Of a DNA stretch of 64,000 bases, positions 1-64,000 are shown piece by piece. Under the pieces are notes generated by a model. The model saw only the letters and a list, made by a program, of their open reading frames with translations. It was not told where the DNA came from and did not search any database. The translations under genes and the position numbers were made by a program. How positions within the stretch are numbered: the stretch's first letter is position 1; every line of letters begins with the position of its first letter. This stretch comes from Octopus vulgaris (taxonomy: Eukaryota), in contig OX597816.1 of NCBI GenBank assembly GCA_951406725.2, positions 96,720,001 through 96,784,000 on the forward strand, given 5' to 3'.

Positions 1-2779
1 TCCTCCACAACTTTCAAGTACGACCTGATACTGCTTACCCTTAAGTATGATGCTGTTGCTACAAATGCTCACATCCCAAAGAAGGCCAGTCAACTAACTG
101 ACAAAAATTCAGTCATCAGCATGCTTCAACCACTAGCTCACAGATATGCTACTTCTGTAATCTACCTTTGTTGTTATGAGAGTTGCAATGCCCCTTTGTA
201 AGAGATAGACTGGTCCAAGTAAAGTATAAATAGTAACAATCTGAGTGAGCTTGACAGTTCAGAGCCAAGTGAAGTTCATGTTAGTTTGCAGTGAAGTCAG
301 GTGTCAGTTGGTTAGTTCACAAGGAATATTTATTGTTGGTTCATAAAGAGATTTGTTAGTTTGTTACATTGTTTTTACGGTCATCTGGTTATCTTGTTTA
401 CTGTATGTAACAATTACGTTGCAACAACCTTTTTTGTCACAATTATAATGGTCTCTGCTTCTCTGCACATGCTAGCTGCTTACCTTCTTCTCCCAGGCCA
501 TCTTGTCCCACCTATCTTTCCCATGTCATTAATTGTCTCAGTCCTTTATCTTACTACTTAGATTTTGCACTAAATACTTCATACAATCCTTCCTTTTCAG
601 AATGACAACCAAAAAGAATTCTGAGAAAAATATTTGTTTGAATTTTAAAAGATTAGCTTGTATAAATGTGTTGAGAGATATGCTGGTTGAACCTCATAGA
701 GAATATGATAAAGGACTGAGACGATTAATGACACACTGTGCTTAAGAAAATGTCCAACTATGCAAGAATGGCAAAGCTAGTGTTAAAAATGGTTTTAGTG
801 ATTGAGGCTAGAGGCATAATACATATATGTGTGTATAGATGTGTATATACCTGCACACATTTGGATTTCTCATCTAATGTGTCTGTCAAGTCTACATCTG
901 CTACTCCACTCCTCTATTTGATACCTTCTTATCTCCCTGTCACTCTTCCCAACTCATCTCACTCATTCTCATTTTTCTACCTAACATGTATTGTCTCTCC
1001 ATCCAAACCTATTTGCTGTATTATTCTGCTACAGAACCTATTACATCATATCATTAATGACTTAGACAATAACAACCCATCAAATCCAAAAAGCAAAAGT
1101 AAAGTAACAAATATGATGAGGTGATAAGGATCAGATTTGATGAAAACATTAATACAACAGAAAAGAAAGCAAGTTTCTAGAGATTGCATTCTAATCTGTG
1201 AATAGTTTCTTTGAAATAAAAAATTCCAAGCTGCTTCAATAGTTATTTCATAATTACAGACAATTTTCACTGATTTTGTTTTCTAAACTTTATTAAATTA
1301 TCAATATTTTCTCCACAATTTAACAGCAAGGTAAAATATATCTGTTAAGAGAAGAGCGACCGTCTATTGGTATAACTTTACTCATATCTTTAAATATAGT
1401 CTGCTTAAGTTAGCAACGTGAATATTGAAGAGTAGAAAGGAAATCCAGCCACGTTTCATGGTTTGCTATCTCAATAACTTCTTTATAGCATCTAGTGGCC
1501 AAAGACATTATCAGGAGGAACCATGTCTGGTTTTGGCCCCTATTCCTCTACTATTTTTGGTATTAAATGCTTATATTAAATCATATTAAATGCTTCTATT
1601 GTTTTCTTTTTAGTGCAATGCAATAGTGTTTCTACAACCAAATGTTCTTTATCTGTAATCTTCTGGGTCTGCTGCCACTAGTACTTGCATAGGTTACACC
1701 ATTTTTGTCTCCCTTTCTATATTTCTGCACAATAAAATCACAATAAAAATCCCCAGAAAATGCATGGTGGCCATTTTCACTGTGTACACTTTACATTTAT
1801 TAATTCTGCTTTTAATATTCTTCATTCTTTTTCTATATTTTAGTTTAGAGCAGAAATAAAACACAAATTACAAAGAAATTCTTGAATGGGGTAGAAAAAT
1901 TTTCATTTAATCTGAGAATGGAATGTCTGCATCCCATCATACATAAAAACAATATAGAAATATGATAGTAGATGAAGCTGGCATCAAGAGTGGGTGGCTA
2001 TAAAATATTAAAGCGTTTCTGAAACAGCTAATATCATTCAGAAACAGAGATCAATAGTAAATTAGCAAGGCTCAGAAGTCCATTAAGTTCTAGTGATTCT
2101 GTCAACATGCCTCAACAAAGTGCTGTAAACTCATTAATCAGTCAATAAATACTTTACTGTTGGAAATGTATTAAATCTTGATGAAATTAGCATTTAGAAT
2201 AATGATGTGAAGATAAAGAAGATAAAGTAAACAAACCAAAATAAAATAGGTGTATCAGCAAACGGCTCCATTACCTGCCATTAAAGTAGTTTCATAAGGA
2301 GCTGTATATTTGTTTTTATGGCATTTGATTCATAAGAAAAATGTAAATGAGCTCTGCTACAATTAACGTGACTGCAATTATAAATATACCCAAAATGAAT
2401 CTTATTTATTTTCACTTGAGATTTTTTTCCCAAGCTCTCTAGATGAAATAACAAAACCCTCATGCATCAATATTCAATAAATTGAATATTATCACTATGA
2501 TTATAATTCTCTTTTATTACCTGATATAATATCAAAGCAATCTTTATGTTTTCACATTTGCACAAAATTAAATATCATGTGATTATCTTTCCTGCAAAAG
2601 TTTCTCTTGATTTTTTTTTATTGCTTAATTTTTCTTTTAATGCTGAATGGTGTGTGTATAAAACACTATTTGTAAAAAACACTGAACAGTCACTTAGTGA
2701 CGTGTAAAATGGACATTCTTTTAGATAACCTTTAACAGTCTCAATGGAGATTAAAAAAAGATAAAATAACTTAACAGGG

Positions 2780-3195
2780 CTGCTAGCTGGCCCCCATGCC
2801 CGTGGCATGTAAAAAGCACCATTTGAGCGTGATCATTACTAATGTCTCTTTACTGGCACTTGTGCTGGTGGCATGTGAAAAACAACATTCGAGCGAGGGC
2901 GTGGCCAGTGCTGCTGGACTGGCTCCTGTGCAGTTGACATGCAAAAAACACCATTTGAGCGTGGCCGTTGCCAGTACTGCCTGACTGGCCCTCGTGCCGG
3001 TGGCATGTAAAAGTACCCACTACACTCTCGGAGTGGTTGGCATTAGGAAGGGCATCCAGCTGTAGAAACTCTGCCAGATCCGATTGGAGCCTGGTGCAGC
3101 CATCTGGCTCGTCAGTCCCCAGTCAAACCGTCCAACCCATGCCAGCATGGAAAGCAGACGTTAAACGATGATAATGATAATGATGATGATGATGC
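2780..3195 (+). mobile_element. RTE-tail SINE / RTE 3' UTR with tandem subrepeats and (GAT)n tail
   Basis: Repeated 'gtggcatgtaaaaagcacc' units, then 'gagtggttggcattaggaagggcatccagc...aacgatgatgat'. The same tail ends the RTE fragments at about 41700 and 55150. Confidence 0.8.
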
Positions 3196-3599
3196 TCTTC
3201 CAGCTGAATTCGTCAGTATTTTAATTTACCAAATCAGTGAGTTATTATTGCACAAAATATTATAATCATCATTATATTTGATGGCTTATAAAATACACAA
3301 ACCTCCACTGAAAAAAGTATTGTTCCAGAAAAATAATCAATGTTATTCAAACACAAGGTGAGAGTTTGGTGTTGCAGTGATCCCTAAAATTAATTACAAA
3401 CATCTCAGTAATGAATCTGCTTCCCAGAGTTATAAGTAAATATTTTTGGCGGTAACCACAAATATTAACATTACTTACTTCAAATAAAATAACATGAAGT
3501 CAGAAGGTTTAAATGAAAATGCTTGACCATACACACAACCAAACTAAGAGTCAGTTGTATCCTAAATTTTGTTTTGAATGATATATGAGTATTTTGCCA

Positions 3600-5971
3600 T
3601 CTATACTATAATGGAGAAAGCTGCTTATTAATTAGGTATGTAACAATTACTAAAAGTACTAAAAGAAAGCAATATCAAAAGCTTGGCTGTCTGGAAATAT
3701 TTTTATAAATTTATATTCTAAGAAATTGCCTATAATTTTGATTTCTGAAGTTTATTGAATTTTTTTAACCCTAAATCCTGACAAATTTAAATATTCATTG
3801 CATTCACTGTGTTCAATTTTTCATGAATTTAAATATCCATTGCATTAACTGCAGAGTAGATTTTAATAAACACGGTTTTAATAAACACTATTTATTCGTT
3901 GCAGGCAACATTTTACGTTTTTATTTGCAACAGTCTCTCATTCTCGCTCACCTCTATTTTTACTAATGTTAATTTAATAATAGCTATATAACTTGAATAT
4001 GAAACACAAATTCAAGAATGTTATCAGTTTATAAAATGAATATTTTTAATAAAATGAAAATTTTTTGATATACTGGTATAATTTTTAAATGATTTTGTGT
4101 TGAATGAATGCATGCTATTACACAAAATAGCTCTATAACTTTGATACGAGGCACAATTTCCAGAATATTATCAGTTTCCAGAGTTTGTTAAATGAATATT
4201 TTTGATAAAATAAAAGTTCTTTAATATACAGGTATAATTTTGTTGTTTTTTTTAAATGAAGATGTCATTTTGCTGGTATGGAACGCTATAAGCATTACAA
4301 TAATAACAATTATTTGATGCTGCTATTTCTAGCATGCTAAACAAGATAGTTTTTAATGAGCTTTTCTTTATATATAATATGCAATTGAAAAAGAAAATTT
4401 AGCAGCAAAGGCACAATAGCAAAGAGAAAGACAGGCAACTGAATCAGATGAAACCAGGGCAAAGCAACCGAAACAGACACCTGAATATGCACGGAGATGT
4501 AGACATGATTTTATGTTTGCCACACATGACCGACTAGTTAGGGTAACTCAAGAGGAGAATATTCTACTTGAAAATGATCACTGATTGTTGATGCCACACA
4601 AAAGAGATTTATTTCTTTGCGATCATGTGGAAATAGTGGAATTAACAACCAACCTAAGAATTCTTACAGAAGGTCATTCTGATGAAAGAGAGTTTACTAA
4701 TTACCTTCTTGATGTAGGAAATTGTAACATTTCCATCGAACAAAGCCTAGGTGAATTCAAAATCAGATTACCCAATGACCCTTGCCTCTTTCAGATCTAT
4801 GTGATTTTGTATATGCTGACCTCAAAAATAACTTCACAAACCCCGTGTGGCTTGCCAATAGAGCCATTGTTACTCCAACAAATGATGCAGCACAATTTGT
4901 GAATGATTTTCTGTTGACCAGGATCTCTGGTGAGCTAAAAATATACAGAAGCTCAGATACAATTGATAATGAAACACTGTACCCAACTAAGTTCATCAAC
5001 AAGCTTATACCATCAGAGTTTCCACCACACATTCTCAAACTGAAGAAAAAGTTGATGCATAATGCTTCTGAGAAATTTAGATGCTACTAACGGACATTGC
5101 AATGGCACACACTATATCATTGTCAGTTTACATGATCATCTTATTTAGGCTGATGTTGCTTCCGGTCCTTATGCAGGATCAACTCTGCTAATCCCAAGAA
5201 TACTACATGTATCTCAAGAAATGGAATTTCCGTTTATATCTACGCACAAACAATTTCCTGTCAAGCGAGCTTTTGCCTTGACATGCAACAAGGGACGAAC
5301 AGGCTTTTGAACAAATTGGAATATATCTTCCGACACAATTCTTCTCACATGGTCAGCTATATGTTGCATTAACTTGAGTTTGAAAGAAGACTAATGTAAA
5401 AATATTGACTGAGAGAAATGGAAACAGTATGATTACTGACAATTGTGTCTACAAGGAGATATTACTTTAAAGCAAAATATGCTTTTTAGCAAGTTTCAGT
5501 AAATAGAATTAACACATAAGTTATATGTAAAGTAACATACATTTATGTGGAATTAAATTGCTGTGGCATTTTTCAACACATGCCAAATGAATAGTATCGT
5601 TATATTAGGTTATTTTAAATATGGATATATTTGAAAGAGTAAGGAAACGTCATTCTATGTGTTCTCACAGCACCAGGCTTTTGTGTGTGTGAGTGCCCAT
5701 CCATCTGTCCATCTATCTATCTATCTATGCACACCTAAGTAAGTTCTACCAGTTATTAATGATAAATAGATATAACAGATTGGCTCTTTAAAAAAGAGAG
5801 ATTATGTCTGATAAAATAATGAAAGCAATATTTACTAAGCAAGTGAGCACTATTATACAAAGAAATAATTAGACATGAAATATCATAAAAATTATTAGAA
5901 TTGGGAATCAAATGTGGAAATATTATCGAGTGGCTAGCTGAAAACTGCCCGGAGGGTGGTCTTTCTGCTAG
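3600..5971 (+). mobile_element. Helitron, internally deleted, with degenerate RepHel/PIF1 helicase C-terminus
   Basis: 5' A|TC at 3600 and 3' hairpin plus CTAG|T at 5968-5971. PIF1-like motifs (RAIVTPTND, PSEFPPHILKLK, QFPVKRAFALTCNK, FFSHGQLYVAL) lie at about 4600-5470 with stops and frameshifts. Both ends are shared with 33174-34247. Confidence 0.9.
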
Positions 5972-7050
5972 TAAAAGTAATGGACATTTAGTAAGCAGCA
6001 TAATACAATATAATATAATATAATATAATATAATATGAGACAATGTGATATTGATTAATGGCATATTTTATACAGTGATCTTTAAACAAAAATTTAAATA
6101 ACCTTATATTTCAGATTTTACTTTTAACTTGCCTGCAATATAAGTAGTTTTAAAGACAAAATTTCTGTAACATTTATTTAAGAACCTTTTAAGTTGTGTA
6201 CGAAGCAGTATCTTAATATATCAATGAACAAAATAAAAAGATATAATTGTGTTATGAAACTAGTCTAAATCTGAAAGTATTTCATAATTTAACTGAAATA
6301 CATAGAAGGCTATATAAAGTGAATTAGTGGATGGCTCTTATGTACAACACTCACATTCAATCTACACTGAATTTCTTAAGTGATCATTAAATGTGGTACC
6401 CTGCTAAACAGCTTCACCAAGTCAGTGAATGCCAACAATAGGGGTTTCTCTTTGTGAAGTATTCTGCAGTTGCCTCACAAAAAAAAGTGCAGCTGTGGTA
6501 AGTCTTTCAGGCATGAAGCAAAATTGTATCTCATCTAGCACAGTCATGGATCAGCAGAGGATAGCATTTCTTCAAGAAGGGAGTAATATAGATTCTCATA
6601 AAGTACAAGCCAAATCTAAAATTCTAGAACAAGCAAATGCTAAGAATGAACATAGGATCTAGGATCTATGTTTTTGCTGTTTATTGTCTATGGTTTTTTG
6701 AGAATTTTCTTATCCATTGAACTTGATTCCACTAACATATTTCACTAGTAACAAGTGAAGAGAGTCATCTCTAAGTAAAAATTTGTTATGCAACCACTTG
6801 CAATGCATGCATTAAATGCATTCAAAATAACTAATTGGTTTTGTGATTATTATTCATAGATATATTTATGTTTCTACTACAATTATATAATTATTTCAGC
6901 ATTTTGCTGAAACACACGTATGTGCTATAAAGCATTTAATACCACATCTGTTTCCTGCTTTTTATTGTTAAATAGATAAACAAACAGATGTATATGTATA
7001 TAATGTAAATACACATATACACACACATATGTATGTATGTATGTATGTAT

Positions 7051-7450
7051 GGCGGAGGAACTCTTGTGAGTCAATGGCCATCCAATAAATGTCTTAAGGC
7101 TATATCATACGCGGAGACATAAAAATAATCGGACTAAATACCCGATCGCGCAGTTAAACCATTGGGAGTGAAGGACTCCCAGCCTTTGTTAGGGCATCCT
7201 TCTAAGAGAAGGTAACTCAGGTAACTGGGATAACTCCGACATAAAACCTGCGGCTCAGTGGTTACCGTGATGATGACTTGTTCTTCTTTTCGGTTTATGG
7301 CTGCTGTTGCTGAGTGAGTGAGATTGACTCAGTGCACAGCCTTTCCTCACTTTAAAAAAAAAAATCTTCTTGCACAGACATTGTACGATAACAACATTGA
7401 TTAAGCTTTGTGCAATGGCCATACTCGATAATGAGGGGGCAGCCATCACC
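7051..7450 (+). mobile_element. CpG-retaining ~400 bp non-autonomous element inserted in (ATGT)n
   Basis: Flanked on both sides by (ATGT)n. The segment 'gggcatccttctaagagaaggtaactc...ataaaacc' resembles RTE 5' UTR sequence. Confidence 0.6.
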
Positions 7451-7679
7451 ATGTATGTATGTATGTATGTATGTATGTATGTAGCATGTATGTTTGTTTG
7501 TATGTATAGAAAGCACACTTAAATAACTTTTCAGTACTACTAAAGGATAAAGCCATTAATTTTTACTCTAAATGTTTAGCAAGTAATGATATATTTCATA
7601 TCAAAAGTGTCCATTATTTCCCAGAATTTCAGCTTAAACATTTTATAATGCTTACCATTCACTAATTCTGAAAGGTACT

Positions 7680-8600
7680 GAGTTGAGTGAAAAGTTTTTC
7701 AAAATTTGGTAACTTATTTGTTCTATTCATCAAGTTACAACAAAAGCATCCTAACGTTCAAAGTAGAAGCCATTGTGTTGCACTGTCTGCAGTCACCTTT
7801 CTACCAGTTTCTGTCCTTTAAGGTGAAGAACTCCTTCACTAAAGCTTCCACCTTGTTTTGGTCGATGAAGCATCACAAGCACAGGAAGTGAGCCGTGGTT
7901 TGGAACAAGTAATAATCTAAGTGAGCCATGGTTTGGAATAAGTAATAATCTTCAAGTAATAATTGAGGGGAACTAATTCTGAACTACATGCTAGGTGTGA
8001 CATCTGCTTGATTCCCCCAGGTTTCTGTGTTTATTCTAGGTTGTGTGAGTGGTATGCAGTCTTATGTTGTCTTGCAGCAGAAGAGTTTGCTTTCTGCTAA
8101 CCAATATGAGGTACTTTTGCTGCACAATGGCATACAGCCACTCCAGCTATTCAGAGTACAAGTTGGTCTCAATGGTTCGATCATTCAGAATGAACACATT
8201 GTGAATTATATCCTTATAATTCTACTTTAAAATTTCACTAGATGCAAAGCATCATATGTTTGAAACACCCATGTTTAATGACAGACTCCAGAAGCTTGCC
8301 TTTGCATAACTAAAGCTTATGCACATTAAGAAGCAGAAAAATATCTCCCTCTATTATTTGTTCTGATTCATGGCTCACTTCCTGGGCTTGTGATGCTTCA
8401 TCAACAAAAAGGTGGCGAAAGCTTCAGGGAAGGAGTTCTTCACCTTGAAAGATAAGAACTGGTATAAGTGTGGGATCAAAGAACTGGGAAAAAGATGGTT
8501 TCAGACATGATGACCTTAACTTTCAATGCTAGGATGCTTTGTTGTAAATAAAGTAAATAATTTATCAATATATTGCAAAGCGTTTGATTGAACACAATGA
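7680..8600. mobile_element. old mariner-derived element with ~220 bp diverged inverted ends
   Basis: About 7690-7898 and 8368-8597 are reverse complements (gatgaagcatcacaagcacaggaagtgagcc versus ggctcacttcctgggcttgtgatgcttcatc). The arm encodes a remnant resembling the mariner C-terminus (GIKELGKRW). Confidence 0.65.
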
Positions 8601-9350
8601 TTATGGAATAAAATTTTCAGTAACTGTTTGATAAATCACTAGCTGACCACGTGCCATCAATAATGACAGCAAGTTGTAGTATATTATATATAAATCAGGT
8701 AGAAAATAAGGTACATAATAAACAGACATACAAACATTCATATACTTCCCTTGTACATGCACATGCATACACACATATATTCACACAAAGTTGAAACGCT
8801 GATTTATTTTTTCACCAACTTCATTCCTTATTTATATATCACCCCTTCCTTTCTCTCATTGCAATTATTTTCTCTCAGTCAGGGCTATAACTCTCACTAT
8901 TTTCTCCCTCCTCCACAGCCGTCATGGTTCTGGACAAATATATATATATATATATATCCAAATATATAAAAACACCACTCTCATTATTATATTAGGAAAG
9001 TGTATAATTTTAGAAAAGTTATGAGAACCATGTATCTTAAGCATAAAAGAATAACATAACTCTTTCTTAGACGTTTTCATAAACAAATAATTCAGAGTTA
9101 TATTTCCAGAAAATAACATTGAATTCAAGGTGATGGACAGAAATAGAAATATAATTTTAAATCTTATTAGTGTAAGTGCTATGTTGCTAAATATGCAAAT
9201 AACTGGAGAACAATTTCAATTGCTACTTTCCGGTGAGAGGTTTCAAGCAGGGAAAATCATCTATATGTTAAAACCTTTGCTAAAAAGATATGCGAAGTTA
9301 TGCAAGTGTCAAAACATTAAAATATAGAGTAATAAATCAGTTCAACTTAC

Positions 9351-9602
9351 TTGAGAAATTGAAGATTCTACCATTTGAAGATTGCTGTGTGAAGGAATTT
9401 CAGCTTGAAGGGTTTGACCTTGTGCTACCATTAATTCTTTACAAGCCAATGATTTAATCAACATTTTACCTGATTGTGATGGCAGTAAAACAAAGCAACC
9501 CAAAGGATGTTTAGTTTTCAGAAAGGAATCATGCAGGAGATTATTTTGTGGTGGAACTGAAGAAATTGTTTCCTGTCCAAGTTGACCAATTAACACATAT
9601 TC
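9351..9602 (-). CDS. M1AP: M1AP-like gene, coding exon (EYVLIGQLGQ...GCFVLLPSQSGKMLIKSLACKELMV...SNLQMVESSISQ)
   Basis: tctttcacacag|gaa...caa|gtaagt, 252 nt, phase 0-0. FVLLPSQSGKMLIKSLACKELM resembles recalled M1AP FYVIMPSHSLTLLVKAVATRELM. The downstream exon(s) were not found in the window. Confidence 0.9.
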
Positions 9603-11888
9603 CTGTGTGAAAGACAAATCAAACACAGTTTATATCATATTAAACTTCTTAAAATAAAACAAAAAAATTCCTTTCTAAATTTCTGAGAAGCGTTAAGGCA
9701 ACAATAATTACAAAATTTCTGTCTATAGAATATATATTTCATATTATTATGTTTTACATTATGTTTATAGTGGTCTAGTCTTTGATAATCTTCAGATACC
9801 AATTTTCTTGAGGAAAACATTTTCCTATTTTGAATTTATAATTCAAGCCCTTAATTGGAATGCCAGGTTTTTAACTTTCATTACTATTATTTCACTGCCC
9901 TGTAATATTTTCCACTGTCATGTAAAATGCTGCATTAGAAATAATGCTTCTAATAGTACTTAAAATCATGAACTGCCAGAATCCTCACACCAAGCAAATT
10001 GCTTAGCAGCATTTCATGTCTTTACACTCTGGGTTCAAATTCTGCCAAAGTCAACTTTGCCTTTCATCCTTTCAGGGTTGATAAAATATGTAAGTTGAAC
10101 ACTGAGGTTGATGTAATCAACAATCCTCTTACTCTGAACTTGCTGGCCTTGCACCAATATCTGAAACCAATTTATATATATATATATATATAGTACTTCA
10201 CATGATGATATGGTCCAAGCCTTATAAATATGATGTCCTTAAACCGTTCAAATTTTTTTTAATTAACTAAGCAATAATCTTTTTTAATTGAAAAGGAAAA
10301 AACAAATTTTGAAAAAAGGATAAAATGTTTATTGGTATTGAGTTTACTTTTCTTGTTAAGTATTCAACAACTGAAAGCTTTTACAAGCTACAATAATATA
10401 CTAGCTACTCTTACAGTCACGTAACACTTGCTCCTACTTCCACCCCTTCGATTAACTATTATATGGGGACAACAGACATATTCTGGAATATTGGATGTTT
10501 AAAAAAATTGTAATATCTAGTGTCATTTTGAAGCCATCCTTAGTTCTTTGATACAAATGTTCTGTTTTAAAGTGACCTAAATTAAAATCTTCCTTCAAAA
10601 TCTCATATCAGCTTGTTTCAGTCACTAACTTAGTAATTACAAAGATGTTTTACTAAATTTTATATTATATTTAAAACTAGATTAAACAAAGGTGTGTATG
10701 TCAACAGATATATGGTAAGAAAAGGGCTAAAGCATTTGGAATGGCTATCTACTGTTTATGCCAGGTTTATTATATTTTAAGTCTCACAGCCTTAGCTTCT
10801 CTATTTGAATTGATGATAGAAAGCTGAAATAGTAATTGATAAAAAGTAAAATAGGGAGAGAATGTCAACTGCTTTTTGGGTAAGGCAAATAAACAAACTG
10901 AAAATAATATAAAAAGGAAAAATTCTGTCAATACAAAATTACAAGAAGAAAATTGAAATGTTTGGATCCATAATATATCGAAAACTGTATATCTCAAATA
11001 CAAAGAAGTGTACACTGAATTTCTCATTGAAAATTGCCATAGAGTTTAGAACCATATTAACACATAAAGAATTTCATTTTCATATAAGCTAATTAAATGC
11101 CAAACCATTTCAGTAATTTCTTTTGTTGCACAATGAGAAGTGAATTAGAATAACATCATTTATGTGAAATGATAGCTTGCTATGAAAGAAATATTTTGAA
11201 AATCAAATGTAATGCAAAATATTTGTTTACAAAATTCTTTTTATACAAGTTAGTTATTATTTACAAGCTGTTTACCATTTATAACAAAACTGCTCAATAT
11301 TATCCCAAATTTACTGTTACATTATAACTGTCACATTAATAGTTTATTTTCATTGGAAAATTCAATTTAATCATATATTCAGTATTGTGTTTATCAATAT
11401 GAACTCATTCTTCTACAATCAACAAGTTATAAATGATACATTTATCTTGTTTCAAATGATATCTCAGAGCTTTAGTGGCTGATAGGTTAAGATGTTGGAC
11501 AACTTATCTTATAATGAAGTCATTCATAGGAGTTGTTTATTGCAAATGTAGGCAAAGCATATTACACTACTTAATAGTATTAAACCTTGCTGAAATGCAA
11601 GAACTCCTGCTATTTCATACTTATTACTAGTAGTTAAGTTACAATGAATATGTAAACAATATTAAAAACCTAAAATGAATATGAAATGAGGAATAAATAA
11701 TATTTTGCTTTATTTATTCCTGTATGTATGGGACAGAATTTCATACATGTTTCATTTTCCTTGCTGAAGTATAATCTAAGCAATTATGAATGAACCATTA
11801 AGTAAAGATACAAGGTGGTATATTTATTGCTGTAAGGAAATACATTTATTGTTGTAAGAAAATAGAATTGTTTAAAGAACTATTACCT

Positions 11889-12185
11889 CGGTTAGTAATG
11901 AAGAGCCTCTCCCCAAGAGCGAAAGGCAGATTGTATGATACCTGTGTATGAAAAGCTATGTTACATGGCAGTGAGACATGGGCTGTGACTACTAAGAACA
12001 TGTGAAGGCTTTGAAACAAATGAAGCCAGTATGCTCTGGTGGATGGGTAATGTCAGTGTGCATATACAACAGAGTGTAAATGATTTGAGAGATAAATTGG
12101 GTATATGAAGCATTAGATGTAATATGTAAGAGAGGAAACTGTACTAATACAGTCATGTAATGCATATGAATGAAGACAGTTGCTG
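11889..12185 (+). mobile_element. RTE LINE 3' ORF fragment
   Basis: KGRLYDTCV..AMLHGSETWAVT motif; homologous to 40840 onward and to 58280-58830. Confidence 0.8.
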
Positions 12186-12189
12186 GAAG

Positions 12190-12832
12190 GGTTCTCAACC
12201 CATGGGCAAAGTGGGATTACATGATGGGGGTGGTGTTTTCAAAAGGGTTGGCATATGCAACCTGATCACCTCTGCCGATCAAACTCCCAACCCATGCGTT
12301 CCCGTTACGACACTGATTCTGCAGAACTGGGTTGGGTATGAAAACCAACTTTAAAGTATGAATATAGATGTTTTTTAATCAGCAATGTTTGGTTAAGTCC
12401 TATTTGGGGTGAAAAATCAATAAACTATTTCCTTATGGGGTTTTCCATTTAATCAGGATTAAAAAAATCGATAAACTGATTCCTTAAATTGGTTTCACCC
12501 CATTTTCAACCATAACGTCTACCAATTTTTATGTATTTTGTTCAAACTTGATGCTAGCATTACTTAGGACTCATGGGAGCTTTGAATGCTTTAAGTTCTC
12601 CAAAAACGAAAAAAAAAAAAAAAACAATCGATGAGTGGAAAAAATCGATAAACTGATTCCTTATGGGATTTCCCAATCAAATTGTCTGCAAAATTTCAGT
12701 CAAAAGTTTACCAATTTCAACAGATTTCACTCAAATTTGGAGTCAATGTTACTTAGTTTGCTTTGAAATAAAGAGCTTGATTAGCTTAATAATCCTAATT
12801 TAATCCCGAGCAAAGCCGGGCTATACTGCTAG
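12190..12832 (+). mobile_element. Helitron-like non-autonomous element, 3' end clear, 5' end uncertain
   Basis: GC-rich hairpin cccgagcaaagccggg followed by CTAG|T at 12829-12832. An internal repeat 'aaaaatcgataaactgattcctta' occurs about three times. Confidence 0.6.
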
Positions 12833-12999
12833 TACAAAATAAAGCTTCCAATTGGTTAAAATCAGAAGCCATGGGAGCCTCTGCTTAGTACTGCATCAGG
12901 GCATCAAAGTGACACTGGAATACAGATATATGAAGCCCAATATACCCATCATGACCATTCAGCTCGTAAAGGTACACCAGGCACATGCATCACAACTAT

Positions 13000-13345
13000 G
13001 TTAGTTAGTTAGTCAGTTAGTTAGTTAATTTGGCTCAAAAGCAAATAGCAAGGCCATGTAGGGGGACATGGAGTTAAGTACAGGGTGGTGTTCATGTAAA
13101 GAGTTCAGGCCACTTGAGGTCAAGGGAGGCTTTGAACAAAGCGGTCGTCGGCATCTTCACCATCTTGTCTGGCAGCTTGTTCCACGGATCCGCAACCAGG
13201 ACGGAGAAAGCTCCTCTCCTTCGATTGAGATGAAATCATCGCAGGTAGAGCTTTTCGGAATGACCCCGCAGCCGACGCTCTGGAGCAGGAGTGAAGAACA
13301 GCTCTTTCAAGAGGTTACACTTTCCGCTTATGATGCTGTGCAACA
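13000..13345 (-). mobile_element. CR1/L2-type LINE 3' fragment with (CTAA)n tail, inserted in another repeat
   Basis: Minus strand encodes FHLNRRRGAFSVLVADPWNKLPDKMV...FKASLD. Tail reads (ttag)n on the plus strand. CpG-rich, so relatively young. Confidence 0.8.
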
Positions 13346-13859
13346 CTTTCCGCTTATTATGTGTGCAACATGGGGACCACATATCAAGACAAACAGTGCA
13401 TGATCTTACAGGTGGGCCCCAGTTAGAATTTTCTTCAGGTCAAGTAGTCCATCCTGCAAAAAAGGTTCCTGAAAAAGGTTTGTTTAAGGATGATGAATGA
13501 AATAATCATGTTTCCAGAGGTGAAATATTCAAACCCCAAAGAATTCCTCTCAACACAGCTATGGTGATCCTCCACTACTCCTACCCATGATCAGAGATGT
13601 ACATATTGTCAGCCACTAAGAAAAATGCTCAACTGGTGAATATCAAGTAACTGACAAGCAAATCTCTGGTCCTGAGCAGAATATTTGCTGTAGTCCATCT
13701 GTTACATCAAAACAAAAAAACATGTGCATGTTAATACATCCAATTAGTTAAGATCAGAAGCCATGAGAGCCACAGCCTGGTACTGCATCAGTGCATTGAT
13801 TTTACATCAAGTCATTGGTACGTCACCACCGCCGCCACTGCCACCACCACCATCATTAT

Positions 13860-15300
13860 TCTCTTTTTCCAGAGATATCTATATCATTTCCCAGCTCCTT
13901 CCTTTAGCTTAGAGACACAACACTTTCCTCAACAGATGTACTGTTCTAAATAATGCTGCCAACCATGTACTTCCTTTGGAGTTTTGGTATTTTCAGCTTC
14001 ATATGCCAAAACATTACTTCCTTTGAGATGGTTCCAAGTACACCAATCATAGTAGGTACCATGCTCCCTTTTGAGGTTCAATAGATGCATTTTACTTCCA
14101 ATGCCAGGTCTTGGTATTGACTTACTTATTCTTTGTGTTCACAATATTCTGATCTGTCAATGAAGGTTCATTCTTTAGACTCCTTCTATAGGAGGGTGAT
14201 ATCTGGTTGATTACATTGCAGATTATTATCTGTGTAGATTGGCATATCTCACATGAGTTTCACTTGATTATTTTCCACTACTGACAATGGTTGGTGCTCA
14301 TCTCATTTATTGAGACATTCTGCCCCATATTTCCTGCACAACACTCAGTGTAATTGCAATGCCACTTTGTCATAGAATTTTTTGCACTCCTTTTGGGCCA
14401 GTTTTGGGCATCCACTGATTATATGTCTAACCATCTCAGATTATTTTTCATATGATCTACACAAAGGTGATAGTACTGTCTTATCAATGCTGCACTTGAT
14501 TGAGGTGGTTCATAAAGCTTGTTCTTGATCAACAAGGATCAGTCTTTCTGCTTTTCTTTTTTAAAACTCTATATCTTAGCCATCTCCAAACGTCTTCAGC
14601 AGCTTCATCTGCTGTTTCCAATTGATGATCTGTTCTTCATTACTTCTCATTTTGTACTCCTGAACGATCTCAACGTGATCACTGATCACTGATCACTCAG
14701 TGCAGTCAGCAGCATTTTTCCATTGCAATTTCAAAGATAGGCATGCAAGGACTTGGTCACTTTTATAATGATGTCTTCTGTTCTAACCAATCCCTTTCCA
14801 TCTTCCTTCCTAGGTAGGTAAAGCCTTGCTATGTTACACCAAGTATGAAGGCACTCATGCATGGCTATTATCTTCCTAGTTCTTTAGTCCCTGGTAGCCA
14901 GTTCCTCTTTTTCCCTTTCCACAACTCCCATATAGTAGCATACTAGGCTTATAGCCCAAGCACTGATGCCTCAGATCAGGTTTCCTGTATTCAACTCGGA
15001 TCCATATGGCTTCTTAACTCTTCTAGTATATTCATAAGAAATGTTTTCATTCATATTGGTGTTCATCATCTTGCTTACATGTAAAATTCCAAGGTACTTG
15101 TAACCTTCTCAGTTCACTTCTCTTATAGACTCATCATCTGGAAGTTGTACTTCGTTCCAGTCTATGTTTCACCCTCTCTTCAGTTCAAGAACAACATATT
15201 TATCTAGACTAAATGCCATCTTGCAAGCATCATTAGAATTACATTTCATTTTAGACATTTCTCTCATGAATGAGGTGTGTTTTTTATGGTTACCACCAAC
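13860..15300 (-). pseudogene. degenerate R4/Dong-like (RLE) non-LTR retrotransposon, RT C-terminus to endonuclease
   Basis: Remnants of GYKYLGIL, LYLPRKEDGKG, HIISGCPKLAQKE and VGT...LG with many stops. Confidence 0.7.
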
Positions 15301-15649
15301 CAGTAGTTATATTGTGCCACCATCTCTAGACAGGTTGCCAGCCAAGACTTCCAACAGATCAGTCTGTCTTTGTTGAAGTTGGTTATTCTGTGCTGGTTGC
15401 CATCTCCAATATTTACTCATGCAGCAAACAAAGAAAAACTTATACGGTTGAATGGTTGTTGACTAGTGAGTTGCTCTTCCCTCAAACAGGTTTTGCTTTT
15501 TTGTCCAGCAGTGTATCCAACAAAATCCACCCCACTTATCAGGCCAAGAGCTTGTTAGGGTTGCCAGTTTTGTCACTGATGGCTCAACCATGTAACAGTT
15601 TGTGTTGGATTACATGTTACCAGTAGCAATAACACTATTATCATCATCA

Positions 15650-15684
<35 letters not shown>

Positions 15685-15699
15685 GTAAAAAAGCTGTTA

Positions 15700-16910
15700 C
15701 ATGCTAATTTAATTAACAGGAACACTATCCTAAGGCCTGGTGACAAGTCTCTTCAAATCTCAAGAATCTTTCTTAGGATTTTCTGCAGGTTAACAGTATG
15801 TATCATAATTCTATGATTCTTTAGCCTCTTAAGTAGCACTTTGGGTACTGGGTAGAGTACAGCAGCTACCACAGAAATAGTTCTCACCTTTGTGTTCTAC
15901 AATCTCTTCATCTCTATGGTTAGGTTCTGATATTTCTCAGTGTTATCAGTTTCCTTAATATCCACTCTATATCATGGAATTGAAAAGTCTATACTCCTAC
16001 ATTGTTTTTTTTCTAACTTCTGTAATCACATCTGGTCTACCAGCTTCAATAGTATGATCACTCTTTCTGGAGAAATTTCCTGAAATCCAGCAGTTGTCTT
16101 TCACCATCACAGCCGCTGGTTCATGTTCATACCAATTTTCTCTCATTTTAAGGTGGCGAGCTGGCAGAAACATTAGCATGATGGGCGAAATGCTTAGCGG
16201 TATTTCATCTGTCTTTGCGTCCTAAGTTCAAATTCTATTGAGGTCGACTTTGCCTTTCATCCATTCAGGGTCGATAAATGAAGTACCAATTGCATACTGG
16301 AGTCAATCTAATCAACTGGCCCCTTTCCCAAAAATTTTGGGCTTTGTGCTTAGAGTAGAAAAGAATTTTCTCTCACTTTGAATCCACAAATTTGGTTAAT
16401 ATCCCACTGCATTTTTTTACCAATACAGCTATGCATGATACCGTTATACAATTTGTATGCAAACATACTGCTCTTAACAGGGAGATATACTTTTGTCTCA
16501 TTTTCCATACATTTGCTCTGTGACTGAGTTTCATCAATTTTTATCTTGACCAAATTCTATAATTAGCAATGCAGTTTCTTGTTTCAGGTTTCCATCTATA
16601 AACCAAAACCAACTTATCATATTAATTGGCCACAGAGTTCTTTGTCTTTCCAAATATTTTTTTATGTCATTCTTCTTTCTGTTCTTGAATTCTTTCCCCA
16701 TTTAAGTGGCTTCAATATTTCTAACTGCAGAGAAGAGTGTTTCCTCACTATAAAAGAAACAGTTTTTCAAGCCCCAAATTGTAGCAATGGTGTCTTCCGC
16801 ATTAACAAACATTTACCTTCTTTTATTCTTGCTAAATAGAGCCTGTTGATATTACTTTTAGGGTGGTATGTATTTTTCATTGTGAGCAAATCCTAGATCA
16901 GTCAAATAAC
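15700..16910 (-). pseudogene. second R4/Dong-like LINE fragment, interrupted by a SINE
   Basis: WYEHEP and DHTIEAGRPDV motifs; (ATT)n tract at about 15640-15685 next to the 3' end. Confidence 0.7.
16149..16363 (+). mobile_element. tRNA-derived SINE with target-site duplication
   Basis: ggtggcgagctggcagaa...gttcaaattc...gactttgcctttcatcc core. Flanked by aattttctctcattt (16134-16148) and aattttctctcactt (16364-16378). Confidence 0.85.
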
Positions 16911-16959
16911 TGTAGCTCTTTCTTATTATCAATATTATTACTATGAGGAACCATTAACA

Positions 16960-17540
16960 CCAAAAGAAATGCTTAATGGCATTGCTTCCATTTTCACATT
17001 CTAAGTTCAAATGCCACCAAGGTTGACTTTGCCTTTCAGCCTTTTGGAGCTGATAAGATAAGACCCAGTTGAAGACATGAGCCAATGCAACTAACTTAAC
17101 CCCATCCCTTGAAATTGCTGGCCTTGTGCCAAAATTTCAAACCAATATAATTATTAGGGCAGTGGACAAGTAGAATTGGTATAGCACTGGACAAAATACT
17201 TAGTGATGTTTCTTCCTGACCTCTGAATGCCCCCAAAACTGACTTTGCCTTTCATTCTTACAGGGTTAATAAAAAAGTACCAGTCAAATACTGGGGTCAC
17301 TGTAATCAACTCATCCTCTCCCCTCAGATTTACTGGCTTTATACCAAAATTAAAAAGAATTATTATAAGCAGGATCATTAGCACTTTAGACAAAATGCTT
17401 AACAGCATTTCATCTGACTTTATGTTCTGAGGCAAAAATTCTGCCAAGGTTGACTTTGTCTTCCATCTTTTTGTGGTCGATGAAATAATTACCAGTTAAG
17501 CACTGGAGTTGAAGTAATTGACTAGCTCCCATCCCCAACT
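16960..17540 (+). mobile_element. three head-to-tail degenerate SINE copies
   Basis: 'aaatgctta...gactttg(c/t)ct(t)tca' core repeated three times; same family as 16149 and about 10000-10170. Confidence 0.75.
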
Positions 17541-17752
17541 CTATCAAAATATCAGACAGCAACAGTACTAGCAGTTTTATTAGTAGCAGCAGTAGCTGTA
17601 ATAGCAAAAATGTAGTGATGACAATGATGGTTATGATGACCATAATCATTATATTCATAATCATCAACAAAGCAAAGCAAGTAATAAAAATAGAATAAAA
17701 TTTATTAAAAAGAATGTAAGATTTAAACTTCAAATAAGGCAATATCATTTAC

Positions 17753-17854
17753 CTTTTCCAACAAGATATGGCAAAGAGCCTGGAAGTTGGCTCTGTTGCT
17801 TTCAAGTTCATCCCAATCAATTTTCCAAGAACTTGTTGGCTCCAGTATATAGGG
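17753..17854 (-). CDS. M1AP: M1AP-like gene, coding exon (PYILEPTSSWKIDWDELESNRANFQALCHILLEK)
   Basis: ttttacag|ccc...aag|gtaaat, 102 nt, phase 0-0. Strong match to the recalled M1AP motif PFILRPTSCWQLDWDELETNQQHFHALCHSLLKR. Not present in the ORF track. Confidence 0.92.
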
Positions 17855-18129
17855 CTGTAAAATTGTACAAAGAACTTTGTTTAAAAACATACATTACTCT
17901 GAATATATATAGCCTTCCAAATATGTCTCAGTATTAATACAAACAAAAGCATGAGATGTAGAATATATATATATACAACCAATAGATTGCAATATCCATC
18001 CATCCATCCATATATATATATGAGTACGGGACACTTTTATCTGCTGCAATTTTTGCAACTTGTAATAAAGCCTGTCTTTGTATGAAACAATTGTACTAAA
18101 AACTAATCCATTCTTGTTGCTTCTTTCTC

Positions 18130-18170
<41 letters not shown>

Positions 18171-18174
<4 letters not shown>

Positions 18175-19382
18175 GTCATCCCATAAGATCTGTCCAAATT
18201 TTGGATAAAGAAAACAAGTGATCAAATGTGATATTTAATTGAAATTTAATCATCAATGTACTTTCCCTGATTATCTATGACTGCCTTCCATCTATTTACA
18301 AGCTTTTTAATCCCATCAATGTAAAACTCTTTTGGTTTCAAAGTGAAGAACTCTGAAATGTCTGTTTCAACCTCCTCCTGGCTTGCAAAAGTTATGCACC
18401 GCCAAATTATTCTGTAAACTAAGAAACAAATGGTAGTCTGAAGAAGCAAGGTTGGGAGAATAAGGTGGATGAAGAATTTATTCCCAACCAAGCTCTTCGA
18501 TCTTCTGTGATGTGATCTTTGCAGTGTGGGGTCACGCATTGTCCTGATGAAACATCACTCCTTTTCAATTCACTAAAGTGGATCTTTTTTTGTTCAAAGG
18601 CTCTATTGCTGACAGTAGACTTAAGCATTGATTGTTGCATTAGGTGGTAATAATTCAAAGTGAATTACTCCTTTGTAATCACATCAGATAGAGAGAAGAA
18701 CCTTTTTTTTCCATGAAGTTCCCTTCTCGGTTGTGGTTGAGCTTTTTCCCTTTTACCAAGCCACTATTTATGATGTTTCACATTTCAATAGAAGATCCAT
18801 TTTTCGTCACCAGTCACATGAGTTCGCAAGAATGGAGAGAAAAGCAGACAATTCATGAGGCACCCATTTTCCAAGTTTAGGAAACTGTCCAAGTTGTTGA
18901 AGATGATGATGAACAGTTGTATGGTTTGAACTAAGCTTTATTGCCAATTCTTCAACTGATAATGCAGGATTTTCTTTAAGTAATGCCTTAAGGAGCTTAT
19001 CATCAAACTCAACTGGACATTCTGTTCAATCTTCATCTTCAAGGCTGAAATCTTCACTTCTGAATTTTGCAAACCATCTTCTGCAAGTTCTTTCATTCAA
19101 GCATTCTTGCCCATAAACTGAGTGTATGTTTCGAGTCACTTTGGTGGCAGAGTTTCCTTTTTTGTACTCATAAAGCATTAAATGCCCTTTGGATACTTCA
19201 ATGTTAGAAAGGGTTTTAATCAAAGTAATTTTAATTCTATTATTCTGTAAAATAATACTTATTTAGTTTAAATGTACACAAATGCATAAAAATAACTTTT
19301 AATTCCCTTAGACATTCTAAAATACTATTAAATTTCATTTAATTTTAAAAACGGTTAAATTAGACAGAATTTATGGGATGAC

Positions 19383-19386
<4 letters not shown>
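18171..19386 (-). mobile_element. mariner DNA transposon, near full length, inactivated
   Basis: TIRs tcaggtcatcccataag and ttatgggatgaccgga set in (TA)n. Transposase remnants include the N-terminal HTH (RTCRRWFAKFRS), WVPHEL, VTGDEKW and YSPNLASSDY. Confidence 0.92.
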
Positions 19387-19427
<41 letters not shown>

Positions 19428-19527
19428 TCCCCCTCCCCCTCCTCTTCATCATCATCATCTGTTGTCCATGCTGCCATGGGTTGCATGGTTTGACCAGCAC
19501 TGGTAAGCTGCATCAGAATCTAGTCTG

Positions 19528-19720
19528 ATTTGGGATGGCTTCTATGGCTGGATGCCCTTTCTAATGCCAACTACTTTACAGAGTGTGCTGGGTACTTTTA
19601 AGTGGCATCACAATGGTTCTTATACATGGCATATACATATACTCACACACACACACAGATATATATATATATATATATCTTTGTGTGTGTGTGTGTATAT
19701 ATATACACACACACACACAC

Positions 19721-19760
<40 letters not shown>

Positions 19761-19891
19761 GTGTGTGTGTGTGTGAGTATATGTATATGCCATGTATAAG
19801 AACCATTATGATGCCACTTAAAAGTACCCAGCACACTCTGTAAAGTAGTTGGCATTAGAAAGGGCATCCAGCCATAGAAGCCATCCCAAAT
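19528..19891. repeat. near-perfect palindrome centred on (TA)n/(CA)n
   Basis: The SINE segment at about 19528-19660 is repeated inverted at about 19757-19891 with one substitution. The same peptides appear on both strands in the ORF track. Confidence 0.97.
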
Positions 19892-19894
19892 TCT

Positions 19895-19995
19895 AGTGTA
19901 TGTTCAGATGACAACAATATTAATGATGATAATAATATATATATATTATATATATTATTATCATCATTAATATTGTTGTCATCTGAACATACACT
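19895..19995. repeat. second adjacent palindrome centred on (TA)n
   Basis: agtgtatgttcagatgacaacaatattaatgatgataataa and ttattatcatcattaatattgttgtcatctgaacatacact are exact reverse complements. Confidence 0.97.
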
Positions 19996-20629
19996 TTCCC
20001 ATTTTTGAATGAGTCGGATGGAAGCCATTGAGGTAAGTTTACTATAGGTGGATGCCCTTCCTGCCACCAATCCTCATTTGTTTGCAAGCAAGGTAATATT
20101 TTCTCATAATAAAGGCAGCAAGCTGGCAGAATAGTTAGCATGCCAGGTGAAATACTTAACAACATTTAGTATGGCTTTACATTCTGAGTTCAAATTCTGG
20201 CAAGATTGACTGCCTTTCATCCTTTCGGGGTCAATAAATCAAGTACTAGCTGGACAGCTGCTTCACCAAAATTGCTGGCAGTGTGTGAAAATTTGAAACC
20301 AGTATTTCTTCATAACCAACTGTTTCTAGGGAAGATTGGAAATGAATGATACTGTTCATATGATGATGGCAAACGTTTACAATTATCATGTGTTGTCAAA
20401 GTAAGAAAGTATAAACACACAAACACACACACAGATGCACACACACACACACACACATACAAGCACACACACACATAAATGCACAAGCACACATGCATGC
20501 ACACATATTTCTATACAACAGGCACCTTTCAGTTTCTGTCTATCAAATCAACTCATAAAGCCTTGGTTTGCCAGGAGTAACAGTAGAAGGTACTTGCCAC
20601 AGTGAAGCTATATATATAAATATATATTC

Positions 20630-21010
20630 TTTAATTCTTTTACTTCTTTCAGTCATTTGACTGCAGCTATGCTGGAGCACCAGCCTTAGTTGAACAAATC
20701 GACCCCAGGACTTATTCTTTGTAAGCCTGGTACCTATTCTATCAGTCTCTTTTGCCGAAGTGCTAAGTTACGGGGACATAAACACACCAACATTACTTGT
20801 CAAGAGATGGTGGGGGAGAAACACATACACACATACATACACTATATACAACGGGCTTCTTTCAGTTTCTGTCTATCAAATCCACTCACAAAGCTTTGGT
20901 TGATCCAAAGTTACAGTGGAAGACACTTGCCCAAGGTATCATGCAGTGGGACTGAACCTGGAACCATGTGTTTGGGAAGCAAGTTTCTTACCACACAGCC
21001 ACTCCTGCAC
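20630..21010 (-). mobile_element. tRNA-derived SINE with internal CA/TA microsatellite
   Basis: Reverse complement of the family at 42860-43225 and 47203-47595. Confidence 0.85.
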
Positions 21011-22539
21011 CTAGTACACTAAACAAAGCTTTTAAAACCCTATTTCTATATTTGCAAAGTAGTAGTAGATTTTTCTTGCATACTAATGCTTCAGAATCTC
21101 ATCTTATCCCTTTTACCTTATTCAACACATAATCTTTTATTCATTTATTGGTCTTACTCATTGGTTTGCAGCCTAACTGGAGTACTAGTTGCTAGGGTTC
21201 AGTTGATCACGTCAACCCCAGTGGTTATTCCAGTCAAGCCCTTATTTTGTCAATCTCTATATGTTGAACAATTAGGTGATGTGACATAAAGGGATAAGAA
21301 AAAGAAAAAAACATTGGCTTTTAGACCAGTATAAACATAAACAGAGATATGGAAACAGAAACACCCACATGTACATCCCAAACACACACACACACACACA
21401 AGCACACATCCAACATCAGCATTGTATCTAGATCATCATCATCACCACCGTGACCACAACTATTTTACATATTTCTTGTGCTGACATGAACTGGACCGTT
21501 TAACAGGATCTAGCAAGAAAGAAGACCATGTTTTGCACCAATGTCTCTGTTTTGGGATAGTTTCCATAGCTAGATGCGTACCTAATAGCAACTTTACATA
21601 GAGTATTGGGTGGTAGGAGAAAGAAGAGAAAGTAATGTCAGGGTGGGGGATAGAGTGATAAATGGCAAGGGTCACAGTGTGATGAATAACTAAGTGATGA
21701 GGTGGGTCAAGTAAGAAGGCACCAGGACTCTTCTCCACACACCACACATATACACACTTACATGTATCAACATCATTATGATCATAATCATTTTAGGTTC
21801 AGTCTCCATACCTAATAAGATTGGATGGATTGTCATAGTTCAAGTCAGTTCTTATAAGTTACACAGGTTTATTGTTGGAGAAGACAGCAGGAAGAAACTA
21901 ACAGAGACAGTATTAGGGGAGAGAGGTGGAAAATAATGTTAGGGTTAAATAAAAGGGTGTCAGAGAGTGATAAGAATGGTCAGGTGGGGTGAATAAGAGA
22001 TCAGTGCTACTCAGCATTATATACTAATGGGCAGAGTGGTTCATGAAGGAGAGATAAAATGATGGGGATTAAAAGCCAGTTTCTATCCTGATTGTTATAT
22101 GTCCAAGACAGTATGATGTCAGAGGAATCTGGGAGCCTTATTATTCAGGACAGAAGGTGGGATAGCAAGATATGGATGGTGGAAGAAAATATTCAACATG
22201 CATAGATCAAATGCTTTCCTCTCATTAACAGATGGCATGGTATGGTGAGTAGATGATATGGAGCAGGGAGGATATAGAATAGGTATTAGTGATAGGAGAA
22301 GAGATGAGATGTGAGGGTTTATAAGCAGGAGTGTATGTAGAGGCTGCATTTTCTGCAGTACTGCATATAACCAGTCAGCACAGTCTTCTATCATATACCT
22401 CATCAAATGTAGTATCGTGAAATCATTTTCCACCATCTCCTCCCAAGCCATCCTTGTCTCTCTTATCTACAGATCCCATACAGTTTCAGTACTCTGCACT
22501 GATTTATGTACTTGTTATCTTCTATCCATCATCTATCAT

Positions 22540-23400
22540 GTTCCCATACTATTGCAGTCTCTTTACATGCATTCTGAGTCTACTTCTTATACTCAGTTTG
22601 ACTCTTACTTCATTTACAATTTGTTCATTCACATGAATATGATACATCCAGTAAAGCATACTCCCTTCACCTTTTTCTAGAGTTTGCAGATCCTCTGTAT
22701 TCAAGGTTTGCATCTCACTGACATGCAGCAATACACTTTGCATACATGCATTATACAAACTGACTCTAAGGGAGAAGCCTTTGTTGCCAGAAAAGGTATT
22801 AGCTTTCTGAACTTTCTCCACTCTTTTCTATTCTGGCTAATGATCTAATTAGTAGTATGGAGCAGTAGTTTCAGAACTACTTCTATAGAGTCATCACATT
22901 TGAGAGAAACTATTTCCTGATTACTCCCAGTGCTTATTGTCTGAACGCACCCACTACATGGTAATTAAGGGCTGGTCTCTAAGAGTAAATAGCAGCTTGT
23001 ATAATGTGTGTGCATGAAATGCAGTACTGCATGGTAGTGTGATGTGGTCCTTGAATGTATTGCAGAAACTGAAAAGAAATAAGGCAAGCATGCTTCACAG
23101 GATGTGAATGTTAGTTTGGAAAATGACAGATTATTTATGAGCTGAGAGTAAAACTGGATACGAGAAATCAGATACAATGTGCATGAGAAAAGACTGTGCT
23201 ACAATGAAATGTAATGCAAATTAAGGATGACAGCTAAATAAAAACTCATGCACATTTAATGTGAATGAAACCTGTGGATGTTGTATTTCCTGCAAATGTC
23301 AAAGGACAGAGTTGAGTGGCAATTTATGATGTTGGTGAAGATATGACCATAAAAGATCCAACCAGCAGTAAGTCCCGAAAAATGGTGACAGTGTATGTTT
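22540..23400. pseudogene. two old RTE fragments in opposite orientations
   Basis: LYNACMQSVLLHVSE (minus, 22549-22821), followed by a plus-strand homologue at about 23000-23400. Confidence 0.65.
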
Positions 23401-24011
23401 GGAATTGTGAGTACATGTTTATGTGCATTGCATGTATGTGCATGTATATGTACCACCAAAACTGCCTCCTTCATACCTATACATCCTCTTATATCGTTAC
23501 CACTTACTTTCCTGTCACATGCTGCTCTACCACTCAGCCTTCACTGTTGTTCATTGGGATGGCACTCACTTTCTATTCATCTAACATCTTCATTACTCAA
23601 CCACTCATTTCTCATCTCAATGTCTATATATAAAGGACAACATAGGACATTATAACTCAAAGAGATAATAGGAGGAAAAGAGGGCTAAAAAGAAACAGAT
23701 GGTGACAGAAGTGGGAATTTAGTATGCATTGACCCAGTGTTTCATTCATTCCACAAGTGGCAAGGTACAATGAATAGAGGAATGATAGCAGAAGGATAAT
23801 GAGGTATCAAATAAGCAAGAAGAAGAAGTAGTGATTTAGCAGGCAAACAATAGGTGATGTAGATACATATATATTCAAGCTTCCATTACTGCTCCAAGGT
23901 GGTTGGGTTTTCGCCAGTATCATGCACCAGCAACAAAAATGGTCTTTTAAGTGTATTTGTTCCTCTTTGTGAGAGTTGGCCATTTTGTGAATATTTGTGG
24001 ATATGCATGTA

Positions 24012-24835
24012 CAGGGTATTTGGGTTAAATTTGACAAATTCTTTTGTAACCTTTTCACAGTAACAGATTGATGTATTGATGAATAGTCAATGGCATTGGG
24101 TTACAAAAAGATTAAAGTTGTAGTTGAGAAAAAGTTAATTGACATGGAGGACTGGAAACCATCTGAATATTGGGAAAGAGTTACCTGTATCATGATGTTT
24201 GCACCAAGTATCAAAATGCCAACATCATAATTGCTGCTCAACATTCTGTGAACACTGTAAAAGCTGTATGACATGATTTGGAGATCTGCAACAGAAACTA
24301 CATAGCAATGTCCAACAGGAACAGACACAGCAGGCATTCTGACTGCATCTGAATGCTGCAATTCAGATAGTCATGTGAAGAAACCAGAAACTATGATCAA
24401 TGCCTGGCTGGAAAGTGTTGCTGCTGGAAGGCCATAAGTATGGCAGTAGGGTTTGACTCTTTTCCATACCTTCGGAAAATGTCAGAAGTGGTTGTTGGAG
24501 AATTTCTATGACTTTACCAGCCCTGATTTTTGGCCTCCTAATTCCCCCACTTGTAATCCCACTCTTCTTGCAACACCAAGGCTGAGCTGGTGACCAAGAT
24601 CAAGGTGGTATTCAAAGATCTTCCCAGGGACACAGTGAAGAACACATGCACCAAGGTTTTGGAGCCATCTTCAGATTGTGGTGGAAGCTGAAGGCAGCTA
24701 TTTGAGTAAACTGTTATCTCCCAGCCATAATCTAGTCGATATATTTTGATCTTTTAAAATACTTTTATTTTTAGACGGAATATGGTCTCTTCTTTTCCTT
24801 TTATGCAAACTGTCAAATTTATCCTGAATACCCTG
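24012..24835 (+). mobile_element. Tc1/mariner-superfamily element, internally deleted (copy 1)
   Basis: TA|cagggtatt...aaatttgaca and tgtcaaattt...aataccctg|TA TIRs; FWPPNSP motif; homologous to 26563-27432. Confidence 0.85.
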
Positions 24836-25029
24836 TATACATACATATGACCAAGCAACAAAAACTGCTTTCCAGTGCTGACTGGTTGATTGGAAACAAC
24901 TTCTCAAGTGTTCATAAGAATAACATTAAGTACATTTTTATCTTTGAAAAAGATCTTGTTCCCTTGAATGTGTGTATGTGAAAATTTTCAGCACAATCCA
25001 GATATTCTGTTCAATTATAATTGTAACTA

Positions 25030-25185
25030 ACCCAGGTTTGAAATTTCTCCAAGACACCTGATGAAGGCTGGAGGGTATATTAGCCGAAACGTGTTAACAA
25101 CAAACAAGATGAGGACAAATATCCATCAAATGTAAATAATGTAAATAATGTGCATTATTCCTCATCTCTTAAATATAGAACTGTA
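25030..25185 (+). ncRNA. degenerate minimal hammerhead ribozyme in a short Penelope-like repeat
   Basis: acac-CTGATGA-a-ggctg...tagcc-GAAA-c-gtgt at 25054-25095. Stems I and II can form, but the UH cleavage segment appears deleted. Confidence 0.6.
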
Positions 25186-26090
25186 ATTGTAATTTTACAA
25201 CTATTATTGAACAAAGTATGTGTAAGCTAAATTAAAATTTAACTTTGCAAATTTAGGCTCAACTGTTGGAATGTGTGCCTGCTAGAGGGTGAAAGCAATA
25301 AAGACTACAGCAATTATTTCTCTAATTTTGACAAAAAAGATAGAAATATGATGAGAGTATAAAAATAGTGATCAGTTAATAACAGCGCTAAAATGTTTAC
25401 GAAAGAATTTTAAGGTTTTATAACATTTAATTTGAGAAAGAAAATATTCTGACTTCAGATTACATCAATAATTTTGCATATAACATTCTATACTATTTAA
25501 CTGCTGAATGATGAATGAAAGTATTCAAAACAGAACAAATAATTCCATATCTATCAAAGTGAAGAAAATCTAAAACTGCTAAATAACAAAATAGCTATAG
25601 CAGAAGTAGCTTATCATCTTAGTTAATGTTTACAAGTATCTCATTTATAACATTTCGCAACTTGTAATTACAGACGATTGCATCCATTGAATAATGCAGC
25701 AGACAGGTAATAATTGCCTACTATATTCATTCTCATAGGTAATTTGTGAGATGGGATAAAGTTATTTTAATGACTCAATTTCGAAATAATTTGAATTACT
25801 AGTTCTAACAAATTATAATGGTATAATAAATGCCCAATGGTAATAGATTGGAGCATATATTACATTATGAATAAATATATAGCAATGGAAGTGTTAAGAT
25901 ACACTGTTAGTCTAGATTTTGTTTAAAGAGTTCGTATAGAATCTTGATTACCATCATATTATAATCATATTTTTTTAAATATTTATTTGTAACTATTCAA
26001 ACTGGCTGAGGAAACTTAAATGAGGAACATGGTTATCTGATTATGCTGAGCTACCAGTATGAAATAATATATACATATATGTGTGTGTGT

Positions 26091-26137
<47 letters not shown>

Positions 26138-26139
26138 GG

Positions 26140-26512
26140 CTGTTGTTGGTGTCACATAAGTGGTACCTGTGCCAGTGGCATGGAGAAAACACCTTTTGAG
26201 CATTGGGCCTCAGAGGCAATGACAAGTGACTGAAATCTTTGACAATATGCTGTGCTTGAGAAGACGACCCCGCAAGCTAAGTTAAATTGTAGTCATGGCA
26301 GATACTGGTGTCACCAACTGGCACCCATACCGGTGGCATGCAAAAGCACCCATTACACTCTCAGAGTGGTTGGCATTAGGAAGGGCATCTAGTCATAGAA
26401 ACCATGCCAAATCAGACTGGAGTCTGGTGCACTCCCTCAGCTTACCAGCCCTGGTCAAACCATCCAATCCATGCCAGCATGGACAATGGATGTTAAATGA
26501 TGATGATGATGA
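26140..26512 (+). mobile_element. RTE-tail SINE with (GAT)n tail
   Basis: Same 3' sequence as 2780-3195. Confidence 0.8.
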
Positions 26513-26562
26513 TTACACACATACACACACACACACACATGCAAACAAACATATATACATAT

Positions 26563-27432
26563 AAGATGTTCAGGATAAATAAGAAAATTTTGTATGTAAC
26601 CTTTTTCAGGAACTGCTTGATGTATTGATGAACAGGCAGTGGCATTGAAATGCATAAAGATTAAAGTTGCAATTAAGAAAAAGTTAACTAACATGGAGAA
26701 CTGGAAACCATCTGAAGATTGGAAAAGAGTTACTTATATCATGATGATTTGCACTGGGTATCAAAATGCTGACATCACGACTGCTGCTCAATGCACTGTG
26801 AACACTGAAAAAGCCGTAAGACATGACATGGACAACTGCAACAGAGACTCTGAAGCAAGACCCAGCAGGAAAGGACACAGCAGGCATTCTCATTGCATCC
26901 TTATGCCAGAATTTATCCTCATATCTTTGAAGAAGGCCTTAGGCACAATTCAGATGGCTATGTGAAGCTGGAGACTGTGATCAATCCCTGGCTGGAAGAC
27001 CATATGTGTGGCAGTAAGATTTGTCTCCTTGACATACCACCAGAAGGAGCCAGAAGTAGTTGTTAGAGAATTTTCATGACTTCACCAGGCCTGGCCTCCT
27101 AATTTTCCATGGATTAATATGTATGAGGTGTGTTTGATAATCATACCAACTGCTTTTCCTGCAACACCAAGGACAAGTTGGTGGCCAAAATCTTAGAAGT
27201 GTTCAAAGGTCTTCCCAGGGACACAGTGAGGAATGAATCTGCCAGCTACTGGAGCTGACTCAAAGCCATGCTGAAAGCTGAGCTCAGCTAGTTTGAGTAA
27301 ACTGTAATCTCCCAGTCATAACCTAGTTGATATATTTTTAGTTTTTTAAAATACTTCTATTTTTGGATGGAATATGTTGCTTTCTTTTTTGTTTCCTTTT
27401 ATAAAACTGCCAAATTTACCTCAGACAACCTG
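26563..27432 (+). mobile_element. Tc1/mariner-superfamily element, internally deleted (copy 2)
   Basis: Colinear with 24012-24835 (WKPSE.WKRVT, WPPN); degenerate TIRs. Confidence 0.8.
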
Positions 27433-27879
27433 TATGTATGCATGCATGCATACATATATACAACCAAGAAATATGTTTTGCAATTTTATTGATTAATTTA
27501 CTCTTTAGCTTTTCAAGATATTTTCACGTAATTTTGGTAAATATATCTGTTAAAATGAGATATCAGTGTTATTTTCATTTTTGCATAATTTAGATGACAA
27601 TTTATTCACTGCACCCTGTATACACACACACTTGTATATGCTTTGCCTTGAGCACTCAACACCTGATGAAGTCAGCCACAGAGGTACTGTCAAAACATCT
27701 GACCTGTCTTAAACGTTTTTAGACCTTTTATAGCCCATTCCTCTCAAAGTCTGCTGACACCCAGTTTCTTCTAAACATAAAGAGAGACATTGAACCAAAA
27801 AGAGAAAAGAAGTGTAATTTAGCTACTCCAAATGTATCTTAGTTTTTAGGACGATGGGGCAGAGAGGATGGAGGTAGGG

Positions 27880-28520
27880 CTTAGCCACTCACAGAAAGTA
27901 TTACTACTCCTTACCCCTACTTTTCCACTCCAAAACTATCTCTTCTCTTTCATGGCTCTGTCAGCCTGACTGTTCCATTACCACATCACCCGTAGTCTAG
28001 CAGAAGCTTTGCTTCAATCAAAGATTTAGTCTGTCACCTTTAGTAGATTGACCTGTAAGAATTTCCAGTTGTCCTTATTTCATATGTGTCTGTCTCTTCC
28101 TTCTCCTCAGATGCTTCATTAAAAATGTCACTAAATCTCAGCCGTTTGAAGGATCCTTGAGCTTCCATAACCTTTTCCATATCAGTTTGTGTCTCTGGTT
28201 CATTCTAGACCCAAGTCTGAAGTCGCTAACCACAAATCTATGTTGAGTTGTACATTTTCACCTGAGAAGTATTTTTCATTCACAAGCATCCATCTGTCCT
28301 TGTTTACGGTGAGAATCTAGTCAATCTACCCACCAGATTCATGAGTAATTAAAAGACTGATAGGATTCCTGAAGTTGGTATTGCAAATCAATGAGTCATT
28401 TGCTTCACAAAACTTCAGCAGCCTTGTTGCCTCCTCATTTCTAGAACTAAAGCTGTAACTTCCATTCATGCAATGAAATCCTTTGAAGCACTTTCCAACA
28501 TGACCATTCACGTTCCCAAC
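27880..28520 (-). pseudogene. RTE LINE endonuclease-region fragment
   Basis: NGHVG...RNEEATRLLKFCEANDSLICNTNF is typical of the RTE APE domain. Confidence 0.75.
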
Positions 28521-29494
28521 ACTGCAAAATCAACGAAGCTGAAAAAAAGTAAAATATTACAAATAATTTTGAAAGATTGTATTTACATTCAAGACAATTG
28601 TATCCATGAGCAATACAGTCTCTTAAGACCAATAAAAGGTTTAAAGTTTTGTAGTATCTTGTGCATGTATGACAAATCTTTTAGGCAAGCTAGTTTTCTA
28701 TCAACTGTAAGTCTTCCAGAGGATGAACAGCAAATTCTAAGAGCTTTATGAATTAAAGTATATTGCAAAGTGACACTACAAAATGCCTGCAGCAGACATG
28801 AATTCAGGATTCATGAGCTGATTACACAATAAATTATTCAGTCAAATATTTTTTGATCTGTGTCTAGAAGGAAAAGATTAACAAAAGAAACTTTCTAAAG
28901 AAGACTAACAAATATATTATGAATCCCACCATATATCCCTTCAGCAAGTATTTTCACATTCAGAAAACTGAATAGAAGTAAATTCAACCAAATAATTAAA
29001 AATCAAACAAAATATCTGAGGTACAAAATCAAAAATTTTGAAAAAGTGTTTCCTTCGTCAATGAATTTCGACACAAAACTTAGACCATAAGCATCAGTAT
29101 GGCTGGGTGGCTTAAGTTTTCTTTGTATGTAATAACATGTGCCTAGGTTCAATCCCAACCTTGGGTTGACCAATATAAAGCAAATCAAATTTGGTAAATA
29201 GAAATTATGCAGAAATATATCATACATATATATATTAAAACAAAAAGTTAAATTCTGGTCATAGAATTACCAAAGGTTTCATATCCATGAAAGCCACAGC
29301 CCTGTGGACAGCTTTGAATTCCCACATATATATGTAACTCTATAACCAGAATTTAACGTTTTGCTTTAATAATTACTGCTCTATTAAAGTGTGCTTCTTT
29401 TCTGATATATGCTTTATTTACTATATATATATAATATATAAGCATGCACGCACACACATGCACACACACACACACATACATACACATTACACAT

Positions 29495-31730
29495 ACAATC
29501 TGCCTTTCACTTTAAGAGAGATTTCAATTCTCAGGTCTCCATATTTAATAACCTTTTCTCTTTCTTTCATGATGATATGTTGATCTCCTGGCACTGCCGC
29601 GTCAATTGTTAGGCACTCTTGTTTGTCCTTCCCAAAGGTAATTATATCTACCCTTTGGTGTTCTATCTTCTCTGTCTGGAAGTCAATGTCCCAGAGGATT
29701 CTTGCCTTTCTCTTTTCGTCCATTACCTTTTCCAGAAGTATAAGGTGCTTGAAATATGCGATGGTGAGCTTGTCTTTCATTTCTTTATGCAAGATATTAT
29801 TCAGCTCCAGGATCCCAAGGTACTTGTACCCATCATCATCCAGGTCTTCCATTTGGCAATTCTATGCCCCTACAATTTACTCTTTCTCCCGCTTCAAAGT
29901 AAGCACCACACACTTTGAGATACCAAATTCCATCCCTATATCCTTGCTGCATATTTGCAGTCTCAACCAGCCTCTCCATTTCAGGCTCAGTTTTTGCGAA
30001 CAGTTTTAAATCAGCCATGAAGAAAAGGTTGTTGAGACAAGGTCCTTTCTTTTTCAACTCATAGTACACATTGATTTTTACGTAGGACTACAAAACCTGG
30101 GATCAAGGCTATAACAAATAACAGAAGTGAACAAGAGTCTCCTTGGAAAATACCTCTTTGGATTGTTACCTCAGTTAAGTGCTGGTTGTTACAGGGAAGA
30201 CATGTTTTCTAACTAGGCATACTGTTCTTAATCAGTGCACACACGTTCTCAGCTATTCCATACACATCATGTGTTTCCAAAATCCATGAATACAGCAACA
30301 TGTCATAAGCCTTTTTGAAGTCTATACAGGCAATGCATAAGTTTTTTTGGTACTGTTTACAGTTCTTCATTATAACCTTGTCTATCACAAGGTAGTCTTT
30401 GGTGCCCTTAGATCCTTTTTGTTCTACTGGCAGTAAATTGTTTTCTGCAAGGAACATACGTATTTTCCCTGCGAGGATACCTGTTAATACTTTCCATAGG
30501 TGATTAAGACAAGCAATGGGTTGGTAATTGCCAACCTCATTGCCCTTTGACTGATCTTTCATTTTCAATGTTGATTTTCCCTGTACCATCCACACTGGAA
30601 CTGCACTGCTCCACAGGCAATTGTCTAATTGCAATGCAATTCTCTTGTGTGTTGACCTATACTACTCAAGCCAGTAGTCTTGAATTCCATCTGGTCCTGC
30701 TGCTTTCCAGTTTCACAGTTTTGATACCTGTGCAATGACATCTGCTGTTGTTATGCACACATGGTCTTGTCGTGGAGCCTCCAGGTGATGGAGTTTAGAT
30801 CTCACAGAATGAATGCACTCGGCACTGTGATTGTGGGTAACTTCTTGCCCCCAGATGGTATTCCAAAATTGGTAGGTTTCTTCTGCTTTAGGGAGTGTAT
30901 TTTCTTCTGTATTTCCTCCTAAGCTCTTAAAAAACTGCTTCTGGTTATTTGAGAATAACCAGTTTTGCTGGAACTGTGATATGTGATCAGTGTAGCACTG
31001 CACTCTTAATGTTTTTGCCCACACACATTGTTTTAGGGTTTCAACAACAGTTTTGAACCCTTTCTTTTCTATTTGGTGCTTCGTGTCAAGATATGCCCTT
31101 GTACTTTTTTTTCATTTTTCCATTGCCCTTTGGACCACTCTTCAGATGCACCTCAGATCTTTACTCAAAGTTAGAATCTCACCTTCAATTCTCCATTTCT
31201 ACCATGGCCCTTCTGTCCCTCCACTTTCCTCTCTTTCTCTCCAACCAGTTCACCTACTAAAATTGAAGTGGATCTGATCAAGTGCCTTGTTACCGTTAGA
31301 TCTTTTGTCAGAATGTATTTCAGAATCTCATCAACTTTTTGGGTCATGTGTTTCACATTGTCATGGTTGAAGCTTCTTAAATTCACTGACTTGGTCTCTA
31401 TTCTTGTAATTATCATATCTTTGAGTCTTATCCTGAGATTTCTCTGTTCCTTGGTTATATTCTCTTGTAATTCAGAGTTTTCTACATTATATTGATTAGC
31501 CAACCTTGTCATTTATTTTGCTTGGCATTTTCACTCACTAATGAGGTTTCTTTTTAGTCTACTAACAACTAGTATTTTTATCAAGACACCATCTCTATCA
31601 AGGTAGTCCACCAAGGCACCAGGGTCCTTGCTCACCTTGTTTGGGACTCATAGTTTTCCTTCTCCCAGGCTGCTTGCTACCCAAGGTTAATGAGTACAGC
31701 TTACCTGGAGCACTGGTTATTTGAAGGTGC
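29495..31730 (-). pseudogene. R4/Dong-like non-LTR retrotransposon, degenerate ORF from N-terminus through RT to RLE
   Basis: NYQPIACLNHLWK, EQKG, IDFKKAYD, GIFQGDS, LFFMADLKLFAK, YKYLGILE, ILWD...RVDI...IDAAVPGD...EKVIKY. Confidence 0.85.
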
Positions 31731-32049
31731 CTATCATTATTATAATTATTATTATCATTATTATTATTATTTATTCTGCTGTTCTTCACCCATTTCAGGA
31801 CTGCCAATCATCACCTTGTCTCCTTTACCTTCCATCCAATCACTCACTCCCTCCTCCCTGTGCACCATTCACATCCACCTCATCAACCCTACCCAATCTC
31901 TACAGTTATAACCTACTCTCTCTACCTTTCCTCCAACGCATATTTATCACTGACTATTCCTCAACGTTTGTTCTTTGATTATACTTCTCCCATCTCTAAC
32001 CTAACACATCTCTAATTATCCTTGACTCCCTATACATTCAAAGGAAAAG

Positions 32050-32282
32050 ACATTTATCTTTTACATGTTTCAATCATTGGACTGCAACCATGCTGGGGCA
32101 CTTTTACTTTCAAAGGTTTAGTTAAGCAAATCAACCCCAGTACCTATTCGTTTTTAATGTTTGGTGCATATTCTAACAGTCTGCTCTCCAAAACCACTAA
32201 ATTATGATGCAACCAAACCAACACTAGCTGTCAAACAGTAAGTTGTAGCGGACATATACAAACATGCATGCATGCACACACA

Positions 32283-32324
<42 letters not shown>

Positions 32325-32480
32325 GGCTTTCACTCTGTTTCCATCTACCAAATTCACTCACAAAGTATTGATCGGCCAAAGGTTATAGTAGAAGACTATT
32401 AGGAGCTACACAGTGGGACTTAATTTAGTATTATTTGGTTGCAAAGTGAGTTTCTTATCCTTATAGCCATGACTGCACTC
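32050..32480 (-). mobile_element. tRNA-derived SINE with internal (CA)n
   Basis: Diverged copy of the 20630-21010 family. Confidence 0.75.
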
Positions 32481-33140
32481 CTCAAACACTGAAGGGTAAA
32501 AACCAACCTTTTTGAATTTTCATTGACCTTCCAGCAAGAATATAAAGAAGACATGAAAATGGAAGGTTTCAGCTGCTTTACTCTTTATGACCATGTTCCC
32601 AGCTTCACATTATATGCATGCCCAGTATATTATTGTCATGAATCTAGCATTTCGGTAAATATCAAAGCATGACAATAGTTAACTAAAGTAATTATGATAA
32701 ATAAAACAACAAAAGCAGCAATGCCAACCTCAACAACAACAGAACTAAATATATCCATTGGTGAGACAATGGCTGAACATTATTATTTGAGTTCAATGAC
32801 TGTATTTTCCCTGAATTATTTGAAATTGATAACTATTACAAGAGACAAATCAACTTCAGAAGAGAAGCAAATGCAAAATAAAATAGGTTGGCTATTTCAT
32901 TCTAAGAGTATATATTCTTTCGTTTGTTTTTCATTGAAGTAAATTTGTCTACATCATTTCAAATCTAAACCTACAGATATACCATACAAATTCAGATAAG
33001 ATATTATGCACACAATTTCTATACACACTTGTTTTATTTAGATATGATAAAACTTCATAATCTGAATGAATATGCAATATTTACATCTGTCACTGCATAG
33101 TTACATCCCTCTATATCTACACATACAGGAACATGTGTGA

Positions 33141-33173
<33 letters not shown>

Positions 33174-33175
<2 letters not shown>

Positions 33176-34247
33176 TACATTATAATGGAGAATGCTGCTT
33201 ATTAATTAGGTATGTAACAGTTACTAAAAGAAAGCAATCATAAAGGCTTGACTGTCTGGAAATTATTTTATAAATACATGTTCCAAGACGTTTCCTGTAA
33301 TTTCAATTACTGAATTTTATTGAATATTTAAACTACAAGCTTTTCACAAATTTAAGTATTTGTTGTGGAGATTTTAATTTTTAATAAATAACATTAATTA
33401 ACTGCAGGTGAAATTTTCTGTTTTTATTTGCAACAGTCTCTAAATCTCTTTTGCTTCTATTTTCATTAATGATAATTTAATATATATTCATTTCAATGTT
33501 TTCATTTCAAGTTTTAATTCTCTATTTGCAAAACCCACAGTTTGAGGCACAATTTCAAAAATAACATCAGCTTCCAGAGTTTGTTAAATGAATATTTTGA
33601 TAAAATGAAATTTTTTTTAATATACTGCTATAATTTTTTTTTAAATGTGAAATGATTTTGTTAGTATAGCTGTTTGGAATGCTATAAGCCTTACAATAAT
33701 AACTATGTGATCACTGCTATTTCTAGCATGCTAAATGTAGTTGGGTTGCCTTGAAGTTTGTTTAAATTAGAGACATATTACAACAATGATAAATTACTGA
33801 AAGAAATATTTACTAAGCAAGTGAGGTTTTTTAAAAATTGACATTTTCAGGAAAATTTACTTTCTGAAAATCCTTTTATTATTGAATATTTCAAGTTCAC
33901 AACTTTAAATATTCAGTACAAGATAGTTTTTAACAAGCTTCTATTTATACGATTATTTGATTTTGTTTATTTCATTCATTGTTTGCAATGTTCTCTCTCC
34001 TCTTTCTCTCTCTCTCACACACACTGTCTGTCTAATATAAACACACACACTGTCTGTCTAATATAAATGCACACACACTGTCTCTGTAATATAAACACAA
34101 ATACACTCCGGGTTTGATTTCATTATTACACAAATATCACATTAGAAGTTTGCAATTCAACAAAAAGTTATTAGAAATGGGAATCAAATATGAAAATATT
34201 ATCAAGTGGCTAGCAGAAAACTGCCCAGAGGGTGGTCTTTCTGCTAG
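33174..34247 (+). mobile_element. non-autonomous Helitron, same family as 3600-5971
   Basis: 5' TC(tacattataatggagaa...) and 3' ctgcccagagggtggtctttctgCTAG|T. Carries an internal ~24 bp tandem repeat at about 34016-34100. Confidence 0.88.
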
Positions 34248-35766
34248 TATAGATAAATTGTATGTATGTACATTTATGTATATATAAGAACTGTACCAAA
34301 AATAATTCAGCTGTGTGTATGACTCCTCTATTAATTCACATAAATTTTCCTTCACAGTAACCCTTCTTCCAGTTCTTTTTCATTGCAGTAAATACTAGGT
34401 TCCAAACAGCATGTGATTACTGAGTTCTTAACAAAGGAAGGAGTCTTTGTTGTTCAACATCCACAGAGAATTATAGGTTGTTTGCAGGGAGACATCATTG
34501 ACAAGGACAATGTGCACAGATGGCTAGAGTTCAAAGGGAAAACCAGCATTAAAGACAAACCATGTAATGGGGATTCTCAACTGCTTACACTGACACAAAT
34601 CATTAGTGAGTGACTGATATACTTCACATGGACAGACATGTTACACCACATGAGCTTGATGCACAACTGGACAGTGGTCAAAATGATTGCAGAAGATGGT
34701 AGATGGCTTTAGGTATTGGAAAGTATTAATTCAGGAACAGATTATTCAGTTAATTGAACAACTGAATCCTCAGGAAAATCCATTAAAAATATTTATACCA
34801 ACACACACATACACAACACACACATACAAACACAAACACACACATGCACAAATTTACATAAGCACACCTATAAGCATATAAATGACACGTACAAAATGTA
34901 CAAAAGATAAGGTTGTAGAAGAAAACAAAGAAAAATGCATAGCAGGTTATGAGAAACATTGATCTATGAAGTTTAATAAATTCAATCTTATATAGTGTGC
35001 AAGTGCATGTGTGTGCATGTGTTTGTGCTTACGTGTGTATTAGAATACACAAGTGTCATTTATATGTAAGTGTGCATATGCATACATATATGTTATGCAT
35101 TTATTAGTGCTTTAAATGTTTTGTAATGAATAAAAAAATGAATATAAAACCAAATATAAAAGATATTATGAATATAAAATCATTCTAAAATTAAAACACA
35201 AATATATAAAAATGATTAGGATGTGTGTAGATGTGCTTATGAATGTGTATACACATGTTTGCATATATCAGTGTGTATTAATTCAAGAAAAATATAAAAA
35301 TTATCTGCAACTGTAAGAATATTTGGATCTTTCAGATAAAGATTGTATTAAAGAGAATTGTTGATGATCCCTAAATTTAAATTGCAAACACCAGCAACAA
35401 AGCTAATATCATTTTAAGTAGCTTAAACTAGATAGAAATTTCAGAATGAAAGTATGCTGGCTACATTATGCTCACATAAGGTAGTGAATAGAATCGACGT
35501 AAATTAAAAAAAGAAAAGAATATGCTAAATTTGTTTTTTTCTAAAATGTTATCAGTTAGAGTAGGCTACATCTGTCTTCAGTTATCTTTCAAATCTAAAA
35601 TTTTCATTGACAAATATAATAATCATTCCATAAATATTTGGAAAAATATTATTTTGGCTTGCATTCTTCCATCTGGGTAACTTTTGCCTATGTCAATTAT
35701 GTCTGTGTGCATGGGAGAGAGGAAGAGGGGGATTAGTGTATTGTTCCACTTAAATAACATTGGATA

Positions 35767-36359
35767 ATACAACTTTTGATGATATATCTAAGACTTATTT
35801 GCAACTAAGTTAACAGTATTGAACTCAAAACTCACACTAGTCTGCCTATTACACCAATTTTTTGCTCTATGACAACTCCCTAGTCCCACTACGTGGCACC
35901 AGGCCAACCAAAGCCTCATGAATGGATTTGGTAGACGGAAACTGAAAGAAGCCCGTTGTGTGTATATATATATATATATAGTCATTTGACTGGCCGTGCT
36001 AGAATACCACCTTTAGTTGAACAAATTGACCCCAGGACTTATTCTTTGTAAGCCTAGTACTTATTCTATTGGTCTCTCTTACTGAACCACTACGTTATGG
36101 AGACGTAAACGCACCAACACCAGTTGTCAAGTGATGGTGGTGGGACAAACACAGACATATATATATATACATCGGGCTTCTTTCAGTTTCCGTCTACCAA
36201 ATCCATTCATGAGGCTTTGGTTGGCCCGGTGCCACGCAGTGGGACTAGGGAGTTGTCATAGAGCAAAAAATTGGTGTAATAGGCAGACTAGTGTGAGTTT
36301 TGAGTTCAATACTGTTAACTTAGTTGCAAATAAGTCTTAGATATATCATCAAAAGTTGT

Positions 36360-36393
<34 letters not shown>

Positions 36394-36600
36394 ATTTGTG
36401 TGTCTGTGTTTGTCCCACCACCATCACTTGACAACTGGTGTTGGTGCGTTTACGTCTCCATAACGTAGTGGTTCAGTAAGAGAGACCAATAGAATAAGTA
36501 CTAGGCTTACAAAGAATAAGTCCTGGGGTCAATTTGTTCAACTAAAGGTGGTATTCTAGCACGGCCAGTCAAATGACTGAAACAAGTAAAAGAATAAAAG
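35767..36600. repeat. SINE plus flank containing an inverted copy of itself inserted at its (TA)n tract
   Basis: A 35767-35955 pairs with A' 36173-36361, and B' 35980-36157 pairs with B 36401-36578. Three TA tracts separate the blocks. Confidence 0.95.
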
Positions 36601-37029
36601 AAAACCCACATTTTGGTGCCTTAGAAGTTACATCTATTCATGGATATATTTGAGGCAATGATTACAAATATGTCATTAGTTTTGCTAAGTCAGCACTCGC
36701 TTGAAGACATGGATTATTACCCCTTTATTCATATGCTGAAATGTAAGAGACTAGATGCACCTTACATCTCGGTGCCTTAGAAGCTCAACCTATTCTTGGG
36801 TATATCTAGAGAAGTGTTTCTAACTGGCAACAGTTTTGTCCTGTTAACTCTTATTAATTAATGGTTCGCTACTTTGACACAAAGGCAACAATACTAATAC
36901 TGTTATGTTTAGTAATTTACTATGTTTAGAATAACAGTTATTAAAACAACAATTTGGTAATGTACTGTTATTGAAATAAGAATACATTACCAAACTGATT
37001 AATTTCAGGACAAAAGTTTAAGATGGCTT

Positions 37030-39190
37030 AAAAGCAGAGAAAAGCTGAAAAAGCATTAGCACTCATTTGACAACATAAACTTCCACAAAGCAGACTGGGG
37101 AGCAATCAGAAAGGATCTGTCCTTCATCAAGTGGTCCTTCACACTCAGTTCCACTCACATTGAGAGTGCATGGCAACACTTTGAGAATATTGTCACCTAT
37201 ACATGCTCAAAACATGCTTCTACAAAATCCACTAATACAAACAGAAACTGGCTCCCTAGAGAGAAAATAAAAACACTCATCAGGCACATCAAAAGATTTA
37301 ATTTTAAAAATCAACTAATTAAAATACTCCCACATACAACACCCACATTCAACAACAATGAAAAGGCTAGAGTTGGAAAAACTTCATCTGCAGACCGACA
37401 TGAAAACCTCCATTGAAAATCAAAGAGCTGCAGAGGAACAGTAGGTAATCAAAAACATCAAACAGAATCCAATAGTGTTCTACTCTTATGCAAATAAGTA
37501 TAGAACCGCTGTCTCACCCATTGGGCCATTGATCGATGATAATGGCATTCCCCAATACGATGCTAAAGAAATGGCAGAAATACTGCAGAAACAATACTGC
37601 TCTGTCTTTAGTAATCCCACTGATATTGACGTAAGAGAAGCGAACGAAGTTGATTCCCAACATAAAATCTTGGACATAACCGTCACTGCCTCAGACATCA
37701 AAGCAGCAATAAATAAGGTCAAATACTATTCTGCTGTTTGGTCCTGATAGATTCCCCGCTAGTCTCCTGAAGGAATGTAGACACCAACTTGCAGTCCCTC
37801 TGACCAACCTCTAGAGAAAGACTCAGGTTATATACCGAAACGGCTCCTATCCCAGTCTGTCATCCTGGTTTTCAAAAAGGGAAACAGATCCCTTGCAGTC
37901 AACTAACGCCCAATCTCACTCACCTCCCACCTTTGAAAGAGTGGTAAGATCAAGGATAGCTGACTTCTTGGAGACCCACAGACTCCAAAATGCAAATCAG
38001 CATGGCTTTCACTGTGGCAGGGACTGTCTAACACAGCTCTTACACCACATTGAAGATATACTTAAAGCCTTGGGAACAGGTTTGAACTCTGATGTTATAT
38101 ATCTTGACTTCAGTAAAGTATTTGACAGGGTTGACCATAATATCTTACTCTCAAAATTGGCAAATGTTGGAATCCTTGGAAAACTTCTACACTGGATTAA
38201 GTATTTCCTGGCGAATAGAACACAAGACGTTGTGGTCAATGGATCCACTCAAGCTCAGCAAAAGTCACCAGTGGTGTCCCTCAGGGGACTGTCTTGGGCC
38301 TGATCCTCTTTATAATTTACATAAATGTCCTTTCCAGTGTCGTAAATCACTGCAAAGTGAAAATATTTGCTGATGACACTAAGCTCCAGAAAATCATCAA
38401 TGAAGAAGAAGATTGAATGCAAATCCAGTCTGATCTATATGCTGTGAGTCAATGGGCAGACAAAAACAAAATGCAACTGAACGAGGGAAAATTTGAGCTG
38501 ATGCATTTTGGAAGAAAGTCTATACTAAAACAGCCATACTCTCTTCCTTCTGGGGAACCACTCATGGCATCTAATAATATCAGAGACCTGGGCGTAATTG
38601 TTGATAGCAATCTCAGTTGGAGTGCCCACATCAACAATAAGGTCGATATAGCTCGTAGGATGAGCTCCTGGATCTTAAGAACCTTCCAGTCCAGAGAATA
38701 AACGAATTGAAGGCATGACTGATCTCGATTATTGGGACTGCCTTAAAGCCTTGAAACTCTACTCTCTCCAGCGGCGCCGCGAGTGGTACATCATTTGTAC
38801 GATGTGGAGAATATACCGCCAGCATTGCCCAAATGACCTGAACATTAGTTTCAAGATTCATCTAAGGCTGTGACTACAGGTCATATGTCCCCTGTCCAAT
38901 TCAGGATCACAACATATAGGTACACTGCGACATAATTTCTTTTCCTCAACAGGCCCTGCCCTGTTTAACATTGTCCAAAAACTGATTAAAGAGGAAAAGG
39001 ATCTCATCACCTTTAAATGGAGTCTGGATAGATTTCTTCAAGGAATACCAGATAAGCCACCCATACTTAGATACAACTCACTACTTGAATGGACCATAAA
39101 CAAAACTTGACTTAAAAAGGATTTAGATAATCCTATCAGCTGGTGCTATTAAGTTAGACATGGCCTGGACCAATCTTTGGTCGAAACATA
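37030..39190 (+). pseudogene. CR1-group LINE, 5'-truncated and degenerate RT ORF
   Basis: NQHGF, YLDFSKVFDRVDH, SGVPQGTVLG, FADDTKL, IRDLGVIVDSNLSWSAHI. Confidence 0.9.
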
Positions 39191-39208
39191 TGTAAGTTTT
39201 ATATACAT

Positions 39209-39257
<49 letters not shown>

Positions 39258-39294
39258 TAGATAAGAAAGTTGGTTTGTGAAAGCACGTGGTTGA

Positions 39295-39380
39295 ATATAT
39301 AGAAAATAGTAAAAAGTGAAAAAACCACAGAAGGCTTGTTTTAAAAGTAGTTTTTTCACTTTTTACTATTTTCTATATAT
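39295..39380. repeat. ~31 bp inverted repeat in a short insert between (TA)n tracts
   Basis: atatatagaaaatagtaaaaagtgaaaaaac versus gttttttcactttttactattttctatatat. Confidence 0.9.
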
Positions 39381-39400
39381 ATATATATATATATATATAC

Positions 39401-39995
39401 ACTGTATATACTTGAGTAATAGTCAAACTCATGTAAAAGTTGCCGTCCTATTTTAGGCCCCAAAAATTGGGAACTTTTCATAGACCTCATATAAAAGTCA
39501 ATCCTAGTATTTCACGAATAACAGGACAACATTTGTGGGTCAAAGTGCTGTATTATCCTGTACATAGAAATAACACTGCTACAAAATTGTGTGGCTACCT
39601 TACTATAGCCTGCTCTATAGGGAAAATGTTTAATGCTTACAATGGAATGCTTGGTATTTATAGTAAAACACCATTTAATAGCATAATAGCAAGCACTACA
39701 CATTTGTTGATCGGTGCTACATCACCATTACTAAAATGTATACCCAGGATATGCTACAAGCTCACACAAATCTTCAAGCAGAATAAACACATGCATCATA
39801 CACATGTTGTTTACTTGGTAATGTTACTGTAATTCACTGTGTTTTTGTTTTTATTTGCTTGCTGTTGATGCAGTACTTCAGATTCTAGCTTGAATTTCAA
39901 CCCCTTCAAAGTAGTATCCATGTAATAGTCGACCCCATAAATTTATCTTAAAAAATGGTCTAAAAAACTCAACTTTTACACAAGTATATATGGTA
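39401..39995. mobile_element. pogo/Tc2-like MITE
   Basis: Degenerate TIRs actgtatatacttgagtaatagtcaa and tcaacttttacacaagtatatatggt, with subterminal gtcgacc-like repeats. Confidence 0.6.
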
Positions 39996-40149
39996 AATAT
40001 TATTATGTCTAGGGGGAGTCATTCTGTTTCAATGCCTTATTGATTACACAATTACTGATTCAATTTCTACTTGTTTATTTTTTCTAAAATGTTCATTGCT
40101 TCTTGTAATCTCTTCAATAATCGTTGACACTCTCTCTCTCTCTCTCTCT

Positions 40150-40202
<53 letters not shown>

Positions 40203-40430
40203 GAGAGAGACACAGAATTACTGGTAAGGGATTATTAATCTGAGCAAAATACTTCACAAGCTCTCTGTAGGCACACTAGGCTAACAGTATTGTTTAGATT
40301 AGTGAAGAACTCCAAGCATTCTTATAGCAGGGTCTGAGGTTATAGTTCATCACCATCCTATATTGTAAAACCATGGTTGTGTTCCAGTCAAACTGGTTTT
40401 TACACAGAGTAATATACAAGACAAGGTATA

Positions 40431-40819
40431 AATAATGGTCATTAAATATTTTTCCTTTATTGCAGTAAATTTGGCTTACAACTCTTTCCACTAGTCGTTA
40501 TAAGTATGTTACTGATAGGTTTCTCAATTGGTCTATTGATCAGTTGAGAAAAGTTGAATGACCTAAAAAATTAGTGCTGCTTTCGTCAGAGCTATTTCTG
40601 ATTGCAACAAAGCAGAACACTGAAGGAATGTGTTCTGCTTTGTTATAACCAGAATTGGCTTTGACGAAACCAGCATTAATTTCTTAGGTCATTCAACTTT
40701 TCTCAACTGATCAATAGGCCAATTGAGAAACCTTTCAGTAATGAACCTATCATAACTACTGGAAACAGCTGTAAGCCAAATTTATTCCAATAAAGGAAAA
40801 ATTTGTAATGATAATTATT
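40431..40819. repeat. old palindrome, ~190 bp arms with 9 nt loop
   Basis: Arms 40431-40620 and 40630-40819 are diverged reverse complements; loop tgaaggaat. Confidence 0.92.
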
Positions 40820-40839
40820 TATAACTTGTGTAAAAAATC

Positions 40840-41736
40840 CATGGCAGTGAAACATGGGCTGTGACTGCTGAGGACATGCATAAGCTTGCTAGAAATGAAG
40901 CCAGTATACTCTGCTGGATGTGTAATGTCAGTGTGCATACACAACAGAGTGTAAGCACCCTGAGAGAAAAGTTGAACAAAAGAAGCATCAGATGTGGTGT
41001 GCAAGAGAGACTGCTGTGCTGGTATGATCATGTGTTGCAAATGGATGAGGACAGCTGTGTGAAAAAGTGTCACATCATAACAGTGGGGGGAACCTGTGGA
41101 AGAGGTAGACACATGAAGACCTGGGATGAGGTGGTGAAGCATGACATTTGAACATTAGGCCTCACAAAGGCAATGACAAATGACCAAGACCTTTGGTGAT
41201 ATGCTATGTTTGAGAAGATCCAGCAAGCCAAGGGAAATCATAGCTGTGGTTTATGCCAGTGTCGCATAACCAGGCCATTGGACAATAAACTATGCTTGAG
41301 AAGACCTGTTGAGTCAAGTAAAATCATTGTTGCGGCCAATGCCAGTACCACATGACTGGTACCCATGCTGGTGGCATGTAAAAAGCACCATTTGAGTGTG
41401 GCTGATGCCAGTCTCTCCACACTGGCTCCTGTGCCACTAGCACGTAAACTGCACCATTTGAACATGGTCAATGCCAGTGCCAGTTGACTGGCTCCCATGC
41501 TGGTGGTACATAAAAAGCACCATTCAAGCATGGTCACTGACAGTGCTGCCTGACAGGCCCTTGTGCCGGTGGCACATAAAAAGCACCCTCTACACTCTTG
41601 AAGTGGTTGGCATTAGGAAGGGCATCAAGCTGTAGTAACCTTATCAGACCAGATTGGAGCCTTCTGGCTTGCCAGTCCTCAGTCAAATCGTCCAACCCAT
41701 ACTAGTATGGAAAGTAGATGTTAAACAATGATGATG
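40840..41736 (+). mobile_element. RTE LINE 3' end with tandem 3' UTR repeats and (GAT)n tail
   Basis: HGSETWAVT...RNEAS.L.WMC...GRGR.KTWDEVV; tail shared with the RTE-tail SINEs. Confidence 0.88.
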
Positions 41737-42202
41737 GTGTCTTATACATATATGAAACATAAATGGACACTGTGCTTAGACTTGGGTCCCATCCCTAAGA
41801 AGCTACATTTTTCTGATGCAAATATAAAAATAATTGAAAATGTGCAAGCATCTGAAATCTGCAACACTTTTGGTTCAAATAAATTTCAGATAAGGGATTA
41901 TCAGCATTGATATCATTGTCAAATTTACATTAAAATAGCAGCTCATTTATTAATTAAAGGCAGTATGGTGCATATGCATAGGTCAATGACAGATAAAGGA
42001 GTTTCTATGCATAATGTTGATTAGTTGACAGCAACTTCAAAGTTTTGCTGGTGGTGGCTTATTCAAATCATGAGTTTAAAGCCAAATTTAACATTAGATT
42101 CTATACACATGTCCTGAGTCTTTTCATCAATCAACACTCATAGATTTTATACATTTGAAACACTTCTCTTTAACAACATGCTATATATGTACACATACAT
42201 AA

Positions 42203-42269
<67 letters not shown>

Positions 42270-42484
42270 TATAACTAATGTAGGATAAAATTTTTTCTAA
42301 ATAAAATTTTATCAATCGCCAGCATATCAAAAAATACCTTTAAAAGTTAAATGTATAAATAACTTATAAAATAAGGGCAAAAGAAAAAGTCCAATGCCAA
42401 ATATGCTGAAAAATAGACAAAATTGTCAATAACCATTATAATTTATGCGTCTCGAAACAAGCTGATAGAAATTTCTAAAAAATC

Positions 42485-42555
42485 CGTTATTACCGTATTG
42501 GTTCCAATTTCGGGGTTAATTCATAAGAATTTTCCCCTCTTCAGCAATAAATACG
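42485..42555 (-). ncRNA. type I hammerhead ribozyme
   Basis: Minus strand: ttattg-CTGAAGA-gggg-aaaattcttatgaattaa-cccc-GAAA-ttgg-aa-ccaa-TA|cggtaa. Stems I (two G-U pairs), II and III all form. Predicted cleavage after AUA, between 42496 and 42495. Confidence 0.8.
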
Positions 42556-42580
42556 TAAGACATAAATTAAATACTTACTC

Positions 42581-42640
42581 ATACCCTGAAGAGGGGAAAA
42601 TTCTTATGAATTAACCCCGAAATTGGGACCAATACGGTAA
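42581..42640 (+). ncRNA. second hammerhead core, inverted copy with stem I out of register
   Basis: atacc-CTGAAGA(42586-42592)-gggg...cccc-GAAA(42619-42622)-ttgg-ga-ccaa-TA|cggta. Confidence 0.65.
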
Positions 42641-42764
42641 TAATGGATTTTTAGAAATTTCTATCGGTTTCAAGATGCATAAATTATAATGGTTATTGAC
42701 AATTTTGTCTTTTTTTCGGCATATTTGGCATTAGAATTTTTCTTTTGCCCTTATTTTATAAGTT

Positions 42765-42803
<39 letters not shown>

Positions 42804-42859
42804 GAACAGGAAAGAGAAATTAGGTAAGAACATAAACATACATATATATTTATATATAT

Positions 42860-43225
42860 GGCACAGTAGCGGCTGTGTGGTAAGTAGCTTGCTTAGCAAC
42901 CACATGGTCCCACTGTGTAGAACCTTGGCCAAGTGTCTTGTACTATAGCCTTGGGCTGACCCAAGCTTTCTGAGTGGATTTGGTAGACGGAAACTGAAAG
43001 AAGCCTGTCATGTGTGTGTGTGTGTGTGCATGTTTGTCCCCCATCACTTGACAACCAATGGTGGTGTGTTCACGTGACCATAACTTAGTGGTTCAGCAAA
43101 AGAGACCGATAGAATAAGTAACAGGATTACAAAGAACAAGTCCTGGGGTTGATTTGTTCAACTAAAGGCAGTGCTCCAACATAGCCACAGTCAAATGACT
43201 GAAACAAATAAAAGAATAAAAGAAT
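42860..43225 (+). mobile_element. tRNA-derived SINE with internal (TG)n
   Basis: ggctgtgtggtaag head, gtagacggaaactgaaagaagcc core, aaagaataaaagaata tail. Confidence 0.88.
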
Positions 43226-43228
43226 ATA

Positions 43229-44836
43229 CAGTAGTGACCATAATATAAGGGTCAGTAAGAACATGTGTACTGAAATATTTATTATAGAAGATTAACAAAA
43301 TGCTGAGACTAGATATTTTACACATATCTAGATATTTCTGATACCTATCTTTCATGAAAATTTCAAGTGAATGGAATAAATATTACAAGGAAATAAACAA
43401 ATAATCTTCCAAACTGCAATGACCGAAAGTTAAGAGTCACTTAAAAAAGTAATGATAAATGGAACAAGAATAAAAACCCTTACTGCTAATATTTTGTGAA
43501 CCTCCCTTTACTATCAATGACCTCCTGACATCTGTTACCACAGGACTGAATAAATTTCTTGCAAAATGATGGAGTAATATTGTTCTATTCGTTTTCCAAT
43601 AATCCCCAGAGTTCATCTGGATTCTTTGGATTTCTCTTTCGCACCCCATTTCCAATAATCTTCCAAACGTTTTCTATAGGGTTGAGATCGGGACTTAGAG
43701 GTGGCCAGTCCATGAGATCAACCCCTTCATCACTCAAAAAAATCTTTGACTTTCTTCACAGTGTAACAGGGAGTGTTGACCTGCACAAAGATAGGAAGTC
43801 GAACTGACAAGGATCGGAGATGTGGAAGGGCATGTTGTCCAAAAATCTGCTTGTAGATTTCAGCATTGAAAGTCCCTTGTAGGCGAATAAGTGAACCAAT
43901 ACCAGCAGCAGAGATCACTCCTCATACCATTATGCTGCCTCCTCCATATTTCACTGTCTTCTTCACACATGCACGAGATAATCTTTTGCCACTTCTTCGT
44001 CGGACTTACATCAAGCCATCGGAACCAATTAGATTAAACTTTGATTCATCGCTAAAATGAACCTGCAACCACTGTTCTTCTGTCCAAATGACATGTTCAT
44101 GAGTGAAACAAAAACAGGCTTTTTGATTCTTCTTGGAGATTAGAGGTTTCTTTGCCAGTGCCCAAGCAAGCAACCCAGAACCTCATAACCTCCGAGAAAA
44201 TTTTTTGCACGATATGTTGACATTGGAAGTGGAGCTAAGCTCGTGGGATATCTCAGCAGCACTCTCAAACATATCTTTCAATGACATTCTAACCATAATA
44301 CAATCCTGTATTGGTGAAGTTTTAGAAGGTCTTCCAGTTTTGGGTTTAGCATCTGTCAATCCTGATAACTTAAAATGAGCTACAATTCATTGCACAACTT
44401 CTAGACCTTCCTACAATAGTTGCTATCGCAGAATTTGACTTGGCTTCTTGGTGAAGGCACACAATCCTTTGTTTTTCATCCCAGGACAGCAGTCATCTCT
44501 CACAAGCCGCCATGTTGACAGTTAAATGTTTCAGTAATGTAAGATCTAAAAAGTAACTGTTAGCCCATTAACAGTCTTCTAAATAAGAAATATTTTAATT
44601 AGTAGTTAAATTTTTCTAAGTGACCCTTAACTTTTGGCCACTACAATTTGGAAGATTGTTTATCTCCTCATACCTTACAAAACATTTATTCCATTCAGTT
44701 GAAATTTTTACGAAAGATAGATATTAGATATATCTAAATATGTGTAAAATATCTAGTCCCAACGTTTTGTTAATCTTCTGTAATAACTATTTCAATACAC
44801 TTGTTCATACTGACCCTTATATTATGGCCACCACAG
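43229..44836 (-). mobile_element. Tc1-like transposon, near full length, long TIRs, inactivated
   Basis: TA-flanked ~200 bp TIRs (cagtagtgaccataatataagggtcagt and actgacccttatattatggccaccacag). Transposase motifs HFSDESKF, GGGSIMV and WPPLSPDLNPIENVW. Confidence 0.92.
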
Positions 44837-45388
44837 TATGTGTTACTTTGAAGTTGACAAATTCTTCATTACTTCAAGCTTTTCAGAGTGGCAAAGAACT
44901 TCATTCAATGTGCTCTCTTTCTCTCTTTCTGTGTGTGTGTGTGATTTTATACATATATATATATATTTAATCAATATAGGGTGGCAAAAAATTTCGTAGA
45001 ATTTATTTGCCATATATATATATATATGTGTATATATATATATATATATAAGATTAGTAGAGTTAGAGGTTGGAATAACCATCTAAGGGATAAAAGTATC
45101 CATTATACTACCAGTATAATTACCTATGTTAACCCTGGACATACATATGCAAGCATATTATACTCATAGATTACAGGTAATGACAAAAATAAACATGAGT
45201 TTATCAGGAATCAAATATGATGAATATTATTTTTAGAATATCAATTGTAATACTATATAACACTGGAAGCAAAAACAGCTGTAAGATGGGATACAGTCTA
45301 TTTGTATTGAATTAAAAAATAATAATTGATGTAAGTCAATTGTTGTTGATCAATATTTCTCTATTTTCTGTTACTTTTATACATATAC

Positions 45389-45475
<87 letters not shown>

Positions 45476-45478
<3 letters not shown>

Positions 45479-46001
45479 GGTGTCGCAAAAAGATGTACTC
45501 ACTCTTTGACAGATGATGTACGGGCTTACCTCAATGCAACAAATCCAAACAAATGGATTGGGAGGAGAGGTAGCGTTGAATTTCCTGCACATTCCCCAGA
45601 CCTCACACCAATGGATTTTTTTTTTTATAGGGACATCTTAAAGATAAGGTTTACACTGCAGAACCAGTGACAATTCATGGTCTGAAAAATGAAAATCGAA
45701 TAGAATGTCTTGCAACTCCAAATGAAATGTTTGGCAATGTTGTCAAATCCATCGTTGGACATTATCAGCTTTGTTTGGAAAATAAAGGAAGACAGTTTGA
45801 ACATTTGCAAACACGCAGGAATGAGAGAGAACATTAAATAATTCTAAATGACAATAAATAATCGTTTCTACAACAATTTATTTTCCTGAATTTAATTTAA
45901 CTTTTTTAGGATTGTATGTATATCAATAAACATCTACTTGAACACAAAATGCATGAGTACTGGGAAGTCAAAGAGTGAGTACATTTTTTTGGGACACCCT
46001 G
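45476..46001 (+). mobile_element. Tc1/mariner-superfamily deletion derivative
   Basis: TIRs cagggtgtc.caaaaa..tgtactcactctttgac and gtcaaagagtgagtacattttttt.ggacaccctg; motifs [10 protein letters not shown] and GHLKDKVY. Confidence 0.85.
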
Positions 46002-47202
46002 TAGATATATATATATACATATGTGTATGTATGTATTTATATATATATATATACATACACATATTTGTATAAAATCATTTTCGGTTTATGTCCACTTTCC
46101 ATGCTGGAATGAGTTGGGTAATTCAACATGGTCTAATTGGTTCAGTTGACATCCCCGCCTCTTCCAATGCCTCTGTTCTGATATGAATTCTATAGCCCAA
46201 TGCCATTCTTAACGCCAACCACTTTAAAGAATGAATTGGGTGCTTGTTTTGTGGTAAATGCGTGCGTGCATGCGTGTGTGTGTGTGTGCATTTTCGTGTG
46301 TACATGTGTGTGTTTATCTCTTAGTCAGGAGCAAAGCAGTGGCCATGACCCTTTACAAGGCTTCTGAGATTAATGGGGTAGGGAGAGAGGAGACTATCCT
46401 CAAGCTGGAGACCTGCCTGTCTCTCCACTCCAAATGCTTGCAATAGAGACTCCACTAAAGATACCCAAGATACTAGATGGTGGTGTTAAACCAGATTAAG
46501 TCTAGTGTTGGTGTGTATGTGTATATATAATGTATGTATATACACATATGTTTGTATATAATTCACAATTACACAATACATCCTATATATATATATATCC
46601 TTATAATGATATGAATTGCATGTGTATTTGCCTTTATAAGTCTAAAATACTCATTCTATTGATAATCATCTAATCATGTGAAAAATTCTCCATAAGAGAT
46701 TATTTGAAAGAATATTACAATCGCACAAACTTCATTCAAGTCACATGGAAAATGATAACTCTATTGTGAGGGTATAACTAAAATTCAATAACATTTGTAT
46801 TTCTTCAACATTACCAGCATTGCCATTGTTGTTACCATTGTTCTCATTTTAAATCATTGATTCTCTCATACTTGCATATGAAAGACAGCTCTGTCATACA
46901 ATATATCACCCTCATAAAATTCTTTTGCCATCTTGTTTGTGAGGTTGCCATCTTGAGATCTGATCTGACCTTTTCTTTGTTGAATACCTTCATGTTTCCC
47001 TGCTGTGAGTTTATTCTTCTGTCAGTATACACCATTTTCTTACTTATTATCTGTACATGTAACAAGGATCGTCATCTCTCCTGCATACTTCAATTAATAA
47101 CATTCATGTTCAGGAACCCTCTAAGTATACCTGCACATTAATCTTTGAGAAAGTTACCTTTGCACATCAGATTATGTTTCACACAGTTTTTTCCAATTTC
47201 TG

Positions 47203-47350
47203 TAGGCGCAGGAGTGGCCACATGCTTCTGGGTTCATTCCCACTGTGTGGCACCTTGGGCAAGTGTCTTCTACTATAGCCTTGGGCCGACCAATGCCTTG
47301 TGAGTGAATTTGGTAGACGGAAACTGAAAGAAGCTCATCGTATATGTGTA

Positions 47351-47381
<31 letters not shown>

Positions 47382-47595
47382 ATGTTTGTATGTCTGTGTT
47401 TGTCCCACCAACATCGCTTGACAACCAATGGTGGTGTGTTTACCTCCCTGTAACTTAGCAGTTCGGCAAAAGGGACCGATAGAATAAATACTAGGCTTAC
47501 AAAAAATAATTCCTGGGGTTGATTTGCTTGACTAATGGCAGTGCTCCATCATGGCCACAGTCAAATGATTGAAACAATTAAGAGAGTAAAAGAGT
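47203..47595 (+). mobile_element. tRNA-derived SINE with internal TA/TG tract
   Basis: Unrearranged reference copy of the SINE family that is rearranged at about 35880-36600. Confidence 0.88.
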
Positions 47596-47945
47596 ATGCG
47601 CAACATTCAATGTTCGTTTTTCACTTATAAAGGAGAGGTCCATTTACATTCACCAGAAGGAACTTTTTCTAAAAGATCTTTTCCTTAGTTTTTCATTACA
47701 ACTATTGACCTAATATGCAATTACAATGGCTTTGCCTCAAAATAACAGATTTGTATTTATTTTGAGAAGAATATTAGCTATAAAAGCCCTAACCTTCCAA
47801 ATAATCCTGGAGCTTCAACACTCATCATATCCATCCTGAGCAAGCCATGATTATTCAGCAACAATGGCACTCACATCTATGTTTTAATTAAATTTCATTA
47901 ATGCATCAAACTTTCTCAACATTTCAGAGAATGATCTATCATATA

Positions 47946-48513
47946 ATTGGGTTGTCCGGAAAGTTGGTGCCAATTTTTAAAAGAAAGGAAAAGGTCAATA
48001 AATTCTTGCCATTACATTTTTAATCAACCAAATACGAACCATTTTGTTGCACAATGCATCTCCATCTTTCCTTTAACTTGAAAATGCCCACTTCCCAGAA
48101 TTGAGGTGGTTTCATAGCAAAGAGTTCACCAAGGTATCTTTTTACATCATCCAAGGAATTGAAATTTTTACCATTAAGACTATTCTACAGATATCTGAAT
48201 AAATGGAAATCTGAAGGAGCAATATCTGGTGAATATGGTGGGTGGGGTAACACATCTCAGCCGAGCTGCAGCAATTTTTGTATGGTTACCAAAGTATCAA
48301 GTGCCGAAAATGAACTTTCTTATCTTCCATTTTAAAAGGTTACAGAATTAACACAGGTTATAGGAGCATAAACCTTCTTCTACGAAAAAATAGCTTAAAC
48401 TGTGCTCTAAATGGAGGTATAGTCATTTCCTATTTTATGGAATCAACTATATTCTAAAATAAGTCGAAAGGTAAGCTACTATAAATTAGCACGAACTTTC
48501 CAGACAACCCAAT
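47946..48513 (-). mobile_element. mariner deletion derivative
   Basis: TIRs attgggttgtccggaaagtt and aactttccagacaacccaat; HPPYSPDIAPSDFHLF on the minus strand. Confidence 0.88.
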
Positions 48514-49786
48514 ATATCAGTATGAGAACACTTCCTTATTTTGGCTTTTTCACATCAATTCAAGAACTCTTCTTTGACTGCCAGTACAACGTACATTTCA
48601 ACATTAACATTGTTGAGTTACATTGATCATAAGTAGTATTTCTATGCCAATTTTGTAAAAACTTGCTCCTCAAACTATTCTGTAGATTTACCTACTAACT
48701 AAAAGTTATTTTCCCCACATTTAATTTTACCAAATGCAGAGAATTTTGCTGGTATATGCTTATATTCACAGAATGAGATTCACACTTGTTTCCACCAACA
48801 TATGTGACAGTGATATTATCAATTTCACTTTTACTTTTACTTTCTTTATTTTTTTAAACATATTAAATAAGGTAAGCTGAGGCACTAATTTCATAGTTCT
48901 CAGATAGATAAAAATCAAAGCCTACCTCAGCAGGATTTGAATTCAGAATATAGAGGGCAAAATTAAATAATGATGATGATAACAATGACAACAATAACAA
49001 CCAACACCACCACCAACAACAACAACTACAATGCCATTGCTGCTGCCACCACCAATATTGATTGGATCACTTTTCATGTTAAGAACAGTCAATTACATCA
49101 ACATACTAAATAACACTTATTGATGAAAGGATGAATGATAAAGTTAACTTTTCAAATAATTTCCAAGCAGAAGATACAAAGATATTTAATCTATAGCTTC
49201 CTCATTTCTGCAAATCTTTATCCCTTCTAATAACAAGAATAATGATCTTTATCACTGGCATTTTGATACAAAGTTTGGAGCAGGGTACAGTGAATTAAAA
49301 ATAAAAATAATACTTTCTGATTTGGCAAGAAATTATGCACTTTGAGTTGAGGTTTGGCAAATGTTTTACTGTTCCTGAAAAGATGTTAAAGTTAACACCA
49401 GTAAGAATTTAATTCAGTAAATGAAGGATAAAACTAAGTACCTCAAGGCACTTTGTCCGACACTGTCAAATTCATCATCTAGTGCACACCTAATTATCAT
49501 AATAATGATTTAGAATAGTTATATTATGTCACATATTTTTGTTTAGTGCACATATGATTACATTAACTCCATTGCTTGACTGGCAGTGATGATTGTCAAA
49601 GTCAACTAGTGTGATTCAAAGCGAGAATGTAAAGGATGTAATTGATTATAGCGAAGTATTTTGTTCGATGATTTACTGATCCTGCTATCCATCACCCTTA
49701 TAAAAATAATAGTAAAACCATCAACATTATCAGCAGCAATAGTTACAGAAATTAAGATACACTGAAGAATAATTTTCCAATCTTAC

Positions 49787-49930
49787 CATTCCAAATATGA
49801 GAGATTCACATAAAGCTGAGGATGGTAATACTTGCTTGATGCAAACTATGATCAAGGGATGTGTTGTTCGAGATAAATTTGATCCTGGGGACAGCAAAGG
49901 CTTGCCACTTGTGTTTTCCATACAAAGGAG
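49787..49930 (-). CDS. M1AP: M1AP-like gene, coding exon (LLCMENTSGKPLLSPGSNLSRTTHPLIIVCIKQVLPSSALCESLIFGM)
   Basis: aatgcag|ctc...atg|gtaag, 144 nt, phase 0-0. IKQVLPSSALCESLIFGM resembles recalled M1AP IKALKSSGLCESLTYGL. The acceptor position is less certain because an in-frame alternative exists at 50008. Confidence 0.85.
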
Positions 49931-51793
49931 CTGCATTTGTGTTTTCATAAATATTGATAAGACAAAAACCAAAGGAATTATTAATAAAACAAAATCAATG
50001 GAATTAAGCTGTAGAAATATATTCCAAGATACAAACATAAACTTAATTATTAACTTCATATGATGTGTGTGTGTATGTACGTATATATGTATGAATGCAT
50101 GTGTGTGCATGTATGTATATATGTATATATGAATATATGTATGTGTATATATATGTGTGTATTTCAATAAACCAGATATATGTGTAAAAACTAACACTTC
50201 ATTTTTCTGAGCTGAGATTCAAGACTGAATCTAAGGATTCTCGCTCATCTGATCCACCACTGGTCAAACAGGCATGAAAGAAATTTCTTTGTCCTGTCAA
50301 GAAGTGATGGAAGGTTTTTAACTTCGACCTGCGACCTCAGCTGTGTCATTTAAGGTTCAAGTGGACAGGAGACGACCTACATAGGTAGGAATTTCTGCTG
50401 TTGTATGTCTGTCCTTCTAGATGTCATGACCATTATAAATACAGCAATCTGTCAAGGGATGGGAGTGAGAGAGATAGCCAGAGGCGAGACAGCCAGCAAG
50501 TAACTTCGCCAGTTGAGCAGGCAACAAAGAACCAGATATTCAGCATGAACGACCCAACACTGAAGTAGAAGCAGAACATAAACAGACACCACTGAATGCA
50601 CACACAGACACAATGCACACACAGACTCAAAATATGTCCAGTTCTACCTCATCATATCGACACAGTATGTACCCTGTTAATTTCTTTTTGGCCAGCTCAA
50701 AGTAAGTTGGTAATGTCATGTGAGATTTTTGGTGTATACAACAAGTAAATGCAAGTGTCGTTTAAATAAATTATTTAAACTACAATCCGATGCTTTCCAA
50801 TTGTTTTACTTTGATGTTGCCCCCATGCCTATTTCACCTGCTACCTCAACATCTTTTGCTACACCTTTCCCACCACATATGTAAACAATCTCATACTTAC
50901 TATGAAGGTAACTTAAAATCTAAAAGTTGAAATTAATAACAAATAAATAATGCTGAAATATTAACCAACTAATTCAAAGTAGTCATAATCTCTCATTTAA
51001 GTACTGAAACCTTATAATGCGTCAATACAATATAGGTTTATTGTCTTGTTTACTTGAAAATAACATCACCAACACCAAAAAAGAAAAAAAATTACAGGAA
51101 AGATTACATCGCATTTAGATAAATAAATTTTGAATATATTAAGTTCTAGTATATTAACTTGCTTCATACACTCCATTCAATATGAATCTCCCTTGCAGAA
51201 ATACTGCATTTGTTTACACATAAAAAAATTATTCATAAATATGTTATGTTGTATGTACTGGGTCTTAGAGTTATACCTTCTAACTGCTATAATAGAGTAC
51301 TTGCAACAGGTTTATTTTGCAATCAGATACATGGGAGAAAAAAACAAAAAATATATAAGAAAAGGCAAGTAACATGTAATGACAGAAGCAAAGGAAATAA
51401 TAGCCATTAAGCATGTAGTTCTAGATATACCATACTTATGCCTAGCCAAACAACCTTACAACATACTGTACTGGTTAATAATAGCACAGTATTATGAGTA
51501 AAACTATGGATCTTTGAAGTACTCTGATCAAGATATTACAATTTAAGACCATATTGATGTTCTCTGCTCCCAAGTTTGGGAAACCTGCAAGTTCGTTTGT
51601 TAGCTCATGGACAAACTACTTACATGAGTAGTTTGTTCATGAGTGGGTAGCAAGGAAAGTAGGAGAAAACTGATAATGACAATGATATTTATGATTGTGT
51701 ATGCTATATTTTTTTTACTCTTGAAGCTATCATGTACTTTTATGTCAGGTCTGTGAGTAGGTTTTTTACTCTGTTAGTGTTTAATATCAGAAT

Positions 51794-51972
51794 GTTTAAA
51801 TACTTTGTGTTTTGTCTCTGTGGAATACATGCATTTATGCTAAAAATTTATATATATATAGATATAAATTTTTAGCATAAATGCATGTATTCCACAGAGA
51901 CAAATCACAAAGTATTTAAACTTGTTAATCCACAAGTAAAACAATATATATATTGTTTTACTTGTGGATTAA
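51794..51972. repeat. two adjacent (TA)n-centred palindromes
   Basis: 51794-51921 (~56 bp arms, one mismatch) and 51925-51972 (20 bp arms around tatata), joined by ttg. Confidence 0.95.
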
Positions 51973-52378
51973 AAAGGCAAGCAATGGTATCATATAGGAG
52001 AGATCTCCACAATTATTCAAGCAAACCACTTGGGAATATTGGTACTTGTCATATGAAATCATTGGTTCCCTTGTTAATACAAAATAAAGAATATTTATCC
52101 CACAATATGAAGTTGAATATGCATTCTCACTATTTGATACTAGCATGTATGTGTGTGTATTATGTGCAAGACAGGAGAAAGTAAAGGAAATAAGACATCT
52201 CATTCTACTTGCTTTACTCTACCAAACACATGTTCTTTACCTAGTCTACTAGCCATGGACAACAGTGCTATTCAGGTAACATGTCATGCACATATCAAAT
52301 TTTATGTGACTATTTAACACCCTACTATCATAAAAAAGAAACAAAACTGAGAATAAATATGGAAAATTAGTTACTCAC

Positions 52379-52458
52379 ATAGTGTTCTCTGAATGGAATA
52401 TGAATGGGATTGATGATGCTAGTTAGGACATCACACTTTATCACCATAGGAATATCAT
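52379..52458 (-). CDS. M1AP: M1AP-like gene, coding exon (xDIPMVIKCDVLTSIINPIHIPFREHY), phase 1 in, phase 0 out
   Basis: Minus strand reads cttttcttatag|at...tat|gtgagt (80 nt). The peptide resembles recalled human M1AP DNPMCLKCDLQERLLCPSLL and joins the next exon in frame. Confidence 0.85.
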
Positions 52459-52789
52459 CTATAAGAAAAGATTATGTCAGATAAGTTATACATGAACAAT
52501 TAATGAGACAACATTGATTTTGAACTTTAAAACCTTAAAATATCAAAGTTTTTGAACGGGATACTTAATTTTTATCACCTAGTTAATGGTTACGTATCCA
52601 ACTGACCAGGTCATAGAAGTGCAATGAAACTTTTTCACATTTCATAGTAGAAAGTAACATCAAGAAGTAAACAAGAAGCGAATATAACATCATTTGTATG
52701 TTCTTAAATGGCTAAAATGATTCTTCTACAATGTAACTGCTTAAGCATACATACATTATATATAGGAGCTACAAACTTGTGATATAGAG

Positions 52790-55159
52790 GACAACTGGGA
52801 ATTCCTGTGGGACAACTTGCTGAGTGCCACAGACCAAATCTGTGGGTGGTGCAAAGTCACAACCAGACCTTGGGTAATGTGGTGGTGGGACAATGCAGTA
52901 GACAGGACCATTAGAGCAAAGAAACAGGTCTTGAAGGACTGGAAGAGTTGGGTAGCAGAGAACTGTATGAGACAGCCAGAAGGGAAGCTAGGGGACAGGT
53001 ATATCTAGCTAAGGGAAAAGCAAAAAAGAAGTTTGCCTATGTCCAGCAATGAGAGGACCAGAGAACTGAAGTGTTTTGGATTGCAAGACAGTGTGTGAGA
53101 GAAAATTGTGATGTCATGGGAGAGAAATGTGTCCGCATGGATGATGGTGCACTTGAATTTAATGATTCTGCAAAGAAAGAAGCTTGGAAATGTCATTATG
53201 AAAGACTGCTGAATGTGGAGGATGAATTGGGGGATGAGAGTCTACCTAACGATGACGCAATTGAGGGACCAGCCACCCAAATTGACAGTACCTTGGTAAA
53301 TAAAGCAATTAAGGATATGAAGACAGGGAAAGCACCTGGTCCACTAGGAATCACTGCTGAGATGCTTAAAATATCTAGCGGTGTGGGTTATGGTCTTGTC
53401 ACCCACATCGTAAATCAGGTAGTTCACAAAGGAGTCATACCCAATGACTAGTGTAGCAGCATCATAATCAACTGCTACATAGGTAAAGGTGATGTCTTAG
53501 ATAGAAATAATAACAGAGGTATCAAATTGTTAGATCAGGTGATGAAAGTCATGGAGAAAGTCACAGCCCAACTAATTAGGGAGAGGGTTAGCTAGACAAG
53601 ATGCAGTTTGGTTTTGTGTCAGGGAGAAGAACCATTTCTGGAAAGACAATTGCAGAAGAAATACATAGACAAAGATAAACCTCAGTACTTGGCCTGTTGA
53701 CTTGGAGAAAGCCTTTGACAGGGACGCCTGATCTCTTATCTGGCGGTCAGTGTGGAAACTAGGGATAGATGAGTGGTTGGTGAGAGCTGTACAAACTATG
53801 TACGGGGATGATACCAGTAAGGTGTGGGTTGGCAACAAGTATAGCAAAGAATCCAGGGTACAAGTAGGGGTTCACCAAGGATCGGTGCTCAGCCCCACTT
53901 GTTCATGATAGTCTTCCAGGCAATAACAGAAGAACTTAAGACAAGCTGCCCCTGGGAGCTCCTCAATGCTGATGACCTTGTTCTTATAGCTGAGTCACTA
54001 TCAGAACTAGAGAAAAAGTTCCAGGTATAGAAGCAAAATCTAGAAATGAAGGGTCTTAGAGTTAACCTAGCAAAAACCGAAGTCTTAGTAAGTAGGAAGG
54101 TGGACAAATAAAAAATCCCTTCAAATAGATGGCACTGCTTGATCAGTAGAAAAGGCATACATAGAAACTCCATAAGATGCATCTGGTGCAAGTTTTGGAC
54201 ACATAAAAGGTGCAGCAATATCAGAGGAAGGTTAACACGGAAACTAGCTTTTGTATGTGGAAGATGCACAGGTAGAATAGATACTGAAAATGTGCAGAAA
54301 ATTGACTCCATCAACTGTTAGAGGACAAGCTAGAGGTAGTAGATAGCTTCTGTTACCTAGGTGACCAAGTTAGTTAGTGCTCCGAGAGGGTAACTGTGAG
54401 AATAAGAAGAGGTATAAGAGACATTAATTGAGGTGTGCAAGTGAGATGACTGCACAGGTATGGTAATATGATGTGTATGGATGAGGTCAGCTGTGTAAAG
54501 AAATGCTGATCTCAAACTGTGGAGGGAACATGTGATAGAGGTAGACCCAGGAAGACATGGGATGAAGTGATGAAGTATGATCTTTGAACTTTGAGCCTCA
54601 CAGAGGCAATGACTAGTGACTGAGACCTTTGTCGAAGATCCATCAAGCAAAACGAAATTATAGTCAGGGCTGGTATTAGTGTCATGTAATTGGTGCCCAT
54701 GCTGGTGGCATGAAAAGAGCACCATTCAAGCATTCAACCTCACGGAGGCAAAATTGCTGAGTTCCTTTCGATTGTCGGGCATTATGGAGGCAAAGTGACT
54801 GAGTTCCTTTCGAACAATAGGCTGCATGGGGTCAAAGTGGCTGAGTTCCTTTCAAGTGTTGGGTTTCATGGAGGCAATGAGCAAGATGTTTGGCATTACC
54901 TTGTGCTTGAGAAGAAGACCCATCAAGCCAAGCAAAATTGCAGTCACGGCAGATACAGATGTCATACAAATGGCACCCATGTCAGTGGCATGTAAAATCA
55001 CAAATTACACTCTCAGAATGATTGGCGTTAGGAAGGGCATCCAGCCATAGAAAACCAGGCGAAATCAGACTGGAGTCTGGTACAGCCTCCAAGCTTACCA
55101 GCCCTGGTCAAACCATCCAACCAATGCCAGCATGGATAACAGACATGATGATGATGATG

Positions 55160-55160
<1 letters not shown>
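52790..55160 (+). pseudogene. RTE LINE, 5'-truncated, degenerate RT plus PHD-like finger, 3' UTR and (GAT)n tail
   Basis: KAPGPLGITAEMLK, DLEKAFDR, GVHQGSVLSP, ADDLVL, CIWCKFWTHKRCS...FVCGRC. Confidence 0.9.
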
Positions 55161-55204
<44 letters not shown>

Positions 55205-55414
55205 TAGATAGATAGATAGATAGATAGACAGATTCAGATGAATATGGTACTTAAGTTGAGGCACCAGAATTTTGTACAGTATTTATCCATACAATTTCAA
55301 AGTAAGGTGATTAAAATCAAAATAAGCAACAAGGATATCCAGAGGTAATGCAGTACGATCATTTCACACAACTCCATTTAATTGAACAATGCAATCATTA
55401 CATCAATTTATGTA

Positions 55415-55433
55415 ATGATATATATATATATAT

Positions 55434-55494
<61 letters not shown>

Positions 55495-55578
55495 TATATA
55501 TACACATATATATATATATACAATATATATATATATACACATATATATATATATATACACACATATATATATACACAT

Positions 55579-55630
<52 letters not shown>
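55415..55630. repeat. long compound (TA)n/(CA) microsatellite
   Basis: More than 200 bp of interrupted TA repeat. Confidence 0.95.
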
Positions 55631-55831
55631 TATAGCGTATATTTAAATACATAGAGAATCCACTTATAGGGATTCTACGCGCTAGAAAGAAAAGCTAAGT
55701 TCTATAACCACTAAGTTCTATAGAACTTAGCTGTTCTTTCTAGCACGTAGAATCCCTATAAGTGGAATCCCTTTCTAGCGTATAGAATCCCTATAAGTGG
55801 ATTCTCTATGTATTTAAATATACACTATATC
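55629..55831. repeat. nested hairpin with internal direct duplications, adjoining (TA)n
   Basis: Outer arms gatatag(c)gtatatttaaatacatagagaatccacttatagggattcta and its reverse complement. 'tttctagc...gaatccctataagtgga' and 'ctaagttctata' each occur twice. Confidence 0.9.
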
Positions 55832-56155
55832 GTATGACTAATATATAGTCTTTTTGACTTAAATTTTTTTACATGTTAGACCACTGGAAATGTAAATATA
55901 TATATATATATATGTATATATAAATGATATATACATATATATATATATGTGTGTGTGTATGCATATATGTATGTGTATATATATATATATATATTTCTCT
56001 TTTTTCTTGTTTTCCCTATCTTTCCTTCAGTTTACATTTCTACTCCATAAAAGGAAAATGTCCAAAGTGTTGGAACAATAAACTCTATTTTTTGTGTGAA
56101 ATGTCAGATCATGAACTTTACCTCTCATGTTTGAATTTATTTCTTTGATATTCAA

Positions 56156-56201
<46 letters not shown>

Positions 56202-56399
56202 AAAAAAAAACCTTGAGTAACGCAGGTGAGAATTTAGACAAATTATGTTAGGTGAAGTCAATAAATGAAAACAAGGAAAGCAAATTGTACTACTTTACAT
56301 ATGCCATTTAATAATCCTACAATATTTAGGTAAATTTCTTGTTTTCAAAAAGAAGAAAGAAAATAATCAGTGTTTGAAAAAATGTATTGTTGTGACAAA

Positions 56400-57190
56400 A
56401 AGTGGTGGGAAAGATCACTGAACACTAGCTGAAACTTAAGGTAAATTTAGCCAGTAAGTAAAGCATTTTGAAATCTTTTTTATTAAAATCCTTTACAATC
56501 AATAATATTAATAAACATATTTATTTCACTAAGAACACCCCAGTGAAAAAGGAATTCTCCCACAAATTGACTTTGTACTCTGTTTCAGAAAAAGGTTATT
56601 TCACCACATAATTCAATGCCCCACAGAAACTTGTTCATACATTTTAAATCAGCTCTTCCCTACAGCAGCAAGCACAACTAATCACAAAATTCATTTGCTA
56701 ACATGTTTCCAAAACATTTTTTAACTCAATGAATACATAAAATAAAGAACTGACTCATAATCCCTACTTCCTTTAATTACCACATCTTAGCAAGACTACT
56801 TCCACAGCCAATCGGAAAGCCCATCCTGGATCCTCCTTATGTTGAATTCTTGCAAAAAACATAGCTCCCAAAGACCAGCATTTGTATGTAAATAGATTAC
56901 CATATCTGTGATAAAAACATGTCTACATGCATATGTAGTGTACTAGTTAAAATGTGATAAATGCAAGGATTGTTATATCAGTAGCACAATCTGGAAACTC
57001 TACACCCAGATTAAGTAACACTTACATACATGCACATTCTCAGTTAAGAAACACATTGACAAATTCCTCAGCCACAAAGCTGAGATATCTTATCTACTGC
57101 CTGGAACATTAATAACTTGAGAATAAAGGAGCGTATTCTCATCAAACAATATAAACTAGAATCAAGAACTGAACTGAATGGCACAAATTG
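56400..57190 (+). pseudogene. Penelope-like retroelement 3' ORF remnant (GIY-YIG endonuclease)
   Basis: About 56932-57025 reads YVVY*LKCDKCKDCYISSTIWKLYTQIK*HL, matching the VVY..C..C...YIG.T.R.L..R..EH pattern. LRIKERILIKQYK follows at about 57118. Confidence 0.75.
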
Positions 57191-58279
57191 GCTTTTCTAA
57201 CTACCTCACTTTGCCTACCTTACACTTACTTGCTCAACTTTTAAAATTATTTCACAAAGAAATTCACCAAATAACTACAACATATTTTACCACACCTAAC
57301 AACTGAGTACAACCTACCCTATTTGAACAAAGAAATTCTCAAAATACCTTACCTTCTTACTAAACTTTCATTAAAGTTTAGAGGGCTTTCCCACTACTAC
57401 TTCACACAGCTATGCTAATTTGTCAAGCCACATCACTTACTACTATTGCTGGTGTTACACTCTTTGCTGCTAATGATACTGCCAATTTCTACCAGGGTGG
57501 CTGTGTCAAACTCCTTCATACACCAAACTAGTCAACAACGAGGGTAAAAGTACATGCAGGAGTAGTGTTATGAAATCCCACCACCCTGAAGAAATCAGGA
57601 AAGTAAGAAAACTGTGGAAAAAGTACAATATCACAGTGGTTCTTCAGCATGACTCCCATTGCATGGCTGAAACACATAACAGAAATAAAATACACACACA
57701 GACACACACACATCATCATCATCATTTAATATCCCTTTATCCATAATGGTATGAGTTGGATGATTTGACAAGAACAGATGAGCTAGAGGGCTCTACTAGG
57801 TTCTATGTCTGCTCTGACATACTTTCTACAGCTGGATGCTCTTTATAACACCAACCACTTAACTAAGTGCACTTGGTGCTTTCTCCATGGCACCAGCACC
57901 AGTGAGGTTGCCAAGTCACCACAAGATAGATCCTTCAACTGAGCAGGGTATAGACTGGGGGAATAAGAAACGATGATAAAGGGGGAGGAGCAGGTGTCTT
58001 GCTGAATAGGTGAATATATGGCTTGCCCACCTGAAAAGTGAGAAAGAGAAAGAAAGCAAGAAAGAAAGCGATGTGAAGTCCAGGTATAAATATGAAATGA
58101 GGGAATGGGTTGAATGAAAACAGTGTGACAAATGACAAGAGATAAGGAATGAGTTGGAAGCAGGGGATAACAGTTCAGTGTAGGGGATGTGGAGAAAATA
58201 GTGTATTGCAGAAGATTGATGGAAGAGTAGATGTCAGGAGATGATTTCTGGAAGAAGGCTTTACAGAGCCTCAATTCTC

Positions 58280-58830
58280 CTGAGATGGACAGGTCTTCTC
58301 AAGCACAGCATAATGCCATTCATCTCAGTCCCTTGTTGTGTCTGAGAGCTTCAACTTCTTGAGGTCAGTCTTCACCACTTCGTCCCATGTCTACCTAGGT
58401 CTATTTAGTGATTGGCAATTCTTTATACAGCTGTCCTCATCCATCTACATCACATAACCCTACCAGTGCAGTCTTCTCTCCTGTACACCACATTGAATGC
58501 CTCTTATACTTAAATTTTCTCCTTGTACATGCACACTGACATTGCACATCCATTAGAGCATATTTGTTTGATTTCTTTCAAGTCTTGCATGTCTTTTGCA
58601 TTCACAGCCATGTAGCATTGCTGTTCATACGTAGGCATCATACAATCTGTTTTTCATTCTGAGAGGCCTCTTGTAACCAACAGAGGTAAAATTTCTCTGA
58701 ACTTTTTCCAGCCAATTAGTATTCTAGCAACCATACATTCAGAGCATCCTCCTTCACTGCTTATTAGGTCACCTGAAAAACAAAAACTATTTTATACTTC
58801 TAAGGAACCTCCTGGGCATTTCAGAACATG
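58280..58830 (-). pseudogene. RTE LINE 3' fragment
   Basis: Reverse-complement homologue of 11889-12185 and 40840-41200. Confidence 0.8.
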
Positions 58831-59282
58831 ATGTATATACAAGGTGTGTGTACCAACTTCTCTTTTATCCACTTCTAAAAACATTTGGTTCTCTGGCTAA
58901 CCATACAAACTAATGGTAACTATTTCAGTACTTTTTAATATGAACGTTGTAGTAGTTAGAACATGTTACATCCAGCAAAAGGTATGTTAACTCGATGTAT
59001 GAAAAACAATGTTAATGGTATAGTACAAGTACAGATGCAACAATGTGGTTAAGTGCTTCACAACCACGAGGTTCTTCTTTTGATCTCACTCCAAAGCACT
59101 TTGAGCATGTTTTCAACTGTAGCTTCAAGATGACTAATGCCAAGAGCTGATGGAATCTATATGTATCTAAGTCTATGTTTGTGTATAATGCTACATTGAG
59201 ATATATCTCTTAACATGAAAAGGAAAATGAGCCATTTCATGAGTAGATATTGTTAAAACAAGTTCTTTACTAAAATAAATAC

Positions 59283-59339
59283 CAGAGTTGATGTGATTGG
59301 TTATAAACCCTTGAAGATTGTTCTCCACACTGTCACAGC
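59283..59339 (-). CDS. possible short upstream M1AP exon (xCDSVENNLQGFITNHINSx)
   Basis: cattag|gc...tctg|gtattt, 57 nt, phase 1-1, compatible with the phase-1 start of exon 52458. The splice signals are weak and I see no clear homology. Confidence 0.3.
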
Positions 59340-60239
59340 CTAATGGCTGACACCAGTGAAGGTAAAATACAAATTCTGACATACACTTGCAGAATTTGAA
59401 TTATTAAAAATGGAGAACAAAGAATTTATAATTTATCAGCACAACTGAATTTGCTATTATTGAAGAAGTTAAATTACAAAATTATTATTGTAAAAAGAGT
59501 ACATGAATACACAAAAACATATATTTCAGTATCAACAATAGGCATGTAAACATCTTTGCTACTATATATTCATCTTAATCAAAATATATTTTATGTTATA
59601 TTAATTATTTAATAATTTTCATGATATTCAGATGAAAAGAATAATAAAAAAAATATTTGCAATTATAATGAGAAAGCAAGAAACTCTATAATGCACTCCA
59701 TCAGCAAGTCTAATTTTAATGATCAGTAAATCTTTTTGAAGAAAAATATATATCAACTGATTGACACAACTAACGGCATTTCACAATAGAATAAAGTTAT
59801 GTAAATTAGATGGCTATTTTGATAAATTATATTATAATCTTGACATAAATCTAGTTCAAATATATTATTTGTTTCTTGAATTTTTTCATGTTTTTTTCAG
59901 TTGTTTGAAAACAGTATATAAAGAATGTCAGAAACCATACTTCTTACAAAACTAGATGTAACAAAAAGTTGATGTTACACCAAAACACAGGACATGAATT
60001 TTAAAAAGATTAGAACACAGAGGTGATATAGCCTGTGAGAAATTCAATTATCTTATTGCTAAGCATCAAACAGGCAGCAAAACAAACATTCAATTCTCCA
60101 GAGACACAAACACTTGAACGAAATTAGTAACCAATATGAAATAAAGTGGATTTTTGTCTACGTATTAATCATGTTTTATTTCACAACAATGATTATCAAG
60201 TGAAATATACAACAGAGATACTTTCCTACACAGAAATTA

Positions 60240-61560
60240 CAGGAGTTGAAATGGGATATTGAAAGCACTTCTTCTGGTGGTAACTAAAGTTATTACAAAC
60301 CCTTTCATATCATCAACAGGTAACTGAGGGTCACAGGCATTTTGCTTCTGAGCCTGATAGATTTGCCTCAGCAAGGCAGTGAGGATCAAATTATCTTTTC
60401 TTGTCAACCACAAAAACTTTGAACTGGTTTCTGCTGCCATGCCTATCTTTTTGGTGGTTTTCTTCATCACTTTGCATTGCAAACCAATCTTCTGCAGTAA
60501 ATACATGCTAATTATGCTGGAAAGCTGTGGCAGTCAAATTTAATTGGGAATGAATCAATGTGCAATACTTTGAAAGATACCACATCCAACAAGTTTTCTT
60601 TCAGTTGGTGAGAAATGTCAAGTCTGTCTTTCCACAATGGTTCTTTTTTCATTCATGGATAGCAGGAACATGTTTGATCAGAACAGCATTACTGCTCCCT
60701 CTTCTGGGAAGACAAGTCTGCCCTTCAGGATCACTTGCATCCTCTAGTAGAAAATAAGTAACCAGCAAATGTTTTCACCTTACAAGCCTTGTCACTTTCC
60801 TTAAAAATTTGATACACTTGGGTAGTGATAGCTACTGTTTATCAGCTTCAACTTTCTGCAAGTCCATCCATTTGGACTTACAAAAGGAATTTTTATTATG
60901 TCTCCTTTTGTATCTGACTTTTCCTGGTGCTCTTGGGCATCCAGTCAAAGTGTGATTCAAGGTGCAAAATGTAGCTCCACACTGCTTGCAGTATGGATCT
61001 TTTGTCATATTTTAAGGTTATATGGTCTTGGTAAGAGATCAGTGATGGCACACAGAAGATACGATGATGTTCCCTGGTCAGCTCCAGAGTTTTCTCGAGG
61101 ACAGTGGGCACTTGAGTGTCTGGTCCCACTGTCTTTGGTGGACAAGCTCTACCACTTTTGTACAGTGATCTTCCTCAGTTCTAGCAATAGGTTTGTGACC
61201 ACCCAAGTGTACTACAGATATTGAGCAACCTGTTACAATGTCCTTTTCCAGGCTCTCCCATCTGGTGGGGAAATTTCCTACAGTGACTCTACAGAGAATC
61301 TAATCTTCAGCAAATTTGTATGTGACATTAATAACTTGACTGCTGCTATTGGTACTTGGTAGTATACCAGTGCACTTTAGATTAGCTTGTGAGGCACACT
61401 TGAGTAAGCTTTGGCAAGATCTAACCATACTACTGTGTATTTCTATTCCACTTACCTCTTTAATGATGTGGTTGATTGCTGATGTATGCTCCAAGCATCC
61501 AGAGTAGCTTGGAATTCCCCTGTTTTGGACATTTGTGTTAATGTACCCACTGGCCAGTAT
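60240..61560 (-). pseudogene. HERO/NeSL-like RLE non-LTR retrotransposon remnant
   Basis: GYINTNVQ...IPSYSGCLEHTSAINHIIKE (RT N-terminal region) and KIGMAAETSSKFLWL (C-terminal end); heavily deleted. Confidence 0.6.
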
Positions 61561-64000
61561 ATATACTGATCAAATGTTCATTCAATGACATTTAAGCATG
61601 AGTTTAGAAATGTAAGTCCATTAAATATGGCATTAATGTCAATTGATTGCTAGAAAAAATGGTGAAGGCGACTCTTTTAACCCAAACTTTAGCTATTGTA
61701 GAAATATTTAAAATATTAGCTCTTTCATATAAAATAGAATGGAAGTTATTAACAATTAAAGAAAAATAAAATGAAACAAAGCCATAACAAAGTTTGTACA
61801 TATTATTTTAAAGCCACTGATTTGGTATCTTCAACTCAAACTCGTGTTTTAAACAAACATTATGCCATAGAACCACAAACACACCTCATACACTGACATC
61901 CAGTTTACATGGTAAGCTTCTTCACACAACCACAAAAGTATCTCTTACACTAAAAACCTTGCTCAATGCACATTGCGCAACTACAGACATCTACACTATC
62001 ATCATATGTAATAGATACAAACATCTTTTCTACACAGGAAACTTTTAACAAGTACACACATACCAAACACCACAGAACAGGTCATTGAACTAATGAGGGA
62101 ACCACAATGTGGGTCACTTGAACTGCAAGAAATAGCAGCCAAACTTCCCTAAAAAGCACATCCTATAGTCTTAAATAAGGACAGGAGATTAAATAATATA
62201 GTCCTACACACCCATAAAAGGATAAAGATGAGCACAATGTGGATGCCTTTGACTACAGGTTTGTTTCATCATGATTGAAACTGAAGCAAAACCACAACAA
62301 TAACATGGCTAGGACTCTTGAAGTGGTGGAATTTGAGCAGATAATAGATTAATGAAGCAATGTAAGTGAATAGGAGTTATGATGAAACTGTTAATGATCA
62401 TTCCAGAAGCAAACTGAATCAGTGATTTTGTTGAGAGGTTTCATAATGTGTATAGTGTGGGAACCATATCTAAAGTTGTTCCTGCAATATTACTTCAAAA
62501 CATGAATTAGTGAGATGGATTCAGATACAAAAGTGATGAAATAAATGTTTTTAAGTATTGTCATTTGTTTTGGTAATGCATCTAACTTGTTCCAGAACAT
62601 CGTTAATTATGATAGAACTTTTGGTTTGATACATATAATTAACAGCCTTCATATATTTCAACATATATGTATGCACAAATGATTAACTTTAAAGAAAGAA
62701 AAATTTGCAAAGTTTGGTGAATGAAAAATTATAAATTAGCAATTTAAAAAAATTATACAATTTCTCACTTGAGTTTGGCAGGCTGTTCAGTCAAATTCAA
62801 AGATAGCAAGGTGGCAGAGGAGAAAAAAGACTGTTGATAAAAAGAGAAGTAATTTCTTCTAAATTTTTGAGAAGATCTATTTTTTCTACAAGAGAATAGT
62901 CTGTTACATCTATTATAGAAGAAAAAGTAGAAGGTTCTTTGAACATTTTTTTAAAGAAATTACCTAGAGTGGATTACTGCAGCCTATTTTTCTGGACAGT
63001 CAAAAAGTTGTGCAACGCTTTCTCACTTTCTAAGAAAATAGTTCAAACCTGACTCAACATCCTCTAAGACATAGTGTTGCATTCTCACAATGTCTAAGTT
63101 CACATCGAAGACAAAAAATAACCCTTCTTCAGCTCTTTTGAAATACATATTCTTTTTGTTCTCTTTTTCAAAGTCAATGTAACACGGTACGTATTGGTTG
63201 ACAAAAAGATGAACTGAGGTAATGTAAAATATTATTTTTTACACAGAAAAGCAAAAAGAATCCTTTGCTGACACCTTAGCTTATTTACTTCTATATTATA
63301 ATCTCTGAGCCAAAGGACCTGTAAACATTTAGATGACCTATTTAAAATATTGTAACCAAATTTCCTCAAATTGCATTCAACCATCTTAAAACAGGGTAAG
63401 AATACATTACATTAGATTATTCAGTTCAGGGTACTTATAAGATGAAGGAATAGTCATACTGTTGACCATAAATCTTCTCAATCAGAGATGGAACTTGGAG
63501 TTAGAAAAAAAAAGCTTTTAAACTTGCAATCTAAGGACAAATAGTCTAATACCTTACCCATTCAACCATTTTGCAATTTTAACTTAAAACATATTATTAT
63601 TGTATGTCCATAATAGAGTGTTCATCACTCTTGTATACAGTTTAATATATTTGATATTTGGGTGCTTTCTCATTCTACTTCAGATAAAACTATTCAATCA
63701 CATAATCTTACACATCCAATAACTTATGCTAAATATATTTTTCTGTAAGTGTTATATTCAGTCTATGCACACTATCTATGGTTTTGTTACCAACAGAAAT
63801 AGCAGATCTCTCTATAAATATCATTCTTGTTTTAACACCAACTTATCCATGCTTGCCATAGGTCAAATGGAATTTGTTAAGGTAGATTTTCTTAGCCTGT
63901 ATGACATTCATATCACTAACACTCACCTATTTCTAAGTATGGTAATATTTCCCCATAGCCAGACATGTGTTCACAAAGACTGCAAATTATGGACATTGTT

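What the first reader, a model, noticed from the sequence alone, without database searches (positions are those of the whole stretch)
19528..19995. Twin fold-back at a (TA)n tract: A-(TA)-A'-B'-(TA)-B
Seen: the left flank A (a SINE piece of about 130 bp) is copied inverted after a TA/CA core that is itself a nested palindrome. Three nt later an inverted copy of the right flank B (about 41 bp) appears, then a TA tract, then B. Inference: the ancestral locus was A-(TA)n-B, it broke within the self-complementary TA run, each 3' end snapped back and copied its own flank, and the extended ends were joined. Established: (TA)n forms cruciforms cut by structure-specific nucleases such as MUS81, and polymerase theta makes templated snap-back insertions. 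A symmetric two-ended fold-back scar fixed in a genome, with the same layout again at 51794-51972, suggests a recurrent mutational process I do not know to be described for cephalopods.
Basis: partly seen in the sequence, partly recalled or inferred. Interest (0 to 1): 0.8.

Follow-up and report, generated by a model that had tools for sequence, protein, structure and literature searches.

The report
Twin fold-back scars at TA repeats
Two back-to-back palindromes, each centred on a TA repeat and each copying one neighbouring flank, are likely the scar of a DNA break whose two ends folded back and copied themselves before rejoining, and two more TA-linked inverted copies nearby hint that this may be a common mutation type in this animal genome.

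Summary
The layout A-(TA)-A'-B'-(TA)-B is present at 19528-19995 and again at 51794-51972. A is the original: its SINE continues leftwards, while A' stops mid-element. I found a third TA-linked inverted duplication at 35767-36578, in a different order: A-(TA)-B'-(TA)-A'-(TA)-B. Contigs of one public run (X3) break at two places that the structure predicts and cover B' beside the junction. An assembly artefact is therefore unlikely but not excluded: no listed contig spans the junction. An empty allele was not shown. Best reading (inferred): a break in the TA run, fold-back synthesis from both ends, then end joining. Cruciform cutting, MUS81 and Pol theta are untested. Mariner excision and fork template switching remain rivals, and the third locus fits the latter better. 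TA enrichment is suggestive only (5 of 40 against 0 of 25 clusters, p=0.08). The parts are known; ten literature searches showed no two-ended TA-centred form. The scan earlier noted only a single degenerate microsatellite palindrome in a primate genome. New variant of a known kind.

The parts
19528..19657 (+). A: original left flank; SINE piece (19528 to about 19600, element on the minus strand), unique linker, then (CA)7
   Evidence: 19456-19599 aligns unbroken to SINE copies at 26342-26492 (80%), 3008-3158 (73%) and 41579-41720 (72%)
19658..19775 (.). Nested core: GA(TA)10, inverted CA block, (TA)5, CA block, (TA)18, inverted CA block; three successive fold centres
19776..19891 (-). A': inverted copy of 19528-19643 with one substitution; stops in the middle of the SINE
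19892..19894 (+). Junction insert TCT; with the next three bases it matches TCTAGT at 19519-19524, just outside A (possibly templated; weak)
19895..19943 (-). B': inverted copy of 19947-19995, 49 of 49 complementary
   Evidence: contig depth on its outer end in run X3 only, 1 of 4 runs
19935..19955 (.). Second TA centre, with a 3-nt TAT loop at 19944-19946
19947..19995 (+). B: right flank, continuous with the sequence downstream
   Evidence: X3 record 22, X19 record 14
51794..51976 (.). Second twin fold-back: 64-nt and 28-nt arms, centres (TA)6 and (TA)5, 1-nt overlap (C, 51921) at the junction; neither flank matched a dispersed repeat in the window
35767..36578 (.). Third TA-linked inverted duplication, order A-(TA)-B'-(TA)-A'-(TA)-B, arms about 195 nt; lies in a SINE whose other copies read A-microsatellite-B
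18172..19385 (-). Broken mariner element with terminal inverted repeats, between two (TA)20 tracts, about 140 bp left of A (context; possible break source for such loci)
   Evidence: Pfam HTH_48 (Mos1 transposase) E=3.9e-19 in 1 of 4 frames scanned

Best explanation
The locus is two adjacent local inverted duplications, likely made in one repair event: a break likely fell in the TA run of an inferred ancestral A-(TA)n-B, each 3' end likely folded back on its own TA bases and copied its own flank (about 130 nt on the left, 41 nt on the right), and the two extended ends were likely joined with a 3-nt insert. The left end appears to have folded three times, which would give the nested core. The break is inferred to come from the fragility of the TA tract (hairpin or cruciform cutting). 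The nuclease and polymerase cannot be read from the sequence. The locus has no sign of function; it is a mutational scar.
For: Shown: both palindromes are centred on TA and abut within 3 nt. The same order recurs at 51794-51976 with a 1-nt overlap. A is the original and A' the truncated copy. The core parses into three successive folds, each at a TA run. Four palindrome centres at two loci lie within 4 nt of a TA run of 8 nt or more, and 2.4% of the window lies within 3 nt of such a run. Reality: in run X3 one contig ends at 19762 and another begins at 19966, both branch points that the assembled layout predicts; without the copies the graph has no branch along B. X3 also has depth on the outer end of B' (7.65 in bin 19895-19917; 0 in the other 3 runs). 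Known parts: fold-back inversions of 10 to over 150 bp at a yeast break, joined with 0-5 bp microhomology (PMC11724301, section 15). Snap-back SD-MMEJ works from either side of a break in Drosophila (PMC5728401, passages). MMEJ repairs breaks at TA repeats (PMC13645644, title and passages).
Against: No empty allele was seen. X19's contig runs through the end of B unbroken, as an empty allele would, but if colinear it begins at 19947, exactly the branch predicted at the centre of the B'/B palindrome, so it fits either state. None of the 32 listed contig pieces spans the junction; 40,047 pieces were not shown. X3's depth on A/A' (16.8) is not double that downstream of B (16.5). The TA-against-CA/GA test is not significant (5 of 40 against 0 of 25 clusters, p=0.08), and the five hits are three loci. 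A fold-back at any short AT motif itself lengthens a TA centre, so the association is partly circular. The centres are short for cruciforms. Snap-back is a minor class of Pol theta insertions in C. elegans (PMC5068794, legend of S7 Fig), and the yeast events came from one end only. The third locus has an order that twin snap-back does not produce.
Confidence: 0.5

Rival explanations
1. Replication-fork template switching without a two-ended break: the nascent strand stalls at the TA hairpin and switches templates several times within about 200 nt.
For: The third locus has the form of a single '3-1-4-2' event, two inverted repeats with an inverted spacer (PMC5453318, passages). Its arms of about 195 nt are near the 148-160 nt of small inverted triplications tied to Okazaki fragments (PMC13334657, abstract, sections 9 and 12). 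Its return junction shares TAT with the TA tract. The core of locus 1 reads X-X'-X, like a tiny inverted triplication.
Against: A-A'-B'-B needs at least three switches (five with the nested core), and the middle one has 0-1 nt of homology at both loci. '3-1-4-2' made up 1% of 794 human-chimp events in that paper.
Confidence: 0.2
2. The same two-ended fold-back repair, but the break was left by excision of a TA-targeting Tc1/mariner element that sat in the tract.
For: Elements with terminal inverted repeats lie inside or between TA tracts at 18172-19385 (mariner), near 45474-46003, and probably at 42348-42777. Excision needs no long tract, which suits the short centres of locus 2.
Against: No transposon remnant can be told apart at the centres. 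The one mariner scanned is broken across several frames. No occupied allele was seen.
Confidence: 0.12
3. Assembly or library artefact: (TA)n is its own reverse complement, so a gap-filler extending inwards from both sides, or fold-back chimeric reads, would give exactly this layout.
For: The geometry fits by logic. No listed piece spans the junction, and the depth of A/A' is not doubled in X3. X3 may be the sample the window was assembled from, and its library type is not on record.
Against: The window has no N. Arms differ by substitutions, and two of the three non-repeat differences at locus 3 look like CpG decay in the original arm. X3's own contigs break at 19762 and 19966 as the structure predicts. 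The third locus has an order that fold-back extension does not give.
Confidence: 0.12
4. Two steps: a tandem duplication of A-(TA)-B, then inversion of the segment between the two TA tracts, which gives the same final order.
For: The end product is identical by logic, and TA tracts act as inverted repeats.
Against: The self-BLAST found no local direct duplication: the 4 direct hits of 88% or more over 30 nt all lie kilobases apart. It needs two rare events at each of two loci and does not explain the nested folds.
Confidence: 0.05

Closest known systems
Local fold-back inversions at double-strand breaks in yeast (PMC11724301; abstract, section 15, passages)
   Same: A broken 3' end folds on a nearby inverted match, copies its own flank for 10 to over 150 bp, and is joined with 0-5 bp microhomology.
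   Different: There the insertions came from one end, primed by a 10-bp inverted match with a 41-nt loop at an HO cut. Here both ends copied, primed at TA, and the result is fixed in a genome assembly.
Snap-back SD-MMEJ / Pol theta templated insertions (PMC5728401 passages; PMC5068794 one legend; PMC13645644 passages)
   Same: Inverted flank copies; a short insert that may be templated and may create microhomology; breaks at TA repeats repaired by MMEJ.
   Different: Copies of 41-130 nt at both ends are long for this pathway (the usual short size is recalled, not read here). Snap-back is reported as a minor class. The TA-repeat paper's text had no match for fold-back or snap terms.
Four-point template switch mutations, type 3-1-4-2 (PMC5453318, passages)
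   Same: Matches the order of the third locus, 35767-36578.
   Different: One event cannot give A-A'-B'-B.
Small inverted triplications (PMC13334657; abstract, sections 9 and 12) and ODIRA (PMC10766186, passages)
   Same: Size of about 150 nt, microsatellite-near breakpoints, X-X'-X as in the nested core.
   Different: They have flanking direct duplications around one inverted copy; here no long direct duplication exists, and two different flanks are each copied once.
P nucleotides at hairpin coding ends in V(D)J joining (PMC2193825, passages)
   Same: The same abstract order, with each end adding a palindromic copy of itself before joining.
   Different: 1-2 nt normally and typically 1-7 nt without Artemis, against 41 and 130 nt here.

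Membership tests
Fold-back inversion at a DNA break | Insert is the reverse complement of the immediate flank | tested here: met
   on both sides
Fold-back inversion at a DNA break | Inverted microhomology at the fold to prime synthesis | tested here: met
   all folds lie in self-complementary TA runs
Fold-back inversion at a DNA break | End-joining junction with 0-5 nt microhomology or a short insert | tested here: met
   3-nt insert at locus 1, 1-nt overlap at locus 2
Fold-back inversion at a DNA break | Derived from an allele without the insert | tested here: inconclusive
   direction of copying shown for A; no empty allele shown
Pol theta-mediated end joining | Genetic dependence on POLQ | not testable with these tools
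   sequence only
Pol theta-mediated end joining | Insert templated from the nearby flank that creates microhomology | tested here: inconclusive
   TCTAGT occurs at 19519-19524, but I tried 4 short words in 2 small regions, so chance is plausible
Cruciform (MUS81-cut) TA fragile site | Long uninterrupted (TA)n, such as (AT)34 in the yeast assay | tested here: not met
   present centres are 10-36 nt; the ancestral length is unknown
Single four-point template switch | Output explained by two switches | tested here: not met
   loci 1 and 2 need at least three; met only for 35767-36578
Small inverted triplication | DUP/INV/DUP with flanking direct duplications | tested here: not met
   no local direct duplication; only the CA block of about 16 nt in the core shows X-X'-X
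MITE or Foldback transposon | Dispersed copies with the same terminal repeats and a target-site duplication | tested here: not met
   A' and B' match their own flanks at 99-100% and other copies at 80% or less over comparable length; only this 64-kb window could be searched

The most novel reading that the evidence does not exclude
This genome has an active, frequent germline mutational process at (TA)n in which both broken ends fold back and copy 30-200 nt of their own flanks. It would leave young twin palindromes every few tens of kilobases (three TA-linked inverted duplications with arms under about 2% divergent in this one 64-kb window), which would extrapolate to tens of thousands per genome. 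That would be an undescribed structural-variant class and a natural record of how TA breaks are repaired.
Probability: 0.3. Interest if true: 0.75.

Novelty: new variant of a known kind. Interest (0 to 1): 0.5.

Why it matters
Breakage at TA repeats is studied in cancer cells and yeast reporters, mostly as deletions. A genome that keeps many fixed, datable, two-ended fold-back scars would let one measure arm lengths, junction chemistry and tract-length dependence from sequence alone. It would also separate break-repair from fork-switching models by counting the two orders (A-A'-B'-B against A-B'-A'-B). Such palindromes are easily discarded as chimeras or collapsed by assemblers, so the class could be under-counted elsewhere. 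If only these few loci exist, they are ordinary complex-insertion scars without function.

Tried and rejected
No whole genome is held, so the genome-wide TA-against-CA scan could not be run. A 28-nt SINE motif found 0 matches in metagenome contigs, so no extra DNA of this lineage was obtained. One search was swamped by SINE paralogues (8,775-10,431 records laid per run); the tool skipped 19910-19980 as repeat and gave no cross-run count of joints. None of the 15 listed joints (104 not shown) reflects an empty allele. Zero depth at B' in X5, X19 and X12 is a hole and proves nothing. I first read X19 as an empty allele and withdrew that after one search showed that its start matches the palindrome-centre branch. 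An independent second SINE insertion as the source of A' was rejected (99% to A, 80% or less to other copies). The palindromes at 40421-40829 and 42348-42777 (84-87% overall) are not TA-centred and look like older foldback-type elements; they were not counted. Ten paper searches listed no paper on two-ended TA-centred fold-backs or on such palindromes in cephalopods. I judged most listings by title and abstract start only, the library lacks most subscription papers, and I opened no supplements. Six answered look-ups in earlier findings gave no twin case.

Full report
What is there. The sequence 19528-19995 holds two abutting palindromes. The first has arms 19528-19678 and 19741-19891 (151 nt, 98%); the second has arms 19895-19943 and 19947-19995 (49 nt, 100%) around a 3-nt loop. 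Three bases, TCT, separate them. Outside the microsatellite the first pair differs at 1 of 116 positions, the second at none. A greedy parse of the core gives three successive folds: 19669-19693 is the reverse complement of 19644-19668, 19694-19742 of 19659-19707, and after (TA)18 the copy runs on into A'. Block-shuffled windows gave no comparable local inverted match in 30 of 30 trials, against 20 rows in the real window, which I merged into 8 loci.

Direction of copying. A and its left flank (19456-19599) align without a break to other copies of the same SINE in the window (80% to 26342-26492), whereas A' stops at the point equivalent to 19528, in the middle of the element. A' is therefore a local truncated copy of A and not a second insertion. 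For B the window offers no informative paralogue across its end, so its direction rests on position and on the contig evidence below.

A third locus. At 35767-36578 there are two inverted pairs of 205 and 193 nt, both 98% alike. The order is A-(TA)-B'-(TA)-A'-(TA)-B. It lies in a SINE of which three other copies in the window read A-microsatellite-B, so the ancestral order can be inferred from the family here. The SINE continues past the end of B', so B' is the truncated copy. Outside the repeats A and A' differ at three places, two of which look like CpG decay in the original arm, and B and B' do not differ. This order is what one '3-1-4-2' template switch makes (PMC5453318, passages), and twin snap-back does not make it. 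A fourth nested inverted duplication at 55629-55831 abuts a large TA cluster but is not centred on TA.

Is it tied to TA? An inverted copy of the adjacent 20-nt flank within 450 nt was found for 5 of 40 TA clusters, 0 of 25 CA/GA clusters (one-sided Fisher p=0.08), and 6 of 400 random positions. Five of those six lie inside loci 1 and 3 and one in an old foldback-type element. The five TA hits are three loci. Four palindrome centres at two loci lie within 4 nt of a TA run of 8 nt or more, while 2.4% of the window lies within 3 nt of one. Two caveats apply: a fold at a short AT motif lengthens the TA centre by itself, and the window was selected for the feature. No genome was available for a wider test.

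Is it real DNA? One search listed 24 runs, 7 holding half or more of the sampled words. I laid contigs of 4 of them (X3 organism A, X5 organism B, X19 organism D, X12 organism C) on 19757-20420. SINE paralogues swamped the tables, the tool skipped 19910-19980, and 32 of about 40,000 pieces were listed. A 31-mer graph of the window predicts branch points that include 19762, 19947 and 19966; without the inverted copies the stretch along B has none. In X3, record 17 ends at 19762 and record 22 begins at 19966 (its 16th letter lies at 19981). X3 also has depth 7.65 in bin 19895-19917, equal to about 11.7 over the 15 unskipped bases; the other three runs have 0 there. This fits the assembled layout in X3.

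Limits of that test. No listed piece spans the junction. Record 17's depth (16.8) is not double record 22's (16.5); hairpin drop-out or heterozygosity could explain that, but I did not test either. X3 may be the source sample, and its library type is not on record. X19's record 14 (4 other letters in 184) passes 19966 unbroken, as an empty allele would, but begins at 19947 if colinear, the branch predicted at the centre of the B'/B palindrome. It may therefore be an empty allele or the derived allele with the junction contig lost. X5 carries the A' letter at 19808 in a contig over A/A' and has no cover at B; X12 shows no orthologous piece among those listed. I put reality at about 0.88 and regard the empty allele as not shown.

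How it most likely arose (inferred). A break, or two opposed nicks, in the TA run leaves two 3' ends in self-complementary sequence. Each folds back and is extended on its own flank; the left end refolded twice more before its long extension; the two new ends were then joined. The insert and the next three bases (TCTAGT) also occur at 19519-19524, just beyond the end of A's template, which could be a last short switch that created 3 nt of homology to B'. With four words tried this may be chance. The break source is open. Cruciform cutting is documented for (AT)34 in yeast (PMC12972899, abstract), and MMEJ repair of TA breaks in cancer cells (PMC13645644, title and passages), but today's centres are 10-36 nt. 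TA-targeting transposons are a real alternative. A broken mariner (HTH_48, E=3.9e-19, in 1 of 4 frames scanned) lies between two (TA)20 tracts about 140 bp to the left, and other elements with terminal inverted repeats sit at TA tracts near 42348-42777 and 45474-46003. Fork template switching explains locus 3 in one step but needs at least three switches for loci 1 and 2. Tandem duplication followed by inversion between the TA tracts gives the same order, but no local direct duplication exists in the window.

Comparison with what is known. One-ended fold-back inversions of 10 to over 150 bp with 0-5 bp junction homology are described in yeast (PMC11724301, abstract, section 15 and passages). 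Snap-back SD-MMEJ is described in Drosophila (PMC5728401, passages) and as a minor class in C. elegans (PMC5068794, one legend). Small inverted triplications (PMC13334657, abstract and sections 9 and 12) and ODIRA (PMC10766186, passages) share the size range or the fork mechanism but need flanking direct copies. P nucleotides share the two-ended order at 1-7 nt (PMC2193825, passages). It works like a fold-back inversion at a break, on both ends; membership of the Pol theta or MUS81 pathways is untested. Ten searches listed no report of the two-ended TA-centred form or of it in cephalopods. Most listings were seen as title and abstract start only, no supplements were opened, and the library lacks most subscription papers.

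Verdict. The mechanism is plausible but inferred (0.5). It is a new variant of a known kind of repair scar. The interest lies in the density of young TA-linked inverted copies, three in 64 kb, which needs a genome-wide count. Interest 0.5; 0.75 if the process proves genome-wide (probability 0.3).

Noticed in passing
window 35767-36578: Third TA-linked inverted duplication, order A-(TA)-B'-(TA)-A'-(TA)-B, arms about 195 nt, inside a SINE with a native central microsatellite; fits one 3-1-4-2 template switch.
   Followed up: yes
window 55629-55831: Nested inverted duplication (61-nt outer arms at 95%, inner 33-48-nt copies) directly right of a 210-nt TA/CA cluster; no other copy in the window; looks like several template switches, centre not TA.
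   Followed up: partly
window 18172-19385: Broken mariner element (Mos1-type HTH) with terminal inverted repeats, flanked on both sides by (TA)20.
   Followed up: partly
window 45474-46003: About 530-bp element with terminal inverted repeats between TA tracts; the interior looks like a Tc1/mariner transposase remnant by eye (recalled motif; not scanned).
   Followed up: no
window 42348-42777 and 40421-40829: Long imperfect hairpins (87% and 84% overall), not TA-centred; probably foldback-type or MITE elements. The first ends at a TA tract.
   Followed up: no
window, TA tracts: Of 26 TA tracts of 16 nt or more, 6 measure 39-41 nt and 4 measure 20 nt; this could be a consensus or polishing effect of the assembly, or chance.
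   Followed up: no
window 2775-3028 and 41344-41597: SINE copies carrying four internal 66-nt tandem units.
   Followed up: no
window 39295-39380, 51604-51643, 27433-27456: Small hairpins (31-, 17- and 12-nt arms); the first ends at a (TA)13 tract and could be a one-sided event.
   Followed up: no

What the first reader, a model, noticed from the sequence alone, without database searches (positions are those of the whole stretch)
35767..36578. Locus containing an inverted copy of itself inside its own microsatellite: A-(TA)-B'-(TA)-A'-(TA)-B
Seen: the insert at 35980-36361 is the reverse complement of A-(TA)-B and sits in the SINE's internal TA tract. A includes about 110 bp of non-SINE flank, so the template was this locus and not another SINE copy. 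A and A' differ at about two positions and I see no difference between B and B'. An unrearranged family member is at 47203-47595. Inference: template switching or repair synthesis from a break in (TA)n, a different topology of the same TA-anchored process.
Basis: partly seen in the sequence, partly recalled or inferred. Interest (0 to 1): 0.72.

Follow-up and report, generated by a model that had tools for sequence, protein, structure and literature searches.

The report
Inverted self-copy scar at TA repeat
In this assembled, likely octopus sequence a 380-base backwards copy of a locus sits inside that locus's own TA repeat, most likely a neutral scar of DNA copying that jumped strands and came back (a known kind of mutation), though no reads confirm it and an assembly error remains possible.

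Summary
The structure is in the sequence. 35980-36361 is the reverse complement of this locus's own A-(TA)n-B. It carries 116 nt of flank with no other hit in the window, a private 28-nt deletion and 16 private SINE substitutions, so the template was local. Corrections: A and A' differ at three sites, and the inverted copy lacks 16 nt beside its shorter TA tract. The entry junction has 1 nt of microhomology; the return junction has 5 nt (6-8 of 430 alternative points do as well). This is the two-switch topology known as four-point type 3-1-4-2, or a miniature DUP-TRP/INV-DUP, and it likely began with stalling or breakage at a (TA)n hairpin. Two more young TA-anchored inverted duplications, in fold-back order, lie in the same 64 kb. 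Read support could not be obtained: the single read-laying run skipped both new junctions, and no genome or orthologue was available. The nearly equal arms (196/194 nt) and allele-like differences keep a gap-filling or haplotype artefact alive (about 25%). Verdict: new example of a known mutation class, neutral; of more interest only if the TA-anchored density holds genome-wide.

The parts
35767..35882 (+). A, distal part: non-SINE flank, copied into A'; its left end is switch point 3
   Evidence: 116/116 identical to rc 36246-36361, no other hit in the window
35883..35962 (+). A, proximal part: 5'-truncated first half of the SINE with a private 28-nt deletion, ending in a short TG run
   Evidence: alignments to three paralogs
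35963..35980 (.). TA tract 1, (TA)9; entry junction (switch 1 to 2) at its right end, 1 nt microhomology
35981..36157 (-). B': inverted copy of the SINE 3' half without its tail
   Evidence: 178/178 identical to 36401-36578, counting the shared junction base
36158..36169 (.). TA tract 2, (TA)6: the native A-B junction in inverted orientation, shortened
36170..36358 (-). A': inverted copy of A (match extends to 36361 through the junction microhomology)
   Evidence: 3 substitutions in 192 sites
36359..36384 (.). TA tract 3, (TA)13; return junction (switch 3 to 4) at its left end, 5 nt microhomology to the start of the native tract
36385..36400 (+). 16 nt of degenerate microsatellite present only in the outer copy
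36401..36578 (+). B: SINE 3' half; its right end (switch point 2) lies in a 5-bp-stem hairpin of -2.8 kcal/mol
36579..36602 (+). SINE tail, not duplicated
20623..21007 (-). unrearranged paralog, fullest head; 83.6% identical to B
42864..43228 (+). unrearranged paralog; 81.0% identical to B
19528..19995 (.). sibling event, fold-back order X-(TA)-X'|Y'-(TA)-Y, arms 132 and 46 nt
51794..51972 (.). sibling event, fold-back order, arms about 55 and 20-24 nt

Best explanation
The assembled locus holds a 380-nt reverse-complement copy of its own A-(TA)n-B inside its TA tract, likely a neutral germline scar of two template switches during replication or break repair. Shown: the structure, the local template and the junction microhomologies. 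Inferred steps: (1) a nascent strand copied A and stalled or broke in the self-complementary (TA)n. (2) Its 3' end moved, with only 1 nt of homology, to the opposite strand about 194 nt ahead, on an intact duplex (unreplicated template, sister or homologue). (3) It copied backwards through B, the tract (skipping 16 nt plus some TA units, or using a shorter allele) and A, about 380 nt in all. (4) It re-annealed through 5-7 nt at the start of the original TA tract and went on into B. The result is A x2, tract x3, B x2, with nothing deleted. The event is young: 3 differences in 370 paired sites, about 1 My (0.2-3.3) if they arose after the event, and younger if they are allelic.
For: Private variants and flank are shared by both copies. 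Only two non-native junctions exist, and the middle one is the native A-B junction inverted, which needs an intact template across the tract. Return-junction microhomology of 5 nt is reached by 8 of 430 (against A) and 6 of 430 (against A') alternative points; the 7-nt match against the paralog-type tract start by 1 of 430 (that ancestral state is inferred). Both copies carry derived changes, 2 in A and 1 in A', polarised by three paralogs. Two more 98-99% identical local inverted duplications in the window are also centred on TA tracts, one with tracts of only 12 and 8 nt; only 4.4% of the window lies within 20 nt of (TA)>=4; no comparable young direct duplicate was found. The window has no N and holds pure TA runs up to 60 nt, which suggests long reads that would span 800 nt (inference). 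In print: type 3-1-4-2 gives two inverted repeats around an inverted spacer (PMC5453318); TA repeats are break sites repaired by Pol-theta MMEJ (PMC13645644).
Against: No read or contig was shown to cross either new junction, and no unrearranged orthologue was seen. The arms are nearly equal (196 and 194 nt), which a template switch does not predict and a flank-based gap filler would. All 3 substitutions and the microsatellite difference lie near the tract, while 294 other sites are identical, as two alleles might look. All three TA-anchored events are young; no decayed TA-centred relic was found. The entry junction has essentially no homology. The insert is three times the longest great-ape short-range event (max 128 nt, PMC7954356). 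If the return point is at the tract start, point 4 precedes point 1, an order not seen in human-chimp data (PMC5453318).
Confidence: 0.55

Rival explanations
1. Assembly or library artefact: a gap at the TA tract was filled with the other haplotype's A-(TA)6-B, reversed and with flanks untrimmed, or a chimeric molecule entered the consensus.
For: Arms of 196/194 nt; copy differences of 0.8% plus a different microsatellite allele; no junction support; only young events in the window. Fold-back reads are about 0.55-0.6% of ONT genomic reads (PMC12870357 passages).
Against: A 5-nt microhomology at the return junction has a chance of 6-8 in 430. There are no N and longer TA runs are intact. The sibling events have unequal arms and short tracts. 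Described fold-back artefacts are single turns and were virtually absent from HiFi data.
Confidence: 0.25
2. Real, but made by end joining: a 380-nt fragment A-(TA)-B released from the sister or homologue (double cut, or an extruded replication bubble centred on the AT-rich tract) was captured in inverted orientation in a break at the TA tract.
For: One junction with about 5 nt and the other with 0-1 nt of microhomology, and inserts of 16-709 bp, match the local inverted insertions at mouse meiotic hotspots (10.1101/2020.06.23.168138 passages). It would explain equal arms and allele-like differences.
Against: The mouse events come with deletions and ATM loss; nothing is deleted here. It needs three or more breaks. 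It does not give the fold-back order of the two sibling events without a circular intermediate (inference).
Confidence: 0.15
3. Independent retrotransposition of another SINE copy, or of a multicopy element holding this flank, into the TA tract.
For: The SINE family is very abundant, and elements with terminal inverted repeats do sit in TA tracts in this window.
Against: The insert lacks the SINE tail and head, is 100% identical to local B against 80-84% for paralogs, and carries the local deletion and flank.
Confidence: 0.02

Closest known systems
Four-point template-switch mutation, type 3-1-4-2 (Loytynoja and Goldman 2017, PMC5453318; Walker et al. 2021, PMC7954356)
   Same: One reverse-complement fragment from the same locus overlaps both exit and return points and gives two inverted repeats around an inverted spacer; AT-rich initiation context.
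   Different: Fragment about 380 nt against median 12, max 128; both switch points lie in a self-complementary microsatellite; the microhomology hints at order 3-4-1-2, which was not observed in human-chimp data.
DUP-TRP/INV-DUP inverted triplication, haplotype structure 1 (Grochowski et al. 2024, PMC11293582)
   Same: Copy pattern 2-3-2 with all three segments inverted, two junctions, short microhomology at the return junction.
   Different: Sub-kilobase rather than kb-Mb; the triplicated part is only the microsatellite; the first switch uses no inverted low-copy repeat pair.
Local inverted insertions at breaks: yeast fold-back templated duplications (PMC11724301, abstract only) and mouse hotspot inverted insertions (10.1101/2020.06.23.168138)
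   Same: Locally derived inverted DNA at a break, with asymmetric microhomology. The yeast fold-back type resembles the two sibling events in the window.
   Different: Yeast inserts are mostly 5-34 bp and copy one side only; mouse inserts accompany deletions. Here both sides are copied across the break site and nothing is lost.
(TA)n cruciform fragility repaired by Pol-theta MMEJ (PMC13645644)
   Same: TA tracts of 6 or more units are break sites; repair yields small duplications.
   Different: Shown in human cancer ecDNA; this topology is not among the passages I read; the enzymes are untested here.

Membership tests
Four-point template-switch mutation (3-1-4-2) | Inserted fragment is the reverse complement of nearby sequence | tested here: met
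Four-point template-switch mutation (3-1-4-2) | Two inverted repeats around an inverted spacer; fragment overlaps points 1 and 4 | tested here: met
   definition from PMC5453318 passages
Four-point template-switch mutation (3-1-4-2) | Point 1 precedes point 4 | tested here: inconclusive
   TA periodicity hides the order; 5-7 nt microhomology favours 4 before 1
Four-point template-switch mutation (3-1-4-2) | Ancestral, unrearranged allele seen in an outgroup | not testable with these tools
   no genome; junctions skipped; collection scans empty
DUP-TRP/INV-DUP | Copy pattern 2-3-2 with inversion and two junctions in cis | tested here: met
   in the assembled sequence only
DUP-TRP/INV-DUP | [quoted passage not shown] | tested here: not met
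   1 nt of homology at the entry junction; smallest pair in PMC11293582 is about 0.9 kb. It works like one but is not filed as a member
DUP-TRP/INV-DUP | Second junction blunt or with short microhomology | tested here: met
   5 nt; 0-7 bp in the paper's table
ODIRA-type inverted triplication | Both junctions are fold-backs at short interrupted inverted repeats | tested here: not met
   each junction jumps about 195 nt; the definition is recalled, papers seen only in search listings
tRNA-derived octopus SINE (host element) | Short, non-coding, highly repeated, short tandem tail | tested here: met
   4 long copies in 64 kb; summed contig depth up to 1e7; no ORF of 100 aa or more overlaps the locus
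tRNA-derived octopus SINE (host element) | Pol III A and B boxes in a tRNA-like head; target-site duplication | tested here: inconclusive
   box-like motifs judged by eye in the 20.6-kb copy (consensus recalled); local copy lacks the head; no duplication evident; no Rfam match
tRNA-derived octopus SINE (host element) | Match to a named family (OK, OR1, OR2; names partly recalled, OR2 cited in PMC4758252) | not testable with these tools
   no SINE consensus library was available

The most novel reading that the evidence does not exclude
Octopus (TA)n tracts, many of them seeded by an abundant SINE, are a genome-wide engine of locally templated inverted duplication. Three young events in 64 kb all reduce to X-(TA)n-Y with inverted copies of both flanks put into the tract, in fold-back or crossed order. 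The crossed form, with equal arms of about 195 nt, would record reuse of a lagging-strand or bubble-sized piece centred on the tract, in a switch order (4 before 1) not seen in apes.
Probability: 0.2. Interest if true: 0.62.

Novelty: new member of a known kind. Interest (0 to 1): 0.33.

Why it matters
The locus itself has no sign of function: a decayed, truncated SINE in repeat-rich DNA. It matters as a clean record of a rare switch topology (1% of 794 human-chimp events, PMC5453318) at a size between the short and the kb-Mb classes. If one such event per roughly 20 kb holds across the genome, TA-tract repair would be a major, directly countable source of structural variation in cephalopods. 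If reads refute it, it marks a systematic assembly error at TA tracts.

Tried and rejected
No whole genome was held, so the genome-wide count was impossible. Of 24 runs listed, 4 were laid once on 35250-37050. The tool skipped 35951-35988 and 36350-36415, which are the two new junctions, and paralogs swamped the tables (32 pieces shown, 226,122 not shown; 15 joints shown, 177 not shown). Depth of contigs matching B against the right flank: X2 38 and 29.7 vs 18.4, X1 66.9 vs 51.1, X19 7.3 (one difference) vs 5.43. Paralog-like contigs in X1 and X2 range from about 0.9 to 4.7 times the flank, so I draw nothing from this. One X2 contig runs from B 9 nt into the native tail, too short to count as bridging, and that join exists in both allele types. 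Zero depth over the A flank and a low-depth piece in 35738-35798 in X1 and X2 are holes or fragments and prove nothing. Scans with two SINE motifs found 0 matches in metagenome contigs and 0 in prokaryote genomes. Rfam gave 0 matches. The protein atlas was uninformative on taxon. Pfam named 2 of 6 ORFs tried (RVT_1) and none of the three I suspected, from recall, to be transposase or helicase pieces. Earlier-findings look-ups by place, sequence and one word set returned nothing. Rejected: double fold-back, inverted integration of a circle, or inversion of a tandem duplication between TA tracts (all give A-TA-A'-B'-TA-B, not the order seen); ODIRA (junctions are not fold-backs); independent SINE insertion. 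Clustering of the three substitutions near the tract was picked out after the fact and is not used as evidence.

Full report
Setting. The window is AT-rich, repeat-rich animal DNA without N. The two best, and only named, of 14 hits to a retroelement fragment at 53053 are from Argonauta hians and Octopus sinensis, and I recognise the SINE from memory as an octopus repeat; so the host is likely an octopod, species not determined. No genome was held.

Observation. Two inverted pairs, 35767-35971/36157-36361 and 35980-36172/36386-36578, give the order A-(TA)9-B'-(TA)6-A'-(TA)13-B. B and B' are identical over 178 sites; A and A' differ at 3 of 192. Against three paralogs, two changes are derived in A (both G to A) and one in A'. 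The inverted copy has a shorter tract and lacks 36385-36400. Removing 35981-36358 leaves one 5'-truncated SINE with its tail, colinear with the paralog at 47203 apart from a private 28-nt deletion.

Template. The insert was copied from this locus. It shares the 28-nt deletion, 16 substitutions at columns where all three paralogs agree against it, and 116 nt of flank with no other hit in the window; paralogs are 79.8-83.6% identical to B. It lacks the SINE head and tail. In 4 of 4 runs laid, SINE bins reach summed depths of 1e4-1e7 and flank bins show 0, so the flank does not behave as a high-copy repeat at 94% likeness, with the tool's caveat that holes prove nothing.

Junctions. There are two non-native junctions. 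At entry, the TA tract joins the far end of B with 1 nt in common, inside a weak 5-bp hairpin. At return, the far end of A joins the tract with 5 nt in common with the start of the native tract (reached by 8 of 430 and 6 of 430 alternative points against A and A'), or 7 nt if the ancestral tract start was as in the 20.6-kb paralog (1 of 430; inferred state). The middle junction is the native A-B join, reversed, so the template was intact across the tract. A broken chromatid's own two ends cannot supply that (inference). The switch points lie 196 nt left and 194 nt right of the tract.

Neighbours. A scan for local inverted 16-mers gave 17 diagonals. Six belong to three near-identical TA-anchored events: this one, 19528-19995 and 51794-51972. 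The other 11 are short matches or belong to palindromic or terminal-repeat elements not centred on a TA tract. The two siblings have the order X-(TA)-X'|Y'-(TA)-Y, with 0-2 differences per arm and at most a base or two of homology where X' meets Y'. All three reduce to X-(TA)n-Y. Only 4.4% of the window lies within 20 nt of (TA)>=4, and the direct-repeat scan found only a pentamer array and one short match in an old SINE pair. Three of 35 merged TA clusters-scale sites is a small sample from one window, and no old TA-centred relic was seen.

Reads. Twenty of 24 listed runs hold part of the region, 8 of them half or more of its words. I laid four (X1, X2, X4, X19). The tool skipped both new junctions as repeats, so nothing is shown for or against them. 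X1 and X2 both differ from the window at 36768 at full depth, so the window is another haplotype or has an error there. X4 and X19 share four substitutions and a 3-nt deletion in 470 nt of right flank and look like a sister taxon; that divergence (about 0.9%) equals the A/A'-B/B' divergence (0.8%). Depth ratios were inconclusive (see Tried and rejected).

Mechanism. I favour two template switches from a stalled or broken (TA)n hairpin (0.55). Shown: structure, local template, microhomologies. Inferred: the break or stall, the enzymes, the direction and the template molecule. Capture of an excised fragment (0.15) gives the same product and explains the equal arms. An assembly or library artefact (0.25) explains the equal arms and allele-like differences, but not the return microhomology or the short-tract sibling. 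Independent insertion is all but excluded (0.02). With 0.0036 changes per site per My, read from the pairing of distance 0.09 with 25 My in PMC13282606, 3 of 370 gives 1.1 My (0.2-3.3); this is an upper view if the differences are allelic.

Known kinds. It has the topology of four-point type 3-1-4-2, 1% of 794 human-chimp events; orders with 4 before 1 were not observed there (PMC5453318, passages). Great-ape fragments have median 12 and maximum 128 nt (PMC7954356, passages). It works like DUP-TRP/INV-DUP haplotype 1 but fails the inverted low-copy-repeat criterion (PMC11293582, passages). TA tracts as MMEJ-repaired break sites: PMC13645644, passages. Local inverted inserts: PMC11724301, abstract; 10.1101/2020.06.23.168138, passages. 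Spontaneous inverted triplications in AT-rich fungal DNA: 10.1101/2025.01.14.632981, abstract and section 6. Fold-back read artefacts: PMC12870357, passages. Octopus repeats: PMC13282606 and PMC4758252, passages; 'palindrom' occurs 0 times in the former. No supplements were read; those of PMC5453318 may list longer or TA-anchored events. Searches listed no paper whose title or abstract start describes TA-anchored inverted duplications in cephalopods; the library omits most subscription papers.

Verdict. It is a new, unusually sized example of a known mutation class, without sign of function and without read confirmation. Interest 0.33; about 0.6 if the density of TA-anchored events proves real across the genome (probability 0.2).

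Noticed in passing
window 19528-19995: Young TA-anchored double fold-back X-(TA)-X'|Y'-(TA)-Y; the first centre is itself a nested palindrome of CA/TA/TG runs.
   Followed up: partly
window 51794-51972: Second double fold-back of the same order, with TA tracts of only 12 and 8 nt.
   Followed up: partly
joints 36596 to 36173/36174 in runs X4 and X19: Contigs join the SINE tail to an inverted SINE 5' half through 7-8 other letters, at depth 3153 against a flank of 47 in X4 and 227 against 5.4 in X19: possibly an amplified, internally inverted SINE derivative. Not among the rows shown for X1 or X2, but 317 rows were hidden.
   Followed up: no
window 18171-19386 and 45474-46005: Elements with terminal inverted repeats sitting between TA tracts; Tc1/mariner-like by recall, but Pfam gave no match for their ORF pieces.
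   Followed up: partly
window 40421-40829, 42359-42766, 55629-55831: Long imperfect palindromes (74-88%) not centred on a TA tract, MITE-like; the last two abut TA runs.
   Followed up: no
window 37060-38303, 30209-30661, 53053-53451: Broken non-LTR retroelement pieces; RVT_1 matches at 37815 and 30212.
   Followed up: partly
window 2775-3181 and 41331-41752: A second repeat family with internal 66-nt tandem units, further partial copies at 26192, 54848, 57713 and 19440.
   Followed up: no
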